Positions 1 to 64,000 of a stretch of 64,000 nucleotides of DNA are shown one piece after another. Source of the DNA: Polyangiales bacterium. Lineage in GTDB: Bacteria > Myxococcota_A > Polyangia > Polyangiales > JBDIVX01. The position numbers and the translations under genes are program-made. Every line of letters begins with the position of its first letter. Position 1 is the stretch's first letter. The notes under the pieces are model-generated. The model saw nothing but the letters and a program-made list of their open reading frames with translations. It had not been told where the DNA came from and did no database searches. The stretch covers positions 48,606-112,605 of the forward strand of contig JBDIVX010000003.1 in NCBI GenBank assembly GCA_039794305.1, in the 5' to 3' direction.

Positions 1-664
1 GCTCCACGTTGCGCTTCACGATCCCGAGCGTCCGGCGGACGTCGTCCGGGACGTCGTCACGCGCCGAGAGCGCCTGCGCCGCCGCCAGCACGGGAGTGAG
101 CGGAGTGCGGAGCTCGTGTGACAGGACCGCGAGGAATCGGTCCTTGGCCTGGTTGGCGAGCTCGGCGGCGTCCTTGGCACGCCGGAGCTCCCGCTCGATC
201 ACCCGGTGGCTCGTGATGTCGCGCGCGATGGTCCACGCGCCGATCACGGTGCCGCTCGCGTCGGTCACCGGCGAGATCGTCACCGAGACCCACCGGCGCG
301 CCCCGTCCTTCCGCAGGCGCACCGTCTCGAACGGCTCGACGGCCTCGCCACGCCGCAGGCGCGCGAAGATCGGCTCGAGCTCGCTGCGCCGGTCCTCGGG
401 GACGATCATCTCGACCGATCGGCCGAGGGCTTCGCCCGGACCGTAGCCGTACAGCCGCTCGGCCCCGACGCTCCACATCCGGATCGTGCCGTCGAGGGAC
501 TTGCCGATGATGGCGTTGTCCACCGACTGCATGAGGGACTCGAGCCACGCGCGCTGCTCGTCGGGACGGAGGAGCGGCACGGCGCTGCGCTTGGTGCCGG
601 GCATCGCGGGGAGCATAGCGCGCGAGACGGAGGCTGGCTTTTCGGCGCGCTCCTGGGTCATCAT
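1..664 (-). CDS. PAS-domain sensor histidine kinase (partial; C-terminal part lies beyond the window start)
   Basis: Absent from the ORF track because it runs off the window. My minus-strand translation from ATG-ATG at 664/661 reads MMTQERAEKPAS...SVDNAIIGKSLDGTIRMWSVGAERLYGYGPGEALGRSVEMIVPEDR...RKDGARRWVSVTISPVTDASGTVIGAWTIARDIT (PAS-like), then a coiled coil and the H-box FLAVLSHELRTPLTPV. Start uncertain: in-frame ATGs also at 616 and 604. Confidence 0.85.
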   Translation of the reverse strand, partial: MMTQERAEKPASVSRAMLPAMPGTKRSAVPLLRPDEQRAWLESLMQSVDNAIIGKSLDGTIRMWSVGAERLYGYGPGEALGRSVEMIVPEDRRSELEPIFARLRRGEAVEPFETVRLRKDGARRWVSVTISPVTDASGTVIGAWTIARDITSHRVIERELRRAKDAAELANQAKDRFLAVLSHELRTPLTPVLAAAQALSARDDVPDDVRRTLGIVKRNVE

Positions 665-670
665 GACCCC

Positions 671-958
671 ATGGGCACGAGGATGGTGACGTGGTTGGCC
701 TCCGCCGTGCTGCTCGCGGCCTGTGGCGGCGGCGCGGCGAGCGAGACGCGGGAACCGACGGCGGCGGCGGCGCCCGTAGGCGGGGCGGCCGCCGCGCCGG
801 TCGCCGAGGAGACGGGCGGCGTCGCGCGGCAGGGCGAGCGGTGCGACTACGGCGGCGCCGAGCGCACCACGTGCGTGGGCGGGCTCGAGTGCTGCTATGG
901 AGAGCACGAGACGCCGGACGGCTACGGCACGTGCCAGCCGGAGTGCAACTGGGATTGA
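671..958 (+). CDS. small secreted lipoprotein with Cys-rich C-terminus
   Basis: In-frame ATG inside track ORF 206..958. Sequence starts MGTRMVTWLASAVLLAACGG (signal peptide plus lipobox LAAC). C-terminal 35 aa carry 6 Cys (C-x9-C-x5-CC-x12-C-x3-C). Alternative start at 683. Confidence 0.6.
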   Translation: MGTRMVTWLASAVLLAACGGGAASETREPTAAAAPVGGAAAAPVAEETGGVARQGERCDYGGAERTTCVGGLECCYGEHETPDGYGTCQPECNWD

Positions 959-993
959 TCACCCGCGACCGCGCGCCGCGCGGTCGAAGGCCA
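951..993. repeat. 43-bp palindromic element, copy 1 (TGATCA + 10-bp/10-bp perfect hairpin at 966-986)
   Basis: gggattgatcacccgcgaccgcgcgccgcgcggtcgaaggcca matches 4397-4439 with one mismatch. Arms cgaccgcgcg/cgcgcggtcg. Overlaps the stop codon (956-958) of the small lipoprotein gene and sits in a convergent gap. Confidence 0.85.
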
Positions 994-1022
994 ACACGGA
1001 CGAAGCGTGCCGTGCTCGCCCG

Positions 1023-3227
1023 TCAGGGTGCGACCCGCTGGAAGTCGAGGATCTCGATCACAGTGCCGGTCCGGCGGAACGTGAAGCGCACGTCCTCCGG
1101 TCCGATGGAGAGCGCCGTGACATCGAGCTGGATGGTGATGTCCGTGTCGGCCGGCAGGTCGACCACTCGGTTGTAGAGGACCCCGGCAGACTCGACCGTC
1201 CCGTGCGTAGTGCTCCGGAACGGAAGCGGAGGGTCGTTCTCCGTGTAGAAGGTGAATCCTCCGGTCGTCCGGTCGTAGAACGTGCCGATCCACTTCGCGA
1301 GGCTGCATCCCTCGCGGTGCCGCATCCCGCAGACCATGCTCGTCCCGTCGTAGCAGAGGCTCACGCGCGACGTGCTCGACAGCGCGAGGTCGGCGGTCGG
1401 CGGCAGGCACTCCCCCGCCGCCGGGGCCGCTTCGAGGTGTGAGGCCGGGATGCGCACGAAGCGTCCGGTCATCACGGGTACGGACCGGCCGGGGAAGAGC
1501 GTCTCGTTTTCGACGAAGCGAACCGGGCCTACGACGATGGTGTCGAGCGTCAGGCCGCGCGCCGCGAGCTCGGCGATGGTCGCGTCGTCGAACAGGGGCG
1601 CGGTGCGCTCCGTCCCGGACGTGTCGAGCGTCATCGAGGCCGCGGGCACGAGCCGCATCACGCCGGCCTCGCCCGCCATCGTCGAGCCGCTGGCCGTGGC
1701 GTGGACGTACATCGCGTCGAAGGCGCCCTCCCGCCCGCGCATCGACGTCCGGAGGCCGTCCGGATCGCGCAGCACCCCGGCGACGTAGGCGTCGGCGGGG
1801 TCGACCGCGGGCACCGAGACGCTGGCCTCGGAGCCGCCCGGCGGCGTCCCGGTGACGACCAGATCGTCGGGGAAGCCGAGGACCGGTCCGGTGCCGAGCC
1901 CGGTGATCGCGTAGCCGGTCCCGTCGTGGGTCGCGGTGACGGCCTGCAGGCTGCTCGCGAGCTCGAGCGTCGGCGGCCCCGCCACGCTCTGCCAGGTCTC
2001 GACCCCCTCGAACACCACCGTGCTGGCACCGACCGAGGAGAGGTGCGACTCGGTCGCCGTGGTCGGCACGATCACGTTGGCGATCGCGCCGGACGCGGCG
2101 CCGATGCAGGAGAACCCGGACGACGTGCGCTCGGCGTCGCAGAAGTCGGCGGCGAGGACGGCCGCCCTGGGCTCGGGGCCGGTGCGCGCGAGGCAGCCCG
2201 GGTAGCCCGCCGGGATGATCACCTCCGCGACCTCGCCGCCTCCCATCATCGTGAAGCCTGCGCTCACGAACGGGACGTTGCCCGTGTCGCCGACCGACTC
2301 GCACCACCAGCCAGGAAGGGGATCGGACAGGACGAAGGCGGTGTCGGGCGAGAGAGTCACGTCCCCGTGATAGGTCCCGGCGCGCGCCTCGGCCCCGAAG
2401 GGCCGACCGAAGAAGATGTTGGTGAGCGTGCTGAAGGTCCCGTCCGCGGTGACGAGCGTGTCTGCGCCGGGCGTCTCGAAGACGGGCGCGAGGTATCGGG
2501 GGCTCGAGTAGAACACCTGCGAGGCGCTGGACACCCCGTACCACGTGCCCTCGCTGGAGCTGCGGGCTTCGAAACGAGTCGCTCGCCAGACGTCGCCCAC
2601 GTGGTGATCGGACGCGTCGTCGACGTCGAACCGCACGGTGAGGGTCGTGCCACGCACCATCGCGGTGGCCCACTGCGCGCTCAGGTGCTCGAGCTCGGCG
2701 ACCACGGCCACCCCGTCCTCGAGGAACCAGGTCGCGGTCTTCGGCGCGGCCTCCAGCGTTCCGTCGGCCGCGCGCGAGAGGTGGCTCGCCACCACGTACT
2801 CGCCCTCGGCCGTCCGAAGGGCGTCCGGCACTGCCACGTACCTGTGGACCCCGATGGCCGGCGCGAGGAACTCGAGCCCGTCCGGCTGGACGTCGTAGAC
2901 CTCGCCCAGAGGCTCGTTGGCCGCGACCTCGGCGGGCCACTCGGCGCGGGGGACGATCGTGATCGCGACGTCCGTGTCCTCGGCGAGGGCGTCGGGCGGC
3001 ACGATCAGCGTGAAGACCCCGTCCGGGCTCGCCACGGTACCGCCCTCGCCGGCGACGATGCGCACCGACGACGGCGTTCCCGCGTCGCCCGCCCCGCCGT
3101 CGCCCGCCCCGCCGTCGGGCGATCCGCCGTCGCGCTCCCCTGCGTCCACCCTCGAGTCGCCGTCGTCCCCCCCGCAGCCGGCGATCAGGACCACCAGCGC
3201 CAATCCGAGGATCCGGTTCCCGATCAT
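1023..3227 (-). CDS. large lipoprotein, function unknown (734 aa)
   Basis: Track ORF 1023..4298 trimmed to the in-frame ATG at 3227, giving MIGNRILGLALVVLIAGCGGDD (lipobox IAGC) followed by a D/G-rich linker. The upstream 357 aa of the ORF are antisense to the LuxR gene and Arg-rich. No catalytic motif recognised. Confidence 0.8.
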   Translation of the reverse strand: MIGNRILGLALVVLIAGCGGDDGDSRVDAGERDGGSPDGGAGDGGAGDAGTPSSVRIVAGEGGTVASPDGVFTLIVPPDALAEDTDVAITIVPRAEWPAEVAANEPLGEVYDVQPDGLEFLAPAIGVHRYVAVPDALRTAEGEYVVASHLSRAADGTLEAAPKTATWFLEDGVAVVAELEHLSAQWATAMVRGTTLTVRFDVDDASDHHVGDVWRATRFEARSSSEGTWYGVSSASQVFYSSPRYLAPVFETPGADTLVTADGTFSTLTNIFFGRPFGAEARAGTYHGDVTLSPDTAFVLSDPLPGWWCESVGDTGNVPFVSAGFTMMGGGEVAEVIIPAGYPGCLARTGPEPRAAVLAADFCDAERTSSGFSCIGAASGAIANVIVPTTATESHLSSVGASTVVFEGVETWQSVAGPPTLELASSLQAVTATHDGTGYAITGLGTGPVLGFPDDLVVTGTPPGGSEASVSVPAVDPADAYVAGVLRDPDGLRTSMRGREGAFDAMYVHATASGSTMAGEAGVMRLVPAASMTLDTSGTERTAPLFDDATIAELAARGLTLDTIVVGPVRFVENETLFPGRSVPVMTGRFVRIPASHLEAAPAAGECLPPTADLALSSTSRVSLCYDGTSMVCGMRHREGCSLAKWIGTFYDRTTGGFTFYTENDPPLPFRSTTHGTVESAGVLYNRVVDLPADTDITIQLDVTALSIGPEDVRFTFRRTGTVIEILDFQRVAP

Positions 3228-3344
3228 CGCCTTTCCCCTTTCGATGTGGCTCCATCCTTTCCGCGGCAGGGCACGCGGTCTATCCCCCTGCCGGGGGAGG
3301 ATTGGGCTTGACGAGGGTCGCGCCCCGAGGCGTGATCGCGACGC

Positions 3345-4370
3345 ATGCCAACACGCCGTCGAGGGGGCGTACCGGAGCGGAGCGCCGCTCGGCGATCGCT
3401 CGCCGCCCTCCTCGCGCGTGGCGTGCTGTCGGGCGGCGACGTGGACGAGCTGGTCACTCTCTGGCGCGACGCTTTCGGGCTCGATGCCCTGAGCATCGGT
3501 CAGGGCTTCGGGTTCGCCGCGACCGCGCGCGTCGTCGACGTGCCCGAGGCCTGGATCGGCACCCACCGGCGGCTCGTCCACCTCGACCCCTCCGCCGAGT
3601 ATCTGCGCCGATCGCCGCGCGACGTCTTCCACGTGGCCGAGCATCACGTCCCGGGCGAGCTCATGAGCGCGTTCTCGGGCAAGTGGTCGGATGCCATGAT
3701 AGGGATCCTGCACAGCCCCTTCGGGCAGCCGATCTACTACGCGCTCTACCGCAAGGACGGGCTGTTCGACGCCGACGAGGTGGAGGCGCTGCGGTTCCTG
3801 CAGCCCTCGTTCGAGCGCGCGCTCGCCGCGTGGAGCGCCCTCGTGGCGATCGAGTCGCCGCCCGACGAGTCGACCGAGCGCGCGCTCGGTCGCCTGGTCA
3901 CCCACGCACGCGTCGAGCTTCCGCAGGGCACCTTCACCTGGGCCCCCCGCGCGGTCGAGGCGCTCTCGGCGGTGGCCGAGACGACCCTGACGACCGCCGC
4001 CGTCCGCCGGATCGAGCGCGCGCTGCTCGCGATCCTGCGGGCCGGAGGCGGCCGCTCCCACCGTTTCGCCTTCGGGCTGCGGGCCGAGACCGTGTGGCTG
4101 CCCAGGGTGTCGCGAAACGAGCAGCGCGCGCTCGTCCTGTTGCTCGACGACCCGCAGCCCGCGGTCGACGCGGACGCGCCCCTCCTGGCCATGCTCTCCG
4201 CGCGACAGCGGACGGTGGCGCTGGCGACGGCCCAGGGGGCGTCGAGCCGGGAGATCGCCGCGAGGCTCGGCGTCACGCCCGAGACGGTCCGAACCCACCT
4301 GCGTTCCGTCTACCGCGCGCTGGGGGTCCGCACCCGTCTCGAGCTGGCCAACCTGCTCGCGCCGAGATGA
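3345..4370 (+). CDS. LuxR-family transcriptional regulator (C-terminal GerE/LuxR HTH; N-terminal domain unassigned)
   Basis: 341-aa ORF. C-terminus LSARQRTVALATAQGASSREIAARLGVTPETVRTHLRSVYRALGVRTRLELANLL is a typical LuxR/GerE HTH. Divergent from the lipoprotein gene 1023..3227. Confidence 0.85.
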   Translation: MPTRRRGGVPERSAARRSLAALLARGVLSGGDVDELVTLWRDAFGLDALSIGQGFGFAATARVVDVPEAWIGTHRRLVHLDPSAEYLRRSPRDVFHVAEHHVPGELMSAFSGKWSDAMIGILHSPFGQPIYYALYRKDGLFDADEVEALRFLQPSFERALAAWSALVAIESPPDESTERALGRLVTHARVELPQGTFTWAPRAVEALSAVAETTLTTAAVRRIERALLAILRAGGGRSHRFAFGLRAETVWLPRVSRNEQRALVLLLDDPQPAVDADAPLLAMLSARQRTVALATAQGASSREIAARLGVTPETVRTHLRSVYRALGVRTRLELANLLAPR

Positions 4371-4396
4371 TCGTGCCCGCCGCCGGATTGCAGCTC

Positions 4397-4439
4397 GGGA
4401 TCGATCACCCGCGACCGCGCGCCGCGCGGTCGAAGGCCA
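4397..4439. repeat. 43-bp palindromic element, copy 2
   Basis: gggatcgatcacccgcgaccgcgcgccgcgcggtcgaaggcca; hairpin at 4412-4432. It supplies about the last 10 codons (..AFDRAARGRG) and the stop (4405-4407) of the minus-strand gene 4405..4827. Confidence 0.85.
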
Positions 4440-4827
4440 GGCCGATGAGCGCGAGGATCATCCGGACGGGCTCCTCGTCGACGTTGCTGGCGAGGTAGCC
4501 CGAGAGCGCGGGCTGCAGGTCGTGCAGCCGCACGGGCGCGTCGCCGTCGGCGCTCGCGGCGGCGTCGAGCGTCGCGAAGTCGACGGGCGGCAGGTCGCGG
4601 CCGAGGTGCTGCCGGAAGCACTCGGCCATCACCTCGGCGTGGAAGACGACGTGGATGACCCCCTCGCCGCCGAGCGTCTCGGTGTTGGCCGTGACGTAGC
4701 GGCTGACGTCGGGGTGCGCCTGGACGAAGGAGCCCACCGCGAGCTGCGTGAAGGTGGGGTCGGACGCCATCCGCTCCGACGTCCGGGTCACCACCCGGGC
4801 GACCACGTCCTCCGGGACCGGTTGCAT
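4405..4827 (-). CDS. hypothetical protein (140 aa)
   Basis: ORF with non-Arg-biased, GC3-rich coding look (MQPVPEDVVARVVTRTSERMASDPTFTQLAVGSF...). No motif recognised. Its 3' end lies inside the 43-bp repeat. Confidence 0.6.
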   Translation of the reverse strand: MQPVPEDVVARVVTRTSERMASDPTFTQLAVGSFVQAHPDVSRYVTANTETLGGEGVIHVVFHAEVMAECFRQHLGRDLPPVDFATLDAAASADGDAPVRLHDLQPALSGYLASNVDEEPVRMILALIGLAFDRAARGRG

Positions 4828-4903
4828 CGGTGGATCCTAGCACCGATGCCGCTGGCCCGACGCGCCGATTGGGCCATACTGGGCGGGTCGGGGGAGGGTC
4901 CAC

Positions 4904-7471
4904 ATGGACAGACGGTGGTGGGGGGTGGCGGCCGCGGCGCTCGGCGCCTTGTCGGCGGGCTGTGGGGACGATGCGGCCTCTTCGGGAGGACCGACCCTCG
5001 AGTACGAGCTGTTCGACAACACGGTCGAGCTCGACGAGGAGACGCTGGACGCCCTGTCGGACGTCGGCGAGGACCAGGCGACGCTCACGTTCACGGCGAG
5101 CACCCCACAGCTCGAGCGGCTCGCGCCGCCCAACGTGCTCCTCGCCGGCGCGACGGCGAAGACCCCACGGGGGCTGCTCCGGCGGGTGACCTCGGTGGAC
5201 CGCTCCGGATCGGGCGTCGTCGTCGAGACCACGCCCGCGACCGTATTCCACGCGTTCCGGCGCCTCGACGTCGACATGGAGGTGCCGATCGGAGAGGGGG
5301 CCGGCGACTTCGTGGACGCTCCTCCCGAGCGCGGCCCGGGCGCCGCCGCCGAGGCGCTCACCGTCTCGCTGCCCATCGGCGTGACCGACTTCCCGCTCGA
5401 GCTGTTCGACGGGGACGAAAACGAGGCGACGCAGGACGACCGCGTCGCGGGCACCGCGACCCTGATGGCGACCGTCGGGGTCCACTTCTGGCTGCACTTC
5501 GACTGGGAGACCAAGACGGTGGAGGAGGCCTTCGACGCGCTCGGCGACCTGCTCGAGGAGATCGGAAGCACGCTCATCGGCGACTCGCCCAGTCTGGGCG
5601 AGCTGTTGAACTTGCGGACCGGCCTCACGGTGACGGGCGACCTCGAAGCCGCGCTCGACCTGCACGGCAAGTCGTCGCTCGGCTACGAGACGCCCATGCC
5701 CCTCGGCGGATACCCGCTCGCAGAGATCCCCATCGGACCACTCGTCTTCATCCCGTCGCTCAGCTTCGAGGCCCACTTCTCCGGGGGCGTGACGGGCGAG
5801 ATGACGATGGGGTTCGGCGTCGAGGCGCACACGGGCCTCGGGTACTCGTACGACGCCGACGAGGGCTCGGACCCCTTCGTCATCCCGCCCACCTTCACGT
5901 TCCAGGAGCCCAGCCCGATCGTCACCATCGACGCCGAGGTCCGGGCCGAGCTCGAGATGAAGCTGCACTTCGACCTCTACGGTCTGATGGGGCCGTACGT
6001 GTCGCTGAAGAGCTTCGCGCACGTGGACGTGGACCGCTCGCGCATGCCCTGCTGGCGACTGACCGCGGGGCTCGAGGGCGACAGCGGCGCGTCGATCCGT
6101 ATCTTCGGGGAGGAGCTGGCGGACTTCGACGGCCCGTCGTTCCCGCTCGGCGACCCGCTCGAGCTCGCAGAGGGCGCCTGCGAGCCGCTGCCCGAGCCGG
6201 CCCCGACGGACGCCGTGATCACGCCCTGGTCCAGGAGCTACGGCGACACGATCTGGAGCGCAGGGACCGACGAAGGGTGGACCGACCTCGAGCTGGCCCA
6301 CGACGGACGGCTCCTGCTCACGGGCTCGGGGGGGCTCGAGGTCGTCAAGGTGAAGGAGGACGGCTCGGTCGTCTGGGCCCGCACGTTCGACGAGCCGAGC
6401 CGCCCGTCCACGACCCAGCTCTGGCCCCAGCACGCGACGCCGACCCTCGACGCGGCGATCCTGGTCGCGACGCGGCAGAACGTGATCGTGAAGCTGGACC
6501 AGGCCGGCCACGGGATCTGGGCCGCCCACGTCGAGACGGACAACCTCGAGCCGGGCTGGTGGACGGCGCGCCAGGTGACCGGCGACGTCTGGCTGGCGGG
6601 CACCTACCGGCCCGAGGGGACCGACGACCGGCAGGCCTGGCTCCTCGTCCTCGGACCGGACGGTCACCCGAAGTCGTCGTGGACCTGGGGTGTCGCCGAC
6701 CACCACGAGGCCGTCCGCGGCATCCTCCCGCTCGAGGACGGCGGGCTCCTCGTGGGCCAGGCAGTCGACTTCACGGGGGACACCCGGGGCTTCGTGATGC
6801 GCGTCGCGAGCGACGGGTCGGTCCGTTGGGCGAAGAGCGTCGACTCGTGCACCGACGAGGAGCCCATCCTCGTGGACGCGCAGCTCTCGATCGAAGGCAA
6901 CCTGCTAATCGCCGGCTACTTCTACGAGACGAACGGGCGCGCGCTCCTGTTCCGCATGGCACCCGACGGCTCGGACGACGCCCCCGCCTGGGCCACGGCG
7001 ACGTCCATTCCGCTCATCCTCGGCCTCGAGCCGCGTTCCATCCTGCAGCTCTCCACCGGCGAGCTCCGCGTGACGGGGCGGTGGGCGCGCGCCAGCGGGG
7101 CCGACGCGGTGTTCGTCGCCGGCACCGACTCGATCGGCCGGTTCGCCTGGCTGCGTTGGTACGGCGGCGACTCGGCGCAGGGTCCGGCGACGGCGCGCAT
7201 CACGACGCAGGGCGGCCTCCTGGTGGCCGCGACGACCGCCACCCCGGAGCCGGACCCGGGAGGGTTCTGGCTGTTCGAGGTCCCGATGGCCGACGGCGCG
7301 ATCGGGTTCGACGCGGCGAGCGGGCTCACGAGCGAGCCCCTGACCTTCACCTCCGCCGCGTCCTGCCTGGTCACGCCGGACGCCTCGACGGCGACGACCC
7401 CGCTGCCGGTCGGGATGACGTCGGCGGTCGTCGACGTGATCGACGCGGCGCCTCCGGTTCGAGCTCACTGA
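4904..7471 (+). CDS. large lipoprotein with C-terminal beta-propeller-like repeats, function unknown (855 aa)
   Basis: MDRRWWGVAAAALGALSAGCGDD (lipobox SAGC). The C-terminal half has recurring DG(S/R)..W/..G-L-L-V-type strands suggesting a propeller. Domain assignment is inference. Confidence 0.8.
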   Translation: MDRRWWGVAAAALGALSAGCGDDAASSGGPTLEYELFDNTVELDEETLDALSDVGEDQATLTFTASTPQLERLAPPNVLLAGATAKTPRGLLRRVTSVDRSGSGVVVETTPATVFHAFRRLDVDMEVPIGEGAGDFVDAPPERGPGAAAEALTVSLPIGVTDFPLELFDGDENEATQDDRVAGTATLMATVGVHFWLHFDWETKTVEEAFDALGDLLEEIGSTLIGDSPSLGELLNLRTGLTVTGDLEAALDLHGKSSLGYETPMPLGGYPLAEIPIGPLVFIPSLSFEAHFSGGVTGEMTMGFGVEAHTGLGYSYDADEGSDPFVIPPTFTFQEPSPIVTIDAEVRAELEMKLHFDLYGLMGPYVSLKSFAHVDVDRSRMPCWRLTAGLEGDSGASIRIFGEELADFDGPSFPLGDPLELAEGACEPLPEPAPTDAVITPWSRSYGDTIWSAGTDEGWTDLELAHDGRLLLTGSGGLEVVKVKEDGSVVWARTFDEPSRPSTTQLWPQHATPTLDAAILVATRQNVIVKLDQAGHGIWAAHVETDNLEPGWWTARQVTGDVWLAGTYRPEGTDDRQAWLLVLGPDGHPKSSWTWGVADHHEAVRGILPLEDGGLLVGQAVDFTGDTRGFVMRVASDGSVRWAKSVDSCTDEEPILVDAQLSIEGNLLIAGYFYETNGRALLFRMAPDGSDDAPAWATATSIPLILGLEPRSILQLSTGELRVTGRWARASGADAVFVAGTDSIGRFAWLRWYGGDSAQGPATARITTQGGLLVAATTATPEPDPGGFWLFEVPMADGAIGFDAASGLTSEPLTFTSAASCLVTPDASTATTPLPVGMTSAVVDVIDAAPPVRAH

Positions 7472-7484
7472 CGCCGACCACGGC

Positions 7485-9251
7485 TTGCACACGGATGGAC
7501 GGCGGGTCATCACTCCCCGCCGCCTGGCCTCTAGACGGCAGCATCCGACCGTCTTAAGATCCACACGGACTTTGCAGATCTACGGGAACACGAGCGGGCT
7601 CAGCCCCTCCGAGACCAAGTCGCTCCAGCGCCTGTACCGCCGAAGGGTCTCCTTCGACCGCCTGACGACACCGGAGCTCACCAAGTCGCTCGTCGAAGTC
7701 TCGCAGTCGACCGGACGCCAGGTGGGCGTGCTCGTCGACCGCGCGGGCACCATCCACTGGGTGGTCATCGGCGACGCGTCGAAGCTCGACCTGCCGGACA
7801 TCGGCCGGCTGCGCGGCGCGCAGGGTCGCTTCCGCGGCCTGCGCCTGATCCACACGCACTTCGGGAACGAGCCGCTGACCCGCGACGACCTCGTGGACCT
7901 GACGCGGCTCCGGCTCGACCTGGTCGCCGCCATCTGCATCGCGGACGGGGGCCTGCCCATGTGGGTCTACTACGGGCACAACGCCCCGGTGGAGGAGGGC
8001 CAGAAGAGCGAGCCCTTCCAGACCTACGGCCCGATCCCCTACTCGCAGGTCGACGTGGACCCCCGCGCGCTGGTGCTGGCGCTGGAGGAGGAGTTCGCCC
8101 GCATCGCGAGGACGCGCGCCGTCGTCGCGAAGGACGGCCGCGCCATCCTCGTGCACGTCTGCGCGAAGCGGCAGGCGCACCAGGCGGAGGACTCGCTGCG
8201 CGAGCTGCACGAGCTGGCGCGGACGGCGGGCGTCGACGTGGCGGACACGGTCCTCCAGGTCCGCGACCACGTGGACCCGAAGTACGTGCTCGGCAAGGGC
8301 AAGCTCGAGCAGGTCGTGATCCGCGCGATGCAGCTCGACGTCGAGGTGCTGATCTTCGACCAGAACCTCAGCCCGGCCCAGGCGGCGGCGATCTCGCGGG
8401 TGACGGACCTCAAGGTCATCGACCGGACGCAGCTCATCCTGGACATCTTCGCGCAGCGGGCGCAGAGCCGCGACGGCAAGCTCCAGGTCGAGCTCGCCCA
8501 GATGCGCTACCTCCTTCCGCGGCTCGGCACCAAGGACGACGCGCTGTCGCGTCTGACGGGCGGCATCGGGGGGCGCGGGCCCGGCGAGACGAAGCTCGAG
8601 ATCGGCAAGCGCCGGGCGCGCGAGCGGATCTCCCGGCTGAGCGATCAGCTCAAGCAGTCGGCGAAGCAGCGGCGCCAGCGGCGCTCGCGACGCAACCGGC
8701 AGGGCGTACCCGTCGTGGCCATCGTCGGCTACACCAACGCGGGCAAGAGCACCCTCCTGAACGCGCTCACCGAGAGCGACGTGTTGGCGGAGGACAAGCT
8801 CTTCGCGACGCTCGACACCCGCTCGCGGAGGATCCGGTTCCCCGAGGAGCGAGAGGTGGTGATCACCGACACCGTGGGCTTCATCCGGAGCTTGCCGAAG
8901 GACCTGTTCAACGCCTTCCGAGCCACGTTCGAGGAGGCCGAGGACGCCGACCTGCTCCTGCAGGTCGTGGACATCAGCGACCCGTCCTACGACGAGCACA
9001 TGCGGACGACCGAGTCGCTGCTCGTGGAGCTGGGGCTCGAGCGCGTGCCGCAGCTCGTGGTGTGCAACAAGGCCGATCGGCTCGAGCCGAGGCACGCGGC
9101 CGCGATCGCGCGGGGGCTCGGCGGAGTCGCCGTGAGCGCGCTCGACGAGAGGACCTTCCTCCCGCTCATGCAGCGCATGGAGTCGATGCTGTTCCGCCCC
9201 GGGCAGGATCCGTTCGGCAAGCTCGTCGCCGCGAACGCCGCGGCGGAGTAG
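7485..9251 (+). CDS. hflX: GTPase HflX (long form with about 200-aa N-terminal extension)
   Basis: Canonical HflX core: LSPAQAAAISRVTDLKVIDRTQLILDIFAQRAQSRDGKLQVELAQMRYLLPRL, GGIGGRGPGETKLE, P-loop GYTNAGKSTL, DTVGF, NKAD. Start uncertain: an in-frame TTG at 7572 (MQIYGNTSGL..) is an alternative. Confidence 0.9.
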   Translation: MHTDGRRVITPRRLASRRQHPTVLRSTRTLQIYGNTSGLSPSETKSLQRLYRRRVSFDRLTTPELTKSLVEVSQSTGRQVGVLVDRAGTIHWVVIGDASKLDLPDIGRLRGAQGRFRGLRLIHTHFGNEPLTRDDLVDLTRLRLDLVAAICIADGGLPMWVYYGHNAPVEEGQKSEPFQTYGPIPYSQVDVDPRALVLALEEEFARIARTRAVVAKDGRAILVHVCAKRQAHQAEDSLRELHELARTAGVDVADTVLQVRDHVDPKYVLGKGKLEQVVIRAMQLDVEVLIFDQNLSPAQAAAISRVTDLKVIDRTQLILDIFAQRAQSRDGKLQVELAQMRYLLPRLGTKDDALSRLTGGIGGRGPGETKLEIGKRRARERISRLSDQLKQSAKQRRQRRSRRNRQGVPVVAIVGYTNAGKSTLLNALTESDVLAEDKLFATLDTRSRRIRFPEEREVVITDTVGFIRSLPKDLFNAFRATFEEAEDADLLLQVVDISDPSYDEHMRTTESLLVELGLERVPQLVVCNKADRLEPRHAAAIARGLGGVAVSALDERTFLPLMQRMESMLFRPGQDPFGKLVAANAAAE

Positions 9252-9692
9252 TCAGCCCAGCTCGCCCCGGCCGGTGTCTTCCGGATCGTCGACGACGGCG
9301 CGCATGCGCGTGCCGGAGCTGCGGCGGCTCGGGATCATGCGGATGCAGAGCGCGACGGCCTTGCACAGGTCCTCGGCCGTGAAGGGCTTCGACAGGAGCT
9401 TCGTGAACAGGCGCTGCTGGGAAGGCAGGACGAGGTCGACGGCGCCCGAGATCAGGACGCTCGGCGGGACGCGACCGTCGCGCTCGAGCAGCGCCGCGAC
9501 CAACTCGGCGCCGTTCATCTGCGGCATCTCGAAGTCGGTGACCAGCACGTCGACGCGTTGCTCGGCGGCCACGGCGAGCGCCTCGGCGGGGTGGGCCGCG
9601 CCCCTCACCTCGTAGCCCGCCTCCGAGAGCACACGGGCGCCGAGGCACCGGAGCGCCGCATCGTCGTCCACGAGGAGGATCGCGTATCCCAT
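9252..9692 (-). CDS. single-domain response regulator (CheY-like receiver)
   Basis: Track ORF 9252..10400 trimmed to ATG 9692: MGYAILLVDDDAALR...DVLVTDFEMPQMNG...LSKPF (DD, acceptor D and K all present). Its stop abuts the hflX stop (convergent, 0-nt gap). Confidence 0.85.
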   Translation of the reverse strand: MGYAILLVDDDAALRCLGARVLSEAGYEVRGAAHPAEALAVAAEQRVDVLVTDFEMPQMNGAELVAALLERDGRVPPSVLISGAVDLVLPSQQRLFTKLLSKPFTAEDLCKAVALCIRMIPSRRSSGTRMRAVVDDPEDTGRGELG

Positions 9693-9784
9693 CCCCCCCT
9701 GGAATACGACCACGCAGCCGCGTTGTGTAGGGGGGGCAGGCTCTTTTCTGCTGCCGACCTCTCCGGTCTGGAGGCTCGCCGTCG

Positions 9785-10756
9785 CTACTTGGGAACAGGT
9801 TTCAGGCCGACCTTGCCGTCCTTGACCACGACCTCGAAGTCGATCCGCTTGCCGCGGTGCTTCTCCTCGAGCTTCGGGAGCATCTGCTTGATGCTCTTCT
9901 CGATGGCCTCGTAGCGCACGTTGTCGACGCGCTCGTTGTTGCGTCGCCGTGCCTCGACGTAGCGGTCGTAGACGTTCCGGATGTCGAGCCCCCCGGCCTC
10001 GCGGGTGGCGCGCGACTGCCCCTTGGGCTGCGGAGGAGGGACGGCCGCCGGGGGCCGCGGGTCGGGCGGCGGCGCGAAGGAGCGGCGCTGGCCGTCGGGG
10101 CGCGCGGCGAGCGGGTCCCGTGGCTTGCCGAACGTGGCCGAGGGCGGTGACGAGGCCCGGCCCGTCTCGCTCGGCGGGTGCGACGCGCCGCGGGCCCGCG
10201 GCAGGGCGAACGGCGACAGCGAGGCGCGAGCCGGACGGGCGCTCGTGGGCGGCGCCGGCCGCGCCGGCGGCGCGCTGCCGCTCGGCGGAGCGACCGGGCT
10301 CTTCGGGGGCGGCACCTGCGCTCCCTCGTCGAGGGCCGCGAGCGCGGCGTGCACCTCCGAGTCGACGTCGATCTCGGCGACGTCGATGTCGATCTCCCAC
10401 GCCTCCGGAGCTGCGCTCTCGCGCTCGGCCCGACGCGCATCGCGCGCCTCCTCGCGGCGCTGGCGCGCCTTGATGACGTCACGCCGGAAGGTGCCCTCCT
10501 CGATCTGCCGTGCGACGCGAGACCAGTACGTGAGGTAGGTCGTGTACTTCTGGATGACCTGCTGCGTCCGGAAGCGGAGCGCCGTGTTCCGGGGCTGGGA
10601 CTTGCGCAGGAGCTGGATGCGCCGCTCGACCTCCTTCTTCGGGACCGCCGGTTCGAGCCGTTCGATGCCCTGGAAGTACTGCTCGTAGAGCGCGCGCAGG
10701 CGGTCGAGCCGTACCTCGACGTCGTGCAACAGCGCCTCGTACTCCTTCAGGTCCAT
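9785..10756 (-). CDS. conserved hypothetical protein: N-terminal coiled coil, Pro-rich linker, basic C-terminal domain
   Basis: 323-aa ORF MDLKEYEALLHDVEVRLDRLRALYEQYFQGIERLEP... with C-terminus ..RYVEARRRNNERVDNVRYEAIEKSIKQMLPKLEEKHRGKRIDFEVVVKDGKVGLKPV. It resembles a myxobacteria-restricted family from memory only; not verified. Confidence 0.75.
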   Translation of the reverse strand: MDLKEYEALLHDVEVRLDRLRALYEQYFQGIERLEPAVPKKEVERRIQLLRKSQPRNTALRFRTQQVIQKYTTYLTYWSRVARQIEEGTFRRDVIKARQRREEARDARRAERESAAPEAWEIDIDVAEIDVDSEVHAALAALDEGAQVPPPKSPVAPPSGSAPPARPAPPTSARPARASLSPFALPRARGASHPPSETGRASSPPSATFGKPRDPLAARPDGQRRSFAPPPDPRPPAAVPPPQPKGQSRATREAGGLDIRNVYDRYVEARRRNNERVDNVRYEAIEKSIKQMLPKLEEKHRGKRIDFEVVVKDGKVGLKPVPK

Positions 10757-10781
10757 CTCGGGCTCGTGTTGCGCCCTCTCG

Positions 10782-11456
10782 TCAGAGCGGCTCGATCCGC
10801 AGGTTGTCGAACCAGAGATCGGTCTCCCAGTTGTTGAACGCGAAGTACTCGTGACCCCGCCCCTCGAGGGGCTCGGGATCGGTCATGGAAGCGAGCTGCT
10901 GATCGTCGGCCCAGGCGGTGATGGTGTCGCCGCGCCGCTCGATCTTCATGTGGTACACGTGCCCGGGCTCGACGGGCCGCCGGGGGCCGACCGCGCGGTC
11001 GTCCGCGTGCTCGTCCATGCGCGCGATGATGTTCAGCGAGTTGCCCCAGCCGCCGAAGATCACGACGTAGCTCGTCGCCGTGTAGCTCTCGGCCGTGGCG
11101 CGCGAGGTCCCGTCGCCGAAGAGCTCGACCTTGATGTCCCCCTCGGGCGACTCGCTCTTCACGTCGAACGTGACGCGCACGTCCCGGGGCAGCCGGCGGC
11201 GCAGCCACAGCGGCCGGTTGCGCGCGCCGCGCACGTTGAGCCAGCCGTCGCGGAGCCGGTAGGGCCCGCCGGTGTTGTGCCAGGCGTCCCCGAGGCTCGA
11301 GCGCTCGAAGTCGTCCGTGAAGCCGTCGGGCCCGATGGCGGGGTCGCCCTGGGGCGTGCAGCCGTAGAGGGACCCGAGCAGGATGGCAAGAATCGCGGCC
11401 CTCGGCGGGAAGCGGACGGACACCGCTCGGGCGCGGACGATCGCGGACGCAGACAC
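10782..11456 (-). CDS. lipoprotein with ConA/LamG-like (DUF1080-like) domain
   Basis: Lipobox LGSLYGC. The body (FTDDFERSSLGDAWHNTGGPYRLRDGWLNV...VVIFGGWGNSLNII...YFAFNNWETDLWFDNLRI) looks like a concanavalin-type beta-sandwich. Fold call is inference. Confidence 0.7.
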   Translation of the reverse strand: MSASAIVRARAVSVRFPPRAAILAILLGSLYGCTPQGDPAIGPDGFTDDFERSSLGDAWHNTGGPYRLRDGWLNVRGARNRPLWLRRRLPRDVRVTFDVKSESPEGDIKVELFGDGTSRATAESYTATSYVVIFGGWGNSLNIIARMDEHADDRAVGPRRPVEPGHVYHMKIERRGDTITAWADDQQLASMTDPEPLEGRGHEYFAFNNWETDLWFDNLRIEPL

Positions 11457-11501
11457 GACCGCATGTGTAGCAGAGTTTCCTCGATCTTCCGATGGCCCGC
11501 T

Positions 11502-12446
11502 TCAGCGGTGCGCGGCGCGCTGGAGCGCGGTCTGCACGTTGCTCATCGCGCTGCGGACGGCGCCCTCGAGGGCCTGGGCGGCGAGGCGTTGCTCCTGATC
11601 GCGGCGGGCGCGGCGGCGGGGCTCGCTGCCGGAGGCGGCGCCGCGGAGCTCGCCCCGAAGGGCCTGCTCGGGGTGGTCCATCAGGACGAGGGAGACCTCG
11701 CAGCGAACGGCGAGGTCCCCGCCCCGCATCCGGCGCTGGACGGAGACCACGTTGCCGTCCACGCGGAGCCGGGGGATGCGCCTGCGGCGGATCTCGCGCT
11801 CCGCCCGGGGCTCGACGGAGGACGGATTCGGCATGACCGCGACCTGCCGCATCAGGGTCAGGTTGCGGCCGACCTCCGAGCGCAGGAGCCGCGCCATGTG
11901 GTCGCCTCCGAACCGGCTCTGGTTGTTCATCTCGCCGAGGAAGACGACGTAGCGGATGCGCGGCCAGCGGATCTGGTCCTCGGTCGGGATGACCGTGATC
12001 GCCGGGAAGCGCGTCGCCGTGGCGCGCGGCGTGCGGGCCGCCGGCAGGTCCGGCTCGCGCGCGCCGCCCTCTTCGATGACGCGGAGCGAGGCCGACGCCT
12101 GCAGCCGCACCGCCGCCGACGAGTCACGCTGCGCCTGGCGCAGGGCGGGGAGCGCGCGGGCCGAGCCGATGCGCCCGAGGGCGGTGGCGGCCGCGGCGCG
12201 CACCGCCGGGTTCGAGTCGGAGAGCGCGCGCGTCAGGTGCGGCACCGCGGACTCGTCGCGCGTGTTGCCGAGCGCGAACGCCGCCTGCACACGCACGCGG
12301 AAGTCTCCGTCGCCGTTCAGGACCCGGATGAGCCTCGCCTTGTCTTGCGCGTGCGTCGAGACGGCCACCGGCAGCGTGCTCGCGACCAAGAGGCCGACCA
12401 CGACGGCGAGCGACCGCCGATGACGTCTGTGGGGCACTCGGTGCAT
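11502..12446 (-). CDS. HEAT-repeat protein with N-terminal signal/anchor
   Basis: Track ORF 11502..12503. I prefer ATG 12446 (MHRVPHRRHRRSLAVVVGLLVAS..) because a hairpin lies at 12485-12511. HEAT/PBS-lyase-like repeats: VRVQAAFALGNTRDESAVPHLTRALSDSNPAVRAAAATALGRIGSARALPAL. Confidence 0.75.
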   Translation of the reverse strand: MHRVPHRRHRRSLAVVVGLLVASTLPVAVSTHAQDKARLIRVLNGDGDFRVRVQAAFALGNTRDESAVPHLTRALSDSNPAVRAAAATALGRIGSARALPALRQAQRDSSAAVRLQASASLRVIEEGGAREPDLPAARTPRATATRFPAITVIPTEDQIRWPRIRYVVFLGEMNNQSRFGGDHMARLLRSEVGRNLTLMRQVAVMPNPSSVEPRAEREIRRRRIPRLRVDGNVVSVQRRMRGGDLAVRCEVSLVLMDHPEQALRGELRGAASGSEPRRRARRDQEQRLAAQALEGAVRSAMSNVQTALQRAAHR

Positions 12447-12484
12447 CGTGCGAAGGAGCAGGGCTCGGACATCCATCTTGCGAA

Positions 12485-12511
12485 GTGGGGCACGATGGGT
12501 CAATGCCCCAC
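12485..12511 (-). terminator. putative stem-loop terminator after the OmpA/TSP3 gene
   Basis: gtggggca-N11-tgccccac, a perfect 8-bp GC-rich stem 39 nt downstream of the stop at 12550. Only a weak U-tract on the minus strand. Confidence 0.35.
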
Positions 12512-12549
12512 GGCGGATCTCTTCCGGGACGCTCGGCGGCGCGTGCTAT

Positions 12550-14421
<1,872 letters not shown>

Positions 14422-14498
14422 TTGGATGGCCTCGTCGGCGCGAGGGTACCCCAACCCGCCGTGCCGTGGGCGAGGCGACGGTGCTATCGTTGGCACGC

Positions 14499-14872
14499 AT
14501 GGGCGATCCGCCGCATTTTCGGCGCTGTCGGCGGCAGCCGATCACGCTGCGCGTGCAGTTCCGCAGGGACGATCCGGCCGCCGCGCTCGAGCACGCCGGG
14601 ACCCTCTCGGACGTGGGCATCGGTGGCGCGTTCGTGGCCACCGACGTGCCCCCGCCCGTGCCCGTGGGGGCACGCGTGCGGCTCTCGCTCTCACCTCCGA
14701 CCTCCTGGGATCCCATCGAGATCTCGGCGACGGTGCGGTGGATCTCGGACGGCCGCGGCGAGCCGGCCGGCTTCGGTGTACGCTTCGAGGCCCTGAGCGG
14801 AAAGGAAGCCGCGGCCCTCTACGAGCTCGTGCACGCGAGCGCCTACGCAGAGTCGGCGGAGTCGGAGTCGGA

Positions 14873-14876
<4 letters not shown>
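14499..14876 (+). CDS. PilZ-like domain protein
   Basis: Track ORF 14466..14876 trimmed to ATG 14499: MGDPPHFRRCRRQPITLRVQF...GTLSDVGIGGAFV. An RxxxR motif is present. The D/NxSxxG motif is imperfect (T in place of D/N). Confidence 0.7.
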
Positions 14877-16564
<1,688 letters not shown>

Positions 16565-16565
16565 T

Positions 16566-17267
16566 GTGACCGACCGGCGACGGCACCGGGGCCCGGCGCC
16601 GCAGGACGACCGGCTGTTCGGCGCCGCGCGCGTCACGGTGCTCCGGCGGGCCGTCGAGGAGATGGGCTGGCTGCTCTCGCGGGGCTACCCCGAGGCGGCG
16701 GCGCTCAAGCTGGTGGGCGACCGGCACGACCTGACCGCGCGCCAGCGAAAGGCGGTCCGGCGCAGCGCTTGCAGCGACGCGGCGCGCGACGACCGGCGGG
16801 CGCGGAGCCTCGGTCCCGGTGAGCTCCGGGGCCGCTCGGTCGACGTGGACGGCTTCAACTGCATCATCCTGTGCGAGTCGGTGCTGTCCGGCGCGCCCGT
16901 GTTCGTGGGCCGGGACGGCGCGCTCCGCGATCTCGCGAGCGTGCACGGGACGTGGCGCCGGGTGGCCGAGACGGCGCGCGCGGTCGAGGCTCTGACCGCG
17001 CTCCTCGGGCGCGCGGGCGCGGCGGAGGTCACCTGGTGGCTCGACCGCCCGGTCTCGAACAGCGGACGGCTCGCGCAGGCGCTCCGGGACGCGGGAGCCG
17101 CCGACGTGCGGCTGGTCGCGCACGTCGACCGCCGCCTCGCCGAGGGCGAGGACGTCGTCGCGAGCGCGGACGCGTGGGTGCTCGACCAGTGCGGGGCGTG
17201 GGTGGATCTCCCGCGCGCGGTCCTCGACGCCTCGGCGCCGGAAGCCTGGCTCGTCGATCTCTCCTGA
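16566..17267 (+). CDS. DUF434-like N-terminal region fused to NYN/PIN-like putative ribonuclease domain
   Basis: GTG start 1 nt after the kinase stop. N-terminus LSRGYPEAAALKLVGDRHDLTARQRKAVRR (recalled DUF434 signature). C-terminus VDVDGFNCIIL ... LDRPVSNSG ... VVASADAWVLD resembles the DG(Y/F)N...SxD pattern of YacP/NYN nucleases. From memory, not searched. Confidence 0.65.
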   Translation: MTDRRRHRGPAPQDDRLFGAARVTVLRRAVEEMGWLLSRGYPEAAALKLVGDRHDLTARQRKAVRRSACSDAARDDRRARSLGPGELRGRSVDVDGFNCIILCESVLSGAPVFVGRDGALRDLASVHGTWRRVAETARAVEALTALLGRAGAAEVTWWLDRPVSNSGRLAQALRDAGAADVRLVAHVDRRLAEGEDVVASADAWVLDQCGAWVDLPRAVLDASAPEAWLVDLS

Positions 17268-17372
17268 ACGCCGCCGGGTGTTTCTCACTTCTTGAGGCAG
17301 CTGTGGACGCTCGTACCTCCTCGCCACGCACAGTCGCTGCAATCGCGCCGCACGAATCCCGAGAGAAGTGAG

Positions 17373-17388
17373 CGGCACGTGTCGTGCT
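17373..17388 (+). promoter_or_regulatory. candidate sigma-54 (-24/-12) promoter
   Basis: cGGCACGtgtcgTGCt versus consensus TGGCACG-N4-TTGCW. GG (17374-5) and GC (17386-7) are exactly 12 nt apart. Lies 65 nt upstream of the lipoprotein start at 17453, in a 185-bp lower-GC gap. Confidence 0.35.
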
Positions 17389-17452
17389 TTGGCGACGCCA
17401 GAACCAATCCGTACGCCCTCGCGAGGGGGGGCCGGTCGAGAGGGAGGCTTCC

Positions 17453-18358
17453 ATGCGTCGATTCCGGAGCGCGGCATGCGCCGCAGTCCTGCTAGCGTCC
17501 TTCGGTGCCTGCACGACCGAAGCACCGAACGCGCGACACGAGGAGCTGTGGGTGGAACCCGGCTCCGAATGCCAGATCCAGTACACACCGCTGAAGTCGG
17601 GCACCGAGTACCGCGGTGCCGTCGACGTCATCAACACCGGGACGGACCTGATCGTCGAGGTGCGTCGCAGCGACGATTGGATGATCGAGTCCGCGACGCT
17701 CTACCTCGGGACGGGCTACAAGCCGACGAGCGCGTGGATGCTGCCCTTCCAACACGAATTCACGGGCGGCCCGGTGGAGGTCACGACCTTCACCATCCCG
17801 CTCACGGATCTCGCATCGTGTGGAGACGAGCTGTGGCTCGGCGTCTCGGCCGTCGTCGTACGCGGCTACGAACGCGAGACGGCGTGGGCCAAGGACCCGG
17901 ACTGTCCGCCGGGCACCTCGACCGAGGGGCAGACGTTCTCGTACGAGATCTGTTGCGAGCCGAAGGACGGCGACAAGGGCTGCGTGCGCACGCAGGGCTA
18001 CTGGAAGCGGCATCCGTACGACTGGCCCGTCTGGGAGCTCGAGATCGGCGGGGTGACGTACTCGAAGGGAGACCTCATCGACCTCCTCGAGATGTCCCCC
18101 AAGGGAGACGCGAGCCTGATCCTCCTGAAGCAGCTCGTCGCGGCGATGCTCAACGCAGAGTCGGGGGCCGCGGTGCCGTGGGAGGTCCAGGACGCCATCG
18201 ATGACGCACAGGAGTGGATGGCGAACAACAAGGACGGCGACGGCGAGCTCCCCTACGGGGTGCACGCGAGCTCGAGCGCGGGCCAGGAGGCGATCGACAT
18301 CAAGGATGTCCTCGTCGAGTACAACGAGGGCCGCGCGGGCGTGCCGAGCTGCCGCTGA
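17453..18358 (+). CDS. lipoprotein, function unknown (301 aa)
   Basis: Track ORF 17384..18358 trimmed to ATG 17453, preceded by gagggagg (RBS). MRRFRSAACAAVLLASFGACTTE (lipobox SFGAC). Cys-rich middle (EICCEPKDGDKGCVRTQGYWKRHPYDW). Confidence 0.75.
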   Translation: MRRFRSAACAAVLLASFGACTTEAPNARHEELWVEPGSECQIQYTPLKSGTEYRGAVDVINTGTDLIVEVRRSDDWMIESATLYLGTGYKPTSAWMLPFQHEFTGGPVEVTTFTIPLTDLASCGDELWLGVSAVVVRGYERETAWAKDPDCPPGTSTEGQTFSYEICCEPKDGDKGCVRTQGYWKRHPYDWPVWELEIGGVTYSKGDLIDLLEMSPKGDASLILLKQLVAAMLNAESGAAVPWEVQDAIDDAQEWMANNKDGDGELPYGVHASSSAGQEAIDIKDVLVEYNEGRAGVPSCR

Positions 18359-18370
18359 GCGGGTGATACG

Positions 18371-18474
18371 ACGGGAGGGTGACCGGGAAGAGGCCCGCGC
18401 CGGCGGGGAGGGATTTGCGCGAGGGTTTGTGAGAATCCCCGCCGGCACGAACGCCCTACCCGGTCACCCTCCGT
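18371..18474. terminator. nested long inverted repeat in convergent gap (putative bidirectional terminator)
   Basis: Outer arms ggagggtgaccggg (18374-18387) and cccggtcaccctcc (18459-18472). Inner arms gccggcgggga (18399-18409) and tccccgccggc (18436-18446). The right outer arm overlaps the metalloprotease stop codon (18464-18466). Confidence 0.4.
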
Positions 18475-21400
18475 AGGTCAGGAGCCAGCTCAGCCGGCGC
18501 ACCACCTCGACGTTGTCCATGAACCGCCGGAGCTCGCCGGCGGCGCCCGCCTCCTTGAGCGCCTTCGCGTGCATGAGCATCTGGGCGCCCACGCCGGTCT
18601 CGCGGCCCTCGTCGTCCTCGTAGGACGCGGCCACGTAGGTGAGGCCGCTGCCCGGGTCGGTGAACTCCACTAGATCGAGCCCGGAGTCGGGCGAGACGTC
18701 CACCCCGTCCGGCCCGCCGCGCACGAAGATGCGCGAGCTGTGCGCGAAGGTCTGGTCGAACGTCTCCGGGATCATCGCCATGCCGTAGGCGGCCCCGAAG
18801 AGCTGGATCGAGAAGGACGCGTTCGGGTCGAGCGGGACGCCCGACATGTCTCCGTGCTCGATCTCGAGGGGGTCCGGGTAGTCGAGCCGGCTCGAGCTCC
18901 ACCGAGGCGCGATGGTGCTCCAGTCCTCACCGAGCAGCCCGCGGAAGAAGCTCGTGAGCGACGGCGCGAAGGACGAGTAGTAGCTGATCTGGTAGCGCCG
19001 GACGTCGGCCGCGGTGTCGCGCCCGAGGAAGTGCGTCTCCGGGTCGACGAGCACGCCGAGCGCCAGGATCTTGTCGTAGTAGTAGCCGGCCCGGTCGAGC
19101 TGATCGAACCAGAAGTAGCCGGCGTCGAAGTTCCACGTCGTCTCGAGCGCCCGGCCCTCGAAGGGATCCACCGTGATGCCTCCCCCGAAGAAGCCGCCGC
19201 CGCCCGGGAGGTAGGCCGTGATCCCGTCGCCGCGGGTCGACTCCACGTAGCTGCCCGGCTCGGGCACGGTCACGACGCGCGTGAACAGCTCGTAGCCGGC
19301 GCCCACCGCGCCGGTCCACGCGCCCATGCCCTCCTGGCCCGTCCAGAACGGGTGCGTCCGGTCCGACAGCTCGGGCCAGATGTCGGCGAGGATGCCGCGG
19401 AAGAGCGAGTAGATCTGGTTCGCGTACTGGGCCTTCGCGAAGTATCGCGTCAGGATGCGCTCGGCGTACGACGAGGTGTCGAACCCGAGGCGCTCGCGGC
19501 TGAAGGCGTTGAAGACGTAGTAGTTCCAGTACGTGTCGATGACCGACTGGATCGTCTCGTAGGCGTCGGCGCCCGCGTCGTAGCGGAGGCAGTCGGGGCC
19601 GAGGTCCGCCTGCTCGTCGCTGCAGAAGAGGTAGGGCACGACGGGGCGGCCGGCCGCGTCCTGCAGCGGATCGCGGATGCCCTGGCTCGCGAGGAAGCTG
19701 TCGGCCTCGAGGCTCGTGTAGGGCACGTCCGCGCGCATCTCGAGCTTGTCGATGCCGCCGACGATCTCGGGGTAGTCGGTGTAGGCGTAGGCCGCGGGGC
19801 TGCCCGATCCGGTGAAGGACTCGAGCTTCAGCGCCACGGGCCAGCCCTGGCGCAGGATGAAGCTCATCCAGTTGATCGTGCCCGGGTCGGCGGCGTCGGT
19901 GAACACCTCGACGAGGTCGCCGTAGCCCATCTTGATCGCGGCCACGTCGTAGTGGCCGATGCCCTCGGCGTCGGTGACCACGAAGTTGTTCCCGTAGTCC
20001 ATCACGGTCGAGTACTGGTACTCGCGGATGCGGCCGTCGATCTCGGCCTCCGTCATCGGGTCCCAGGCGCGCGGGGCCATGTGGCCGTCGTCGCGCAGCT
20101 CCCAGTACCTCGGGTGGTAGTTCAGGGAGTCGTAGCTGCCGCTGAAGTTGTGGCGCAGCCCGATGGTGTGGCCGACCTCGTGCGCGGTGACCGCGTCGAA
20201 GATCGGGTGCATGAGCATGGTGCGGACCGCCTCGTAGTCGAGGGCGCCGCTCTCGTCGACGATGGGGTAGTCGTGGCCGTACCAGCTCATGACACCGTCG
20301 CCGCCGTCCGCGGCCTGCTTGATCGCCCGGGCGAGGCCGACGAGGCCGTCGTCCGCGAAGTCGGCGTTGAGGATGCAGGACTGCCGCTGGATCTGCTGGC
20401 GCGCCCGCTCGAGCGCCACGATGTGGCGCGGGTTCATGCCGCGCAGGGGCGAGGCAGCGTCGAGGATCGAGTCGTTCACCTCGAGGAAGGGATCGATGCC
20501 GGCCGCGAGCCGCATCTCGGGCCCGGTGAGCAGCCGCTCGATGTCCGTCCCGACGAGGTTCGACAGGCGCGCCGCGGCGCGGTCGTCGCCCGTGCCGAAG
20601 GCGCCCCCCCGCTCCAGCGTCTCGCGCGACGCCTCGGCGCGCTCGAGGAACTCCGCGACGCTGGCGGGCGCCCGCGCCTCGCCGAATCGCGCCGTCCCGA
20701 GCTCGTCGACCCAGGAGAAGTCCATCGCCTCGGCGACCCGGTCGAGGTTGAAGCCGTCGACGTCGATGACGTGGTCGTCGGCGGGCCGGCCGGTGACCTC
20801 CGAGCCCGCCGTCTCCATGCGCCGCACCCACGCCTCGACGTGCTCGCCGCTCATGATCTCGCTCTCGGTGCGGTCGCCGTTCAGCAGCGCGACGATGTCC
20901 ATCGCGAAGGTCGCGAGGTTGTCGATGCCCGCGCCGTACACGAACGCGTTGCCCATGATGATCTCGCCGGTCTCCGGATCGGCCGCGGAGGGGCCGTAAC
21001 CGAGCGGGCTGAACGCGTGGGGCTCGTTCACCCAGCCGATGAGCGAGTGCCGGAGGTCACCGATCTGCGCCGAGGTGCCCGGCTCGCCGCAGGCGGCGTG
21101 ATCGCCGTCGGCGACGGGGTTGTGGCAGAGGACGAAGAGCCGGTCCTCGAGCTCGCGCTCGCTCGCACAACCGCCGGCGTCGCCGCCGTCGGCGAGGCAC
21201 TCGGTCTCGCGCAGCGACGCGACCGTCTCGGTGAAGGCACGATCCCACTCCTCGACGAGGTGCTGCGCGTCCGGCTCGAGCTGCTCCGGGAAGCTCTGCG
21301 AGAGGTGGTAGGCGATGGGCCGAAGCTCGCGCTCGCGGTACGGGATCGTGCAAGCGCCCTCCTGCGCCCCGCCGGCGAGCGGCCAGCGGCGCGCCTTGCC

Positions 21401-22417
21401 GAGGTCCACGTCGCACACCGAGCCGCCGCCGCCGCAGTCCGCGTCGGCGGTGCAGCGGACGAGCTCGCCCTCGCCGTCGCGACGGTGGCTCTCGGCCCAG
21501 ATGTTGTGGCGGTTCGCGAAGCGGAACCGCGCGGGCTCGACCACTCCGTAGTGCGGATCGTAGCCCGCGCGCTCGGTCACGAAGTACCCGAAGCGCTCCA
21601 TCCGGTCGCCCGTGTACTCGAACGGCTGGTAGTCGCGCGCCTCGTCGACCTTGAGGAAGCTGTTGCGCACGGTGATCTCGCCGGGCGCGCAGTCCATGTG
21701 GCTCTGATAGAGCAGGTAGCAGGACGGGATGTCGCCGAAGCCCTCGATGTGCACGCTCTGGGGGCGCACGAACATCTTGTTGACGACGTCCATGTAGTAG
21801 ACCTCGTCCTCGCCCTCGCGCGTGAGGAACTTGGGGCGGTGAGGGTGATCGGCGTCGAGGTCCTGCACGTAGTAGCTCACCGGCTCCATCTGGATGCCGT
21901 CGAAGAGCTTGGCGAGGACCAGGAACTCGTTGTCGGTGATGAGGTTCTGGGACCAGTCGACGCGCATGAAGGTGCGCTCGTGCCAGGGCCGGTCGTAGGA
22001 GTTCTCGACGATGACGTTCATCTCCTCGCCGGTGACCGGGTTGTACTCGCGCCGGATGTCGAAGTGCGACTCGATGCGGTACATGGCCACCGCGGCGCCG
22101 CGCTCGGTCGCGCCCGCGATGCCCTCTTCCTCCGCGCCCGCGATGTGCTCGTAGCTGCGGCGGGCGATCAGGAAGTCCTCCTGGATCTCCCAGACGATCT
22201 TCTCGAGCGAGCCCTGCTCGCCGACGAACGTGTACCCCGCGCTGTACGGCGTATCGATGACGGTCTGGAGGAAGTACCACTCGCCGTCGAAGGCGCTCTT
22301 GTCGACCACGTTCGGCTGCACCCGGTTCACCGCCGGGGCGGCCTCGTTGCAGCCCCAGACACCCGTGACCAGGGCCCCGAGCGCGAGCGGGCCCATCCAT
22401 CGAATCGAAGCGCGCAT
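18464..22417 (-). CDS. large zinc-dependent metalloprotease lipoprotein (HEXXH, met-zincin-like; 1317 aa)
   Basis: Track ORF 18464..22468 trimmed to ATG 22417 with upstream ggaggag RBS. MRASIRWMGPLALGALVTGVWGCNE (lipobox). Active-site motif AVTAHEVGHTIGLRHNF...STVMDYG. Confidence 0.9.
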   Translation of the reverse strand: MRASIRWMGPLALGALVTGVWGCNEAAPAVNRVQPNVVDKSAFDGEWYFLQTVIDTPYSAGYTFVGEQGSLEKIVWEIQEDFLIARRSYEHIAGAEEEGIAGATERGAAVAMYRIESHFDIRREYNPVTGEEMNVIVENSYDRPWHERTFMRVDWSQNLITDNEFLVLAKLFDGIQMEPVSYYVQDLDADHPHRPKFLTREGEDEVYYMDVVNKMFVRPQSVHIEGFGDIPSCYLLYQSHMDCAPGEITVRNSFLKVDEARDYQPFEYTGDRMERFGYFVTERAGYDPHYGVVEPARFRFANRHNIWAESHRRDGEGELVRCTADADCGGGGSVCDVDLGKARRWPLAGGAQEGACTIPYRERELRPIAYHLSQSFPEQLEPDAQHLVEEWDRAFTETVASLRETECLADGGDAGGCASERELEDRLFVLCHNPVADGDHAACGEPGTSAQIGDLRHSLIGWVNEPHAFSPLGYGPSAADPETGEIIMGNAFVYGAGIDNLATFAMDIVALLNGDRTESEIMSGEHVEAWVRRMETAGSEVTGRPADDHVIDVDGFNLDRVAEAMDFSWVDELGTARFGEARAPASVAEFLERAEASRETLERGGAFGTGDDRAAARLSNLVGTDIERLLTGPEMRLAAGIDPFLEVNDSILDAASPLRGMNPRHIVALERARQQIQRQSCILNADFADDGLVGLARAIKQAADGGDGVMSWYGHDYPIVDESGALDYEAVRTMLMHPIFDAVTAHEVGHTIGLRHNFSGSYDSLNYHPRYWELRDDGHMAPRAWDPMTEAEIDGRIREYQYSTVMDYGNNFVVTDAEGIGHYDVAAIKMGYGDLVEVFTDAADPGTINWMSFILRQGWPVALKLESFTGSGSPAAYAYTDYPEIVGGIDKLEMRADVPYTSLEADSFLASQGIRDPLQDAAGRPVVPYLFCSDEQADLGPDCLRYDAGADAYETIQSVIDTYWNYYVFNAFSRERLGFDTSSYAERILTRYFAKAQYANQIYSLFRGILADIWPELSDRTHPFWTGQEGMGAWTGAVGAGYELFTRVVTVPEPGSYVESTRGDGITAYLPGGGGFFGGGITVDPFEGRALETTWNFDAGYFWFDQLDRAGYYYDKILALGVLVDPETHFLGRDTAADVRRYQISYYSSFAPSLTSFFRGLLGEDWSTIAPRWSSSRLDYPDPLEIEHGDMSGVPLDPNASFSIQLFGAAYGMAMIPETFDQTFAHSSRIFVRGGPDGVDVSPDSGLDLVEFTDPGSGLTYVAASYEDDEGRETGVGAQMLMHAKALKEAGAAGELRRFMDNVEVVRRLSWLLTYGG

Positions 22418-22578
22418 GACCTCTCCTCCGCTTGTCGACCCAGAGCGACGACGCGGCCCCCACTTCAAGAGCCGTGCCCAGTGCGCGGATCAGTCACAAA
22501 GCGGCGTGATTACGGGCAGATGGTGTCCGTGGCGGGGCGGGCGCGGGAGTGCGCACCGAGCGCACACCCGTTACGGCG

Positions 22579-23850
22579 CTAACGCCCGCGGCGGAGGCTC
22601 ACGGCCCGCGCGTGCGCCTCGAGGCCCTCGAGGCGGGCCAGGCGCTCGAGGAGGTCCGCTTGCCTGCCGATCGCGTCGCGGTCGTAGCGGATGATCGAGG
22701 TGCGGACGACGAAGTCGTAGACCCCGAGCGGCGAGCCGAAGCGGGCCGCGCCGCCGGTCGGCAGCACGTGGCTCGGCCCGGCCGCGTAGTCGCCGGCCGC
22801 CTCCGGCGTGCAGTCGCCGAGGAACGCGGCGCCCGCGGCGGTGATCGCGTCGAGCACGGCGTCCGGCTCGCGCACGGCGAGGGCCAGGTGCTCGGGCGCG
22901 AGCGCGTCGGCGACCCGCGCCGCCTCGTCGAGGTCGCCCGCCACGAAGCAGAAGCCGTTGTTCTCGACGGAGGCGCGGGCGATCTCCTCGCGCGGCAGCT
23001 CGGCGAGCTGGCGCTCGACCTCGCGCGCGACCGCGTCCGCGTGCGGCCGCGAGACCGTGACGAGCAGCGGGTAGGCGTCCTCGTCGTGCTCGGCCTGCGA
23101 GAGGAGGTCCGCCGCGACGACCGCCGGGTCGGCCCCGTCGTCCGCCACGACCAGAATCTCGCTCGGCCCGGCGATCTGGTCGATGTCGACGACGCCGAAC
23201 ACGAGGCGCTTGGCGCAGGCGACGTAGATGTTGCCGGGGCCCACGATCTTGTCGACCCGGCGCACCGACTCGGTGCCGTAGGCGAGCGCGCCGATGGCCT
23301 GAGCGCCCCCGACGTCGATCACCTCGGTGACGCCGCCGATCAGGGCCGCCGCCAGGATCTCCGGGGTCGGGCGGGGGGTGGCGAGGACGATCCGGCCGAC
23401 CCCGGCGACCGCCGCGGGCACGGCGGTCATCAGCACGGTCGACGGGTAGCGCGCCTTGCCGCCCGGGGCGTAGACGCCGGCGGCCCGCACCGGCCGCACG
23501 CGCTGGCCGAGCTCGATCCCGCCCTCCGTGTAGCGGAAGCCCGGGTCGAGCTGCCGCTCGTGGAACCGCCGGATGCGCGCGGCGGCCTCGGCGAGCGCCG
23601 CGCGGACCTCCTCGGGGGCCTCGTCGGCCTGCCGGCGCCACTCGGCGCCGTCGAGCCGGATGGCCTCGGGCCGCCGGCCCTCGAACCGCTCGGTCAGCTC
23701 GACGAGGGCCTCGTCGCCGCGGCTCCGCACCGCGGCGAGGATGTCGCGGACCTGGGGCTCGACCCGCTCGAGGTCGGCGTCGCCCCGGCGGGACAGCGCC
23801 CGAAGCGCGTCGTCGTAGCCCTGCGTGCCCCGCTCGTGGATCGTCAGCAT
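22579..23850 (-). CDS. hisD: histidinol dehydrogenase
   Basis: Full-length HisD-like sequence: [52 protein letters not shown] 23850 preferred; a GTG at 23868 is also possible. Confidence 0.95.
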
Positions 23851-23897
23851 GACCCGGGTGCATACCACGCGGCCGCCGCCTATGCTCCCGGTGTCCG

Positions 23898-24110
23898 ATG
23901 GACCCCGAGACCCACCGACGCTTCCTCGACTACCTCGAGCTGCGGCGCTACTTCGCGCGCGACTCGGACCTCCCCAAGCTGGCCCCCGCCGAGTTCACCG
24001 AGCTCGACGTCGAGCTCGGCCGCCTCCTCGTGAAGGAGCGCGAGGGCGCCTCGGAGCCCGCGGACGTGCGCCGCATCGTCGAGCTGCGACGGGTCTTGTT
24101 CCGTGACTGA
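23898..24110 (+). CDS. small hypothetical protein (70 aa), overlaps the sirtuin gene start
   Basis: GC3-rich [48 protein letters not shown]... with an 8-nt overlap with the GTG start of the next gene. No motif recognised. Confidence 0.45.
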
Positions 24111-24882
24111 GCTCGACGCGCGAGAGATCGCAGCCGTCGCGCAGGTGCTGGCCGACGCGAAGAGCGCGCTCTTCGTGACGGGGGCGGGGATCAGCGCGGA
24201 CTCGGGCCTGCCCACCTACCGCGGCATCGGAGGGCTCTACGAGGACGCGGTCGTCGACGAGGGGATCCCGATCGAGGAGGCCCTGAGCGGATCCACCTTC
24301 GCGCGCGATCCGGCGCTGTGCTGGAAGTACATCCACCAGATCGAGCGCGCCTGCCGGGGCGCCCGCGAGAACCGCGCCCACCGGGTGATCGCGGAGCTCG
24401 AGCGGCACCTCGACCGCGTCTGCGTGCTCACGCAGAACGTCGACGGGCTCCACCGCCGCGCGGGCTCGCGGAACCTCATCGAGATCCACGGCAACGTGCA
24501 CGAGCTGCGCTGTCCCCGGTGTACCTGGACGCGTACCGTCGAGGACTTCTCCGAGCTCGACATCCCGCCCTCGTGCCCCGAGTGCGCCGCGGTCGTGCGG
24601 CCGGACGTCGTGCTCTTCGAGGAGATGCTGCCCGACCGCGCGGTCGAGCAGCTCCGCGACGAGCTCGGGCGGGGCTTCGACGTCGTGTTCTCCGTCGGGA
24701 CGAGCAGCCTGTTCCCCTACATCTCCCAGCCCGTGCTCATGGCCGCCATGCGAGGCATCCCGACCGTCGAGATCAACCCGTCGGAGACGGACGTCTCGCC
24801 GTTCGTCCGCCACCGCGTCCGCGCGCGGGCCGCCGCCGCGCTCGAGGCCATCTGGCAGGCGTTCTCGGCGCGTGGGGGCTGA
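24103..24882 (+). CDS. cobB: NAD-dependent protein deacylase, Sir2 family
   Basis: [29 protein letters not shown]...(Zn ribbon CPRC...CPEC), [14 protein letters not shown]. Confidence 0.9.
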
Positions 24883-25040
24883 GGACGGGCCCGGCGCCGC
24901 GGAGCGCCGGCGGCTCCTCGAGTGGCCGGTGCCCGAGCCACGCGACCTCGCCGGAAGTCCGGTGAGGCTGCAAGAGCCGGGAGAATCCCTATCCGGGGGC
25001 GGTGCACACGGCGGGCACGCGGCGTGCAAGCGCGGCCCGC

Positions 25041-26531
25041 ATGCGCAGCACCAGTCTCGTCCTTGTCTTCGCACTGCTCGGCCTGGCGGCCGGGTGCAGC
25101 AACCGCCAGCACACCGGAGGGGGCTTCCCCGCCCCCGACGCGTCGACCGACGGCGTCGACGCGGGGCCGGGCGTCGAGGACGGGGGAGGTTCGTCCGACG
25201 CCGGCGCGGCGGACGCCGGCTCGATGTCCGACGCGGGCGCCGCGGACGCCGGCTCGGCCTCCGACGCGGGCGCCATGGACGCCGGCTCGACGTCCGACGC
25301 GGGGCCGCCGGATGCCGGGACCGTGGCCTGCCCGGGCGACGACCTCGGCGGCGCCCTCGGCGACTCGATCGCCACCGGCTCCACCGCGGGGGCGGCCGAC
25401 GCCGTCGCGCCGAGCTGCGGCTCCGGCGGCGGGCCCGACGCGACGTTCCTCTGGACCGCGCCGAGCGCCGGCACCTTCACGTTCGTCACCAACGGGTCGG
25501 GCTTCGACACCGTCCTCAGCATCCGGTCGGGCGACGGCTGCACCGGCGCCGAGCTCGCCTGCAACGACGACGGCGGAGAGGGGAGCCGGTCCCGCGCGTC
25601 GGCGACGCTCGCCTCGGGCGACGCCGTCGTGCTCGTCGTGGAGGGCTTCTCCGGCGCCACCGGCGACTTCGTCCTGAGCGCCTACGAGGGCGTGCCCGAC
25701 ACCGAGACCGCCTGCACGGACGGCGCGGACGACGACGTCGACGGAGACGTGGACTGCGACGACTACGACTGTGACTCCGACCCGGCCTGCACCGAGACCG
25801 CCTGCGCGGACGGCGCGGACGACGACGGCGACGGCTACACCGACTGCGACGACTCCGACTGCTACGGCGACCCGGCCTGCACCGAGACCGAGTGCACGAA
25901 CGGGGCGGACGACGACGGCGACGGCGACACCGACTGCGAGGACTACGACTGCGACTCCGACCCGGCCTGCATCGAGACCGACTGCGCGGACGGCGCGGAC
26001 GACGACGGCGACGGGGAGGTGGACTGCCTCGACTACGACTGCTACGGCGAAGCGGCGTGCGGCGAGGCGGGCATGTGCGACAGCGGCTCGGACGACGACG
26101 GCGACGGCCGGGCCGACTGCGCCGACAGCGAGTGCACCTGCGACGCCGCGTGCCTGGGCTCCGATCCCTGTCCGGGCTCGACCCTCGGCGGCGTCACGGG
26201 CACCGGCGTCGCGACCGGCAGCAACGTGGGCCTCTGCGGCTTCCGGACGGGGAGCTGCGGCGGCGACGGCGCCGAGATCACGTTCGAGTGGACCGCGCCG
26301 AGCGGCGGGACCTACACGTTCGACACGATCGGCACCACCTACGACACGGTGCTCTACGTCCTCGACGGCACCTGCGGCGGCACCGAGCTCGGGTGCAACG
26401 ACGACGGCACGAGCGGCCTCACGAGCGAGGTGACCGTGACCCTCACGGCCGGGCAGACGGTGATCGTGGTGGTCGACGCGTACGCCGAGTACGAAGCGGG
26501 CGCCGCAGTGCTGAACATCGCCGGTCCGTGA
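25041..26531 (+). CDS. lipoprotein with two PPC-like (pre-peptidase C-terminal-like) domains flanking five acidic Cys-rich 30-aa repeats
   Basis: Track ORF 25002..26531 trimmed to ATG 25041: MRSTSLVLVFALLGLAAGCSN. SDAGAxDAGS repeats, then ..FDTVLSIRSGDGCTGAELACNDD.., then 5x C-x-DGADDDGDG-x2-DC-x-D-x-DC-x2-DPAC, then ..YDTVLYVLDGTCGGTELGCNDD.. Confidence 0.85.
   Translation: MRSTSLVLVFALLGLAAGCSNRQHTGGGFPAPDASTDGVDAGPGVEDGGGSSDAGAADAGSMSDAGAADAGSASDAGAMDAGSTSDAGPPDAGTVACPGDDLGGALGDSIATGSTAGAADAVAPSCGSGGGPDATFLWTAPSAGTFTFVTNGSGFDTVLSIRSGDGCTGAELACNDDGGEGSRSRASATLASGDAVVLVVEGFSGATGDFVLSAYEGVPDTETACTDGADDDVDGDVDCDDYDCDSDPACTETACADGADDDGDGYTDCDDSDCYGDPACTETECTNGADDDGDGDTDCEDYDCDSDPACIETDCADGADDDGDGEVDCLDYDCYGEAACGEAGMCDSGSDDDGDGRADCADSECTCDAACLGSDPCPGSTLGGVTGTGVATGSNVGLCGFRTGSCGGDGAEITFEWTAPSGGTYTFDTIGTTYDTVLYVLDGTCGGTELGCNDDGTSGLTSEVTVTLTAGQTVIVVVDAYAEYEAGAAVLNIAGP
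25194..25319 (+). repeat. 33-bp coding tandem repeat (about 3.8 copies; SDAGAADAGSx)
   Basis: Unit starts at 25194, 25227, 25260 and 25293 (period exactly 33), inside the lipoprotein gene. Confidence 0.8.
25701..26153 (+). repeat. 90-bp coding tandem repeat x5 (30-aa acidic Cys-rich module)
   Basis: Units start at 25701, 25791, 25881, 25971 and 26061 (accgagaccgcctgc...cccggcctgc). The first three copies are highly similar at the DNA level. Confidence 0.85.
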
Positions 26532-27308
26532 TCAGCGGACCTGGACGACGAGCGCCGTGATGTTGTCGCTGCTGCCGGCGACGTAGGCCTCGGCGACGAG
26601 CGCATCGACGGCACGGTGTGACGGGTGCTCCGTCAGGATGGCGGCGATCTCGTCGTCCTCGACGGCGTCGGTGAGCCCGTCGCTGCACAGGAGGAAGACG
26701 TCGCCGCTCCTCACTTCGTGGGTCGCCACGTCGGGCTTCGAGCAACCCGGGGCGCCGACCGCGCGCGTGATGAGGTTCCTGTGAGCGACCGCCTGCGCCG
26801 AGACGACGCCCGCCTCGACGAGCTGCGCGTAGAGGGAGTGGTCGCGGGTCAGGCACTCGAGCCCGCCGGCGCGGAGGCGGTAGACGCGGCTGTCGCCCAC
26901 GTGGGCGACGACCGCGAAGCGGTCTCGGACCATCATGGCGGCGACGGTGGAGCCCATGGCCGCGAGCCGTCCGGTCCGGCGCTTCTCGATCTCGCGGCTC
27001 GCCTTGCGGACCGCCATCTCCATCATGTTCTCGGCGGGCGTGCGGCCGTCCACGGCCGTGCCCTCGAAGGCCTCGCGGTCGGCCGGGCCGCCGCGCCGGA
27101 AGAACTCCTCGAAAGTGTCCACGACGAGGTGGCTCGCGACCTCGCCGCCCTCGTAGCCCCCCATGCCGTCGGCCACGAGGAACAGGCCCAGATCGTGGTC
27201 CGCGAGGAAGGCGTCCTCGTTGTTGTCGCGACGCCCGACGTGTGTGCTTGCGAAGCCTCGGATCTCCACGCGGCCCTCCGTTGCTGGCGCTTTCCCACTG
27301 CGAACCAT
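26532..27308 (-). CDS. PP2C-family Ser/Thr protein phosphatase
   Basis: Track ORF 26532..28835 trimmed to ATG 27308: MVRSGK...THVGRRDNNEDAF...FLVADGMGG...AHVGDSRVY...LLCSDGLTD...SDNITALVV. Convergent with the previous gene with a 0-nt gap. Confidence 0.9.
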   Translation of the reverse strand: MVRSGKAPATEGRVEIRGFASTHVGRRDNNEDAFLADHDLGLFLVADGMGGYEGGEVASHLVVDTFEEFFRRGGPADREAFEGTAVDGRTPAENMMEMAVRKASREIEKRRTGRLAAMGSTVAAMMVRDRFAVVAHVGDSRVYRLRAGGLECLTRDHSLYAQLVEAGVVSAQAVAHRNLITRAVGAPGCSKPDVATHEVRSGDVFLLCSDGLTDAVEDDEIAAILTEHPSHRAVDALVAEAYVAGSSDNITALVVQVR

Positions 27309-27539
27309 GTGCCACGGGTATCGGCCGCTCGGCCCGCGAGTTTCCTCGTGAGCTCGCGCGGGCCGCCGGCCGAAGGCGGCCACTCGGCTAGCCAGGTGGG
27401 GACTGGAGTCCGGATACCCGACCCGCCGGTGCGCCCCTTGGCGCTCCCTGGCCGCCGGCACGGACGCAACCGCCGCGCGCTCGGGCCGATGACTGGGGCG
27501 CTGGCCGCGTCCGAGGCCGGTTCCTATACTCGAGGAGTC

Positions 27540-28163
27540 ATGAGCGATGCGGCTGCCGTCCTGCCGGAGGTCGACACGGGATCGGACCCGCGCGCCGATC
27601 AGCGCGTGGTCATCTACGGCGTCTCCTGGGAGCAGTACGAGGCCGTGCTCGGGATCTTCGAGGACCGGCCCGGCCTGCGGATCACCTACCTCGAAGGGGC
27701 GCTCGAGCTCATGACGCCGTCGAGGTCCCACGAGGTCCGCAAGAAGATGATCGGGCGCCTGCTCGAGGCCTGGGCCGTCGCGACGCGCACACCGCTTTTC
27801 GCGTACGGGTCGACGACGTTCCGCCGGCGCGCCATGGAGCGGGGCGCCGAGTTCGACGAGTGCTACACGCTCGAGCGCGCGCTCGAGGACGACTCGTCGG
27901 ACGTCCCGGACCTCGTGATCGAGGTCGCCTGGACGCGCGGCGGCCTCGACAAGCTCGCCGTGTATTCGGGCCTCGGCGTCCCCGAGCTCTGGCTCTGGCG
28001 ACGCGGACGCTTCACCGTGTACCGGCTGCGCGGATCGGCCTACGAGCCGGCGAAACGAAGCGAGCTCTTGCCCGCGCTCGATCTCGCGGCGCTCACCCGC
28101 CTCGTCGAACGGCCCGACCAGACCGAGGCGGTGATCGAATTCGTCGAGACGGTCGCGGGATAG
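27540..28163 (+). CDS. Uma2-family (DUF820) putative endonuclease
   Basis: In-frame ATG 27540 with gaggag RBS. ..YEAVLGIFEDRPGLRITYLEGALELMTPSRSHE...PDLVIEV.W.....DKLAVYSGLGVPELWLW.. is typical of Uma2 PD-(D/E)xK-like proteins (recollection). Confidence 0.8.
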   Translation: MSDAAAVLPEVDTGSDPRADQRVVIYGVSWEQYEAVLGIFEDRPGLRITYLEGALELMTPSRSHEVRKKMIGRLLEAWAVATRTPLFAYGSTTFRRRAMERGAEFDECYTLERALEDDSSDVPDLVIEVAWTRGGLDKLAVYSGLGVPELWLWRRGRFTVYRLRGSAYEPAKRSELLPALDLAALTRLVERPDQTEAVIEFVETVAG

Positions 28164-28183
28164 GTCGGTCCGCCGGTGCGCCG

Positions 28184-28810
28184 TCAGAGCCCGAAGAAGC
28201 GCAGGGTCTCGTCCGCGATGCGCCCCGTGGAGGCGGCGAGGCCGTGGTCGTCGTCGACCTCGAGCAAGCGGACGTGCGGTCGCTCCGCGGCGTAGCGGCG
28301 AGAGGTCTCGACGGGCACGACCTCGTCCCGCGTGCCGTGGATGATGAGGGTCTCGCAGCGCACCTCGGGGACCTCGGGCAGGTCCTTCGACTCGAGGTAG
28401 AAGCCGTAGTGCACCGGCACGAGCACGCCCCCGCCGTCGGCCATCGGGAGCGCGCCCACGCGCTCCCACTCGGCCATGCGATCCGCGCCCAAGAGCGCCG
28501 GCCAGCGCGACGCCAGCCGGAACCCGGGGCACAGGAGCACGAGCCGCTCGATCCGATCGGGGTGGAGCTCGGCCCAGCGCGCGGCGAGGTAGCCGCCGAA
28601 GCTCGACCCGACGAAGCACCACGTGCCGGCGCCCGCCATCCGGTCCACCTCTTCGAGCGCGGCCGCGGGGCTCAGGCGCGCGAAGCTCGGCCGGTTCAGG
28701 TCGGGGAGCTCGAGCCGCTCCCCCCGCTCGGCGAACGCCCGCGCGAGGTGCTGCCCCTTGCGGGAGAGCGGCCCGGAGGCGAAGCCGTGCAGGTAGGCGT
28801 AGCGCGGCAC
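28184..28810 (-). CDS. alpha/beta hydrolase, YqiA/YcfP-like esterase
   Basis: MPRYAYLHGFASGP...FVGSSFGGY (GxSxG nucleophile elbow)...IIHGTRDEVVP...DDDHGL. Confidence 0.75.
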   Translation of the reverse strand: MPRYAYLHGFASGPLSRKGQHLARAFAERGERLELPDLNRPSFARLSPAAALEEVDRMAGAGTWCFVGSSFGGYLAARWAELHPDRIERLVLLCPGFRLASRWPALLGADRMAEWERVGALPMADGGGVLVPVHYGFYLESKDLPEVPEVRCETLIIHGTRDEVVPVETSRRYAAERPHVRLLEVDDDHGLAASTGRIADETLRFFGL

Positions 28811-28895
28811 GCGCGGAGGCTAATTGGACGACCACGATTGCGCAACGGCGAGCGGCTGACGCTGGGCGCTTCTGCGGGTGACAGCGGACCGATCA

Positions 28896-29055
28896 GTCCG
28901 TCTTCCGGACAGAGGTCGGCCGAAACACGACCTTCGGGCGAGTGCAGTCCGTCTTCCGGACAGAGGTCGCCCGAAACACGACTTCCGGGTGAATGCGGTC
29001 CGTCTTCCGGACAGAGGTCGGCCGAAGAGCGAGCTTCGGGCCAGCGCGGTCCGTC
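28896..29055 (+). repeat. 51-bp intergenic tandem repeat, 3 full units plus partial flanks, each unit forming two hairpins
   Basis: Units start at 28896, 28947 and 28998, with a partial at 29049. The invariant half gtccgtcttccggacagaggtcg contains the hairpin gtccg/cggac. The variable half keeps a ccgaa..ttcgg-type stem with different loops (acacgacc vs agcgag). Confidence 0.85.
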
Positions 29056-29159
29056 GTGGGGGGACGCTCGATCCATCGTGCGCCGTGCGTGGCTCTGCCA
29101 ATTGGCGGCACGAGGGTTGGCACCGGCGGAGGGGCTGCGGTAAAGAGTGCCGCCTGCCC

Positions 29160-30653
29160 ATGCTTCGCCTCCACGACACGCTCAGCGGACAGAAGAAGCC
29201 CCTCGAGACGGCCGAGCCCGGCCACGCCCGCGTGTATGTCTGCGGCCCGACGGTCTACGACTACTCGCACCTCGGACACATCCGCTGCTACGTCGTCTAC
29301 GACGTGCTGGTGCGCCACCTCCGGGCGAGCGGCGTCAAGGTCACCTACGTCCGCAACATCACGGACATCGACGACAAGATCATCCACCGCGCCAAGGAGA
29401 CGGGCGAGGAGCCGACCGCGCTCGCCGAGCGGTTCCGCCGGGCCTACGCCGAGGACATGGCCGCGGTCGGGAACCTCGTGCCGGACGTCGAGCCCAAGGT
29501 GAGCGATCACCTCGGGGAGATCGAGGAGCTCATCGAGCGGCTCATCGACAAGGGCGCGGCGTACCCGGCCGACGGCGACGTGTACTTCAGCGTCGAGTCG
29601 TTCCCGGAGTACGGCAAGCTCTCGCACCGCAAGCTCGAGGACATGGAGCTCGGGGCGAGCGGTCGGACCAAGGACGAGGAGAAGGCCCGAAAGCGGCACC
29701 CGGCCGACTTCGCGCTGTGGAAGAGCGCGCCCCCGGGCGAGAAGGCGTGGCCGAGCCGTTGGGGCGACGGCCGGCCGGGCTGGCACATCGAGTGCTCTGC
29801 CATGAGCATGAAGTACCTCGGCGAGTCCTTCGACCTGCACGGCGGCGGGCTCGATCTGGTGTTCCCGCACCACGAGAACGAGATCGCCCAGAGCGAGTCG
29901 GCCACGGGCAAGCCCTTCGTGCGGCTGTGGATGCACAACGGCTTCGTCGAGGTGAACAAGGAGAAGATGTCGAAGAGCCTCGGCAACTTCTTCACCGCGC
30001 GCGAGCTCTTCAAGCGGGTGGAGCCCGAGGCGGTGCGCTACTTCATGCTGACGCGCCACTACCGGGGCCCGCTGAACCTCGACTGGACCATCGACGACGA
30101 GGGGAACGTCACCGGGTTCCCGCAGTTCGAGGAGGCCGAGCGCCGCGTCGAGTACCTCTACGACACCATCGAGCGCCTCGGCGCCATCGGCGAGAGCCGC
30201 ATCGTCGACCGAGACGAGCAGCCGCCGACCGAGCTCCTCGGCGTGCGCGACGGGCTCCGTGAGGCGCTCGACGACGACCTCAACATGCCGGTCGCCCTGA
30301 GCGTGGTCGCCGACTTCCTGAAGGCGGTGAACGAGCTCGCGGAGAAGGCCAAGGGCAAGAAGGGCAAGGTCACCCGGCGCGCCGTGGACGCCGCGAAAGA
30401 CGGCCTCGGGGCCATCGAGGAGGTCCTCGGGCTCGGGGCGCAGGACCCGGCGGCCGTGCTGCTTCGCATCCGTGACCGGCGCGCCGGCGCCCGCGGCATC
30501 GACGCGGACGAGGTCGAGGCCAAGATCGCCGAGCGCGCCGCCGCGCGGCAGGCCAAGGACTTCGCCCGCGCCGACGCCCTGCGCGACGAGCTCGTGGCGA
30601 AGGGCGTCGAGCTGCTCGACTCGCCGGCCGGGACGACCTGGCGCGTGGGCTGA
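29160..30653 (+). CDS. cysS: cysteine--tRNA ligase
   Basis: Track ORF 28878..30653 trimmed to ATG 29160 (MLRLHDTLSGQKKPLE...VYVCGPTVYDYSHLGH (HIGH), WGDGRPGWHIECS, KMSKS). Confidence 0.95.
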   Translation: MLRLHDTLSGQKKPLETAEPGHARVYVCGPTVYDYSHLGHIRCYVVYDVLVRHLRASGVKVTYVRNITDIDDKIIHRAKETGEEPTALAERFRRAYAEDMAAVGNLVPDVEPKVSDHLGEIEELIERLIDKGAAYPADGDVYFSVESFPEYGKLSHRKLEDMELGASGRTKDEEKARKRHPADFALWKSAPPGEKAWPSRWGDGRPGWHIECSAMSMKYLGESFDLHGGGLDLVFPHHENEIAQSESATGKPFVRLWMHNGFVEVNKEKMSKSLGNFFTARELFKRVEPEAVRYFMLTRHYRGPLNLDWTIDDEGNVTGFPQFEEAERRVEYLYDTIERLGAIGESRIVDRDEQPPTELLGVRDGLREALDDDLNMPVALSVVADFLKAVNELAEKAKGKKGKVTRRAVDAAKDGLGAIEEVLGLGAQDPAAVLLRIRDRRAGARGIDADEVEAKIAERAAARQAKDFARADALRDELVAKGVELLDSPAGTTWRVG

Positions 30654-30660
30654 GGGCTGC

Positions 30661-32661
30661 TCAGCTTCGGCGCCGTCTCCGGCTTCGAACGAGCAGGACG
30701 AGCAGAGAGAGCGCGACGATCCCGCCGTTCGCGAGGCCGCCCGAGGCGCCACAGCCGCACCCGCCGTCGTCACCGCCGCCGCCGGAGGAGCCGCCCGCGT
30801 CGGTGCCGGGAGGGACGCCGCCGTCGTGGACGACGCTGGCGTCGAGGTCCGGAGTCACGCCGCCGTCGGTGGTCTCGTCCGCGCAGGTCGCGGAGCAGCC
30901 GTCGCCGCCGGTGGTGTTGCCGTCGTCGCAGCTCTCGCCCGTCTCGAGGACGCCGTTGCCGCACACCGGCGCCCCGGTGCGCGGGCCGTACTCGCGGAGC
31001 GGAGCGCCCAGCTCGTAGGCGCCGAGGTCCGGGGCCGCGCCGGCGAAGCCGTCGTTGATCGTGGGGAGCGGCTCACCGACGTCGACCGCGGCGCCGTCGG
31101 TGAGCCGGAGGTCGACCGGCGCACGCTCGGGGAAGGGAGCCTCGGGGAAGTCGAAGCTCGCGGCGAAGATCGACAGGTCGACCTCGACGGCGTGGGCCTC
31201 GGTCGTCATCGACCGAAGCTCGGCGAGCGACGCGAAGCCGGTGCCGCCGACCCGGCCGCGGAAGGTACCGGTCCCGATGGAGCCGAAGCCGTCGTAGTCG
31301 AAGTCGCAGGTGGCCTCGTCCGCGTCCGCGACCTGCAGGACGCGCCCGTCGCCGTTCGAGTATCCGCCGTAGGTGCCGCCGCCGGTGCCTCCGATGAAGA
31401 GGTTGTTGCGGAAGGCGGCGCGCGACCAGGTCCGGCCGGCGTAGACGCCCATCGCGTCGCCCGGCTTGACCACCGTGTTGTGGTACCAGATGTCGCCGAC
31501 GCTCCCGCGGTTCGGCTTGAAGGCCTGGAAGACCGTGTTGAAGAGGACGTTGCGGACGAACCAGGTCGGCCCGCCGAGGCTCGGCTGGGAGCTGAGGGCG
31601 ATGAACGAGCTCACCATCCGGTTGCGCATGACGCGCACGTTGCCCATGGCGAAGTCGGCCTCGATGGCGTCGTCGGCGCAGGCGTCGAGGTCGTTGTCGA
31701 GGATGTCGATGGAGACCTGCTCGTGGGCCCCGCCGTCCTCGAGGAGGGAGATGCAGTCGCGGAAGCCGGAGACGCGGTTGTGCTCGATGACGTTGCCGGG
31801 GCCGGTCATGGCGATGCCCTCGCCGATGTTGTCGCCGTCGACCCCGAGGCTCGACTCGGCCCACACCGTGCGCCCGACGACGACGTTGTCGGCGAAGTAG
31901 CCGTCGGTGGACCCCGGGCCGTACGAGACGATCCCGTCTCCCGTGCTCGTCCCGGCCTCGACGTGGCAGCCCCGGACGACGACGCCGGTCGCGTCGTTGA
32001 ACTTGATCTGGCCGCTCACGGTGAGGTCCTCGATCCAGACATGGGATCGGCCGTCCATGCGAACCTCGCCCTCGACGATCACGTCCTCGACGGAGCTGCC
32101 GCGGACCACGATGGGGCTGCCCGGCTCACCGTCGTTGCCGACCGTGATCGAGCCGTAGGTGCCGGCCGAGAGGACGATGACGTCGCCCGGCGCGGCCGAA
32201 GCGAGGACCGAGTCGACGTCGGAGGGGCTCGCGGTCACCGTGCGCGCGTCCGCGGGGACGTTGGGGACCGGCCGGGTGCGTGCGGTGACGACGCGCGTCT
32301 CGCCGCCGCCGTCGGGATCGTCGAGCGTGAGCTCGATCTCGTAAGACGTGTCGGGGCTCAGCCCGAAGAGGCTCCCGGCGTGACGGTTCGCCCACGAGTG
32401 GCCCTCGTTCGAGCCGGCCGGCACGCGCACGAGCGGCAGGCCCTCGCGCCACGCGCCCGCACCCTCCTCGCGGAAGCGCACCGTGACCCGGCCGTCCTCG
32501 TCCGCGTCCCCGTCGATGGCCCACTCGATCGAGACGTGCTCGAGCGTCGGGTGCGGCGTGGTCACGTCGCCCGGGGTCGTGGCGTCTTGTGCGCGGGCGG
32601 CGGACGGCAGGGCGAGGAGGAGGAGCAGGGCGAACGCGGCGGGGCGGACTGCGTGGCGCAT
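30661..32661 (-). CDS. secreted right-handed beta-helix protein with Myxococcus Cys-rich repeat and MYXO-CTERM sorting signal
   Basis: ATG 32661: MRHAVRPAAFALLLLLALPSAARAQD (signal peptide). Beta-helix-like repeats (NVIEHNRVSGF.., MRNRMVSS.., VRNVLFN..). CGNGVLETGESCDDGNTTGGDGCSATC. C-terminus GCGCGASGGLANGGIVALSLLVLLVRSRRRRRS. Confidence 0.85.
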   Translation of the reverse strand: MRHAVRPAAFALLLLLALPSAARAQDATTPGDVTTPHPTLEHVSIEWAIDGDADEDGRVTVRFREEGAGAWREGLPLVRVPAGSNEGHSWANRHAGSLFGLSPDTSYEIELTLDDPDGGGETRVVTARTRPVPNVPADARTVTASPSDVDSVLASAAPGDVIVLSAGTYGSITVGNDGEPGSPIVVRGSSVEDVIVEGEVRMDGRSHVWIEDLTVSGQIKFNDATGVVVRGCHVEAGTSTGDGIVSYGPGSTDGYFADNVVVGRTVWAESSLGVDGDNIGEGIAMTGPGNVIEHNRVSGFRDCISLLEDGGAHEQVSIDILDNDLDACADDAIEADFAMGNVRVMRNRMVSSFIALSSQPSLGGPTWFVRNVLFNTVFQAFKPNRGSVGDIWYHNTVVKPGDAMGVYAGRTWSRAAFRNNLFIGGTGGGTYGGYSNGDGRVLQVADADEATCDFDYDGFGSIGTGTFRGRVGGTGFASLAELRSMTTEAHAVEVDLSIFAASFDFPEAPFPERAPVDLRLTDGAAVDVGEPLPTINDGFAGAAPDLGAYELGAPLREYGPRTGAPVCGNGVLETGESCDDGNTTGGDGCSATCADETTDGGVTPDLDASVVHDGGVPPGTDAGGSSGGGGDDGGCGCGASGGLANGGIVALSLLVLLVRSRRRRRS

Positions 32662-32730
32662 GGGGATACGGTATCGCAACACGGCGACACGCGGTCAGCC
32701 CCCCGCTCTCACGAGCTAGTACCCTCGGCC

Positions 32731-32763
32731 CACTTGCATTGGGACCTGTCCCCCGTGCAAGTG
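32731..32763 (+). repeat. 33-nt conserved hairpin motif, copy 1
   Basis: cacttgcattgggacctgtcccccgtgcaagtg. Stem cacttgca/tgcaagtg plus ggg/ccc; loop acctgtc. It directly abuts the stop (32765-7) of the minus-strand lipoprotein gene. See copy 2 at 49882-49914. Confidence 0.6.
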
Positions 32764-32764
32764 A

Positions 32765-34264
32765 TCAGTCGGGGGGGAGCCAGCGGAGGGGGCCGCGGGG
32801 GGCGCGGAGGTCGTCGCTGGCGGGGACGAGGGCGAGACCGTCGGAGCGGACGGCGACGGGCAGGGCGGGAAGGGAACCGAGGAGCCGGGCGGCGGGGACG
32901 TCGACGAGCAGGACGGTGTCGTGGCGCACGGCGGCGAGGCGGCCCCACTGCTCGCCGTAGACGTACCGGTCGGTGCCGCCGGTGAGGTCGGTGGTGCGGC
33001 CGGTCTCGAGGTCGCGCACGCGCACGACGCCGCCGCGGACGGTCTCGAGGACGATGGCGTCGACGATGGCCTGCTCGCCCGCGTATGCGCGCGGGAAGAG
33101 GCGCGCCTGGGCGAGGTCGACGAGGTGGGAGCCCCCGACGGGGACGATGCGGCCGGCGGACCAGCGCGCATGGGGGTCCGCGGGCACCTCGATGCCCAGG
33201 TCGTGCGGCCCGGCGTCGTCGTAGACGCGAAGGGGCGCCTGTCCGCCGCCCGCGGCGCAGGCGACGAGGAGAGCGCGTGACGGAGCGAAGACGGCGATGA
33301 CCTGAGCGCCGCACGCGACCGGCACGACCTCACGGTCCTCGCCACCGGCCGTCACCCAGCGCAGCGCGCCGCTCGAGTCGCGCACGACGAGCGCGTCGCC
33401 GTCGAAGGCGACGACCTCACGGCCCTCGCGACGGCCGTCCGACAGGCGCAGGAACCTGCGCTCGAAGTCGTCGCCACGGTAGCCGTAGGTCGAGTAGGAC
33501 GCGGGCGCGCCGCGGCACGCGCCGCCGGCGAGCGTCGTCTGCTGGGCGGGGAGATCGAGCCGGCCGTTGCCGTTGGTGTCGGCCGGGACCACGGCGGCGA
33601 AGACCCAGCTCCCGTCGCCGAGGAACGAGGCCCGCCACAGGCGCCCGGGACCCGTGTCGACCGTGCGCTCGGCGCCCGTCGCGAGCTCGCGCACGATCAG
33701 GCGCTCGGTCCCGCCGACCATGCGGAGGTAGGACAGGCGCGTCCCGCCGGCGTCGAATTCGGCGCCGCGGTGGGGCATGGTAGGGTTGTCGTCGGCGCGA
33801 GCGCTCTCGCTCAGGTCGACGTCGCGCCCCTCGTCGGTGTCGCGGAGCACGAGCCGCCCGTCGCGCACGAAGGCGACGAAGCGCCCGCTCGGATCGGACG
33901 CGACGAGCGCGTCGATGCGCTCGCCCTCCGGCTCTTCTGCGCTCATCAGGAAGAGCTCGACCCGATCGCCGAAGAGCTCGCCGTGGTGGCCCGTGTGCAC
34001 CATGACCTGGCCGTCGCCGTCGGTGTCCGCCCGCGCCTGACACGCGGCCACCCAGCGGCCGTCGGGTGCGGCGCGCTGGACGAAGAGCGGATGCGCCGTT
34101 CCGAGCTCACCCGAGGGCGGCGGCGAGGGCTCGGCCCGCGGGACGGGATCGGCGGCCGAGGGCGCGGGCGCCGCGGGCGGGACGGGCACCGGCTCGGGGG
34201 CGGCCGGCGCTGCCGCGCCACCCCCGCAGCCCAGGACGAGCGCGAGCGAGAGAGCCCTCCACAT
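32765..34264 (-). CDS. lipoprotein with TolB/WD40-like beta-propeller character (499 aa)
   Basis: Track ORF 32765..35131 trimmed to ATG 34264: MWRALSLALVLGCGG (lipobox), a Pro/Ala linker, then repeats such as SDPSGRFVAFVRDGRLVLRD, GGTRLSYLRMVGG..LIVREL. Fold is inference. Confidence 0.8.
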   Translation of the reverse strand: MWRALSLALVLGCGGGAAAPAAPEPVPVPPAAPAPSAADPVPRAEPSPPPSGELGTAHPLFVQRAAPDGRWVAACQARADTDGDGQVMVHTGHHGELFGDRVELFLMSAEEPEGERIDALVASDPSGRFVAFVRDGRLVLRDTDEGRDVDLSESARADDNPTMPHRGAEFDAGGTRLSYLRMVGGTERLIVRELATGAERTVDTGPGRLWRASFLGDGSWVFAAVVPADTNGNGRLDLPAQQTTLAGGACRGAPASYSTYGYRGDDFERRFLRLSDGRREGREVVAFDGDALVVRDSSGALRWVTAGGEDREVVPVACGAQVIAVFAPSRALLVACAAGGGQAPLRVYDDAGPHDLGIEVPADPHARWSAGRIVPVGGSHLVDLAQARLFPRAYAGEQAIVDAIVLETVRGGVVRVRDLETGRTTDLTGGTDRYVYGEQWGRLAAVRHDTVLLVDVPAARLLGSLPALPVAVRSDGLALVPASDDLRAPRGPLRWLPPD

Positions 34265-34311
34265 GCCGGCTGAGACGCCACGGGGCGCCCGGATGTTCCC
34301 CGCGCGTCCCC

Positions 34312-35283
34312 TCACCCCCACACGAACCGGACGCGGGGGCCGACCTGGACCACGAGCGGGCTCTCGGCCTCGTGCAGGTCGCCGTCGAGGAAGTGGCGGA
34401 CGCGCCCCACCGGACAGTCGAGCTCGACGCGGCGCGCGGTCATCTCGCGGGCGGCGGCCACGCCGAGCGGACGCCCGAGCCGGACGCGCCACAGGCGCGC
34501 GAGCGTCGCCAGCGGTGAGCCGTGGATCGCGACGAGGTGCAGGGCGTCCACGCCTTCGCCGGTACGGAAGAAGGGGCGGAACCCGAGCCCGACCTGTTCG
34601 ACGGTCCCCATCATGATCCCGAGGTAGGGCGTGAGCGGCCAGCGCTCGCCGTCGACGGTGAGCACGGTCTCGACGGGCGCGGTCACGCGGTGCGCCACCT
34701 CCCCACGGACGACGATGCTGCCGGCGATGGTCGCGAGCGTGGCGGCCGCGGTGACCGGGGTCGGCGGGTTTCCGCGCGAGTAGTACTCCTCGAGGAAGCC
34801 GTGGCTCAGCCCCGTCCCGAAGAGGAACCCGGCGCGATCGCCGACCTGCATGGCCACGCGCCGTACGGACTCGAAGGGCTCGTCCCGGTCGCGCCGCGCG
34901 ACCAGCCGCTCGAGGAGCCGAGGCGGATCGAGCCTCGGCATGCCGATCGCGTTGGCGATGGTGTTCATCGTGCCGCCGCGCAGCATCGCCATGGCGGGCA
35001 GCGGCTCGTCGCCGTAGACGCGATGGAAAGCGCTCAGCGTGTACCCGGTGGTCCCGTCCCCTCCCCCGGTCGCGACCACGTCCACGCCCATGCGGCGGAA
35101 GTCCTCGGCGACGCGCAGGAGGCTCTCCCACCCCCGCGGCGCCACGACCACGCCGCGGTCCCCCAAGATGGCGGCGAGCCGGCGCGCCACGGCGGGGTCG
35201 CCGCGGTGCCGCCGGGCGTACGGGTTGACCACGACCCCGATACCGCTTCGAGCCTGCACGGACGCCCTATACCACGTGCCCAC
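34312..35283 (-). CDS. diacylglycerol/lipid kinase family protein
   Basis: ..GVVVNPYARR...VVATGGGDGT...LRGGTMN.. (DAGK catalytic-domain GGDGT motif). Confidence 0.85.
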   Translation of the reverse strand: MGTWYRASVQARSGIGVVVNPYARRHRGDPAVARRLAAILGDRGVVVAPRGWESLLRVAEDFRRMGVDVVATGGGDGTTGYTLSAFHRVYGDEPLPAMAMLRGGTMNTIANAIGMPRLDPPRLLERLVARRDRDEPFESVRRVAMQVGDRAGFLFGTGLSHGFLEEYYSRGNPPTPVTAAATLATIAGSIVVRGEVAHRVTAPVETVLTVDGERWPLTPYLGIMMGTVEQVGLGFRPFFRTGEGVDALHLVAIHGSPLATLARLWRVRLGRPLGVAAAREMTARRVELDCPVGRVRHFLDGDLHEAESPLVVQVGPRVRFVWG

Positions 35284-35321
35284 CCTTGGTCGCCGTTCGG
35301 CGCTGTGCGACCATCCGCCGC

Positions 35322-36965
35322 ATGAGTGGCGCAGGGCTTCCGGCTCCGACGGCGGAGGGTACGCTCGCGAGCCGGCCGTTCGCGCACGTGCTGCTCTACG
35401 TGCACCAGCAGCAGCTCTCGGGGACGCTCGCCGTCTGGCCGGAGGGCGGCGCCGGCAAGGGGCAGGACCGGATCCTGTTCCGGAACGGGACGATCGTCGG
35501 CGGGCGGCTCCTGTCGCCCGCGTCCGCGCTCGACCGGGGCCTGTTGCCGCTGTTCACGCGCACCGACAGCCCCTACGCGTTCTACGAGATCGACCTGGTC
35601 GGCTCGGGGGAAGGCGTCCTCGCCGGCGAGATCGATCCCGTCGCGCTCATCACGGCGTCCTTGCGTGGGGCGGCGCGGGAAGACGCCGTCGACGCGGTGC
35701 TCGGGCGGCTCGGCGACGCCAGGCTGCGCCTGACGCCTCGGGTCGCGCTCGACCGGTACGGGCTCGACGACAAGGAGAGGGCCTTCGTCGAGCTCGTCCG
35801 CGCCGATCCCGACACGGCAGAGGGGCTGTGCGCCGCCTGGGGCAACCAGCGGATGGCGAGGCGGCTCTTGTACCTGCTCGCGATCACCGGGAGCGTCGAG
35901 CCGTGGAGCGGCGAGCGCAGGCGGTCGAGCGCGAGCCGCAACGCGCAGCGCCTGAGCCAGTCCGGCGCGCAGAGGCGTGCCTCGGTCGATCGGCCCGCCC
36001 CCGAGCCGGAGCCCCATCCCGCTCCCGAGCCCGCGGCGGCGCCCGCCGCGGAGCCTCCGCAGGACCCCGGCGACGACTTCTCCGAGATCCCGCCGGAGCA
36101 TGCCGCGTCGATGCCGCCGGTGTCGGCGAAGCCGGCGGCGTCCCAGCCGGAGGGGCCGCCGGAGCCGCCCCCCGGTCTCGCGGCCGGGCACGCGGACCTC
36201 TGGAACGAGATCGCGCGGCGCTCGCGGACGCTCGAAACGATGAACTACTACCAGATGCTCGGCGTCGCGCGGGACGCGGGCTCTCAGCAGGTGCGGGACG
36301 CGTACTTCGCGCTCGCCAAGAAGTGGCACCCGGACCGGCTGCCGGCCGAGCTCGCGCCGCTCCGCCCGTGGGTGGACCGGATCTTCCACTACGCCACGCA
36401 GGCGCGCGACACGCTGAGTGACGAGACGACGCGCGGCGAGTACCTGAAGAGCGTCCAGGCGGGAGGCGGGACGCCCGAGGCCGACCGCAAGCTGAACGCG
36501 ATCGTCACCGCCGCGATGGCGGTCCAGAAGGTCGAGGTCCTCGTCCGCCGCCGCGAGTGGGTCGAGGCGCTTCGCATCCTCCGTGAGGCGCTCGAGCTCA
36601 ACCCGGAGGACTCGGATGCCCACGCGATGGAGGGCTGGGTCCTGTTGCAGATGTCGGCCGGCAAGAGCGCGCCGTACGACCGCATCCACCAGGCGCTCGA
36701 CCGGGCGCTCGCGCTCAACGAGCGCAACGCCAAGGCGCACTTCTACAAGGCCGTGGCGCTCAAGGGACAGAACAAGGCGCACATGGCCCTCGACCACTTC
36801 CGCAAGTGCGCCCAGCTCGACCCGAAGAACATCGAGGCCGCGCGCGAGGTGCGCCTCGCGGAGATGCGCGGCCTCAGCAAGCCGCCGGGCAAGCGGGCCA
36901 GCAAGCCGCCGCCGAGCGACAACGGCGGCCTCCTCGGCAAGCTCTTCGGCGCCAAGAAGAAGTAG
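35322..36965 (+). CDS. J-domain (DnaJ-like) protein with DUF4388-like N-terminus and TPR-like C-terminus
   Basis: ATG 35322 preferred over TTG 35286. J domain NYYQMLGVARDAGSQQVRDAYFALAKKWHPDR (HPD). The N-terminus ..FAHVLLYVHQQQLSGTLAV.. resembles DUF4388. Lys-rich tail. Confidence 0.85.
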   Translation: MSGAGLPAPTAEGTLASRPFAHVLLYVHQQQLSGTLAVWPEGGAGKGQDRILFRNGTIVGGRLLSPASALDRGLLPLFTRTDSPYAFYEIDLVGSGEGVLAGEIDPVALITASLRGAAREDAVDAVLGRLGDARLRLTPRVALDRYGLDDKERAFVELVRADPDTAEGLCAAWGNQRMARRLLYLLAITGSVEPWSGERRRSSASRNAQRLSQSGAQRRASVDRPAPEPEPHPAPEPAAAPAAEPPQDPGDDFSEIPPEHAASMPPVSAKPAASQPEGPPEPPPGLAAGHADLWNEIARRSRTLETMNYYQMLGVARDAGSQQVRDAYFALAKKWHPDRLPAELAPLRPWVDRIFHYATQARDTLSDETTRGEYLKSVQAGGGTPEADRKLNAIVTAAMAVQKVEVLVRRREWVEALRILREALELNPEDSDAHAMEGWVLLQMSAGKSAPYDRIHQALDRALALNERNAKAHFYKAVALKGQNKAHMALDHFRKCAQLDPKNIEAAREVRLAEMRGLSKPPGKRASKPPPSDNGGLLGKLFGAKKK

Positions 36966-37017
36966 CCTGCGAGCGAAGCGAGCCCGGGAGGGGGTGGGTG
37001 GGTGGTATGTACGAACC

Positions 37018-37887
37018 CTACCGCACGTCGATGGCGAACGAGTGGGAGGCGGCGACCGCGACCCACGCGACGTCGAGGCCGGACGCGTCGAAGGGCTGGG
37101 TGCGGACACGGCGCACGAGCGCGCGGCCGTCTTCGTCGGCCCCGAGCCAGCCGAGCATCGACGCGTCCACGCGGAACGCGCCGTCGTCCCGCGCGACACA
37201 CTCGATCACCTGCCCGCCGGCGATCAGATCGATCTCTACCCGGTCGCGCGGATCGCCCGCGTCCCACTCGAGCTCGATGCCGAGCGACCGGTCCACCACG
37301 GCGCGCTCTCCCGCCGGGACCCGGTCGATCTCGAGCTCCGCGAAGCCCGGCGGGGCGACCGCCACCACCTCGAACCCCGGCAGCTCGCGGCCCGCCGCGG
37401 CGACGACGTACTCGTCCACGTCGGCGCGCGCCGCTCCGAGGGTTGCGTCCTCGCCGTAGAAGACGCCGCCGACCATCCCGGCGAGGTCCGGGAACGTGCG
37501 CGAGGGCATCCGAGTGCGCGTCCCGGCCACACGCACCTCCACGTCACCGAGGTCGAGCAGCTCGACCTCGGCGTCGGGCGACGCGAAGGCACCCTCGTCG
37601 GCGCCCGACACCCGGCACGTCTCGACCTCGGCGGCGCGGCCCCCGAGCAGGCCGAGGACCGCGCGCCCGTCGACGTCGCGGTACCGCGCGAAGGCGGCGC
37701 TCAGGACGGCGCGAGGCGTCGAGAGCTCCGGCTCGGCCTCCGTCTCGCGCTCGATGCGGACCACGCCGAACGAGCCGGCGCGCGCCGCAACGGCGGCCGC
37801 CCCCGCGTCGTCCGCGCCCCCGGCGGCGGTGCAGCCGGCGAGCGCGAGCGACGCCGCGATCAGGGAGCGCGCGAGGAGACGGGGCAT
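37018..37887 (-). CDS. lipoprotein, function unknown (289 aa)
   Basis: MPRLLARSLIAASLALAGCTAAG (lipobox LAGC). No further motif recognised. Confidence 0.7.
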   Translation of the reverse strand: MPRLLARSLIAASLALAGCTAAGGADDAGAAAVAARAGSFGVVRIERETEAEPELSTPRAVLSAAFARYRDVDGRAVLGLLGGRAAEVETCRVSGADEGAFASPDAEVELLDLGDVEVRVAGTRTRMPSRTFPDLAGMVGGVFYGEDATLGAARADVDEYVVAAAGRELPGFEVVAVAPPGFAELEIDRVPAGERAVVDRSLGIELEWDAGDPRDRVEIDLIAGGQVIECVARDDGAFRVDASMLGWLGADEDGRALVRRVRTQPFDASGLDVAWVAVAASHSFAIDVR

Positions 37888-37936
37888 CGAGAGGCAATTA
37901 TAGAGGTGGGGTGGGCCGGGACAACAAGAGAAACGA

Positions 37937-39193
37937 TCACGGCGTGTGGAGCGCGTAGAGCCGCCCGTCGTCCGAGCCGACGTAGAGGGTGCCGTCCGGG
38001 GCGAGCGCCGCGAGGCCGTCGACGTCGGCGGCGGCCTCGAAGATCCAGCGCAATTCGCCGTTCGGAGCCAGCGCGTAGAGGTAGTCGTCGTGGGCTCCGA
38101 AGTAGATCTGCCCCTCCCGATCCACGAGCGGGCCGGAGTGCACGCCGATCTCGCTCGAGTCGGCCACGGTGACGGGGAAGAACCACCGGACCTCGCCGGT
38201 GGCCGCGTCGAGGCTCACCAGCCGCGGGCGCGGCCCGTACACGCCCGCGAGCACCGAGCCGTCGGTCCCGAGGCCGAGCGGCGCCCGCACGTAGCCCTCG
38301 AGGGGCGTCGACCAGCGTAGCTCGCCGTCGCGCGTCAGGGCGTAGACGTGCTGGTCGTCGGAGCCGACGTAGACGGTGCCGTCGTCGCCGAGCACCGGGC
38401 TGCCGTCGACGTCGTCGCGCGTCCGGTAGGACCAGCGCATGCGGCCGTCCGGCGCGACCGCGTACACGTGGTCGTCCTGCGAGCCGACGTAGATCGTGCC
38501 GTCGTCGTCGACCGCGGGGGTGGAGTAGATCTTCGAGCGCGCCTCGAAGCGCCACGCGACCGTCCCGTCGGGGGCGACCGCGTAGAGGTGGTTGCCGGCA
38601 CAGAAGTGGAGCGTCCCGTCGGGCGCGCCCACGACGCCGCTGTCCGCGTCGCCCTCGGTGCCGAGCCGCCACTCCACCTCCCCGTCGCTCGCGCGCAGGG
38701 CCCACACGGTGTCGGCGTCCGAGCCAACGTAGAGGCGGCCGTCGGCGAGCAGCGCCGTGCTGTAGATGCGGTCTCCGAGGAACCGCTTCCAGCGCTCGGT
38801 GCCGTGGCGGTCGAGGGCGTACAGGTGGCCGTCGTGGGAGCCGACGTACAGGTTGCCCTCCGCGTCCACCACGGGCTGCGCCGTGATGCGGCCCTCGGTC
38901 TCGAAGGTCCACCGGAGCTCCGCCGAGCGCGGACCCGTGTACGGGCTGCGCCCGGTGTGGCGTCGGTCGAGCCGGTAGGTGGCCGGCGGCCCCTCCTCGG
39001 GCGGGCGGACGGGCAGGTGCGCGCGCTTCTCGGGAGGCGCCTCGTCGCGGCCGGCGACCCGCACCGGCGCGCCCTCGTCCGGGCGCCTCCGGGGCGCCGG
39101 CTCGGCCGGCGGCTGCGCCATCAGGAGGAACACCATCACGGCGATGGCGGCCGCCCACATGGACAGCACGATGGCTAGGCGCTTGGTGCGCAC
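37937..39193 (-). CDS. PQQ-like beta-propeller repeat protein (BamB-like fold), N-terminally anchored
   Basis: Track ORF 37937..39826 trimmed to GTG 39193 (VRTKRLAIVLSMWAAAIAVMVFLLMA). Eight or more repeats of DG.(L/I)YVGS.D..(L/V)YA(L/V)..DG..(R)W. Confidence 0.8.
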   Translation of the reverse strand: MRTKRLAIVLSMWAAAIAVMVFLLMAQPPAEPAPRRRPDEGAPVRVAGRDEAPPEKRAHLPVRPPEEGPPATYRLDRRHTGRSPYTGPRSAELRWTFETEGRITAQPVVDAEGNLYVGSHDGHLYALDRHGTERWKRFLGDRIYSTALLADGRLYVGSDADTVWALRASDGEVEWRLGTEGDADSGVVGAPDGTLHFCAGNHLYAVAPDGTVAWRFEARSKIYSTPAVDDDGTIYVGSQDDHVYAVAPDGRMRWSYRTRDDVDGSPVLGDDGTVYVGSDDQHVYALTRDGELRWSTPLEGYVRAPLGLGTDGSVLAGVYGPRPRLVSLDAATGEVRWFFPVTVADSSEIGVHSGPLVDREGQIYFGAHDDYLYALAPNGELRWIFEAAADVDGLAALAPDGTLYVGSDDGRLYALHTP

Positions 39194-39305
39194 GGGGCGT
39201 GTGTAGCACGACCGGGGGTGGCGGCCGCCGGCGGAGTGGCGGCGATCTCGCCACCCGCGACGCGACAAGCCGCCGAAACCACGTGGTCGAGCTCTGGTCC
39301 GGCGC

Positions 39306-39998
39306 TTGCTCCGGGGGGTTGGCATGGCGCGGGAAGGACCGAGGGAGAGGATGGCGCGGATGGGGGCCGAGGCGCTCGCCGAGGCGGAGCTCGTGGCGGT
39401 GCTGCTCGGGACCGGCGCCGCGGGCGAGCCGGTGAGCGTGCTCTCGGCGCGGCTCCTCGAGGCCGCCGGCGGGCTCGCGGGCCTCGAGCGGATGGGGATC
39501 GGAGCGCTCGCCTCGCTGCCCGGCGTGGGGCCGACGAAGGCGAGCCGGATCCTCGCCGCCCTCGAGCTCGGCCGGCGCGTGGTCGAGCGGCCGCTCTCGC
39601 GCGGGGCGCGGATCGCGTCGAGCAGGGACGTCGACGCGGCGCTCCGACCCCGGCTCGGGCGGGCGTGCGCCGAGCACTTCATCGCCATCCCACTCGACGC
39701 GAAGAACCGCGCGATCGGCGAGATCCGCGTGGCGGTGGGGGGGCTGACGGCGTGCCCGGTGGCGCCGTCGGACGTGTTCCGCGCGCTCGTGCGGGAGGCC
39801 GCGGCCGGTGTGATCTTCGTGCACAACCACCCGAGCGGCGAGCCGCAGCCGAGCCCGGAGGACGTGGCGCTGACCGAGCGGCTGGTCCGGGCGGGCGAGC
39901 TGCTCGGCGTGCGGGTGCTCGACCACGTGATCCTCGGACAGGAGGGCTACTTCAGCTTCCTCGACGCGGGGATGCTGACGCTGGAGGGACCGAGATGA
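39306..39998 (+). CDS. radC: RadC-family JAB-domain protein
   Basis: ..ELVAVLLGTG...L..LPGVGPTKA..I.AALELGRR.., JAMM motif VIFVHNHPSGEPQPSPED. Start may be ATG 39324 (MAREGPRERM..). Confidence 0.9.
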   Translation: MLRGVGMAREGPRERMARMGAEALAEAELVAVLLGTGAAGEPVSVLSARLLEAAGGLAGLERMGIGALASLPGVGPTKASRILAALELGRRVVERPLSRGARIASSRDVDAALRPRLGRACAEHFIAIPLDAKNRAIGEIRVAVGGLTACPVAPSDVFRALVREAAAGVIFVHNHPSGEPQPSPEDVALTERLVRAGELLGVRVLDHVILGQEGYFSFLDAGMLTLEGPR

Positions 39999-40218
39999 CC
40001 GAGATCGCTCTATCGACCTTGCTCGTGGTGCTCGGCGGCGCCGGGGCGCCCTGCCGCGAGCCTCCGCCGCCGGAGGTCCGCCTCGCCCGGGGCGTCCGGG
40101 TCGTGGCGGGCCCCGATCCGGCGCCCTCGGACGCGGACCGCGGCGCGCTTGACAGCCTCGGGGGGGCGTGCTTTGTTCCCCGCCCCTTACAGCCTCTGCC
40201 TCATCAGGAGGATTCGCC

Positions 40219-40368
40219 GTGAAGCGCACGTACCAGCCCCACCGAACGCGACGCCTGCGTACGCATGGCTTCCGGGCTCGGATGAAGACGAAGAACGGGC
40301 AGAAGGTCCTCGCCCGCCGCCGCCGCAAGGGGCGCGCTCGTCTCGCCGTCAGCGTCTACAAGAAGTAG
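40219..40368 (+). CDS. rpmH: 50S ribosomal protein L34
   Basis: GTG 40219 preceded by aggagg (40206-40211): [45 protein letters not shown]. Confidence 0.95.
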
Positions 40369-40388
40369 GCGGTCCCGCCCCGGGGACC

Positions 40389-40751
40389 ATGCCCGTCGAG
40401 ACGTTCCGGCCCGAGGATCGCGTCCGCAGACGGTCCGAGTATCGGGCGGTCCAGTCGCGTGGCAGCCGCGTGCACACCCCTCACTTCCTCGTCCTCGTCC
40501 TCCCGAAGCCCGGCCAAGAGCGCACCCGGCTCGGGGTCACCGTCACCAAGAAGGTCAGCTCCTCCGCCGTGGGCCGTAACCGCGTCAAACGCGTCGTGCG
40601 CGAAGTCTTCCGACGCAACCGGGATCTGTTCCCGGCGCGCTGCGACGTGGTGGTGATCGCGAAGCGCGGTGCGCCCGAGCTCGGCTACGGGGAGGTCCTC
40701 GGTGAGATGACCGAGGCGGCACGTCCGATGCAACGGAAGGCGGCACGATGA
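40389..40751 (+). CDS. rnpA: ribonuclease P protein component
   Basis: ..[26 protein letters not shown]......[27 protein letters not shown].. immediately after rpmH. Confidence 0.9.
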
Positions 40752-40987
40752 AGCGCGTGCTGCTCTTCCTCATCCGCATCTACTGGTGGACGCTGTCGCC
40801 GATCATCGGCCGCGTGTGCAGGTTCGAGCCGTCGTGCTCCCGGTACACGGCCACGTGCATCGAGCGCTTCGGGGCTTTGAGAGGCAGTTGGCTCGGCGCC
40901 AAGCGCATCTGCCGATGCCACCCCTTCCACCCGGGTGGGTACGACCCTCCGCCGGAGCTGACCGATGGAGTCGCAGGGACCCGATAG
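40748..40987 (+). CDS. yidD: membrane protein insertion efficiency factor YidD
   Basis: ..[60 protein letters not shown]. 4-nt overlap with rnpA. Confidence 0.9.
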
Positions 40988-42785
40988 GCGACAGCTCATC
41001 CTGCTGCTGGTGGTGAGCGTGCTCTTCGCCGGCGGCTACATGGCCTACGCGGCGATGACGGCGCCCGAGGGCGGCGAGGAGCCCGCACGCCCGGCGCAGC
41101 GAGCGCAGGGGCCCCGTGAGGGTGCGGGCGAGAGCGCGCAGGGCGCCGAGACCACCGACAACCGGCAGCTCCTCTCACGGCAAGAGACCGTGACGCTCGA
41201 GGGGAACGGCTTCCAGGCGACGGCGAGCAACCTGAACACGGGGCTCACGAGCCTCGAGCTCACCACCGAACAGTGGGCGGAGGAGGACGGGACCCCGAAG
41301 CAGATGGTCACGACCGACAAGCCGCCCTACTACCCGCTGCGGGCGGAGCTCGGCGGGGTCGGAATCCCCGACGACGCGGTGTGGGAGATCGAGCGGGACG
41401 GTGAGGGCGCCGTCCGCTTCACGTGGGAGGGCAACGGCTTCCGCGTCGAGCGGGAGTACGAGGCGGGAGACGGCCAGTACGAGCTCTGGTCGACGGTCCG
41501 GGTGACCAACACGAGCCGCGCCGAGCGGCCGGTGCGCGTGCGGCTCAAGACGTACCACTACGTCGAGCGGGAGGACGAGGAGGGCGGCTTCTTCGCGTCG
41601 CGCTCTCCGGCGATCAGCCACGGCATCTGCGTGTGGAACGACGAGGTCGAGCGCGTCGACCGCGAAGACGCGCTCGCCGGCCGCGGCTTCGGACCCGGCG
41701 TGAAGCTCGCCGGCATCGAGAACCAGTACTTCGCGAACGTCGTAGCCGTGGAGGGCGAGCCGGCGGAGCGCTGCACCCTCCGCTCGTCCGACCGCGGGGG
41801 CTCCGAAGAAGACCCGCACGGGAGCCTGTTCGAGACGACGCTGGTCTACCCGCGCGCGTCGGTCGCGGCGGGCGAGACCTACGCGGTGAGGGCCCTCGCC
41901 TACCTCGGGCCCAAGGACACCGAGGCGCTCGCCGCCGCGGGGCACGGGCTATCGGTCGTCGTCGACCGCGGCTGGTTCTCGGCCGTGGCCGAGTGGCTGG
42001 TGGCGCTCCTCGGTCTCATCCAGGGGTTCGTCGGCAACTGGGGGCTGGCCATCATCCTGATGACGGTCCTCGTACGCATCGCGCTCTTCCCGCTCACGTG
42101 GAAGAGCTTCCAGTCGATGGCGCGGATGCGGGTCCTCAAGCCCGAGATGGACCGTGTCAACCAGCTCTACAAGGACGACCCCCAGAAGAAGGGGGCCGCC
42201 ATCATGGAGCTCTACCGGAAGCACAAGATCAGCCCGCTGGGCGGGTGCTTGCCGATGGTGCTCCAGATGCCGATCTGGTTCGCGTTCTACGCGAGCCTGT
42301 CGACCAACACCGAGCTGTACCACGCGAACTTCGCGCTCTGGTACACGGACCTGTCCGCACCCGATCCCTACTTCGTGCTGCCCATCACCGTCGGGGCGCT
42401 GATGTTCGTGCAGCAGAAGATCACGCCGACCGCGATGGACGCGACCCAGGCGAAGATCATGATGTACTTCATGCCCATCATGATCACGTCGTTCCTGCTG
42501 TTCCTGCCGGCGGGCCTGTGCCTGTACATGGTCACGAACAGCGTGCTCGGGATCAGCCAGCAGCAGTGGATCCACCGGAGCCTCGAGAGACGCCAGAAGG
42601 AGCTCGAGAAGAAGCCGGAGGCGGACGGCGCGCCCGGAGCGGGCGGTGAGGACCAAGGTGACACCGAGGGCGACTCGGCCGAGAGCGAGGAGGAGTCCCG
42701 CTCCGGCAGCGTCGTCAGCGTGAGGCGGCCCAAGCAGACGAAGTCGCGCAAGGCCGCGAAGCGGAGGACCCGACGTGCCCGATGA
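40965..42785 (+). CDS. yidC: membrane protein insertase YidC
   Basis: 606 aa with a large periplasmic N-domain and the conserved core [30 protein letters not shown]....YKDD..K......ELY....I.P.GGCLP...Q.PI..A.Y. Confidence 0.9.
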
Positions 42786-43380
42786 TGACAAGCCCTTGAG
42801 GGATGGCGCCCTGTTCGTGGCGGAGGACGCCGGCTACGACGACGAGGATCGCGCCGAGAGCGCCGGCAAGCCGGGCGCCCCGGGCGACGGCAAGGCCGAG
42901 CAGGCGGCGGACATCCTCGACGGCATCCTCGCCCGCATGGACCTCGACACCGAGGTGACGGTGCGCGAGGACGAAGAGAAGATCGTGCTCGATGTGGACG
43001 GACCGGACGCGGGCCGAGCGATCGGGCGCAAAGGCCAGACGCTCGACGCGCTCCAGTTCCTCGTGAACAAGATCGTCAACCGCTTCCCGGACGGCCGCCG
43101 GCACGTCATCGTCGACTCGGGCGACTACCGCGAGCGGCACGACAAGGGCCTCGTCTCCATGGCGCGGCGCCAGGCGAAGAAGGCCGTGCAGCAGGGCAAG
43201 GTCATCACGCTCGAGCCGATGAGCGCGCGCGACCGCCGCGTCATCCACCTCTCGCTCGCGAAGTTCCCGGGCGTGACGACGAAGTCGGACGGTCACGGCC
43301 TCGGCCGGCGGATCCAGATCATCCCGGCCCGCCAGGGCCGCGGGCGCCCCTCGCGCCACCGGCGTCGCGAAGATTACTAG
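42775..43380 (+). CDS. jag: Jag/KhpB-like RNA-binding protein (KH + R3H)
   Basis: GTG start overlapping the yidC end. ..GRAIGRKGQTLDALQFLVNKIV.. (KH-like) and ..LEPMSARDRRVIHLSL.. (R3H). Confidence 0.85.
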   Translation: MPDDDKPLRDGALFVAEDAGYDDEDRAESAGKPGAPGDGKAEQAADILDGILARMDLDTEVTVREDEEKIVLDVDGPDAGRAIGRKGQTLDALQFLVNKIVNRFPDGRRHVIVDSGDYRERHDKGLVSMARRQAKKAVQQGKVITLEPMSARDRRVIHLSLAKFPGVTTKSDGHGLGRRIQIIPARQGRGRPSRHRRREDY

Positions 43381-43440
43381 TACCCCCGGTCGGCGCACCA
43401 CGCGCACGGAGGGTAGCGCGCCCGGCCCGGCTCGGGACCG

Positions 43441-44157
43441 TTACGGAGCGAGGATCGGGATGCGAAGCTCGAAGCGCGCCCCGCCCTCCGGGCGGTTCGA
43501 CGCCGAGACACGGCCGCCGTGCGCGCGGACGATCTCGCGGACGATGGCGAGCCCCAGGCCCATCCCGCCCTCACCCCTGCGGACGAAGGGATCGAACACC
43601 AGGGGTCGCAGGGTCTCGGTCAGCCCCGGACCGTCGTCGTCCACGATGATCGCGGCGTGCCCCTCGCCGTCGGCGCGCATCTCGACCCACACGGTGCTGC
43701 AGGCGTGCTTCAGCGCGTTGCCGAGGACGTTGCTGAAGGCGCGGCCGATGCGGGGCGCGTCCACGCGCGCGCGGACTTCGGGCATCGGCTCGACCTCGAT
43801 CTTCTTGTGACGGCCTTCGGTCGTGACCCGCACCTCCTCGAGCACCAGGAGGAGGACCTTCGAGAGGTCTTCTTCTCGCATGTCGAGCTCGAGGCTGCCC
43901 CGACCGGCGGCGCCGAGCTCCGACAGCTCGCTCGCGAGCAAGCGCAGGCGCTCGCCGCTCCGGCGGACGAGCTCGATCAGGTGGCGCTGGTGGGGATTGA
44001 GCGGGCCCGTCTCGCCGGACTCCAGGAGATCGACGGCGCCGAGCACCGCCATCAGCGGCGCACGCATGTCGTGCGAGATCATCGAGAGGATCTCGGTCGG
44101 GTCCGGGAGCCGGACGCCCCTGAAGATCCCCGAGTCCCGATCGTAGTGCTCGCTCAT
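43441..44157 (-). CDS. cytoplasmic histidine kinase without sensor or TM region (238 aa)
   Basis: Track ORF 43441..44982 trimmed to ATG 44157. The H-box (MISHDMRAPL) begins about 25 aa from the N-terminus. N box NALKH, G1 DDGPG, G2 GGMGLGLAI. ATGA overlap with the upstream activator gene. Confidence 0.85.
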   Translation of the reverse strand: MSEHYDRDSGIFRGVRLPDPTEILSMISHDMRAPLMAVLGAVDLLESGETGPLNPHQRHLIELVRRSGERLRLLASELSELGAAGRGSLELDMREEDLSKVLLLVLEEVRVTTEGRHKKIEVEPMPEVRARVDAPRIGRAFSNVLGNALKHACSTVWVEMRADGEGHAAIIVDDDGPGLTETLRPLVFDPFVRRGEGGMGLGLAIVREIVRAHGGRVSASNRPEGGARFELRIPILAP

Positions 44158-45527
44158 CGCGCCTCGTTCACTTCGTCGTCGGCGAGCCCGAACTTTTCGA
44201 TGCGGTAGCGGATCTGGTTGCGGGTGATGCCGAGCAGGCGGGCCGCACGCGTCCGGTTGCCCCCCGTCCGCTCGAGCGCCTGCCGGAGGAGGCTCTGCTC
44301 GAGGGCGTCGAGGGCGACGCCACCCGGCGGGAGCGCAAACGACCCCGCGGCGCCGCGCGTGCCCGCGAGCCGGGGGAAGTCCGAGACGTCGAGGACCTCC
44401 CGATCGCCGACGATGGCCGCACGCAACAGGAGGTTCTCGAGCTCGCGGACGTTGCCGGGCCAGCCGTGCGAGGCGAACCGCCGCAGCGACTCGTCGCTGA
44501 CGCTCCTCGCTCGCGTACCGAGCCTCGCGCGGAAGCGGCGCAGGAAGTGCTCGACCAGGATCGGGACGTCCTCCAGGCGGGCGCGCAGCGGCGGCAGCTC
44601 GACGGTGAGCACGGCCAGGCGGTAGTACAGGTCCTGGCGGAACCTGCCCGCGACCACCGCCTGATCGAGGTCGACGTTCGTGGCCGCGACGACCCGTACG
44701 TCGGCGACCCGATCGGTCATGCCGCCCACGCGGCGGAAGGTCCGCGATTCGAGGAACCGGAGCAGCTTCGCCTGCACGCGCAGATCGAGGTCCCCCACCT
44801 CGTCGAGGAAGGCCGTCCCCCGGTCGGCGCTCTCGAGCAAACCCTGCTTCCGGGCCACCGCATCGGTGAAGGCTCCGCGCTCGTGCCCGAAGAGCTCGCT
44901 CTCGATCAGATCGGACGGGAGCGCCGTGCACATCAGGTGAACGAAGGGCTCCTCGGCGCGGACGCTCAGTCGGTGGATGCAACGCGCGGCGAGGTCCTTC
45001 CCCGTGCCGCTCTCACCCGTGAGCAGGACGGTGCTCGCGGGGCTGCGTGCGACGCGGCGCAGGAGCTCCCGGAGCTGCACCGCCGCAGCCGACTCGCCGA
45101 CGAGCTCCGACAGCGCGTCGGCGCCGTGCTCGGCCGCGGACAAGCGCGTCGCGTCGCGCGCGGCGAGCGCCTCGGACACGACCACCAACAGGTCGCGCAT
45201 CTCGAGCGACTTGGGGATGCAGTGGAACGCACCGAGACGCATCGCCTCGACCGCCATCGCGACGTTCGGCGACTCGGTGAGCACGACGACCGGCACGTCC
45301 GGCTCGCGCCGGCGCGTCTCACCGAGCAGCTCGAGCCCCCGACCGTCCTCCACGGCCGAGCCGAGCAGCACGAGGTCCACGCCGCGGTCGAGCTCGGCGC
45401 ACGCCTGTCGCGTGTCCGCCACATCACGCACGACGTAGCCTGCATGCTCGAGGTGCGCGTGCAGCGACCACCGGACGAGCCGGTCGTCGTCCACGACGAG
45501 CACCCGAGGCCTCGCCTGTTCCCCCAT
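44154..45527 (-). CDS. NtrC-family sigma-54-dependent transcriptional activator (receiver-AAA+-Fis HTH) with atypical receiver
   Basis: Track ORF 44154..46079 trimmed to ATG 45527. Walker A GESGTGKD, ESELFGHERGAFTDA, RVVAATN, C-terminal HTH GNRTRAARLLGITRNQIRYRI. The receiver has DDD, T and K but reads DLVLLG where DLVLLD is expected. Confidence 0.9.
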   Translation of the reverse strand: MGEQARPRVLVVDDDRLVRWSLHAHLEHAGYVVRDVADTRQACAELDRGVDLVLLGSAVEDGRGLELLGETRRREPDVPVVVLTESPNVAMAVEAMRLGAFHCIPKSLEMRDLLVVVSEALAARDATRLSAAEHGADALSELVGESAAAVQLRELLRRVARSPASTVLLTGESGTGKDLAARCIHRLSVRAEEPFVHLMCTALPSDLIESELFGHERGAFTDAVARKQGLLESADRGTAFLDEVGDLDLRVQAKLLRFLESRTFRRVGGMTDRVADVRVVAATNVDLDQAVVAGRFRQDLYYRLAVLTVELPPLRARLEDVPILVEHFLRRFRARLGTRARSVSDESLRRFASHGWPGNVRELENLLLRAAIVGDREVLDVSDFPRLAGTRGAAGSFALPPGGVALDALEQSLLRQALERTGGNRTRAARLLGITRNQIRYRIEKFGLADDEVNEAR

Positions 45528-45657
45528 CACGGTCCCCCCGAAGCCAAAGCATGGAGCATGCCCGCCCGTCGCGCCATGGATCCGTCGAATTACCCACCAA
45601 GCACGGCCCGAGCGGCCGGTGGAAATGGCGCGACGGGTGGCTGGTCCACGAGCCGGC

Positions 45658-46296
45658 TCAGCGGTGCTGCCGAGAGAACCCCGTGATCCGCCTCGGAGCC
45701 CCGCTCGACGGAAGCCGGTACTCGATCGAGGGCTCCCGCGCGGCTCCCGGGGGCGCCGATGGGGGGTCCTGGGCCGTGAGCACCAGGACCCGCGGGGCGA
45801 GCGCGAGCCCGACGCGGAGCCACTCGTCGGGTGCGAGCGTCGCGCGAGAGAGCGCAACGTCGAACGGGCCGCCCGGGACGGTGGGCCGCGCGGGGTCCAC
45901 CTTCGCCTCGGCGACACGCGCGCGCGCCGCGAGGTCGAGGCCGCCGACGGCCGTCCGGAGGAACGCGACGCGCTTGCGCAACGGCTCGACGAGGACGCCG
46001 GTGAGGTCGGGCCTGAGGAGCAGGAGCGGGACGGCGGGTGCGCCGGCGCCCGTCCCCACGTCCACGAAGCGCGCGCCATCCGGCACGAGCGAACGGTCCG
46101 CGAGCACGAGCGCGTCCGCGAACAGCACCTCCCCGAGCGCCTCCGGCGTGCGGGCGGCGGTGAGGTTCATGCGGGCGTTCCACGTCCGCACGAGCTCGGC
46201 GAACGCGACCAGCCGGTCGCGGGCATCGGGTGGGACGGGTCGCCCGAGATCCCGGGCGAGGGAGTCGACGATGGCCTGCACGGCGCACGGGAGCAT
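45658..46296 (-). CDS. rsmG: 16S rRNA (guanine527-N7)-methyltransferase RsmG (GidB)
   Basis: Track ORF 45658..47049 trimmed to ATG 46296: ..LVAFAELVRTWNARMNLTA....EALGEVLFADAL......VDVGTGAGAPAVPL.. Confidence 0.85.
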   Translation of the reverse strand: MLPCAVQAIVDSLARDLGRPVPPDARDRLVAFAELVRTWNARMNLTAARTPEALGEVLFADALVLADRSLVPDGARFVDVGTGAGAPAVPLLLLRPDLTGVLVEPLRKRVAFLRTAVGGLDLAARARVAEAKVDPARPTVPGGPFDVALSRATLAPDEWLRVGLALAPRVLVLTAQDPPSAPPGAAREPSIEYRLPSSGAPRRITGFSRQHR

Positions 46297-46308
46297 ACTG
46301 GGGATCCG

Positions 46309-46821
46309 ATGGGTAGGAAGGAGACGAGCGCGGGCCTGCTCATGTGCCGCATGGGCGAGGGCGGCCCCGAGGTGCTCCTCGTGCACCCCGGCGGCCCGTT
46401 CTTCGCGAAGAGGGACGACGGCGCGTGGACCATCCCGAAGGGGCTCGTCGACACGGACGAGGACCTCCTGGCGGCGGCCCGCCGCGAGTTCGAGGAGGAG
46501 ACGGGGTTCCGGGTCGAAGCGACACGGTTCGTGCCGCTCGGCGAGGTGCGGCAGAGGAGCGGCAAGGTGGTGCACGCGTGGGCGTTCGCGGGCGACGCGG
46601 ATCCCGCCGCGGTCGAGAGCAACACGTTCGAGCACGAGTGGCCGCCGCGGTCGGGGCGTTTTCGGACGTTCCCCGAGATCGATCGCGCGGCGTTCTTCGA
46701 TGGTGAGACGGCGGGACGGAAGATCCTCGCGGCGCAGCGGCCCTTCGTCGAGCGCGCGCTCTCGAGCGAGGGCCTGAGGGATCTGCTGGGCTCGGCGTTT
46801 CGCCGAACGTCCCGGGAATAG
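46309..46821 (+). CDS. NUDIX hydrolase
   Basis: In-frame ATG 46309. Nudix box GLVDTDEDLLAAARREFEEETGF. Only 12 nt from the divergent rsmG start. Confidence 0.85.
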   Translation: MGRKETSAGLLMCRMGEGGPEVLLVHPGGPFFAKRDDGAWTIPKGLVDTDEDLLAAARREFEEETGFRVEATRFVPLGEVRQRSGKVVHAWAFAGDADPAAVESNTFEHEWPPRSGRFRTFPEIDRAAFFDGETAGRKILAAQRPFVERALSSEGLRDLLGSAFRRTSRE

Positions 46822-46945
46822 GGGCGGCGCCCTGGCGTTATGCCGGTTGAGATCGCGGGGGGCGGGGCAGCCTCGACTGGCCAACCGTCCTCTCCACCAC
46901 CCCGTTCCCGCACGCGAAGCCAGCCGCGCTCCGCCCCCCGCTGTC

Positions 46946-47144
46946 CTAATTTTCTGCAGACGTCGCGAGCACGCCTTCGGCGTCTCGCGATTCTGCACCC
47001 CACGCCCCTTCGGGGCGCGGGGCCCATTGTCTGCAGACGTCGCGAGCACGCCTTCGGCGTCTCGCGATTCTGCACCCCACGCCCCTTCGGGGCGCGGGGC
47101 CCATTGTCTGCAGACGTCGCGAGCACGCCTTCGGCGTCTCGCGA
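46946..47144 (+). repeat. 77-bp intergenic tandem repeat, 2.5 copies; the two full copies are 100% identical and each forms two strong hairpins
   Basis: ctgcagacgtcgcgagcacgccttcggcgtctcgcgattctgcaccccacgccccttcggggcgcggggcccattgt at 46954-47030 and 47031-47107, with the first 37 nt again at 47108-47144. Hairpin 1: tcgcgag..acgcc-ttc-ggcgt..ctcgcga. Hairpin 2: ccccacgcccc-ttc-ggggcgcgggg. Confidence 0.9.
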
Positions 47145-47260
47145 ACGCTGCAAGTGCGTGGAATCACGGAAGGGGGCCGAGCGGCGGCACGACGCGGCTC
47201 CCAGGATGCGGGGGGGTTGCCGCCGGTGGGTTCACGAGTAGACTGGCCAGCCGGATCCGC

Positions 47261-47656
47261 ATGCGCTCCCCCTCGATCGTGGCGGCTGCCCTGTTGGGCT
47301 CGCTGTTGGTGCCGGCTTCGGCGCTGGCGCAGGGGCGCGTGTGCATGGTCGTCAGCGAGCCGGCGTTCGTCGAGTCGCTCGATCTCGTGGAGGCGACCGC
47401 GAAGGTCGGGACGCAGCGCGAGGCCCGGGACGAGGGTGTCGTGCTGTGGTGCGCGAGCGCCGACGACCCTCGCTGCGCCCCCGTGCGCAACGACGAGCAG
47501 CCCCAGACCGACTGGCTCCGCGGACCGCAGAAGTCCGGCGGGCCCGATCCCGACGACGTCGCGGCACCCGCCGCGACCGAAGTGCAGTTCGTTTCCGATC
47601 CGACGGGCCCGTCGCGTGGCGTCCGTCATCGGGTCGAGAGGCCACCTCGCGCGTGA
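47261..47656 (+). CDS. small secreted protein (131 aa, 3 Cys), function unknown
   Basis: In-frame ATG 47261 within track ORF 46847..47656: MRSPSIVAAALLGSLLVPASALAQG (signal peptide). No motif recognised. Confidence 0.55.
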   Translation: MRSPSIVAAALLGSLLVPASALAQGRVCMVVSEPAFVESLDLVEATAKVGTQREARDEGVVLWCASADDPRCAPVRNDEQPQTDWLRGPQKSGGPDPDDVAAPAATEVQFVSDPTGPSRGVRHRVERPPRA

Positions 47657-47773
47657 CGGCGTGCCCGGCTCCGGCCGGGTGACGTCGTCTCCGAGCATTC
47701 CTGGTCCTTTCGATCCGTGGTTTTCAACCATGCGCCGGGGCGTGTCCGCGCCGGTGCATCGAGGTGAGTTGGT

Positions 47774-49816
47774 ATGAGTAAGGGTTCTGCAATCATTTCG
47801 ATCCTGATCGCATTCGTGGGCGGTCTCCTCATCGGGCAGCTGACCGCGACCGGCGGCGGGTCCGCCGGGGAGGAAGAAGAAGTCGCCGAGGTCGGCTCGG
47901 CCGAAGGCGACGCCCGAGGCGCGACGGCAGCCGGCGACGTCGAGCGGTTCAACGTCCCGGTCACCGAGGACCAGCCCGTGAAGGGCCCCGCCGACGCGCT
48001 CGTCACCATCGTCGAGTGGAGCGACTTCGAGTGCCCGTTCTGCACGCGCGTGGAGCCGACGATCACGCAAATCATGGACGAGTACGAGGGCAAGGTGCGC
48101 GTCGTGTGGCGGAACAACCCGCTGCCGATGCACCGCAACGCCCCGGCCGCCCACCAGGCCGCGATGGAGGCCTTCGACCAGGGCGGGAGCGAGAAGTTCT
48201 GGCGGATGCACGGGATCCTCTTCGAGAACCAGCGCGCCCTCCAGCGCGCCGATCTCGAGCGGTACGCCCAGCAGCTCGGCCTGAACATGGACCAGTTCAA
48301 GGCCGCGCTCGACAACAACGAGCACGCGTCGAAGATCGAGGCGGACCAGACGCTCGCCAACGAGGTGGGCGCGCGCGGGACGCCGCACTTCTTCATCAAC
48401 GGCCGCCGCATCGCCGGCGCGCAGCCCTTCGAGCAGTTCAAGACCATCATCGACGACGAGATCCAGCGCGCCGAGCAGATGCTCGCGGCCGGAGTGGATC
48501 GTCGCGCCGTCTACGCCTCGTTCATGCGCGCCGCGCGCGAGCGGGGAGGCGACGACGCGCAGCCGGCCGCCGCGGCGCAGGAGCAGGCTCGGCCGCAGCC
48601 GGATCCGAACGCCGTCTACCGCGTCCCCGTGGGCAACGAGCCGTCGAAGGGCCCGGCGGACGCGCTCGTCACGATCGTCGAGTTCAGCGACTACGAGTGC
48701 CCCTTCTGCAGCCGCGTCGAGCCGACCATCGACCAGATCGTCGAGCGCTACGGAAACGACGTGCGCGTGGTGTGGATGAACAACCCGCTGCCCTTCCACC
48801 AGAACGCCATGCCGGCGCACCAGGCGGCGCTCGAGGTGTACCAGCAGGGCGGGAACGCGAAGTTCTGGCGCTACCACGCCAAGCTCTTCGAGAACCAGCG
48901 CGCGCTCACCCGCGAGAACCTCGAGCAGTGGGCGCAGGAGCTCGGCGGGATCAACATGGCGCAGTTCCGCGCCGCGCTCGACAACAACGAGCACCAGGAG
49001 GCGATCCAGCAGCAGCAGGCGCTCGCCCGTGGCCTCGGCGCGAGCGGCACGCCCAGCTTCTTCATCAACGGCCGCAACCTGCGAGGTGCCCAGCCGCTGC
49101 CCGCCTTCACCGCGGTCATCGACGAGGAGCTCCGCAAGGCGCGGGCGAAGGTCGAGGGCGGGACGCCGCGCGCGCGCGTCTACGAGGAGACCATCCGCAA
49201 CGGTGCGACCTCGCCGCAGACGATCAACGCGCCGGCACCCGCCGCCCAGCCCGAGCCTCCGGCCCAGCCGCCGGCCGACCAGCAGTACGAGATCGCGGTG
49301 CCGAACGACGCCCCGACCAAGGGCGGCCGCAACGCGCCGGTCACCATCCAGATCTTCAGCGACTTCGAGTGCCCCTTCTGCGGCCGCGTCAACCCGACCG
49401 TGCAGCAGATCGAGCGCGAGTATGGCAACCGCGTGAAGATCGTCTGGCGCAACTACCCGCTGCCGTTCCACCAGAACGCCATGCCCGCGGCCGAGGCTTC
49501 CTGGGAGGTGTTCCAGCAGGGCGGCGCGGCGAAGTTCTGGGCCTACCACGACATCCTGTTCCAGAACCAGCGCGCCCTGTCGCGTGAGGACCTCGAGCGC
49601 TACGCGCAGCAGGTGGGCGGGATCAACATGGCCCAGTTCCGGCAGGCGCTCGACACCAACCGGCACCGCGCGCGCGTCCAGCAGGACATGAACGCGGTGC
49701 AGGAGGCCGGCGCACGCATCGGCACGCCGAGCTTCTTCATCAACGGACGCCTGGTCCAGGGCGCGCAGCCCTTCGAGGCCTTCAAGGCCCAGATCGACCG
49801 CGCCCTCGCAGACTGA
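47774..49816 (+). CDS. membrane-anchored protein with three tandem DsbA-family thioredoxin modules (3x CPFC)
   Basis: ATG 47774 with gaggtgag RBS. N-terminal TM IISILIAFVGGLLIGQL. Three modules about 55-60% identical by eye, each with FSD(F/Y)ECPFC (CPFC codons at 48032, 48698, 49370), NPLP(M/F)H, FW..H..LF.NQ and the cis-Pro loop GTP.FFING. Confidence 0.9.
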   Translation: MSKGSAIISILIAFVGGLLIGQLTATGGGSAGEEEEVAEVGSAEGDARGATAAGDVERFNVPVTEDQPVKGPADALVTIVEWSDFECPFCTRVEPTITQIMDEYEGKVRVVWRNNPLPMHRNAPAAHQAAMEAFDQGGSEKFWRMHGILFENQRALQRADLERYAQQLGLNMDQFKAALDNNEHASKIEADQTLANEVGARGTPHFFINGRRIAGAQPFEQFKTIIDDEIQRAEQMLAAGVDRRAVYASFMRAARERGGDDAQPAAAAQEQARPQPDPNAVYRVPVGNEPSKGPADALVTIVEFSDYECPFCSRVEPTIDQIVERYGNDVRVVWMNNPLPFHQNAMPAHQAALEVYQQGGNAKFWRYHAKLFENQRALTRENLEQWAQELGGINMAQFRAALDNNEHQEAIQQQQALARGLGASGTPSFFINGRNLRGAQPLPAFTAVIDEELRKARAKVEGGTPRARVYEETIRNGATSPQTINAPAPAAQPEPPAQPPADQQYEIAVPNDAPTKGGRNAPVTIQIFSDFECPFCGRVNPTVQQIEREYGNRVKIVWRNYPLPFHQNAMPAAEASWEVFQQGGAAKFWAYHDILFQNQRALSREDLERYAQQVGGINMAQFRQALDTNRHRARVQQDMNAVQEAGARIGTPSFFINGRLVQGAQPFEAFKAQIDRALAD

Positions 49817-49836
49817 CGCGTCAGCGAGCGAGACGG

Positions 49837-49870
49837 AAAGGGCCGGGGCGCATGCCTCGGCCCTTTTCGT
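49837..49870 (+). terminator. Rho-independent terminator after the first triple-DsbA gene
   Basis: aaagggccg-N12-cggcccttt (9-bp perfect stem) running into ttttcgtt. One of the very few T-tract hairpins in the window; 21 nt after the stop at 49816. Confidence 0.6.
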
Positions 49871-49873
49871 TGG

Positions 49874-49889
49874 TGGGATGCGAGTTGCA
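49874..49889 (+). promoter_or_regulatory. candidate sigma-54 promoter (distal)
   Basis: TGGgAtGcgagTTGCA: GG and GC exactly 12 nt apart with a perfect -12 TTGCA. Overlaps the left arm of hairpin motif copy 2; 63 nt upstream of the ATG at 49952. Confidence 0.3.
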
Positions 49890-49914
49890 TTCGGACCTGT
49901 CCCCAATGCAACTG
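49882..49914 (+). repeat. 33-nt conserved hairpin motif, copy 2
   Basis: gagttgcattcggacctgtccccaatgcaactg, with 27/33 identity to copy 1. The core ggacctgtcccc is identical. Stem position 3/31 changes c-g to g-c (compensatory). Confidence 0.6.
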
Positions 49915-49922
49915 CCTGGCTC

Positions 49923-49938
49923 TGGCACGCCGAGTGCG
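49923..49938 (+). promoter_or_regulatory. candidate sigma-54 promoter (proximal)
   Basis: TGGCACGccgagTGCg: perfect -24 TGGCACG, with GC 12 nt after GG. The predicted start site would fall only 2-4 nt before the ATG at 49952 (near-leaderless), which weakens the call. Confidence 0.3.
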
Positions 49939-49951
49939 TGCGCCCTGATCG

Positions 49952-50407
49952 ATGCAGGCGTTCGTCGACTCTCTCACCTGGGCCACGTTCGTGGTGCTCG
50001 CGGCCGCGCTCTTCGTGATCGGGGGGGGAGTCCACGCGATCCGCCAGACGGTTCGCCAGCCGACGTACGAGACGGCCATCGCGTACGGCGCCGGGGGTCT
50101 GTTCGCCACGCTGTTCCTGCTCGCGGTCGGGCAGGCGGCGTACGTGCTCGGGATGTGGACAGCGAACCTCGAGATCGCAGCGGCGCCCGTGGCCCTGCGC
50201 CCCGAGATGCTGCAGCAGGCGGAGCTCGAAGCGCGATCGAGCCTGTACGTCGCCGTCGCCGGGGCCGCGGTCGCCCTGCCCATGGCCGTGTACCTCTTCG
50301 TGCGGGCCCTGCGGCTCCGCGGTCACGCACGCGAACGCGCGCCCGAACGCGAGCGGCCGTACGACCGCTGGCAGCCCCACGGCCGCCGCGACGCCGACGC
50401 GCACTAG
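49952..50407 (+). CDS. small integral membrane protein (3 predicted TM, no Cys), function unknown
   Basis: 151 aa. Hydrophobic segments LTWATFVVLAAALFVIGGGV, AIAYGAGGLFATLFLLAVGQAAYVLGMW and LYVAVAGAAVALPMAVYLFV, followed by a basic tail. Confidence 0.65.
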   Translation: MQAFVDSLTWATFVVLAAALFVIGGGVHAIRQTVRQPTYETAIAYGAGGLFATLFLLAVGQAAYVLGMWTANLEIAAAPVALRPEMLQQAELEARSSLYVAVAGAAVALPMAVYLFVRALRLRGHARERAPERERPYDRWQPHGRRDADAH

Positions 50408-50456
50408 ACGCATCGACGCATCGACAAGTCGTCAGGGTCGTCTACAGTTGCGGCCC

Positions 50457-52547
50457 ATGAGGCGCGTCGCCACGATGCTCCTGGCCTCCCTGTGGGTCGC
50501 GTGCAGCGCTCCACCGGGCGCGCGGCCCGCCCCGACCGCGACGAGCGACCTGCCGCGCCGGCTCGACGATGCGCGGTTTTCCGCAGCGGCCGTACAGGGC
50601 CTCGCGGCGGACCGAGGGGTCGCCGCGTACGCGGGACGGTGGCCGACCGACGGCCTGCCGGGCGCCGACGAGCGGCGGGTCCACGTGCCCGCCGACGGGG
50701 CGCCGGCGCGGGGTGCGGCCGAGCCTCTCGTGACGATCGTGGTGTTCAGCGACTTCGAGTGCCCGTTCTGCAGCCGCCTGAACCCGACGCTCGGTCGCCT
50801 GCTCGAGTCGCACCCGGACGACGTGCGCGTGGTGTTCCGGCAGTTCCCTCTCCCCATGCACCGCCACGCCGAGGACGCCGCGGAGGCCGCGCTCGAGGCG
50901 TTCGCGCAGCGGGGCGACGCCGGGTTCTGGGAGATGCACGACCTCATCTTCGCGAACCAGCGCGCCCTCGAGCGGCCCGACCTCGAGAGGTACGCGCAAG
51001 GGGCAGGCCTCGACGTGCACCGGTTCGCACGCGCGCTCGACGAGGGGGCGTACGAGGCCGCCGTCGACGCGGACGTGGCGATGGGCCGGCAGGCCGGCGT
51101 GCGAGGGACGCCGGCCTTCTTCCTGAACGGGCGCGTCCTCGTCGGGGCGCAGCCCTTCGAGCTCGTGGACGCCGTCGTGCGCGAGGAGATCGCGCTCGCG
51201 CGGGCGGCGATGGACGCCGGCGTGCCGCGCCACCACCTCTACGCGGCGGCGATGGCGGCCGTGAGCCGAACGGCGGCCGTGGACCGAGCACGCGCGGCCC
51301 CGCGGGAGCCGCCCCGACCGGAGCCGCCCCGCCGGCCCGAGCGGCGCGAGCCCCCGGAGGACACGGTCTACCACGTCCCCATCGAGGGCTCGCCTGCGCG
51401 CGGGCCACGCACGGCGCTCGTGACGATCGTCGAGCTCGGCGACGTCGAGTGCCCGTTCTGCGAGCGCGTGCAGGGCACGCTGTCCGAGCTGCGGGAGCGA
51501 TACGGAAGCGACCTCCGCATCGTCTGGAAGCACAACCCGCTTCCCTTCCACTCGAACGCCTTGCCCGCCGCGATGGCGCTCGAGGAGGCCCGCGCGCAGC
51601 GGGGCGAGCGCGCCTTCTGGCGCATGCACGACCTCCTGTTCGAGAACCGCTCGGAGCTCGATCGGGAGCACCTCGAGGAGTACGCGCGTGCGGTCGGCCT
51701 GAACGTGCGGCGTTTCCGCCGCGCCCTCGACGAAGAGCGTCACCGCGACGTGATCGAGCGGGACGTGGCCCTGGCCCGCCGGCTCGGCGCCACCGGCACG
51801 CCCACCTTCTTCGTGAACGGCGTCAAGCTCCGGGGCGCTCAGCCGCTCGAGCGCTTCGTCGAGCGGGTCGACGAGCGGCTCGCCGACGCACGGGCGCGCC
51901 TGGCACGGGGCACGCGCCGGCAGGACCTGTACGAGGCGGTGATCGCGGACGGCCTGGCCGACGTCGAGAGCTGGCGCGAGGGACAGCGACGCCCCGTCGC
52001 GATCTCGGTACCCGAGGGCGCCCCGTGGCGTGGAGCCCGTGACGGCGTCGTGACGATCCAGGTGTTCAGCGACTTCGAGTGCCCGTTCTGCGCCCGCGTG
52101 CGGCCCACCGTCGAGCGGTTGCTCGACGAGTACCCGAGCCAGGTGCGGCTCGTCTGGCGCAACCTGCCGCTGCCGATGCACGACCACGCAGAGCTCGCGG
52201 CGGAGGCCGCCATGGAGGTCTACGCGCAGGGTGGGAACGACGCCTTCTGGGCCTTCCACGACCTCCTGTTCGACCATCAGCGGGCGCTGAGCCCGGACGA
52301 CCTCGAAGGGTACGCCGAGCAGCTCGGCGCGCTCGACATGGTGCGGTTCCGCGAGGCGCTGCGCGACCACCGCCACCGTGGCGCCATCGAGGCGGACGTG
52401 GAGGCGGCCCGCGCGACGGGCGAGGGCCTCGGGACGCCGGCCTTCCTGATCGGCGGTCGCGTCGTCCAGGGCGCGCAGCCCTACGAGGTGTTTCGGGATG
52501 CCGTCGAGCGTGCGCTCGAGCCGGACGGCAACGCAGACGGCGGATGA
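50457..52547 (+). CDS. lipoprotein with three tandem DsbA-family thioredoxin modules (3x CPFC), paralog of 47774..49816
   Basis: ATG 50457 (the track starts at TTG 50448): MRRVATMLLASLWVACS (lipobox). CPFC codons at 50760, 51450 and 52080. Same module signature (FSDFECPFC / LGDVECPFC, NPLPFH, FW..HDLLF.N, GTP.FF.NG). Confidence 0.9.
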   Translation: MRRVATMLLASLWVACSAPPGARPAPTATSDLPRRLDDARFSAAAVQGLAADRGVAAYAGRWPTDGLPGADERRVHVPADGAPARGAAEPLVTIVVFSDFECPFCSRLNPTLGRLLESHPDDVRVVFRQFPLPMHRHAEDAAEAALEAFAQRGDAGFWEMHDLIFANQRALERPDLERYAQGAGLDVHRFARALDEGAYEAAVDADVAMGRQAGVRGTPAFFLNGRVLVGAQPFELVDAVVREEIALARAAMDAGVPRHHLYAAAMAAVSRTAAVDRARAAPREPPRPEPPRRPERREPPEDTVYHVPIEGSPARGPRTALVTIVELGDVECPFCERVQGTLSELRERYGSDLRIVWKHNPLPFHSNALPAAMALEEARAQRGERAFWRMHDLLFENRSELDREHLEEYARAVGLNVRRFRRALDEERHRDVIERDVALARRLGATGTPTFFVNGVKLRGAQPLERFVERVDERLADARARLARGTRRQDLYEAVIADGLADVESWREGQRRPVAISVPEGAPWRGARDGVVTIQVFSDFECPFCARVRPTVERLLDEYPSQVRLVWRNLPLPMHDHAELAAEAAMEVYAQGGNDAFWAFHDLLFDHQRALSPDDLEGYAEQLGALDMVRFREALRDHRHRGAIEADVEAARATGEGLGTPAFLIGGRVVQGAQPYEVFRDAVERALEPDGNADGG

Positions 52548-52555
52548 GGTCGTGA

Positions 52556-52584
52556 TTGACGCCCGATCACAGCTACAGTATCGT
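52556..52584 (+). promoter_or_regulatory. candidate sigma-70-type promoter
   Basis: TTGACG (52556-61), 17-nt spacer, TATCGT (52579-84), in a locally AT-richer gap 58 nt upstream of the ATG at 52642. Confidence 0.35.
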
Positions 52585-52641
52585 GCCGCGCCGGCCAGCC
52601 GGTATCAAACTCGAATCACTTCTTGAGGATGGAAGTACTCC

Positions 52642-53532
52642 ATGGCGACCAAGGCAAGGGCGGCGGAGAAGCCGCCGATCGTCGAAGAGCTGCATTTCCG
52701 AAGCGATAGCGCCTTCCTCTGCCTTCTCTTGAACCACCGGACCAAGTTCGTCCGGGTCATCGACTTCCGCGCGGGTGCGCTGCCGGCCAAGCGGCTGTTC
52801 ATCCAGTCGGTGGCCAAGCGCGAGGGCGTGCAGAAGGTCATCACGCTCGTCGAGAAGGACGAGGTCTCGAGCTGGACCCGGGTCGGGTTCGTCCGCGAGG
52901 GGACGATCCCCGGCTTCTACAAGCGGAGCGACGGTCACCTGTGCGGGTGCGTCATCGGCGACAAGACCGCGAGCGTCGAGGTGACCGACGAGGGCATGAA
53001 GCTCGCGGAGCGCACGATCAACGCGGCCAAGAAGAATGCCAAGGACATCCCCGACAAGGTGAAGGGCGTGTCGATCCACGAGGTCGAGGCCTCGGAGGCC
53101 GAGGCGGCGCGCGACGCGGCCGTCAAGAAGGGCACCGCCGTCAACACCTTCGACCCGTTCGGACGGGACGCCGAGCGCTTCTACTTCGACTGCGCGACGC
53201 GCCGCGGCAAGCCCAACTACATCGCGGCGGAATATCAGGACTGCTTCGGTCACTCGCTGATCGAGACCCTCCGCAGCCCGGCCTCCGACAACGAGGTGCT
53301 CGCGCTCACCGAGGGGCTCCGCGCGATATGCGCGGAGCTGAAGGACCGCGGGATCATCAGCGCCTTCGGGTTCGCGGCGAGCGACGACGTGCAGCTCGGT
53401 ACGGCATACACGGCGGCGGGCTTCCGCAAGACCGGCCTGCTCGCCCAGGCCGTGTCGGCCGGCGGCGAGCGCAAGGACGCGATCCTCTGGACGCAGAAGC
53501 TCGCGAACCCGGGCTCGGACGACGAGGGCTGA
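52642..53532 (+). CDS. two-lobed GNAT-like (acetyltransferase-fold) protein
   Basis: 296 aa. Both halves end in GNAT-like strands (..VQKVITLVEKDEVSSWTRVGFVREGTIPGFY.. and ..AFGFAASDDVQLGTAYTAAGFRKTGLL...DAILWTQKL). I could not identify a clear acetyl-CoA Q/RxxGxG/A motif. Confidence 0.6.
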   Translation: MATKARAAEKPPIVEELHFRSDSAFLCLLLNHRTKFVRVIDFRAGALPAKRLFIQSVAKREGVQKVITLVEKDEVSSWTRVGFVREGTIPGFYKRSDGHLCGCVIGDKTASVEVTDEGMKLAERTINAAKKNAKDIPDKVKGVSIHEVEASEAEAARDAAVKKGTAVNTFDPFGRDAERFYFDCATRRGKPNYIAAEYQDCFGHSLIETLRSPASDNEVLALTEGLRAICAELKDRGIISAFGFAASDDVQLGTAYTAAGFRKTGLLAQAVSAGGERKDAILWTQKLANPGSDDEG

Positions 53533-53672
53533 GCCGGAACGGGCCGGGTCGCCTCCTCGAGGCGAGGCCCCTGAAACCACCGACGCAAGTAGCGTTTCGC
53601 CCCGCCCTCGCCGGTCCCCCGGGACGGTCACTTTGCGAGGTCCGCGGCGTCTTGTAACCTCCACACCCCGAG

Positions 53673-54062
53673 ATGCGAACACGAGAAGACATCGAATCCT
53701 ATCTGATGCGGTCCGGCCTCCGGTACGAGGAGGTCGAGGAGGACATGTGGGTCGTCCACGACCAGGCCAGCACCGAGAACATCGTGGTGCGCATGGCCGG
53801 GCCGCTGGTCCTGTTCCGCGTGAAGGTGCTGGAGCTCGCCACCGTCGAGCGGCGCTCCGAGCTGTTCGAGAAGCTGCTGGAGCTCAACGCGGAGGACATG
53901 GTGCACGGTGCCTATGGTATCGCGAACGACGCCATCGTCCTCACGTGCGCGCTGCGCCTCGAGAACCTCGACTACAGTGAGTTTCAGGGCACCATCGACG
54001 ATTTCTCCCTGGCGCTGACGAATCACTACGAAACGCTGGCGAGCTTCCGGGACGCGGCGTAG
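53673..54062 (+). CDS. YbjN-like small cytoplasmic protein
   Basis: 129 aa: ..IESYLMRSGLRYEEVEEDMWVV...LLELNAEDMVHGAYGIANDAIVLTCALRLENLDYSEFQGTIDDF.. matches my recollection of the YbjN/T3SS-chaperone-like family. 14 nt upstream of pspA. Confidence 0.6.
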   Translation: MRTREDIESYLMRSGLRYEEVEEDMWVVHDQASTENIVVRMAGPLVLFRVKVLELATVERRSELFEKLLELNAEDMVHGAYGIANDAIVLTCALRLENLDYSEFQGTIDDFSLALTNHYETLASFRDAA

Positions 54063-54076
54063 GAATTGGGGGAGAC

Positions 54077-54874
54077 ATGGGTTTCTTCGGCCGGCTCGCG
54101 CAGCTCATCAAGAGCAACCTGAACGACCTGATCAACCGGGCGGAAGACCCGGAGAAGATGCTCAATCAGGTCATCCTCGACATGAACACGCAGCTCGTCG
54201 AGGCGAAGAAGCAGGTTGCAGTCGCCATCGCGGACGAGAAGAAGCTGCAGAAGCAGCACAACAACGAGGCCAGCGTCGCCGAGGAGTGGGAGCGGAAGGC
54301 CATGATGGCGATCCGCGCCGGCGACGACGCGCTCGCGAAGGAGGCGCTGCTCCGCAAGAAGGAGCACGACGCGCTCGCGGTGCAGTACAAGGAGCAGTGG
54401 GAGAAGCAACGCGTCGCGGTCGACTCGCTCAAGACCGCCCTGCGCGCCCTGAACAACAAGATCGAGGAGGCGAAGCGCAAGAAGAACGTGCTCATCGCAC
54501 GCAAGCGCCGCGCCGAGGCGATGAAGAGCATCCAGGAGACCATGAGCGGTCTCTCGGACACGAGCGCGTTCGAGACGTTCGACCGGATGGCCCAGAAGAT
54601 CGACCAGATCGAGGCCGAGGCGGAGGCGGGCGCGGAGATCGCCGAGGAGTACACGGGCGACGTCCTCAAGCACAAGTTCCAGCAGCTCGAGGCGACGGCC
54701 GGCGCCGACGCGGACCTCGAGGACCTCAAGCGCAAGATGGGCATCCTCCCGGCCGCGGAGGAGGCGCCGGCGGTCGCGGCGCGCGTCGAGGCGGAGGCCA
54801 CCGAGGAAGAGGTCGAGATGGCCGAGCTCGAGGCGGCCCTCGAGGAGCTGAAGCGGCGCGAAGCCGGGGGATGA
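54077..54874 (+). CDS. pspA: PspA/IM30 family protein
   Basis: MGFFGRLAQLIKSNLNDLINRAEDPEKMLNQVILDMNTQLVEAKKQVAVAIADEKKLQ... is a canonical PspA/Vipp1 N-terminus and coiled coil. Confidence 0.9.
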   Translation: MGFFGRLAQLIKSNLNDLINRAEDPEKMLNQVILDMNTQLVEAKKQVAVAIADEKKLQKQHNNEASVAEEWERKAMMAIRAGDDALAKEALLRKKEHDALAVQYKEQWEKQRVAVDSLKTALRALNNKIEEAKRKKNVLIARKRRAEAMKSIQETMSGLSDTSAFETFDRMAQKIDQIEAEAEAGAEIAEEYTGDVLKHKFQQLEATAGADADLEDLKRKMGILPAAEEAPAVAARVEAEATEEEVEMAELEAALEELKRREAGG

Positions 54875-54896
54875 CGGCCGGCGCGCAGTCCGCCGA

Positions 54897-54924
54897 TTGA
54901 CAGGTCCCGGCGCATCCTTATCTT
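54897..54924 (+). promoter_or_regulatory. candidate sigma-70-type promoter
   Basis: TTGACA (54897-902), 16-nt spacer, TATCTT (54919-24); 29 nt upstream of the ATG at 54953 with a gagg RBS in between. Confidence 0.35.
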
Positions 54925-54952
54925 GGGGCGCGGACTTTTCCGGAGCCCGAGG

Positions 54953-55264
54953 ATGCCCACCTACGAGTACGCCTGCGACGCCTGCGGTCACGAGTTCGAG
55001 CGCGAGCAGCGGATCACCGAGGACGCCATCAAGGAGTGTCCCGGGTGCGGCAAGCCCGAGGCGCGCCGCATGGTCGGGGCGGGGAACTTCATCCTGAAGG
55101 GGGGCGGCTGGTACGCCGACCTGTACTCGTCGACCCCGAAGGACAAGAAGAAGGGTGACGGCGCCTCGGAGCCGAAGAGCGAGAGCAAGCCCGCGTCCGA
55201 GTCGAAGCCCGCGTCCGAGTCGAAGCCCGCGTCCGAGTCGAAGAAGAAGGCCGCGGCGGAGTAG
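54953..55264 (+). CDS. FmdB-family zinc-ribbon protein with Ser/Lys/Glu-rich repeat tail
   Basis: MPTYEYACDACGHEFEREQRITEDAIKECPGCG (CxxC...CxxC), then KSESKPASESKPASESKPASESKKK. Confidence 0.85.
   Translation: MPTYEYACDACGHEFEREQRITEDAIKECPGCGKPEARRMVGAGNFILKGGGWYADLYSSTPKDKKKGDGASEPKSESKPASESKPASESKPASESKKKAAAE
55186..55239 (+). repeat. 18-bp perfect coding tandem repeat x3 (KPASES)
   Basis: aagcccgcgtccgagtcg at 55186, 55204 and 55222. Confidence 0.85.
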
Positions 55265-55275
55265 CCCCCAGAGCG

Positions 55276-57489
55276 TCAGGCCTTCTCGAGGTGGCTCAGC
55301 GTGATGCGCTTGGTGCCTTCGTGGAAGGCGACGCTCGCGCGCGGAGGCAAGCCCGGGTCCACCGACACGACGACGCCGACTCCGAAGCGGGCGTGGCGGA
55401 CGCGCATCCCGGGGTGGAGGCCCTCCTCGAAGATGTCCGAGCCCTCGCTCGTGTCGACGTACGCCTCGCCGGCGGAGCGCGGTGCGCGCGTGGGTGGAGG
55501 CACGCGGTCGCCCGAGCTCGACCCGGGTCGCGGGTAGGCGGGCTCGGGCGCGGACACGGGGCGCACGCCGAGCCACTGGACGTCGTCCTCGGGCAGCTCC
55601 GCGAGGAACCGCGACGGCTGCCCGAGGCGTGACTGGCCGAAGAGCATGCGCACCGCGGCGAAGCTCAGGATGAGCCGCTCCTCGGCGCGGGTGAACGCCA
55701 CGTACGCGAGGCGACGCTCCTCCTCCATCTCCTCCGGGTCCTCGTACGGCTCCGAGCCGCGCATCGGGAAGAGCTGCTCCTCGAGCCCGGTGACGATCAC
55801 CACCGGGAACTCCAGCCCCTTGGCGGCGTGGACGGTCATGAGCGTGAGGTGGTCGTCGCCGGGCCCCTCGGCCTCGTCGGCGCTCGTCTGCAGCGTGACC
55901 AGCTCGAGGAAGCCGGCGAGCGTCGGCGCCTCGTGCTCCGTCTGGAATTGCTGCATGGAGCCGAGGAGCTCCCGGACGTTCTCGATCCGCGCGTCCGACT
56001 CGGGAGTGTCCTCGTTCTCGAGCATGTCGAGGTAGCCCGTCCGATCGACCACGTCCTGGCCGAGGTGCACGAGCTCCGTTCCGTCGCCGACCTCGGCCCG
56101 GAGCTCCTCGACGAGGGCGACCAGCTCGGCGAGCTTCTTCCTGGCCGAGGCGCCGTGCGCCGGGTTCTCGCCGGCGCGCCGCATCGCCTCCCACACGCCG
56201 ATCCCCTCGCCCGCGGCGTGCTCGAGCACACGGCCCACGGTGGTCTTGCCGATCCCGCGGGGCGGCGTATTCACGATCCGGAGCAGGCTGATGTCGTCGC
56301 CCGGGTTGTGAAGGACCCTGAGGTACGCGAGCACGTCCTTCACCTCGGCGCGGTCGTAGAACCGCATGCCGCCGACGACGCGGTAGGACACGTTCGCCGC
56401 GCGAAGCGCTTCTTCGAGCACGCGCGACTGGGCGTGCGTCCGGTAGAACACGGCGACGTCTCCGAGCGCGCGGCCCTCGGCGCGGAGCTCGGCGACCGCG
56501 CGGACCAGCATGCGGGCCTCGTCACGCTCGTCGTCGTTGCGAACGACCAGCGCCTTGGGCCCGTCTCGGTTCTCGGTCCAGAGCTCCTTCGGCTCGCGCT
56601 CGACGTTGCGCGAGATGACGGCGTGTGCGATCCGCAGGATGCGCCGGGTCGATCGGTAGTTCTGTTCGAGCTTGACCACCGTCGCGTCGGGGAACTCCCG
56701 GCGGAAGTCGAGGATGTTGCGGCGGTCGGCGCCACGCCACCGGTAGATGCTCTGGTCGTCGTCGCCGACCACGCAGACGTTCCGGTGCTGGGCGCACAAC
56801 GCACGCACGAGCCTGTACTGAGCGTGGTTGGTGTCCTGGAACTCGTCGACGAGGACGTGCTCGAACCGGCCGGAGACCTCGCGCCGGAGCGCGTCGTCCT
56901 CCTCGAGGGCGACGACCAGCCGGTAGATGAGGTCGCCGAAGTCGAGGGCGCCGCACATGTCCATGCGCTTCTCGTACTCGGCGTAGATCCGTCCGACGAC
57001 CTCCCGCCACGGGTCACCGGCCTCGTACCGCTCGGGCGGGACGATCTCCTGTTTGGCTCGGTTGATCTGCGCGGCCACCGCCCGGGCGGCGAAGCGCCGC
57101 TCGTCGAGCCCGAGGTCCCGGACGACCCGGCGTACCATCGCCTGCTGGTCGCTGTCGTCGTAGATCGTGAAGTCCTTCTTCACCCGGGCCGGCTCGGCGT
57201 ACCGGCGGAGCAGGCGGGCGCAGATCGCGTGGAAGGTGCCCACCCACAGGGAGCGGGCCGGCGCGCCGAGGAGCCCCCCGAGCCGCTCGCGCATCTCGCC
57301 CGCGGCCTTGTTGGTGAAGGTGACGGCCAGGACCCGAAAGGGGGGGACACCCAGCTCCGCGACGAGGTGTGCGACCCGGTGGGTGATCACCCGCGTCTTG
57401 CCGCTGCCGGCCCCCGCGAAGACGACCAGGGGGCCGCCCTCGTGCAGGACTGCCGCCTTCTGGGGCGGGTTCAGGTGCTCGAGAGACAT
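55276..57489 (-). CDS. ATP-dependent DNA helicase, UvrD/PcrA/Rep family
   Basis: 737 aa: LNPPQKAAV..., Walker A AGAGSGKT, TFTNKAA, VDEFQDTN, VGDDDQSIY.WRGA, TVH.AKGLEF, C-terminal GMRVRHARFGVGVV. Confidence 0.9.
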   Translation of the reverse strand: MSLEHLNPPQKAAVLHEGGPLVVFAGAGSGKTRVITHRVAHLVAELGVPPFRVLAVTFTNKAAGEMRERLGGLLGAPARSLWVGTFHAICARLLRRYAEPARVKKDFTIYDDSDQQAMVRRVVRDLGLDERRFAARAVAAQINRAKQEIVPPERYEAGDPWREVVGRIYAEYEKRMDMCGALDFGDLIYRLVVALEEDDALRREVSGRFEHVLVDEFQDTNHAQYRLVRALCAQHRNVCVVGDDDQSIYRWRGADRRNILDFRREFPDATVVKLEQNYRSTRRILRIAHAVISRNVEREPKELWTENRDGPKALVVRNDDERDEARMLVRAVAELRAEGRALGDVAVFYRTHAQSRVLEEALRAANVSYRVVGGMRFYDRAEVKDVLAYLRVLHNPGDDISLLRIVNTPPRGIGKTTVGRVLEHAAGEGIGVWEAMRRAGENPAHGASARKKLAELVALVEELRAEVGDGTELVHLGQDVVDRTGYLDMLENEDTPESDARIENVRELLGSMQQFQTEHEAPTLAGFLELVTLQTSADEAEGPGDDHLTLMTVHAAKGLEFPVVIVTGLEEQLFPMRGSEPYEDPEEMEEERRLAYVAFTRAEERLILSFAAVRMLFGQSRLGQPSRFLAELPEDDVQWLGVRPVSAPEPAYPRPGSSSGDRVPPPTRAPRSAGEAYVDTSEGSDIFEEGLHPGMRVRHARFGVGVVVSVDPGLPPRASVAFHEGTKRITLSHLEKA

Positions 57490-57576
57490 CGGGGCCCCGG
57501 GAGGTTAGCGCAAATAGCGGGTGCTTCTCGGCGCGAAATCCTCGGAGTTGCGAGGGTTCGTGCTACAAATCGCCCC

Positions 57577-58299
57577 ATGAAGACGGCTTCGCCGGAAGCG
57601 TCGCCGAAGGCCGCGGGGGCAAGCGACGAAGGCCGCGAGTCGCCGGTGAATGATCCCGGCGAGGAGCCGTCCAACGCCTTGGAACCAGGGGCTTCCGGCC
57701 CGGACGACCGGGAGCTGGTCGATCGGATTCAGGATGGTGACGAGGCCGCGTTCAAGGAGCTCTTCGACCGGTACCACCGCCGGGCCTTCGCCGTGGCGTT
57801 CGGGGTCGTCAAGAACCGGCAGGACGCGCTCGACATCGTCCAGGACGCGTTCATCAAGGTCCACCGGCACATCGGCAACTTCCAAGGCTCGTCCAGCTTC
57901 TACACCTGGCTGTACCGCATCGTCATGAACCTCTCCATCGACCACGTCCGCCGCAACAAGAAGGGCAAGGACCTGGACTACGACGACAAGGTCGGCCGGG
58001 ACGACGGCACGGTCGCGGGCGACGGGACGCTGCTCCCCACCATCCTGAACGGCAACCCCGGCAAGACGGTGCTGCGCAAGGAGCTGTCGGAGGCGATCCA
58101 GGCGGCGCTCGAGGAGCTGCCCGAGTACCACCGCGCGGTCATCCTGCTGCGGGAGGTCGAGGGGCTCAGCTACGAGGAGATGGCAAAGGTCCTCGAGGTG
58201 CCCAAGGGCACCATCATGAGCCGTCTCTTCCACGCGAGAAAGAAGATGCAGGCGTCCCTCGCGGTGTACCTGGCCGGCGACCTGAAGATCGAGGAATGA
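57577..58299 (+). CDS. ECF-type RNA polymerase sigma factor
   Basis: In-frame ATG 57577. Region 2 FKELFDRYHRRAFAVAFGVVKNRQDALDIVQDAFIKV. Region 4 LPEYHRAVILLREVEGLSYEEMAKVLEVPKGTIMSRLFHARKKM. Confidence 0.9.
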   Translation: MKTASPEASPKAAGASDEGRESPVNDPGEEPSNALEPGASGPDDRELVDRIQDGDEAAFKELFDRYHRRAFAVAFGVVKNRQDALDIVQDAFIKVHRHIGNFQGSSSFYTWLYRIVMNLSIDHVRRNKKGKDLDYDDKVGRDDGTVAGDGTLLPTILNGNPGKTVLRKELSEAIQAALEELPEYHRAVILLREVEGLSYEEMAKVLEVPKGTIMSRLFHARKKMQASLAVYLAGDLKIEE

Positions 58300-58300
58300 C

Positions 58301-58897
58301 GTGATGACCATGGCCCACCTCGAAGAGGAGAAGCTCCAGCAGTACTTCGACGGCGAGCTGCCGGAGAGCGAAGCCGAACGGGTGCGCCGGGCGATCGATG
58401 AGTCGGAGGAGGCCCGCGCGGGGCTCCAGAGGCTCGAGAGGCTGCGCTCGCTCATCGCCCTCGCGGCCGAGGACTCGGCGAGCGACGTGCCGTCGGACGA
58501 CCTCTTCGCGAAGATCCGCGCGGGGATCGCCCCGACGAGGCACGCGCCGTTCCGGGTGATCGAGGGAGAGGCGAAGCGCCAGCCCCCGGCGCGCACGGAG
58601 GGCTGGAAGGTGGGGCTCGCGGCGGGGATGGGGCTCGCGGTCGCCGCCGCGGTGCTGCTGTTCGTGCTCGCCACCGAGAGCGAGCCGCCCGTGGCCGAGA
58701 CTCCCGAGCAGGGGGAGCCCACGGTGGAGGTGAGGGAGCTGGCCGTGACGACGCTCGAGGCTCCGCAGGGGTCCGAGGTCGAAGAGGTGGACTTCGGCAG
58801 CAACATCGGTACCGTCTTCGAGGTGGAGGGCGACGCCGGCGAGCCGATCGCCGTCGTCTGGATCAACGACGAGGCCCCGGAGCAGGTGACGCAGTGA
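58301..58897 (+). CDS. putative anti-sigma factor (single TM)
   Basis: Starts 1 nt after the sigma gene stop. N-terminus ..LQQYFDGELPESEAERVRRAIDESEEARAGLQRL.. is anti-sigma-like. TM VGLAAGMGLAVAAAVLLFVLA. Confidence 0.65.
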   Translation: MMTMAHLEEEKLQQYFDGELPESEAERVRRAIDESEEARAGLQRLERLRSLIALAAEDSASDVPSDDLFAKIRAGIAPTRHAPFRVIEGEAKRQPPARTEGWKVGLAAGMGLAVAAAVLLFVLATESEPPVAETPEQGEPTVEVRELAVTTLEAPQGSEVEEVDFGSNIGTVFEVEGDAGEPIAVVWINDEAPEQVTQ

Positions 58898-59397
58898 GCA
58901 GATGGGGTTCCAGATCCGCGCTCGCGGCGCTGGCGGTCGCGCTCCTCGGGGGCGCCGCGCCTCGGGCGGAGGCGCAGGACCGCGCCGTGCCCGGCGAGGT
59001 GCTCGTGGTGCTGGCCAAGGAGGAGGCGGGCCGCATCGACCCGGCGCTCGAGAACGTCCCGGCGCTGCGCCGGCCGCCGTTCAACGCGTTCCGGTCGATG
59101 CGCGTGTTGTCGCGCCCGCGCGTCGAGCTGCGGGAGGGGCGGCCCGTCGAGGTGGAGCTACCGAACGGCCGCAGGCTCCAGCTCGTCCTGCAGCAGGTCA
59201 TGCCCGACGGTCGCTACCGCATGCGCGTGAGCATCAACCGCCCGAACCAGAACGACTACCTGCCCCTCCTTCAGGTCGTCGCCTCCCCCGGCGATCCCTT
59301 CTTCGTCGCGGGCCAGAGCCACGAGGGCGGCACCCTGGTCATCGGCGTCCGCGTCGGAGTCCGCGACGAGACGCCGGCCCCGACCAAGCGGCGCTAG
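58894..59397 (+). CDS. secreted protein, function unknown (third gene of the ECF operon)
   Basis: GTGA overlap with the anti-sigma stop. Signal peptide MSRWGSRSALAALAVALLGGAAPRAEAQ. Confidence 0.6.
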   Translation: MSRWGSRSALAALAVALLGGAAPRAEAQDRAVPGEVLVVLAKEEAGRIDPALENVPALRRPPFNAFRSMRVLSRPRVELREGRPVEVELPNGRRLQLVLQQVMPDGRYRMRVSINRPNQNDYLPLLQVVASPGDPFFVAGQSHEGGTLVIGVRVGVRDETPAPTKRR

Positions 59398-59399
59398 CG

Positions 59400-62213
59400 T
59401 CACCGGCACTCCGGGGCCGTCAGGCCGGACGGCGGCGCGATCTCCTTCACGGCCTCGATCCCCTCGTCGACCGTCCGGGTCTCGAAGCCGAGCTTGCGGC
59501 ACGTGCGCAGCATGGGCGCGTTGAAGGGCAGGACGAAGCCGACGATCCGCTCGAGCCCCTCCCTCGCGCCGATCTCGACCAGGCGGCGGAGCAGCTCGGT
59601 GCCGAGGCCCTTCGACTGGTGTTGGTCCGCCACCAGAACGGCGAACTCGGCGTCGCAGGTGCCGTAGACGCGGTTGAGGCGGGCGACCCCGACGAGCTCC
59701 CGCTCGTGGTCGACCGGCTCGCGCTCGGCAACCAGGACCATCTCGCGATCGTAGTCGGTGAAGCAGATGCGTGAGAGCCGCTCGTGCTGCGTCCGGACGG
59801 ACAGGTTCATGATGTTGCCGTAGCGCAGGTACACGCTGTGCTCCGAGAGCGTGGCGTGGAAGCGCCTCATCGCGGGCTCGTCCTCGGGCCGGATCGGCCG
59901 GATCGTGACGGCGGTTCCGTCTCTCAGCGTCCAGCCCCCCACGTACTGCTGCGGGTAGGGCCGGATCGCCAGGGGCGGCAGGTCCTCCTCGCTCACCTCG
60001 GCAGGGTGGAGCACGACCCGCGCATCGAGCGCGATCAGCCGCTCGTCCGTGGCGAGGAGCGGGTTCAGGTCGATCTCGGCGATGAGCCTCTGCTCGACCA
60101 CGAGCTGACTGAACTGCACGAGCAGCTCCTCGAGCGCCGGCAGATCGACCGGCCGGCGTCCCCGCACCCCGCGCAGGGCGGCGTGGATCTTGGTCTGCTC
60201 CATCATCCGGCGGGCGAGCGTGGTGTTCAGCGGAGGCAGGCCGAGGGCACGGTCGGCGTAGACCTCCACCAGCGAGCCGCCGGCGCCGAAGAGCAGCACC
60301 GGTCCGAACTGCGCATCCGTCGTGCTGCCGACGATGAGCTCGTAGCCCTCGAGCGGGACCATGGGCTGAACCGTCACCCCGCCGAAGGCAGAGGGCTCGG
60401 CGCGCTCGGCGACGGCGGCGCGGATGGACTCGAACGCGGCCCGGACGCCCGCGGCGTCCGTGATCCCGAGCTTCACGCCGCCGACGTCGGTCTTGTGGGT
60501 GATCCGGTCCGAATGGAGCTTCACGACCACCGGATAGCCGAGCGACTCGGCGTGCTCGACGGCGGCCTCGGCGTCGGGCGCGAAGCGGGTCTCGACCGTG
60601 GGGATCCCGTAGGCGTCCAGGATCTGCTTGGACTCGAGCTCGTTCAGGATGGTGCGACCGCCGGCGCGTGCCTTCGTGACGATCTCGGTCGCCCGACCGC
60701 GGCCGTGTGCGCCCTCGGCAGCGCCTCGCGGCACCGGCGTCTCGTAGAGCGCGTTCAGGTTGTGGGAGAACTGCCAGAGGTAGTTGAAGACCTGGGCGGC
60801 GGCGTCGGGATACGGGAAGGTGGGGATGCCGGCCCGGTTGAGGATCTCCTCGCCGGCGGCGATCGAGGCCCCTCCCATCCAGCTCGCGAGGACGGGCTTT
60901 CCGTGCGCACGGGTGAGGGGCGCGAGGTGCTCGGCCGTCCGCGTCGGGTCGGTCATGTCCTGCGGGGTCAGGATGACCAGCAGCCCGTCGCTGTGCTCGT
61001 CCGCTTCCGCGATCGCGAGGGCCTGCGCGTAGCGCTCCGGCGCCGCGTCGCCGAGCACGTCGATGGGGTTGCCGTGGCTCCAGTGTGGCGGCAGGACCCG
61101 GTCGAGCTCACGTCGGGTCTCGTCCGACAGCGTCGCGAGCTCGCCGCCGCCGCGGACCAGGGTGTCGGTGGCGAGCACGCCCGGGCCGCCGGCGTTCGTC
61201 AGGATGGTCAGCCGCCGTCCGCGCGGGGTCGGCTGCTTGCCGAGGACGTCGGCCATGGAAAACAGGTGGGCGATCGAGTCGACGCGCAGCACTCCGGTGC
61301 GCCGGAAGGCCGCGTCGAGCACCTCGTCGCTTCCGGCCAGAGAGCCCGTGTGCGAGACGGCTGCCTGGGCCGCCTCGACCGTGCGGCCCGCCTTGATGAC
61401 GATGACGGGCTTCTGGCGCGCGACCTCCCGCGCCGCCGACAGGAACGACCGCGCGTCCCCGATCGTCTCCATGTACAGGACGATGCTGCTGGTGTGCGGG
61501 TCGTCGCCCAGGTAGTGGATGAGATCGCCCCACCCCACGTCCAGCATCGAGCCGATGGACACGAACGCGCTGAACCCGAGGCGCTCGCGCAGGCTCCAGT
61601 CCAGGATGGCCGTGAGGAGCGCGCCGCTCTGGCTGATGAACCCCACCTTCCCGGGCAACGCCATGCCGCCGGCGAACGTCGCGTTGAGCCCCGTGACGGG
61701 GCGCATGACGCCGAGGCAGTTCGGGCCGATGATGCGCATCCCGCCGCGCCGGGCCTCCCGGAGCGTGGCCTCTTCGAGCGCCGCTCCCTCCGGGCCGGCC
61801 TCCTTGAAGCCGGCCGAGATCACGATCGCGCCCGGGACGCCAATCTCCACGCACTCCCGGATCACGTCGGGCACGCGAGGGGCGGGTGTGACCACGACCG
61901 CCAGGTCGACCGGCTCCGGGAGATCGCCGACAGAGCGGTACGCCCGAACGCCGAGCACGCTCTCTCGCTTGGGGTTGACCGGATAGACCGTCCCTCCGAA
62001 GGGGTTGCTGACCAGGTTCCACAGCACGGTCCGTCCGACGCTCCCCGGCCGCTCGCTCGCGCCCACCACGGCCACGCGCTTCGGCGCGAAGATCGACTCG
62101 AGCGCCCGCCGGCTCGTACGCAAGATGTCGTGCGAGGCGTCGACGGCCAGGGGCGCTCTGCCGCGTCGCCGGTCACCGCGCCGGTGTGGCTGCCTTCGAT
62201 CCACGTCTGCCAT
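59400..62213 (-). CDS. Pat-like protein acetyltransferase: ADP-forming acyl-CoA synthetase-like domains fused to C-terminal GNAT
   Basis: 937 aa. N-terminal CoA-binding region ..[17 protein letters not shown].., succinyl-CoA-synthetase-like and ATP-grasp regions, and a C-terminal GNAT (..[56 protein letters not shown]). Start codon uncertain. Confidence 0.85.
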
Positions 62214-62263
62214 GGCGGTCCCGTAGGATCGCCGGCAGGCGGTTCAAGCGATCACGGCGGGGA

Positions 62264-63232
62264 TCACGTTTCCGACGGGCAGCGCAGGCTGACGTCGGGC
62301 GAGCTCCGGTGCGGGTACACGAAGGTGGCCTCGTACGGCATGGCGCCGCCCTCGATGCGGAAGTCGATCGTGCCGTCGAGCGTGCGCGCCACACCGGCGC
62401 GGTACTCCATCCCCCAGTCGGTGATGACGATGGACTGCCCCGTCGCCGCGTTCACCGCGGTCACGTCCACCAGCTCCATGCCCTGGGCGCCGTCGTCGGC
62501 GAGCTGGCCGATGGGCGTCGGGGCACCTCGGAGGGTGTAGAGCACGTGCGTGTCTCCGTGCTCGTCGTCGACCACGATGTCGTTGCGCATCTCGATCTGC
62601 CCGAGCGCCGCCGCCACCTGCTCGAGGTCGAGCTCGATCGTCCCCGTCGGGTTCGGTCCCAGGCCGAGCAGCTCGGCGCCGGGCCCGGAGTCCTCGAACC
62701 GGATCGCGAAGGACGTGCGCGTGTCGCCGGTGAGGTCGATCGACGCGCTCGCCTCGACGCTGACCCCGGTGAAGTAGCTCTCGATGTCGAAGACGTCGAA
62801 GGCGATCGGGTCCCCGGCCCGCCCCCAGCTCGTGTCGTGCGGCAGGTAGAGCCGCACCACCATCGTCTCGTTGGCGCGCCAGTACCCGTCCCCCTCGTAC
62901 GTGAAGCCGCTCGGTTGGGTGGGATCGCCCGCGGCGATGTTGACCAGGATCTGGATGAGCGCGAAGGAGAACGACGCGTTCAGCCCACCGCACACCACCA
63001 TCTCGTGGCAGCTCTCGCGGAAGTCGCGCGCGATCTCGAGCGACGCCTCGAGCTCGGCCGCGGACACGGCGCCGGCGCAGCCTTCGAGGCCCGGGTGGCC
63101 GGCGATCTCGAGGGCGTCGACGGCGGGGTCGGTGTTCTCGGGCTCCGAGCCGGGCCCGGTGCCGGCGGTCGCGCCCGCGTTGCAAGCGGAGAGGATCAGG
63201 GCGGCGAGCGCGCCCCGAGGGAGCAAAGTCAT
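62264..63232 (-). CDS. lipoprotein, function unknown (322 aa)
   Basis: MTLLPRGALAALILSACNAG (lipobox LSAC). No further motif recognised. Confidence 0.7.
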   Translation of the reverse strand: MTLLPRGALAALILSACNAGATAGTGPGSEPENTDPAVDALEIAGHPGLEGCAGAVSAAELEASLEIARDFRESCHEMVVCGGLNASFSFALIQILVNIAAGDPTQPSGFTYEGDGYWRANETMVVRLYLPHDTSWGRAGDPIAFDVFDIESYFTGVSVEASASIDLTGDTRTSFAIRFEDSGPGAELLGLGPNPTGTIELDLEQVAAALGQIEMRNDIVVDDEHGDTHVLYTLRGAPTPIGQLADDGAQGMELVDVTAVNAATGQSIVITDWGMEYRAGVARTLDGTIDFRIEGGAMPYEATFVYPHRSSPDVSLRCPSET

Positions 63233-63259
63233 GAGCGGTGCGACGGGCCGGCCCGGCGG

Positions 63260-64000
63260 CTATTCACGCCGCGACAGGCGCTCGACGACCTTCTTGGCGA
63301 GCGCCTCGACGAGCGCGTCCTCGTCGGCGGGGCTGCGCGGGGCGCGGCCGAGGGACGGCGGGGTGCCCTCGGGATCGCGCAGGATCCCGGCCTGGACCGC
63401 CATCTGCCGGAGGTGCGCGGCCTCGGCCTCGGGGATCGGCTGAGCGCCCCCCGCCGAGAGCGCGGCGACGGTGATGCGAGCCGTGTGCTCGACGACCTCG
63501 AGCCGGGAGAACGCTTCGGCCAGGCTCGCGCCGAGGACCACCGGTCCGTGCCGCTCGAGCACGAACGCGTTCATCCGGCGCGCGAACGGGAGCACGCCCT
63601 CGGCCACGTCGGCCGTCGTGGGGCTCGCGTAGGGGACCGTCGGGATCCCGCCGAGGGCCAGGATGGCCTCGGGCACGACCGGCCGCTCCATCGAGACCCC
63701 CGCCACGGTCAGCCCCACGGTGGAGGGGGAGTGGGCGTGGATGATGGCGTTCACGTCCGGCCGGTGGGCGAAGATGCTCAGGTGCATCCGGAGCTCGCTC
63801 GAGGCCCGCTGCCGCGAGTCGACCGGCCGCCCGTCGGCCGCCGCCACCTTCACGACATCGGCCGGGACGAGCCGACCCTTGTGGCGCATCGACGGCGTGC
63901 ACAGGAGGTAGCGCTCGCTCAGCCGGACCGAGAGGTTCCCGTCCGGCGGCGCGTTGTGCCCGCGCTCGTAGAGCGTGCGCGCGAGCTCGCACAGCTCCTC
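63260..64000 (-). CDS. class II aldolase/adducin-family protein (partial; N-terminus beyond the window end)
   Basis: The reading frame stays open to position 64000 (..EELCELARTLYERGHNAPPDGNLSVRLSERYLLCTPSMRHKG..). SSELRMHL..., IIHAHSP, VPEAILALGGIPTVPYASP, FVLERHGPVV are aldolase-II motifs. The track lists only the internal Met at 63889. Confidence 0.85.
   Translation of the reverse strand, partial: EELCELARTLYERGHNAPPDGNLSVRLSERYLLCTPSMRHKGRLVPADVVKVAAADGRPVDSRQRASSELRMHLSIFAHRPDVNAIIHAHSPSTVGLTVAGVSMERPVVPEAILALGGIPTVPYASPTTADVAEGVLPFARRMNAFVLERHGPVVLGASLAEAFSRLEVVEHTARITVAALSAGGAQPIPEAEAAHLRQMAVQAGILRDPEGTPPSLGRAPRSPADEDALVEALAKKVVERLSRRE

Follow-up and report, generated by a model that had tools for sequence, protein, structure and literature searches.

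Bacterial oxidative folding is understood mainly through single-domain DsbA and dimeric DsbC, and lately through non-covalent trimers. The locus that we consider here, which lies within a 64,000-nucleotide stretch of DNA from a Polyangiales bacterium (hereafter, the window), raises the question of what a bacterium does with two neighbouring genes that each encode three DsbA modules in a row, and with which partners. An initial annotation of this DNA had described the two genes as each consisting of three complete modules, and this is borne out by the open reading frames and by three separate matches to PF13462 (Thioredoxin_4) and PF01323 (DSBA) in each protein. With a probability of roughly 70%, we read the two products, A and B, as periplasmic, membrane-tethered and multivalent oxidative-folding catalysts. 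They would match, in one polypeptide, the trimeric ScsC, BcfH and WpDsbA2 enzymes, and their redox partner would be encoded elsewhere in the genome.

Gene A (47774..49816, + strand) encodes a chain of 680 aa (E 1.7e-80 for the domain matches), and NCBI contains an identical protein, P0001. It begins with a TM signal-anchor (47780..47842, residues 3-23, MSKGSAIISILIAFVGGLLIGQL), directly followed by an acidic disordered tether (47843..47935, residues 24 to ~54). The three modules then occupy the HMM envelopes 47945..48481, 48614..49150 and 49283..49813, with CPFC codons at 48032..48043, 48698..48709 and 49370..49381 and with the Thr-Pro loops GTPHFFING, GTPSFFING and IGTPSFFING, respectively; the last of these contains a one-residue insertion that is common to the third module of B. 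A Pro/Ala/Gln-rich linker precedes module 2 (~48539..48601) and a Pro/Ala-rich one precedes module 3 (~49208..49279). The protein contains exactly 6 cysteines, all of them in the CPFC motifs at residues 87, 309 and 533. Gene B (50448..52547, + strand; E 3.7e-69) encodes 699 aa from a TTG codon at 50448; the start proposed initially, at 50457, is an alternative, internal ATG of this longer frame. Its module envelopes are 50676..51209, 51366..51899 (after a Pro/Arg/Glu-rich linker) and 51993..52535, with CPFC at residues 105, 335 and 545 (codons 50760..50771, 51450..51461 and 52080..52091) and one additional cysteine, Cys19 (codon 50502..50504), within a lipobox-like WVAC (LWVAC).

The assignment of these modules to the DsbA class is clear, as the two proteins score 269 and 233 bits against PF13462, for which the curated cut-off is 23.2. 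Matches to plain thioredoxin (PF00085) are marginal, and Thioredoxin_14 and Thioredoxin_15, two families of UGGT type, give weak Pfam matches. Both proteins also exceed the cut-off of 190 of the NCBIfam model NF041057 (Rcas_1661 family thioredoxin-like (seleno)lipoprotein), with scores of 295 and 251 that each sum three module matches; that model, however, describes a 247-aa single-domain lipoprotein, whereas here the architecture is of three modules and A is not a lipoprotein. Every module had been said to keep FSDFECPFC, NPLPxH and a GTPxFFxNG loop. The cores of these motifs, ECPFC, PLPxH and GTPxF, are indeed found in 6/6 modules, but the exact FSDFECPFC and the exact NPLPxH are each limited to three of the six, and the loop of B module 3 reads GTPAFLIGG. 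The G-T-P triplet itself is conserved in all six at the position expected for the cis-Pro loop.

Predicting the structure of the full chain, as had been suggested, gives three confident DsbA folds joined by low-confidence linkers. In the AlphaFold model of A (mean pLDDT 88.5, pTM 0.46), the three domains exceed a pLDDT of 90, while residues 17-45 and the linker residues 259-270 fall below 50; the low pTM is in itself no proof that the chain is flexible. Modelled helices start immediately at the CPFC motifs (residues 88, 312 and 534), and the predicted order of secondary structure elements fits a thioredoxin fold with an inserted alpha-helical domain. BdbD is the best structural match to a module (TM-score 0.86, rmsd 2.2 Å) and 3GYK scores 0.85, both scores being normalised to target length, and further sequence or structure matches include TsdA of C. 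diphtheriae (30-32% identity), ScsC, WpDsbA1/2 and BcfH; among solved proteins, TsdA, BdbD and ScsC are the nearest relatives. No N-terminal helical trimerisation domain can be found in the model of A, which instead has the TM helix followed by the disordered acidic tether. The modules may be pictured as beads on a string, that is, three independently folded domains of DsbA/BdbD type on flexible Pro-rich linkers.

The two chains appear to be exported and to stay tethered to a membrane by different means, as was first proposed and as their N-termini suggest: A would be held by its TM helix and acidic flexible tether, and B by an N-terminal lipid on Cys19. The anchor motif of A, M-[SN]-[KR]-G-[ST]-A-[IV], is retained by clades whose overall identity is as low as ~42-45%, which argues for a retained anchor and not for a cleaved signal peptide. 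Lipoboxes occur in most of the downstream paralogues of other genomes. These sequence features are what our view of export and topology is drawn from.

The initial annotation implied that triple-module chains are rare and advised a survey of domain architectures, which overturns that idea. Across Myxococcota, DsbA modules normally come in chains of 2-8; we count more than 580 genome loci, and the locus of the window is an ordinary representative of them. Homologues are also present in the culturable Archangium gephyra and Corallococcus coralloides (L051 and L057). The multi-module architecture is present in 150/150 of the top cluster representatives, and within 80 related loci 87 of the 100 DsbA ORFs have three modules, while chains of 4, 5, 6 and 8 modules also occur and tandem pairs or triplets of paralogues are frequent. 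About 97% of the modules in these 80 loci keep CxxC (271 CPFC, 13 CPYC), which indicates that all three active sites are under selection. The architecture was already known: two- and three-domain DsbA-like proteins were recorded in the survey of Atkinson and Babbitt (2009; PMC2757866), which deals with architecture only and assigns no taxonomy, synteny, partner gene or function. In databases, the Myxococcota chains are named only "thioredoxin domain-containing protein". The literature that we searched, on proteins with several DsbA domains in tandem or otherwise, on DsbA in Myxococcus and on PDI in myxobacteria, yielded no functional study, and no biochemical or genetic data on any member of the family; a Myxococcus paper mentions DsbA nowhere but among its references.

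How did six modules come to lie in two adjacent genes? A 27-nt block had been reported to recur almost unchanged in four of the six modules, and this was taken as a sign of recent duplication or of gene conversion. The near-constancy of the block is real, and even broader than reported, as there is one copy in each of the six modules, with 0 mismatches in B1 and B3, 1 in A3, 2 in A1 and A2 and 3 in B2, and none in the rest of the window. The intragenic pairs of A modules also have a codon identity (0.78-0.80) slightly above that expected (0.70-0.72). However, module pairs are only 44-62% identical in amino acids and 60-72% in nucleotides, and their codon identity at conserved residues, 0.63-0.80, lies close to the 0.62-0.72 expected from codon bias. 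Under the bias of this genome, FSDFECPFC encoded twice independently would be expected to show just 2.6 differences over the 27 nt, so that codon bias explains the likeness of the blocks. Recent module duplication or ongoing gene conversion is thus rejected by the codon-level comparison, and we consider it highly improbable. The history of the modules, for which a phylogeny had been called for, points the same way: modules group by position across genomes, with both paralogues inside the position clades and each B module paired with the A module of the same position, and B orthologues (found in loci L033/L081, L002 and L029) occur also where the A protein is no more than 66-75% identical. A would then be the core, housekeeping copy, and B an older duplicate of the whole gene that turned into a lipoprotein.

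This housekeeping character is suggested by the genomic context, which we took for the A family from the loci of homologues. A-type genes have a fixed position just after rnpA-yidD-yidC-jag(-gidB), and orthologues of 55-75% identity share the same synteny; gene A displays the three tandem CPFC modules, the MSKGSAI TM anchor and the position after yidC-jag that characterise the group. The neighbours comprise gidB, a NUDIX gene, a gene for a small secreted protein (sec131), a GNAT-like ORF, a CesT/YbjN-like gene, PspA and UvrD. The CesT/YbjN-like and PspA genes are conserved downstream, and in some relatives the PspA linkage is lost and the DsbA gene remains. A conserved downstream ORF of 296 aa has only weak similarity to GNAT_ablB in PDB and NCBIfam searches. 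A scan of the locus for promoters and terminators gave nothing informative, and an Rfam search with the upstream tandem repeat returned only a sub-threshold match of chance level.

Two further ORFs accompany the pair, and their standing turns out to be the reverse of what was first assumed. The small secreted protein had been mentioned as if incidental. Its ORF, sec131 (47261..47656, + strand, GC3 0.87), does encode 131 aa with a signal peptide and 3 cysteines, as described, one of them near the mature N-terminus and the others in an invariant W-C-x7-C-x-P loop (LWCASADDPRCAP), and it has a C-terminal ERPPR motif. Pfam and NCBIfam searches gave no match, and its 97 database clusters are all labelled "hypothetical". 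An iterated HMM nevertheless detects it in 41 distinct related sequences, each time directly upstream and in the same orientation. Some 40 related loci thus have it immediately 5' of the A-type gene, and the gene pair recurs on the independent contigs L084 and L085. It is thus a conserved companion of the TM-anchored triple-DsbA gene. Its AlphaFold model, for which database homologues were used, is mostly disordered (pLDDT 59.8, pTM 0.22), and only the Cys loop reaches ~70-77. The intervening ORF (49952..50407, + strand, GC3 0.92) was correctly described as encoding 151 aa with 3 predicted TM segments and no cysteine, but it does not belong to the locus in any conserved sense. It has no match in Pfam or NCBIfam and none by tblastn in 80 related loci, and a database of 5.8 billion proteins yields a single homologue apart from the ORF itself; in the closest relative, the equivalent gap holds a different, GDPD-like gene on the opposite strand. 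It is probably a real gene, though a lineage-specific one, and as a conserved partner this orphan is ruled out.

Which partner, then, would set the redox state of the chains? The statement that no DsbB/VKOR-type gene lies nearby holds for the whole window, in which a crude screen for hydropathy and cysteines found no ORF with at least 3 TM segments and Cys pairs except YidC. Nor is a DsbB, VKOR, MauE or DsbD gene adjacent in any of 83 related loci; ten multi-TM neighbours from related loci belong, according to Pfam, to ABC-2, MatE, FecCD, VTT, PAP2, MscS and rhomboid families. Since an adjacent reoxidant is a feature of none of these loci, its absence here is not informative; in E. coli, too, dsbA lies apart from dsbB. 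A VKOR phylogeny paper and a MauE preprint contain no mention of Myxococcota. A quinone-linked reoxidant, or else a reductant, would be encoded elsewhere in the genome.

Comparison with characterised systems helps to define what is particular to these chains. The best structural match, BdbD of Bacillus subtilis (PDB 3EU3), is a membrane-anchored oxidase of the Thioredoxin_4 class with a CPSC motif; it has a single domain and its gene lies beside that of its DsbB-like partner BdbC, whereas the present genes have no such neighbour. By sequence, the modules match best in the PDB to TsdA, the Corynebacterium diphtheriae "DsbA" (PDB 4PWO/4PWP/7UNN; E about 5e-20, 30-32% identity). TsdA combines CPFC and a Thr-cisPro loop with a DsbA fold that contains a helical insert, and it is tethered to the membrane; the modules share its CPFC and a Thr-Pro loop, and the fold and the tether are predicted for them as well. 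In vivo, TsdA can stand in for MdbA, the main oxidase (PMC9974433). It is, however, a back-up enzyme of an actinobacterium with a single catalytic domain, while the present proteins have three domains, a housekeeping position and a diderm host. The ScsC of Proteus mirabilis and Caulobacter, BcfH of Salmonella and alpha-DsbA2 of Wolbachia likewise bring three DsbA-like domains together through flexible connections, with catalytic domains homologous to the modules, but they do so as non-covalent trimers built on an N-terminal helical domain and not as a covalent, membrane-tethered chain. The likeness to eukaryotic PDI that was first drawn is reasonable as a functional analogy, since PDI also carries several redox-active thioredoxin-fold domains per chain for oxidative folding. 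It does not extend to detail: PDI has an a-b-b'-a' arrangement of plain thioredoxin domains with CGHC and non-catalytic, substrate-binding b/b' domains, whereas here all modules are of the DsbA class and of catalytic type, with CPFC, helical inserts and no b domains.

The job of the chains would most likely be the oxidative folding of exported Cys-containing proteins. Three active sites on a flexible chain may raise the local concentration of catalyst and let the enzyme act on several cysteines of a substrate simultaneously. The direction of catalysis could nevertheless be either, as the Thr before cis-Pro is also typical of the isomerases DsbC, DsbG and ScsC, and the CPFC of the modules has no His, unlike the strongly oxidising CPHC. 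The chains could instead be dedicated isomerases or reductases, single-chain equivalents of ScsC or DsbC that a DsbD/ScsB/CcdA-type reductase encoded elsewhere keeps reduced, and not primary oxidases. The multivalent PmScsC, CcScsC, BcfH and WpDsbA2 trimers are isomerases or dual oxidase-isomerases, which has been ascribed to the closeness of their three catalytic domains (PMC8900818), and the authors of the TsdA study suggest that enzymes with a CPFC motif may not be primarily oxidisers (PMC9974433). The similar multivalent arrangement of dimeric DsbC would likewise go with isomerase activity, and ScsC proteins are among the closest matches in sequence and structure. Yet TsdA, the closest solved homologue, supports oxidative folding in vivo (PMC9974433), the core copy is found among housekeeping export genes and not in a stress or copper operon, a DsbD/ScsB gene is adjacent in 0/83 loci, and the N-terminal oligomerisation domain, the part that shields DsbC from DsbB, is missing. 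We thus regard a pure isomerase or reductase as rather unlikely.

The similarity to ScsC, the conserved CesT/YbjN-like and PspA genes, the stress induction of TsdA (PMC9974433) and a copper-binding MopE gene upstream in one relative could together be read as signs of a defence module against copper or envelope stress, acting with PspA and the YbjN-like gene. The locus lacks scsA/B/D-like genes and any operon with a ScsB/DsbD-type reductase or copper-resistance genes, however; some relatives keep the DsbA gene without the PspA linkage, and the copper gene is confined to that single locus, so that such a module seems very unlikely. Extremely improbable, in turn, is a mainly redox-independent chaperone or sensor of misfolded proteins, modelled on the four TRXL domains of UGGT. 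Among the solved structures that Foldseek recovered, UGGT alone has several DsbA-like domains in tandem, and the weak Thioredoxin_14 and Thioredoxin_15 matches recall it, but TRXL1-4 are redox-inactive, without redox cysteines, in a rigid, ring-like eukaryotic protein fused to a glucosyltransferase, whereas ~97% of the present modules keep CxxC. An extension of the oxidative-folding reading would make the three-module chain the Myxococcota solution to the whole task, with the roles of DsbA and DsbC in one membrane-tethered polypeptide and with the disordered, always adjacent sec131 as a dedicated partner (for example a redox relay, regulator or pilot substrate). In this version the two kinds of paralogue might also divide the periplasm between them, the TM-anchored ones working at its inner-membrane face and the lipoproteins at its outer-membrane face. 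We find this bolder version distinctly unlikely; to our knowledge, the Dsb systems described so far include nothing comparable to such a partner.

The value of this locus lies in drawing attention to a family and to the small gene that is conserved beside it, and not in any feature unique to the locus. Myxobacteria have very large, cysteine-rich exported proteomes, and they seem to depend on fusions of 3-8 active DsbA domains, for which the literature that we searched has no functional study. If studied, these would offer a natural single-chain system for learning how multivalency shifts the DsbA fold between oxidase and isomerase, and they might also be useful as folding catalysts in biotechnology.

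The window (G+C about 72%) carries two plus-strand genes for triple-DsbA proteins, the predicted TM-anchored A (47774..49816, 680 aa) and the predicted lipoprotein B (50448..52547, 699 aa from a TTG, with an ATG at 50457). Each protein gives three separate Pfam matches to Thioredoxin_4 (PF13462) and DSBA (PF01323); over the whole protein the E-value is 1.7e-80 for A and 3.7e-69 for B. This confirms that both genes encode three DsbA modules. A has exactly six cysteines, those of the CPFC motifs at residues 87, 309 and 533; in B the motifs lie at residues 105, 335 and 545, and an additional Cys19 is found in a lipobox-like LWVAC. CPFC, PLPxH and G-T-P-x-F are present in all six modules, but the stricter forms that the initial annotation ascribed to every module hold only in part: FSDFECPFC and NPLPxH are exact in three of the six each, and GTPxFFxNG in five.

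This architecture is common. When 5.8 billion proteins were searched with a word index, 6835 matched at E < 1e-10, and the 120 matches listed are all chains of 565-1093 aa, with three modules at about 680 aa (61-76% identity), four at about 870 aa and five at about 1070-1090 aa. Their named sources are Sandaracinus, Polyangia and Myxococcota, and the databases name them no more specifically than 'thioredoxin domain-containing protein' or 'protein-disulfide isomerase'. With a single-module query, exhaustive HMMER against 1.84 billion cluster representatives gave 2560 matches below 1e-30, and all of the best 150 carry 2-6 modules. Scanning a single genome for each species confirmed more than 580 loci, which is a lower bound. 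Almost every one of the 80 best loci bears a Myxococcota or deltaproteobacterial label, and they include cultured species (Archangium gephyra, Corallococcus coralloides, Hyalangium, Vitiosangium, Cystobacter fuscus) and a Bradymonadia MAG; 87 of their 100 DsbA-type ORFs have three modules, and their active sites, about 290 in all, comprise 271 CPFC and 13 CPYC. The rarity first implied for such chains is thus contradicted by the number of loci and by the multi-module top representatives. The architecture is common but not already characterised, as our literature search found no functional work on multi-DsbA chains. A 2009 survey (PMC2757866) had recorded DsbA-like proteins of two and three domains. 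Within this large Myxococcota family, annotated in databases but experimentally untouched, the A/B locus is ordinary.

Longer chains were also seen, with four, five and six modules (P0077, P0008, P0220, P0230), the longest being a single 1701-aa ORF of eight tandem modules in a deltaproteobacterial MAG (L072, 7583-12686), whose active sites are one CPYC followed by seven CPFC. Polyangiales-type triple-DsbA loci occur in MAG contigs labelled Coxiellaceae (L022, of which the synteny is also Polyangiales-type), Pseudomonadota (L028, L073) and Proteobacteria (L058); these bin labels are probably wrong or too coarse.

A 27-nt block shared between modules had been taken to suggest recent duplication or gene conversion. 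The block does recur, with 0-3 mismatches, in all six modules, once in each. However, the six modules share only 44-62% amino-acid identity, and between the two genes the closest pairs are those at the same position (A1-B1 48.6%, A2-B2 54.2%, A3-B3 53.4%), with a one-residue insertion common to A3 and B3. Among module pairs, 63-80% of the columns with the same amino acid use an identical codon, and codon usage alone predicts 62-72%. If FSDFECPFC were encoded twice independently, the two stretches would be expected to differ at only 2.6 of 27 positions; the block is thus explained by an invariant peptide under extreme codon bias and not by a recent duplication or conversion. A neighbour-joining tree built on 87 modules of 29 proteins groups them by position within each major clade, which speaks against recent intra-gene duplication and shows the triplication to be old. 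In the clade of the window, the m2 and m3 groups (second and third modules) each hold both paralogue types, and the m1 modules of A-type and B-type form separate groups. B-type orthologues are found in L033, L002 and L029, and the A proteins of the genomes that share them are only 66-75% identical. On these comparisons, B is a duplicate of the whole three-module gene, older than the split of these genomes.

Among related loci, the A orthologue has a fixed position within a conserved gene order. Upstream lie (rpmH)-rnpA-yidD-yidC-jag, sometimes gidB and a NUDIX gene, and then a small secreted ORF; downstream, up to two more multi-DsbA genes may come first, and then a conserved ORF (about 300 aa, no Pfam match), a CesT/YbjN-like gene, PspA, a Zn-ribbon gene and, ending the order on the opposite strand, uvrD. 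In many Polyangiales genomes A directly precedes the 300-aa ORF, and closer relatives have one or two paralogues inserted after A (L002, L003, L005, L029, L033/L081 and L082, the last with chains of 3, 3 and 2 modules). In the window the downstream trio comprises a 296-aa cytoplasmic ORF (52642-53532; weakly similar to GNAT_ablB, at 39 bits where the cut-off is 205), a CesT_Tir_1/YbjN-like protein (53673-54062) and PspA/IM30 (54077-54874); most relatives have this trio after their DsbA gene(s). Just before the A/B locus, 40748-46296 holds yidD-yidC-jag(KhpB), a histidine kinase with a sigma-54 NtrC-type regulator, and gidB/rsmG. Genes of this set are often found close to the replication origin; in the window, cumulative GC skew shows a steady rise and does not turn.

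In the first gene of the tandem a TM anchor (M-[SN]-[KR]-G-[ST]-A-[IV]...) is conserved, and most downstream paralogues have lipoboxes; this pattern suggests that the paralogues divide their work according to how they are anchored. Lipoprotein signal peptides were noted in the following genes of L002, L003, L005, L029, L033, L046, L048, L050 and L082; L066 is an exception, with a TM-type N-terminus in both tandem genes.

The 151-aa ORF between A and B does have three hydrophobic segments and no Cys, as initially described, but it is not a conserved part of the locus: it has no match in 80 related loci and a single homologue in the whole protein collection, and in the closest relative a different gene fills the gap. 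sec131 (47261-47656), a 131-aa ORF with a signal peptide and three Cys, is a conserved companion of A from an unannotated family. It lies directly upstream of the A orthologue in 41 distinct related sequences found by iterated HMM, the pair occurs on two independent contigs (L084 6001-6405, L085 6001-6396), and the 97 database clusters of the family are all labelled 'hypothetical'. Members, among them L011 7391-7888 and L082 9380-9838, were in every case immediately before the TM-anchored triple-DsbA gene. The loop W-C-x7-C-x-P is invariant, as is E-R-P-P-R at the C-terminus; many Polyangiales members have a mature N-terminus A-D-C-x-C, and AlphaFold predicts a largely disordered protein (pLDDT 59.8). 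Between the NUDIX gene (46309..46821) and sec131, a plus-strand tandem array (46949-47179) holds 2.5 copies of a 77-nt unit, the later copies 99% and 69% identical to the first. Each full unit has two G+C-rich hairpins with CUUCGG loops, the array folds at -143.8 kcal/mol (z-score -9.35 against shuffles), and its 37-nt core, found three times there, has no other copy in the window. It belongs to no Rfam family and was not found in 83 related loci; possible readings are a stack of terminators for the upstream gene, a leader or regulatory RNA of sec131-A, and a local expansion of repeats.

The AlphaFold2 model of A, built on a 45-sequence alignment (mean pLDDT 88.5, pTM 0.46), shows a TM helix at residues 3-23 and a disordered acidic tether, then three confident domains with pLDDT above 90 (about 55-255, 277-478 and 503-680), joined by low-confidence linkers (259-270, 491-495). 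As packing between domains is not confident, A is modelled as beads on a string. In Foldseek, each domain matches BdbD (TM-score 0.86, normalised to target length) and also C. diphtheriae TsdA/'DsbA', StScsC, PmScsC, CcScsC, WpDsbA1/2 and BcfH, in agreement with PDB sequence searches. The only multi-domain chain recovered is UGGT, of which the four tandem DsbA-like domains are redox-dead. A and B do not belong to the PDI family, since that family has another domain class, b domains, which they lack, and CGHC. PmScsC, CcScsC, BcfH and WpDsbA2 are non-covalent trimers, and their isomerase or dual activity is ascribed to three DsbA-like domains held close (PMC8900818); A and B would be a single-chain analogue of this class but are not members of it, because they lack its trimerisation helix. 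TsdA, which shares CPFC and the Thr-cisPro loop with the A/B modules, is membrane-tethered and can replace the essential oxidase MdbA, yet its authors suspect that it is 'not primarily an oxidizer' because the His of CPHC is absent (PMC9974433).

A crude screen gave no DsbB-, VKOR-, MauE- or DsbD-like gene anywhere in the 64-kb window, in line with the initial annotation's statement on DsbB/VKOR near the A/B locus, and there is none next to any of 83 related loci. Unlinked Dsb genes are normal, dsbA and dsbB being unlinked in E. coli, so this is no evidence of an unusual mechanism. The best-supported reading is that A and B would be periplasm-facing, membrane-tethered, multivalent thiol:disulfide oxidoreductases for the oxidative folding of exported proteins, with A as the putative housekeeping copy and B as an older paralogue of lipoprotein type. 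Having three flexible sites, each active by itself, a chain would probably gain avidity and some isomerase capacity; CPFC with Thr-Pro is compatible with electron flow mainly out (oxidase) or mainly in (isomerase/reductase). Modest residual interest lies in the whole Myxococcota multi-DsbA family rather than in this locus, in its conserved, predicted-disordered CX7C/ERPPR partner gene, and in the consistent order of TM-anchored gene first and lipoprotein paralogues after.
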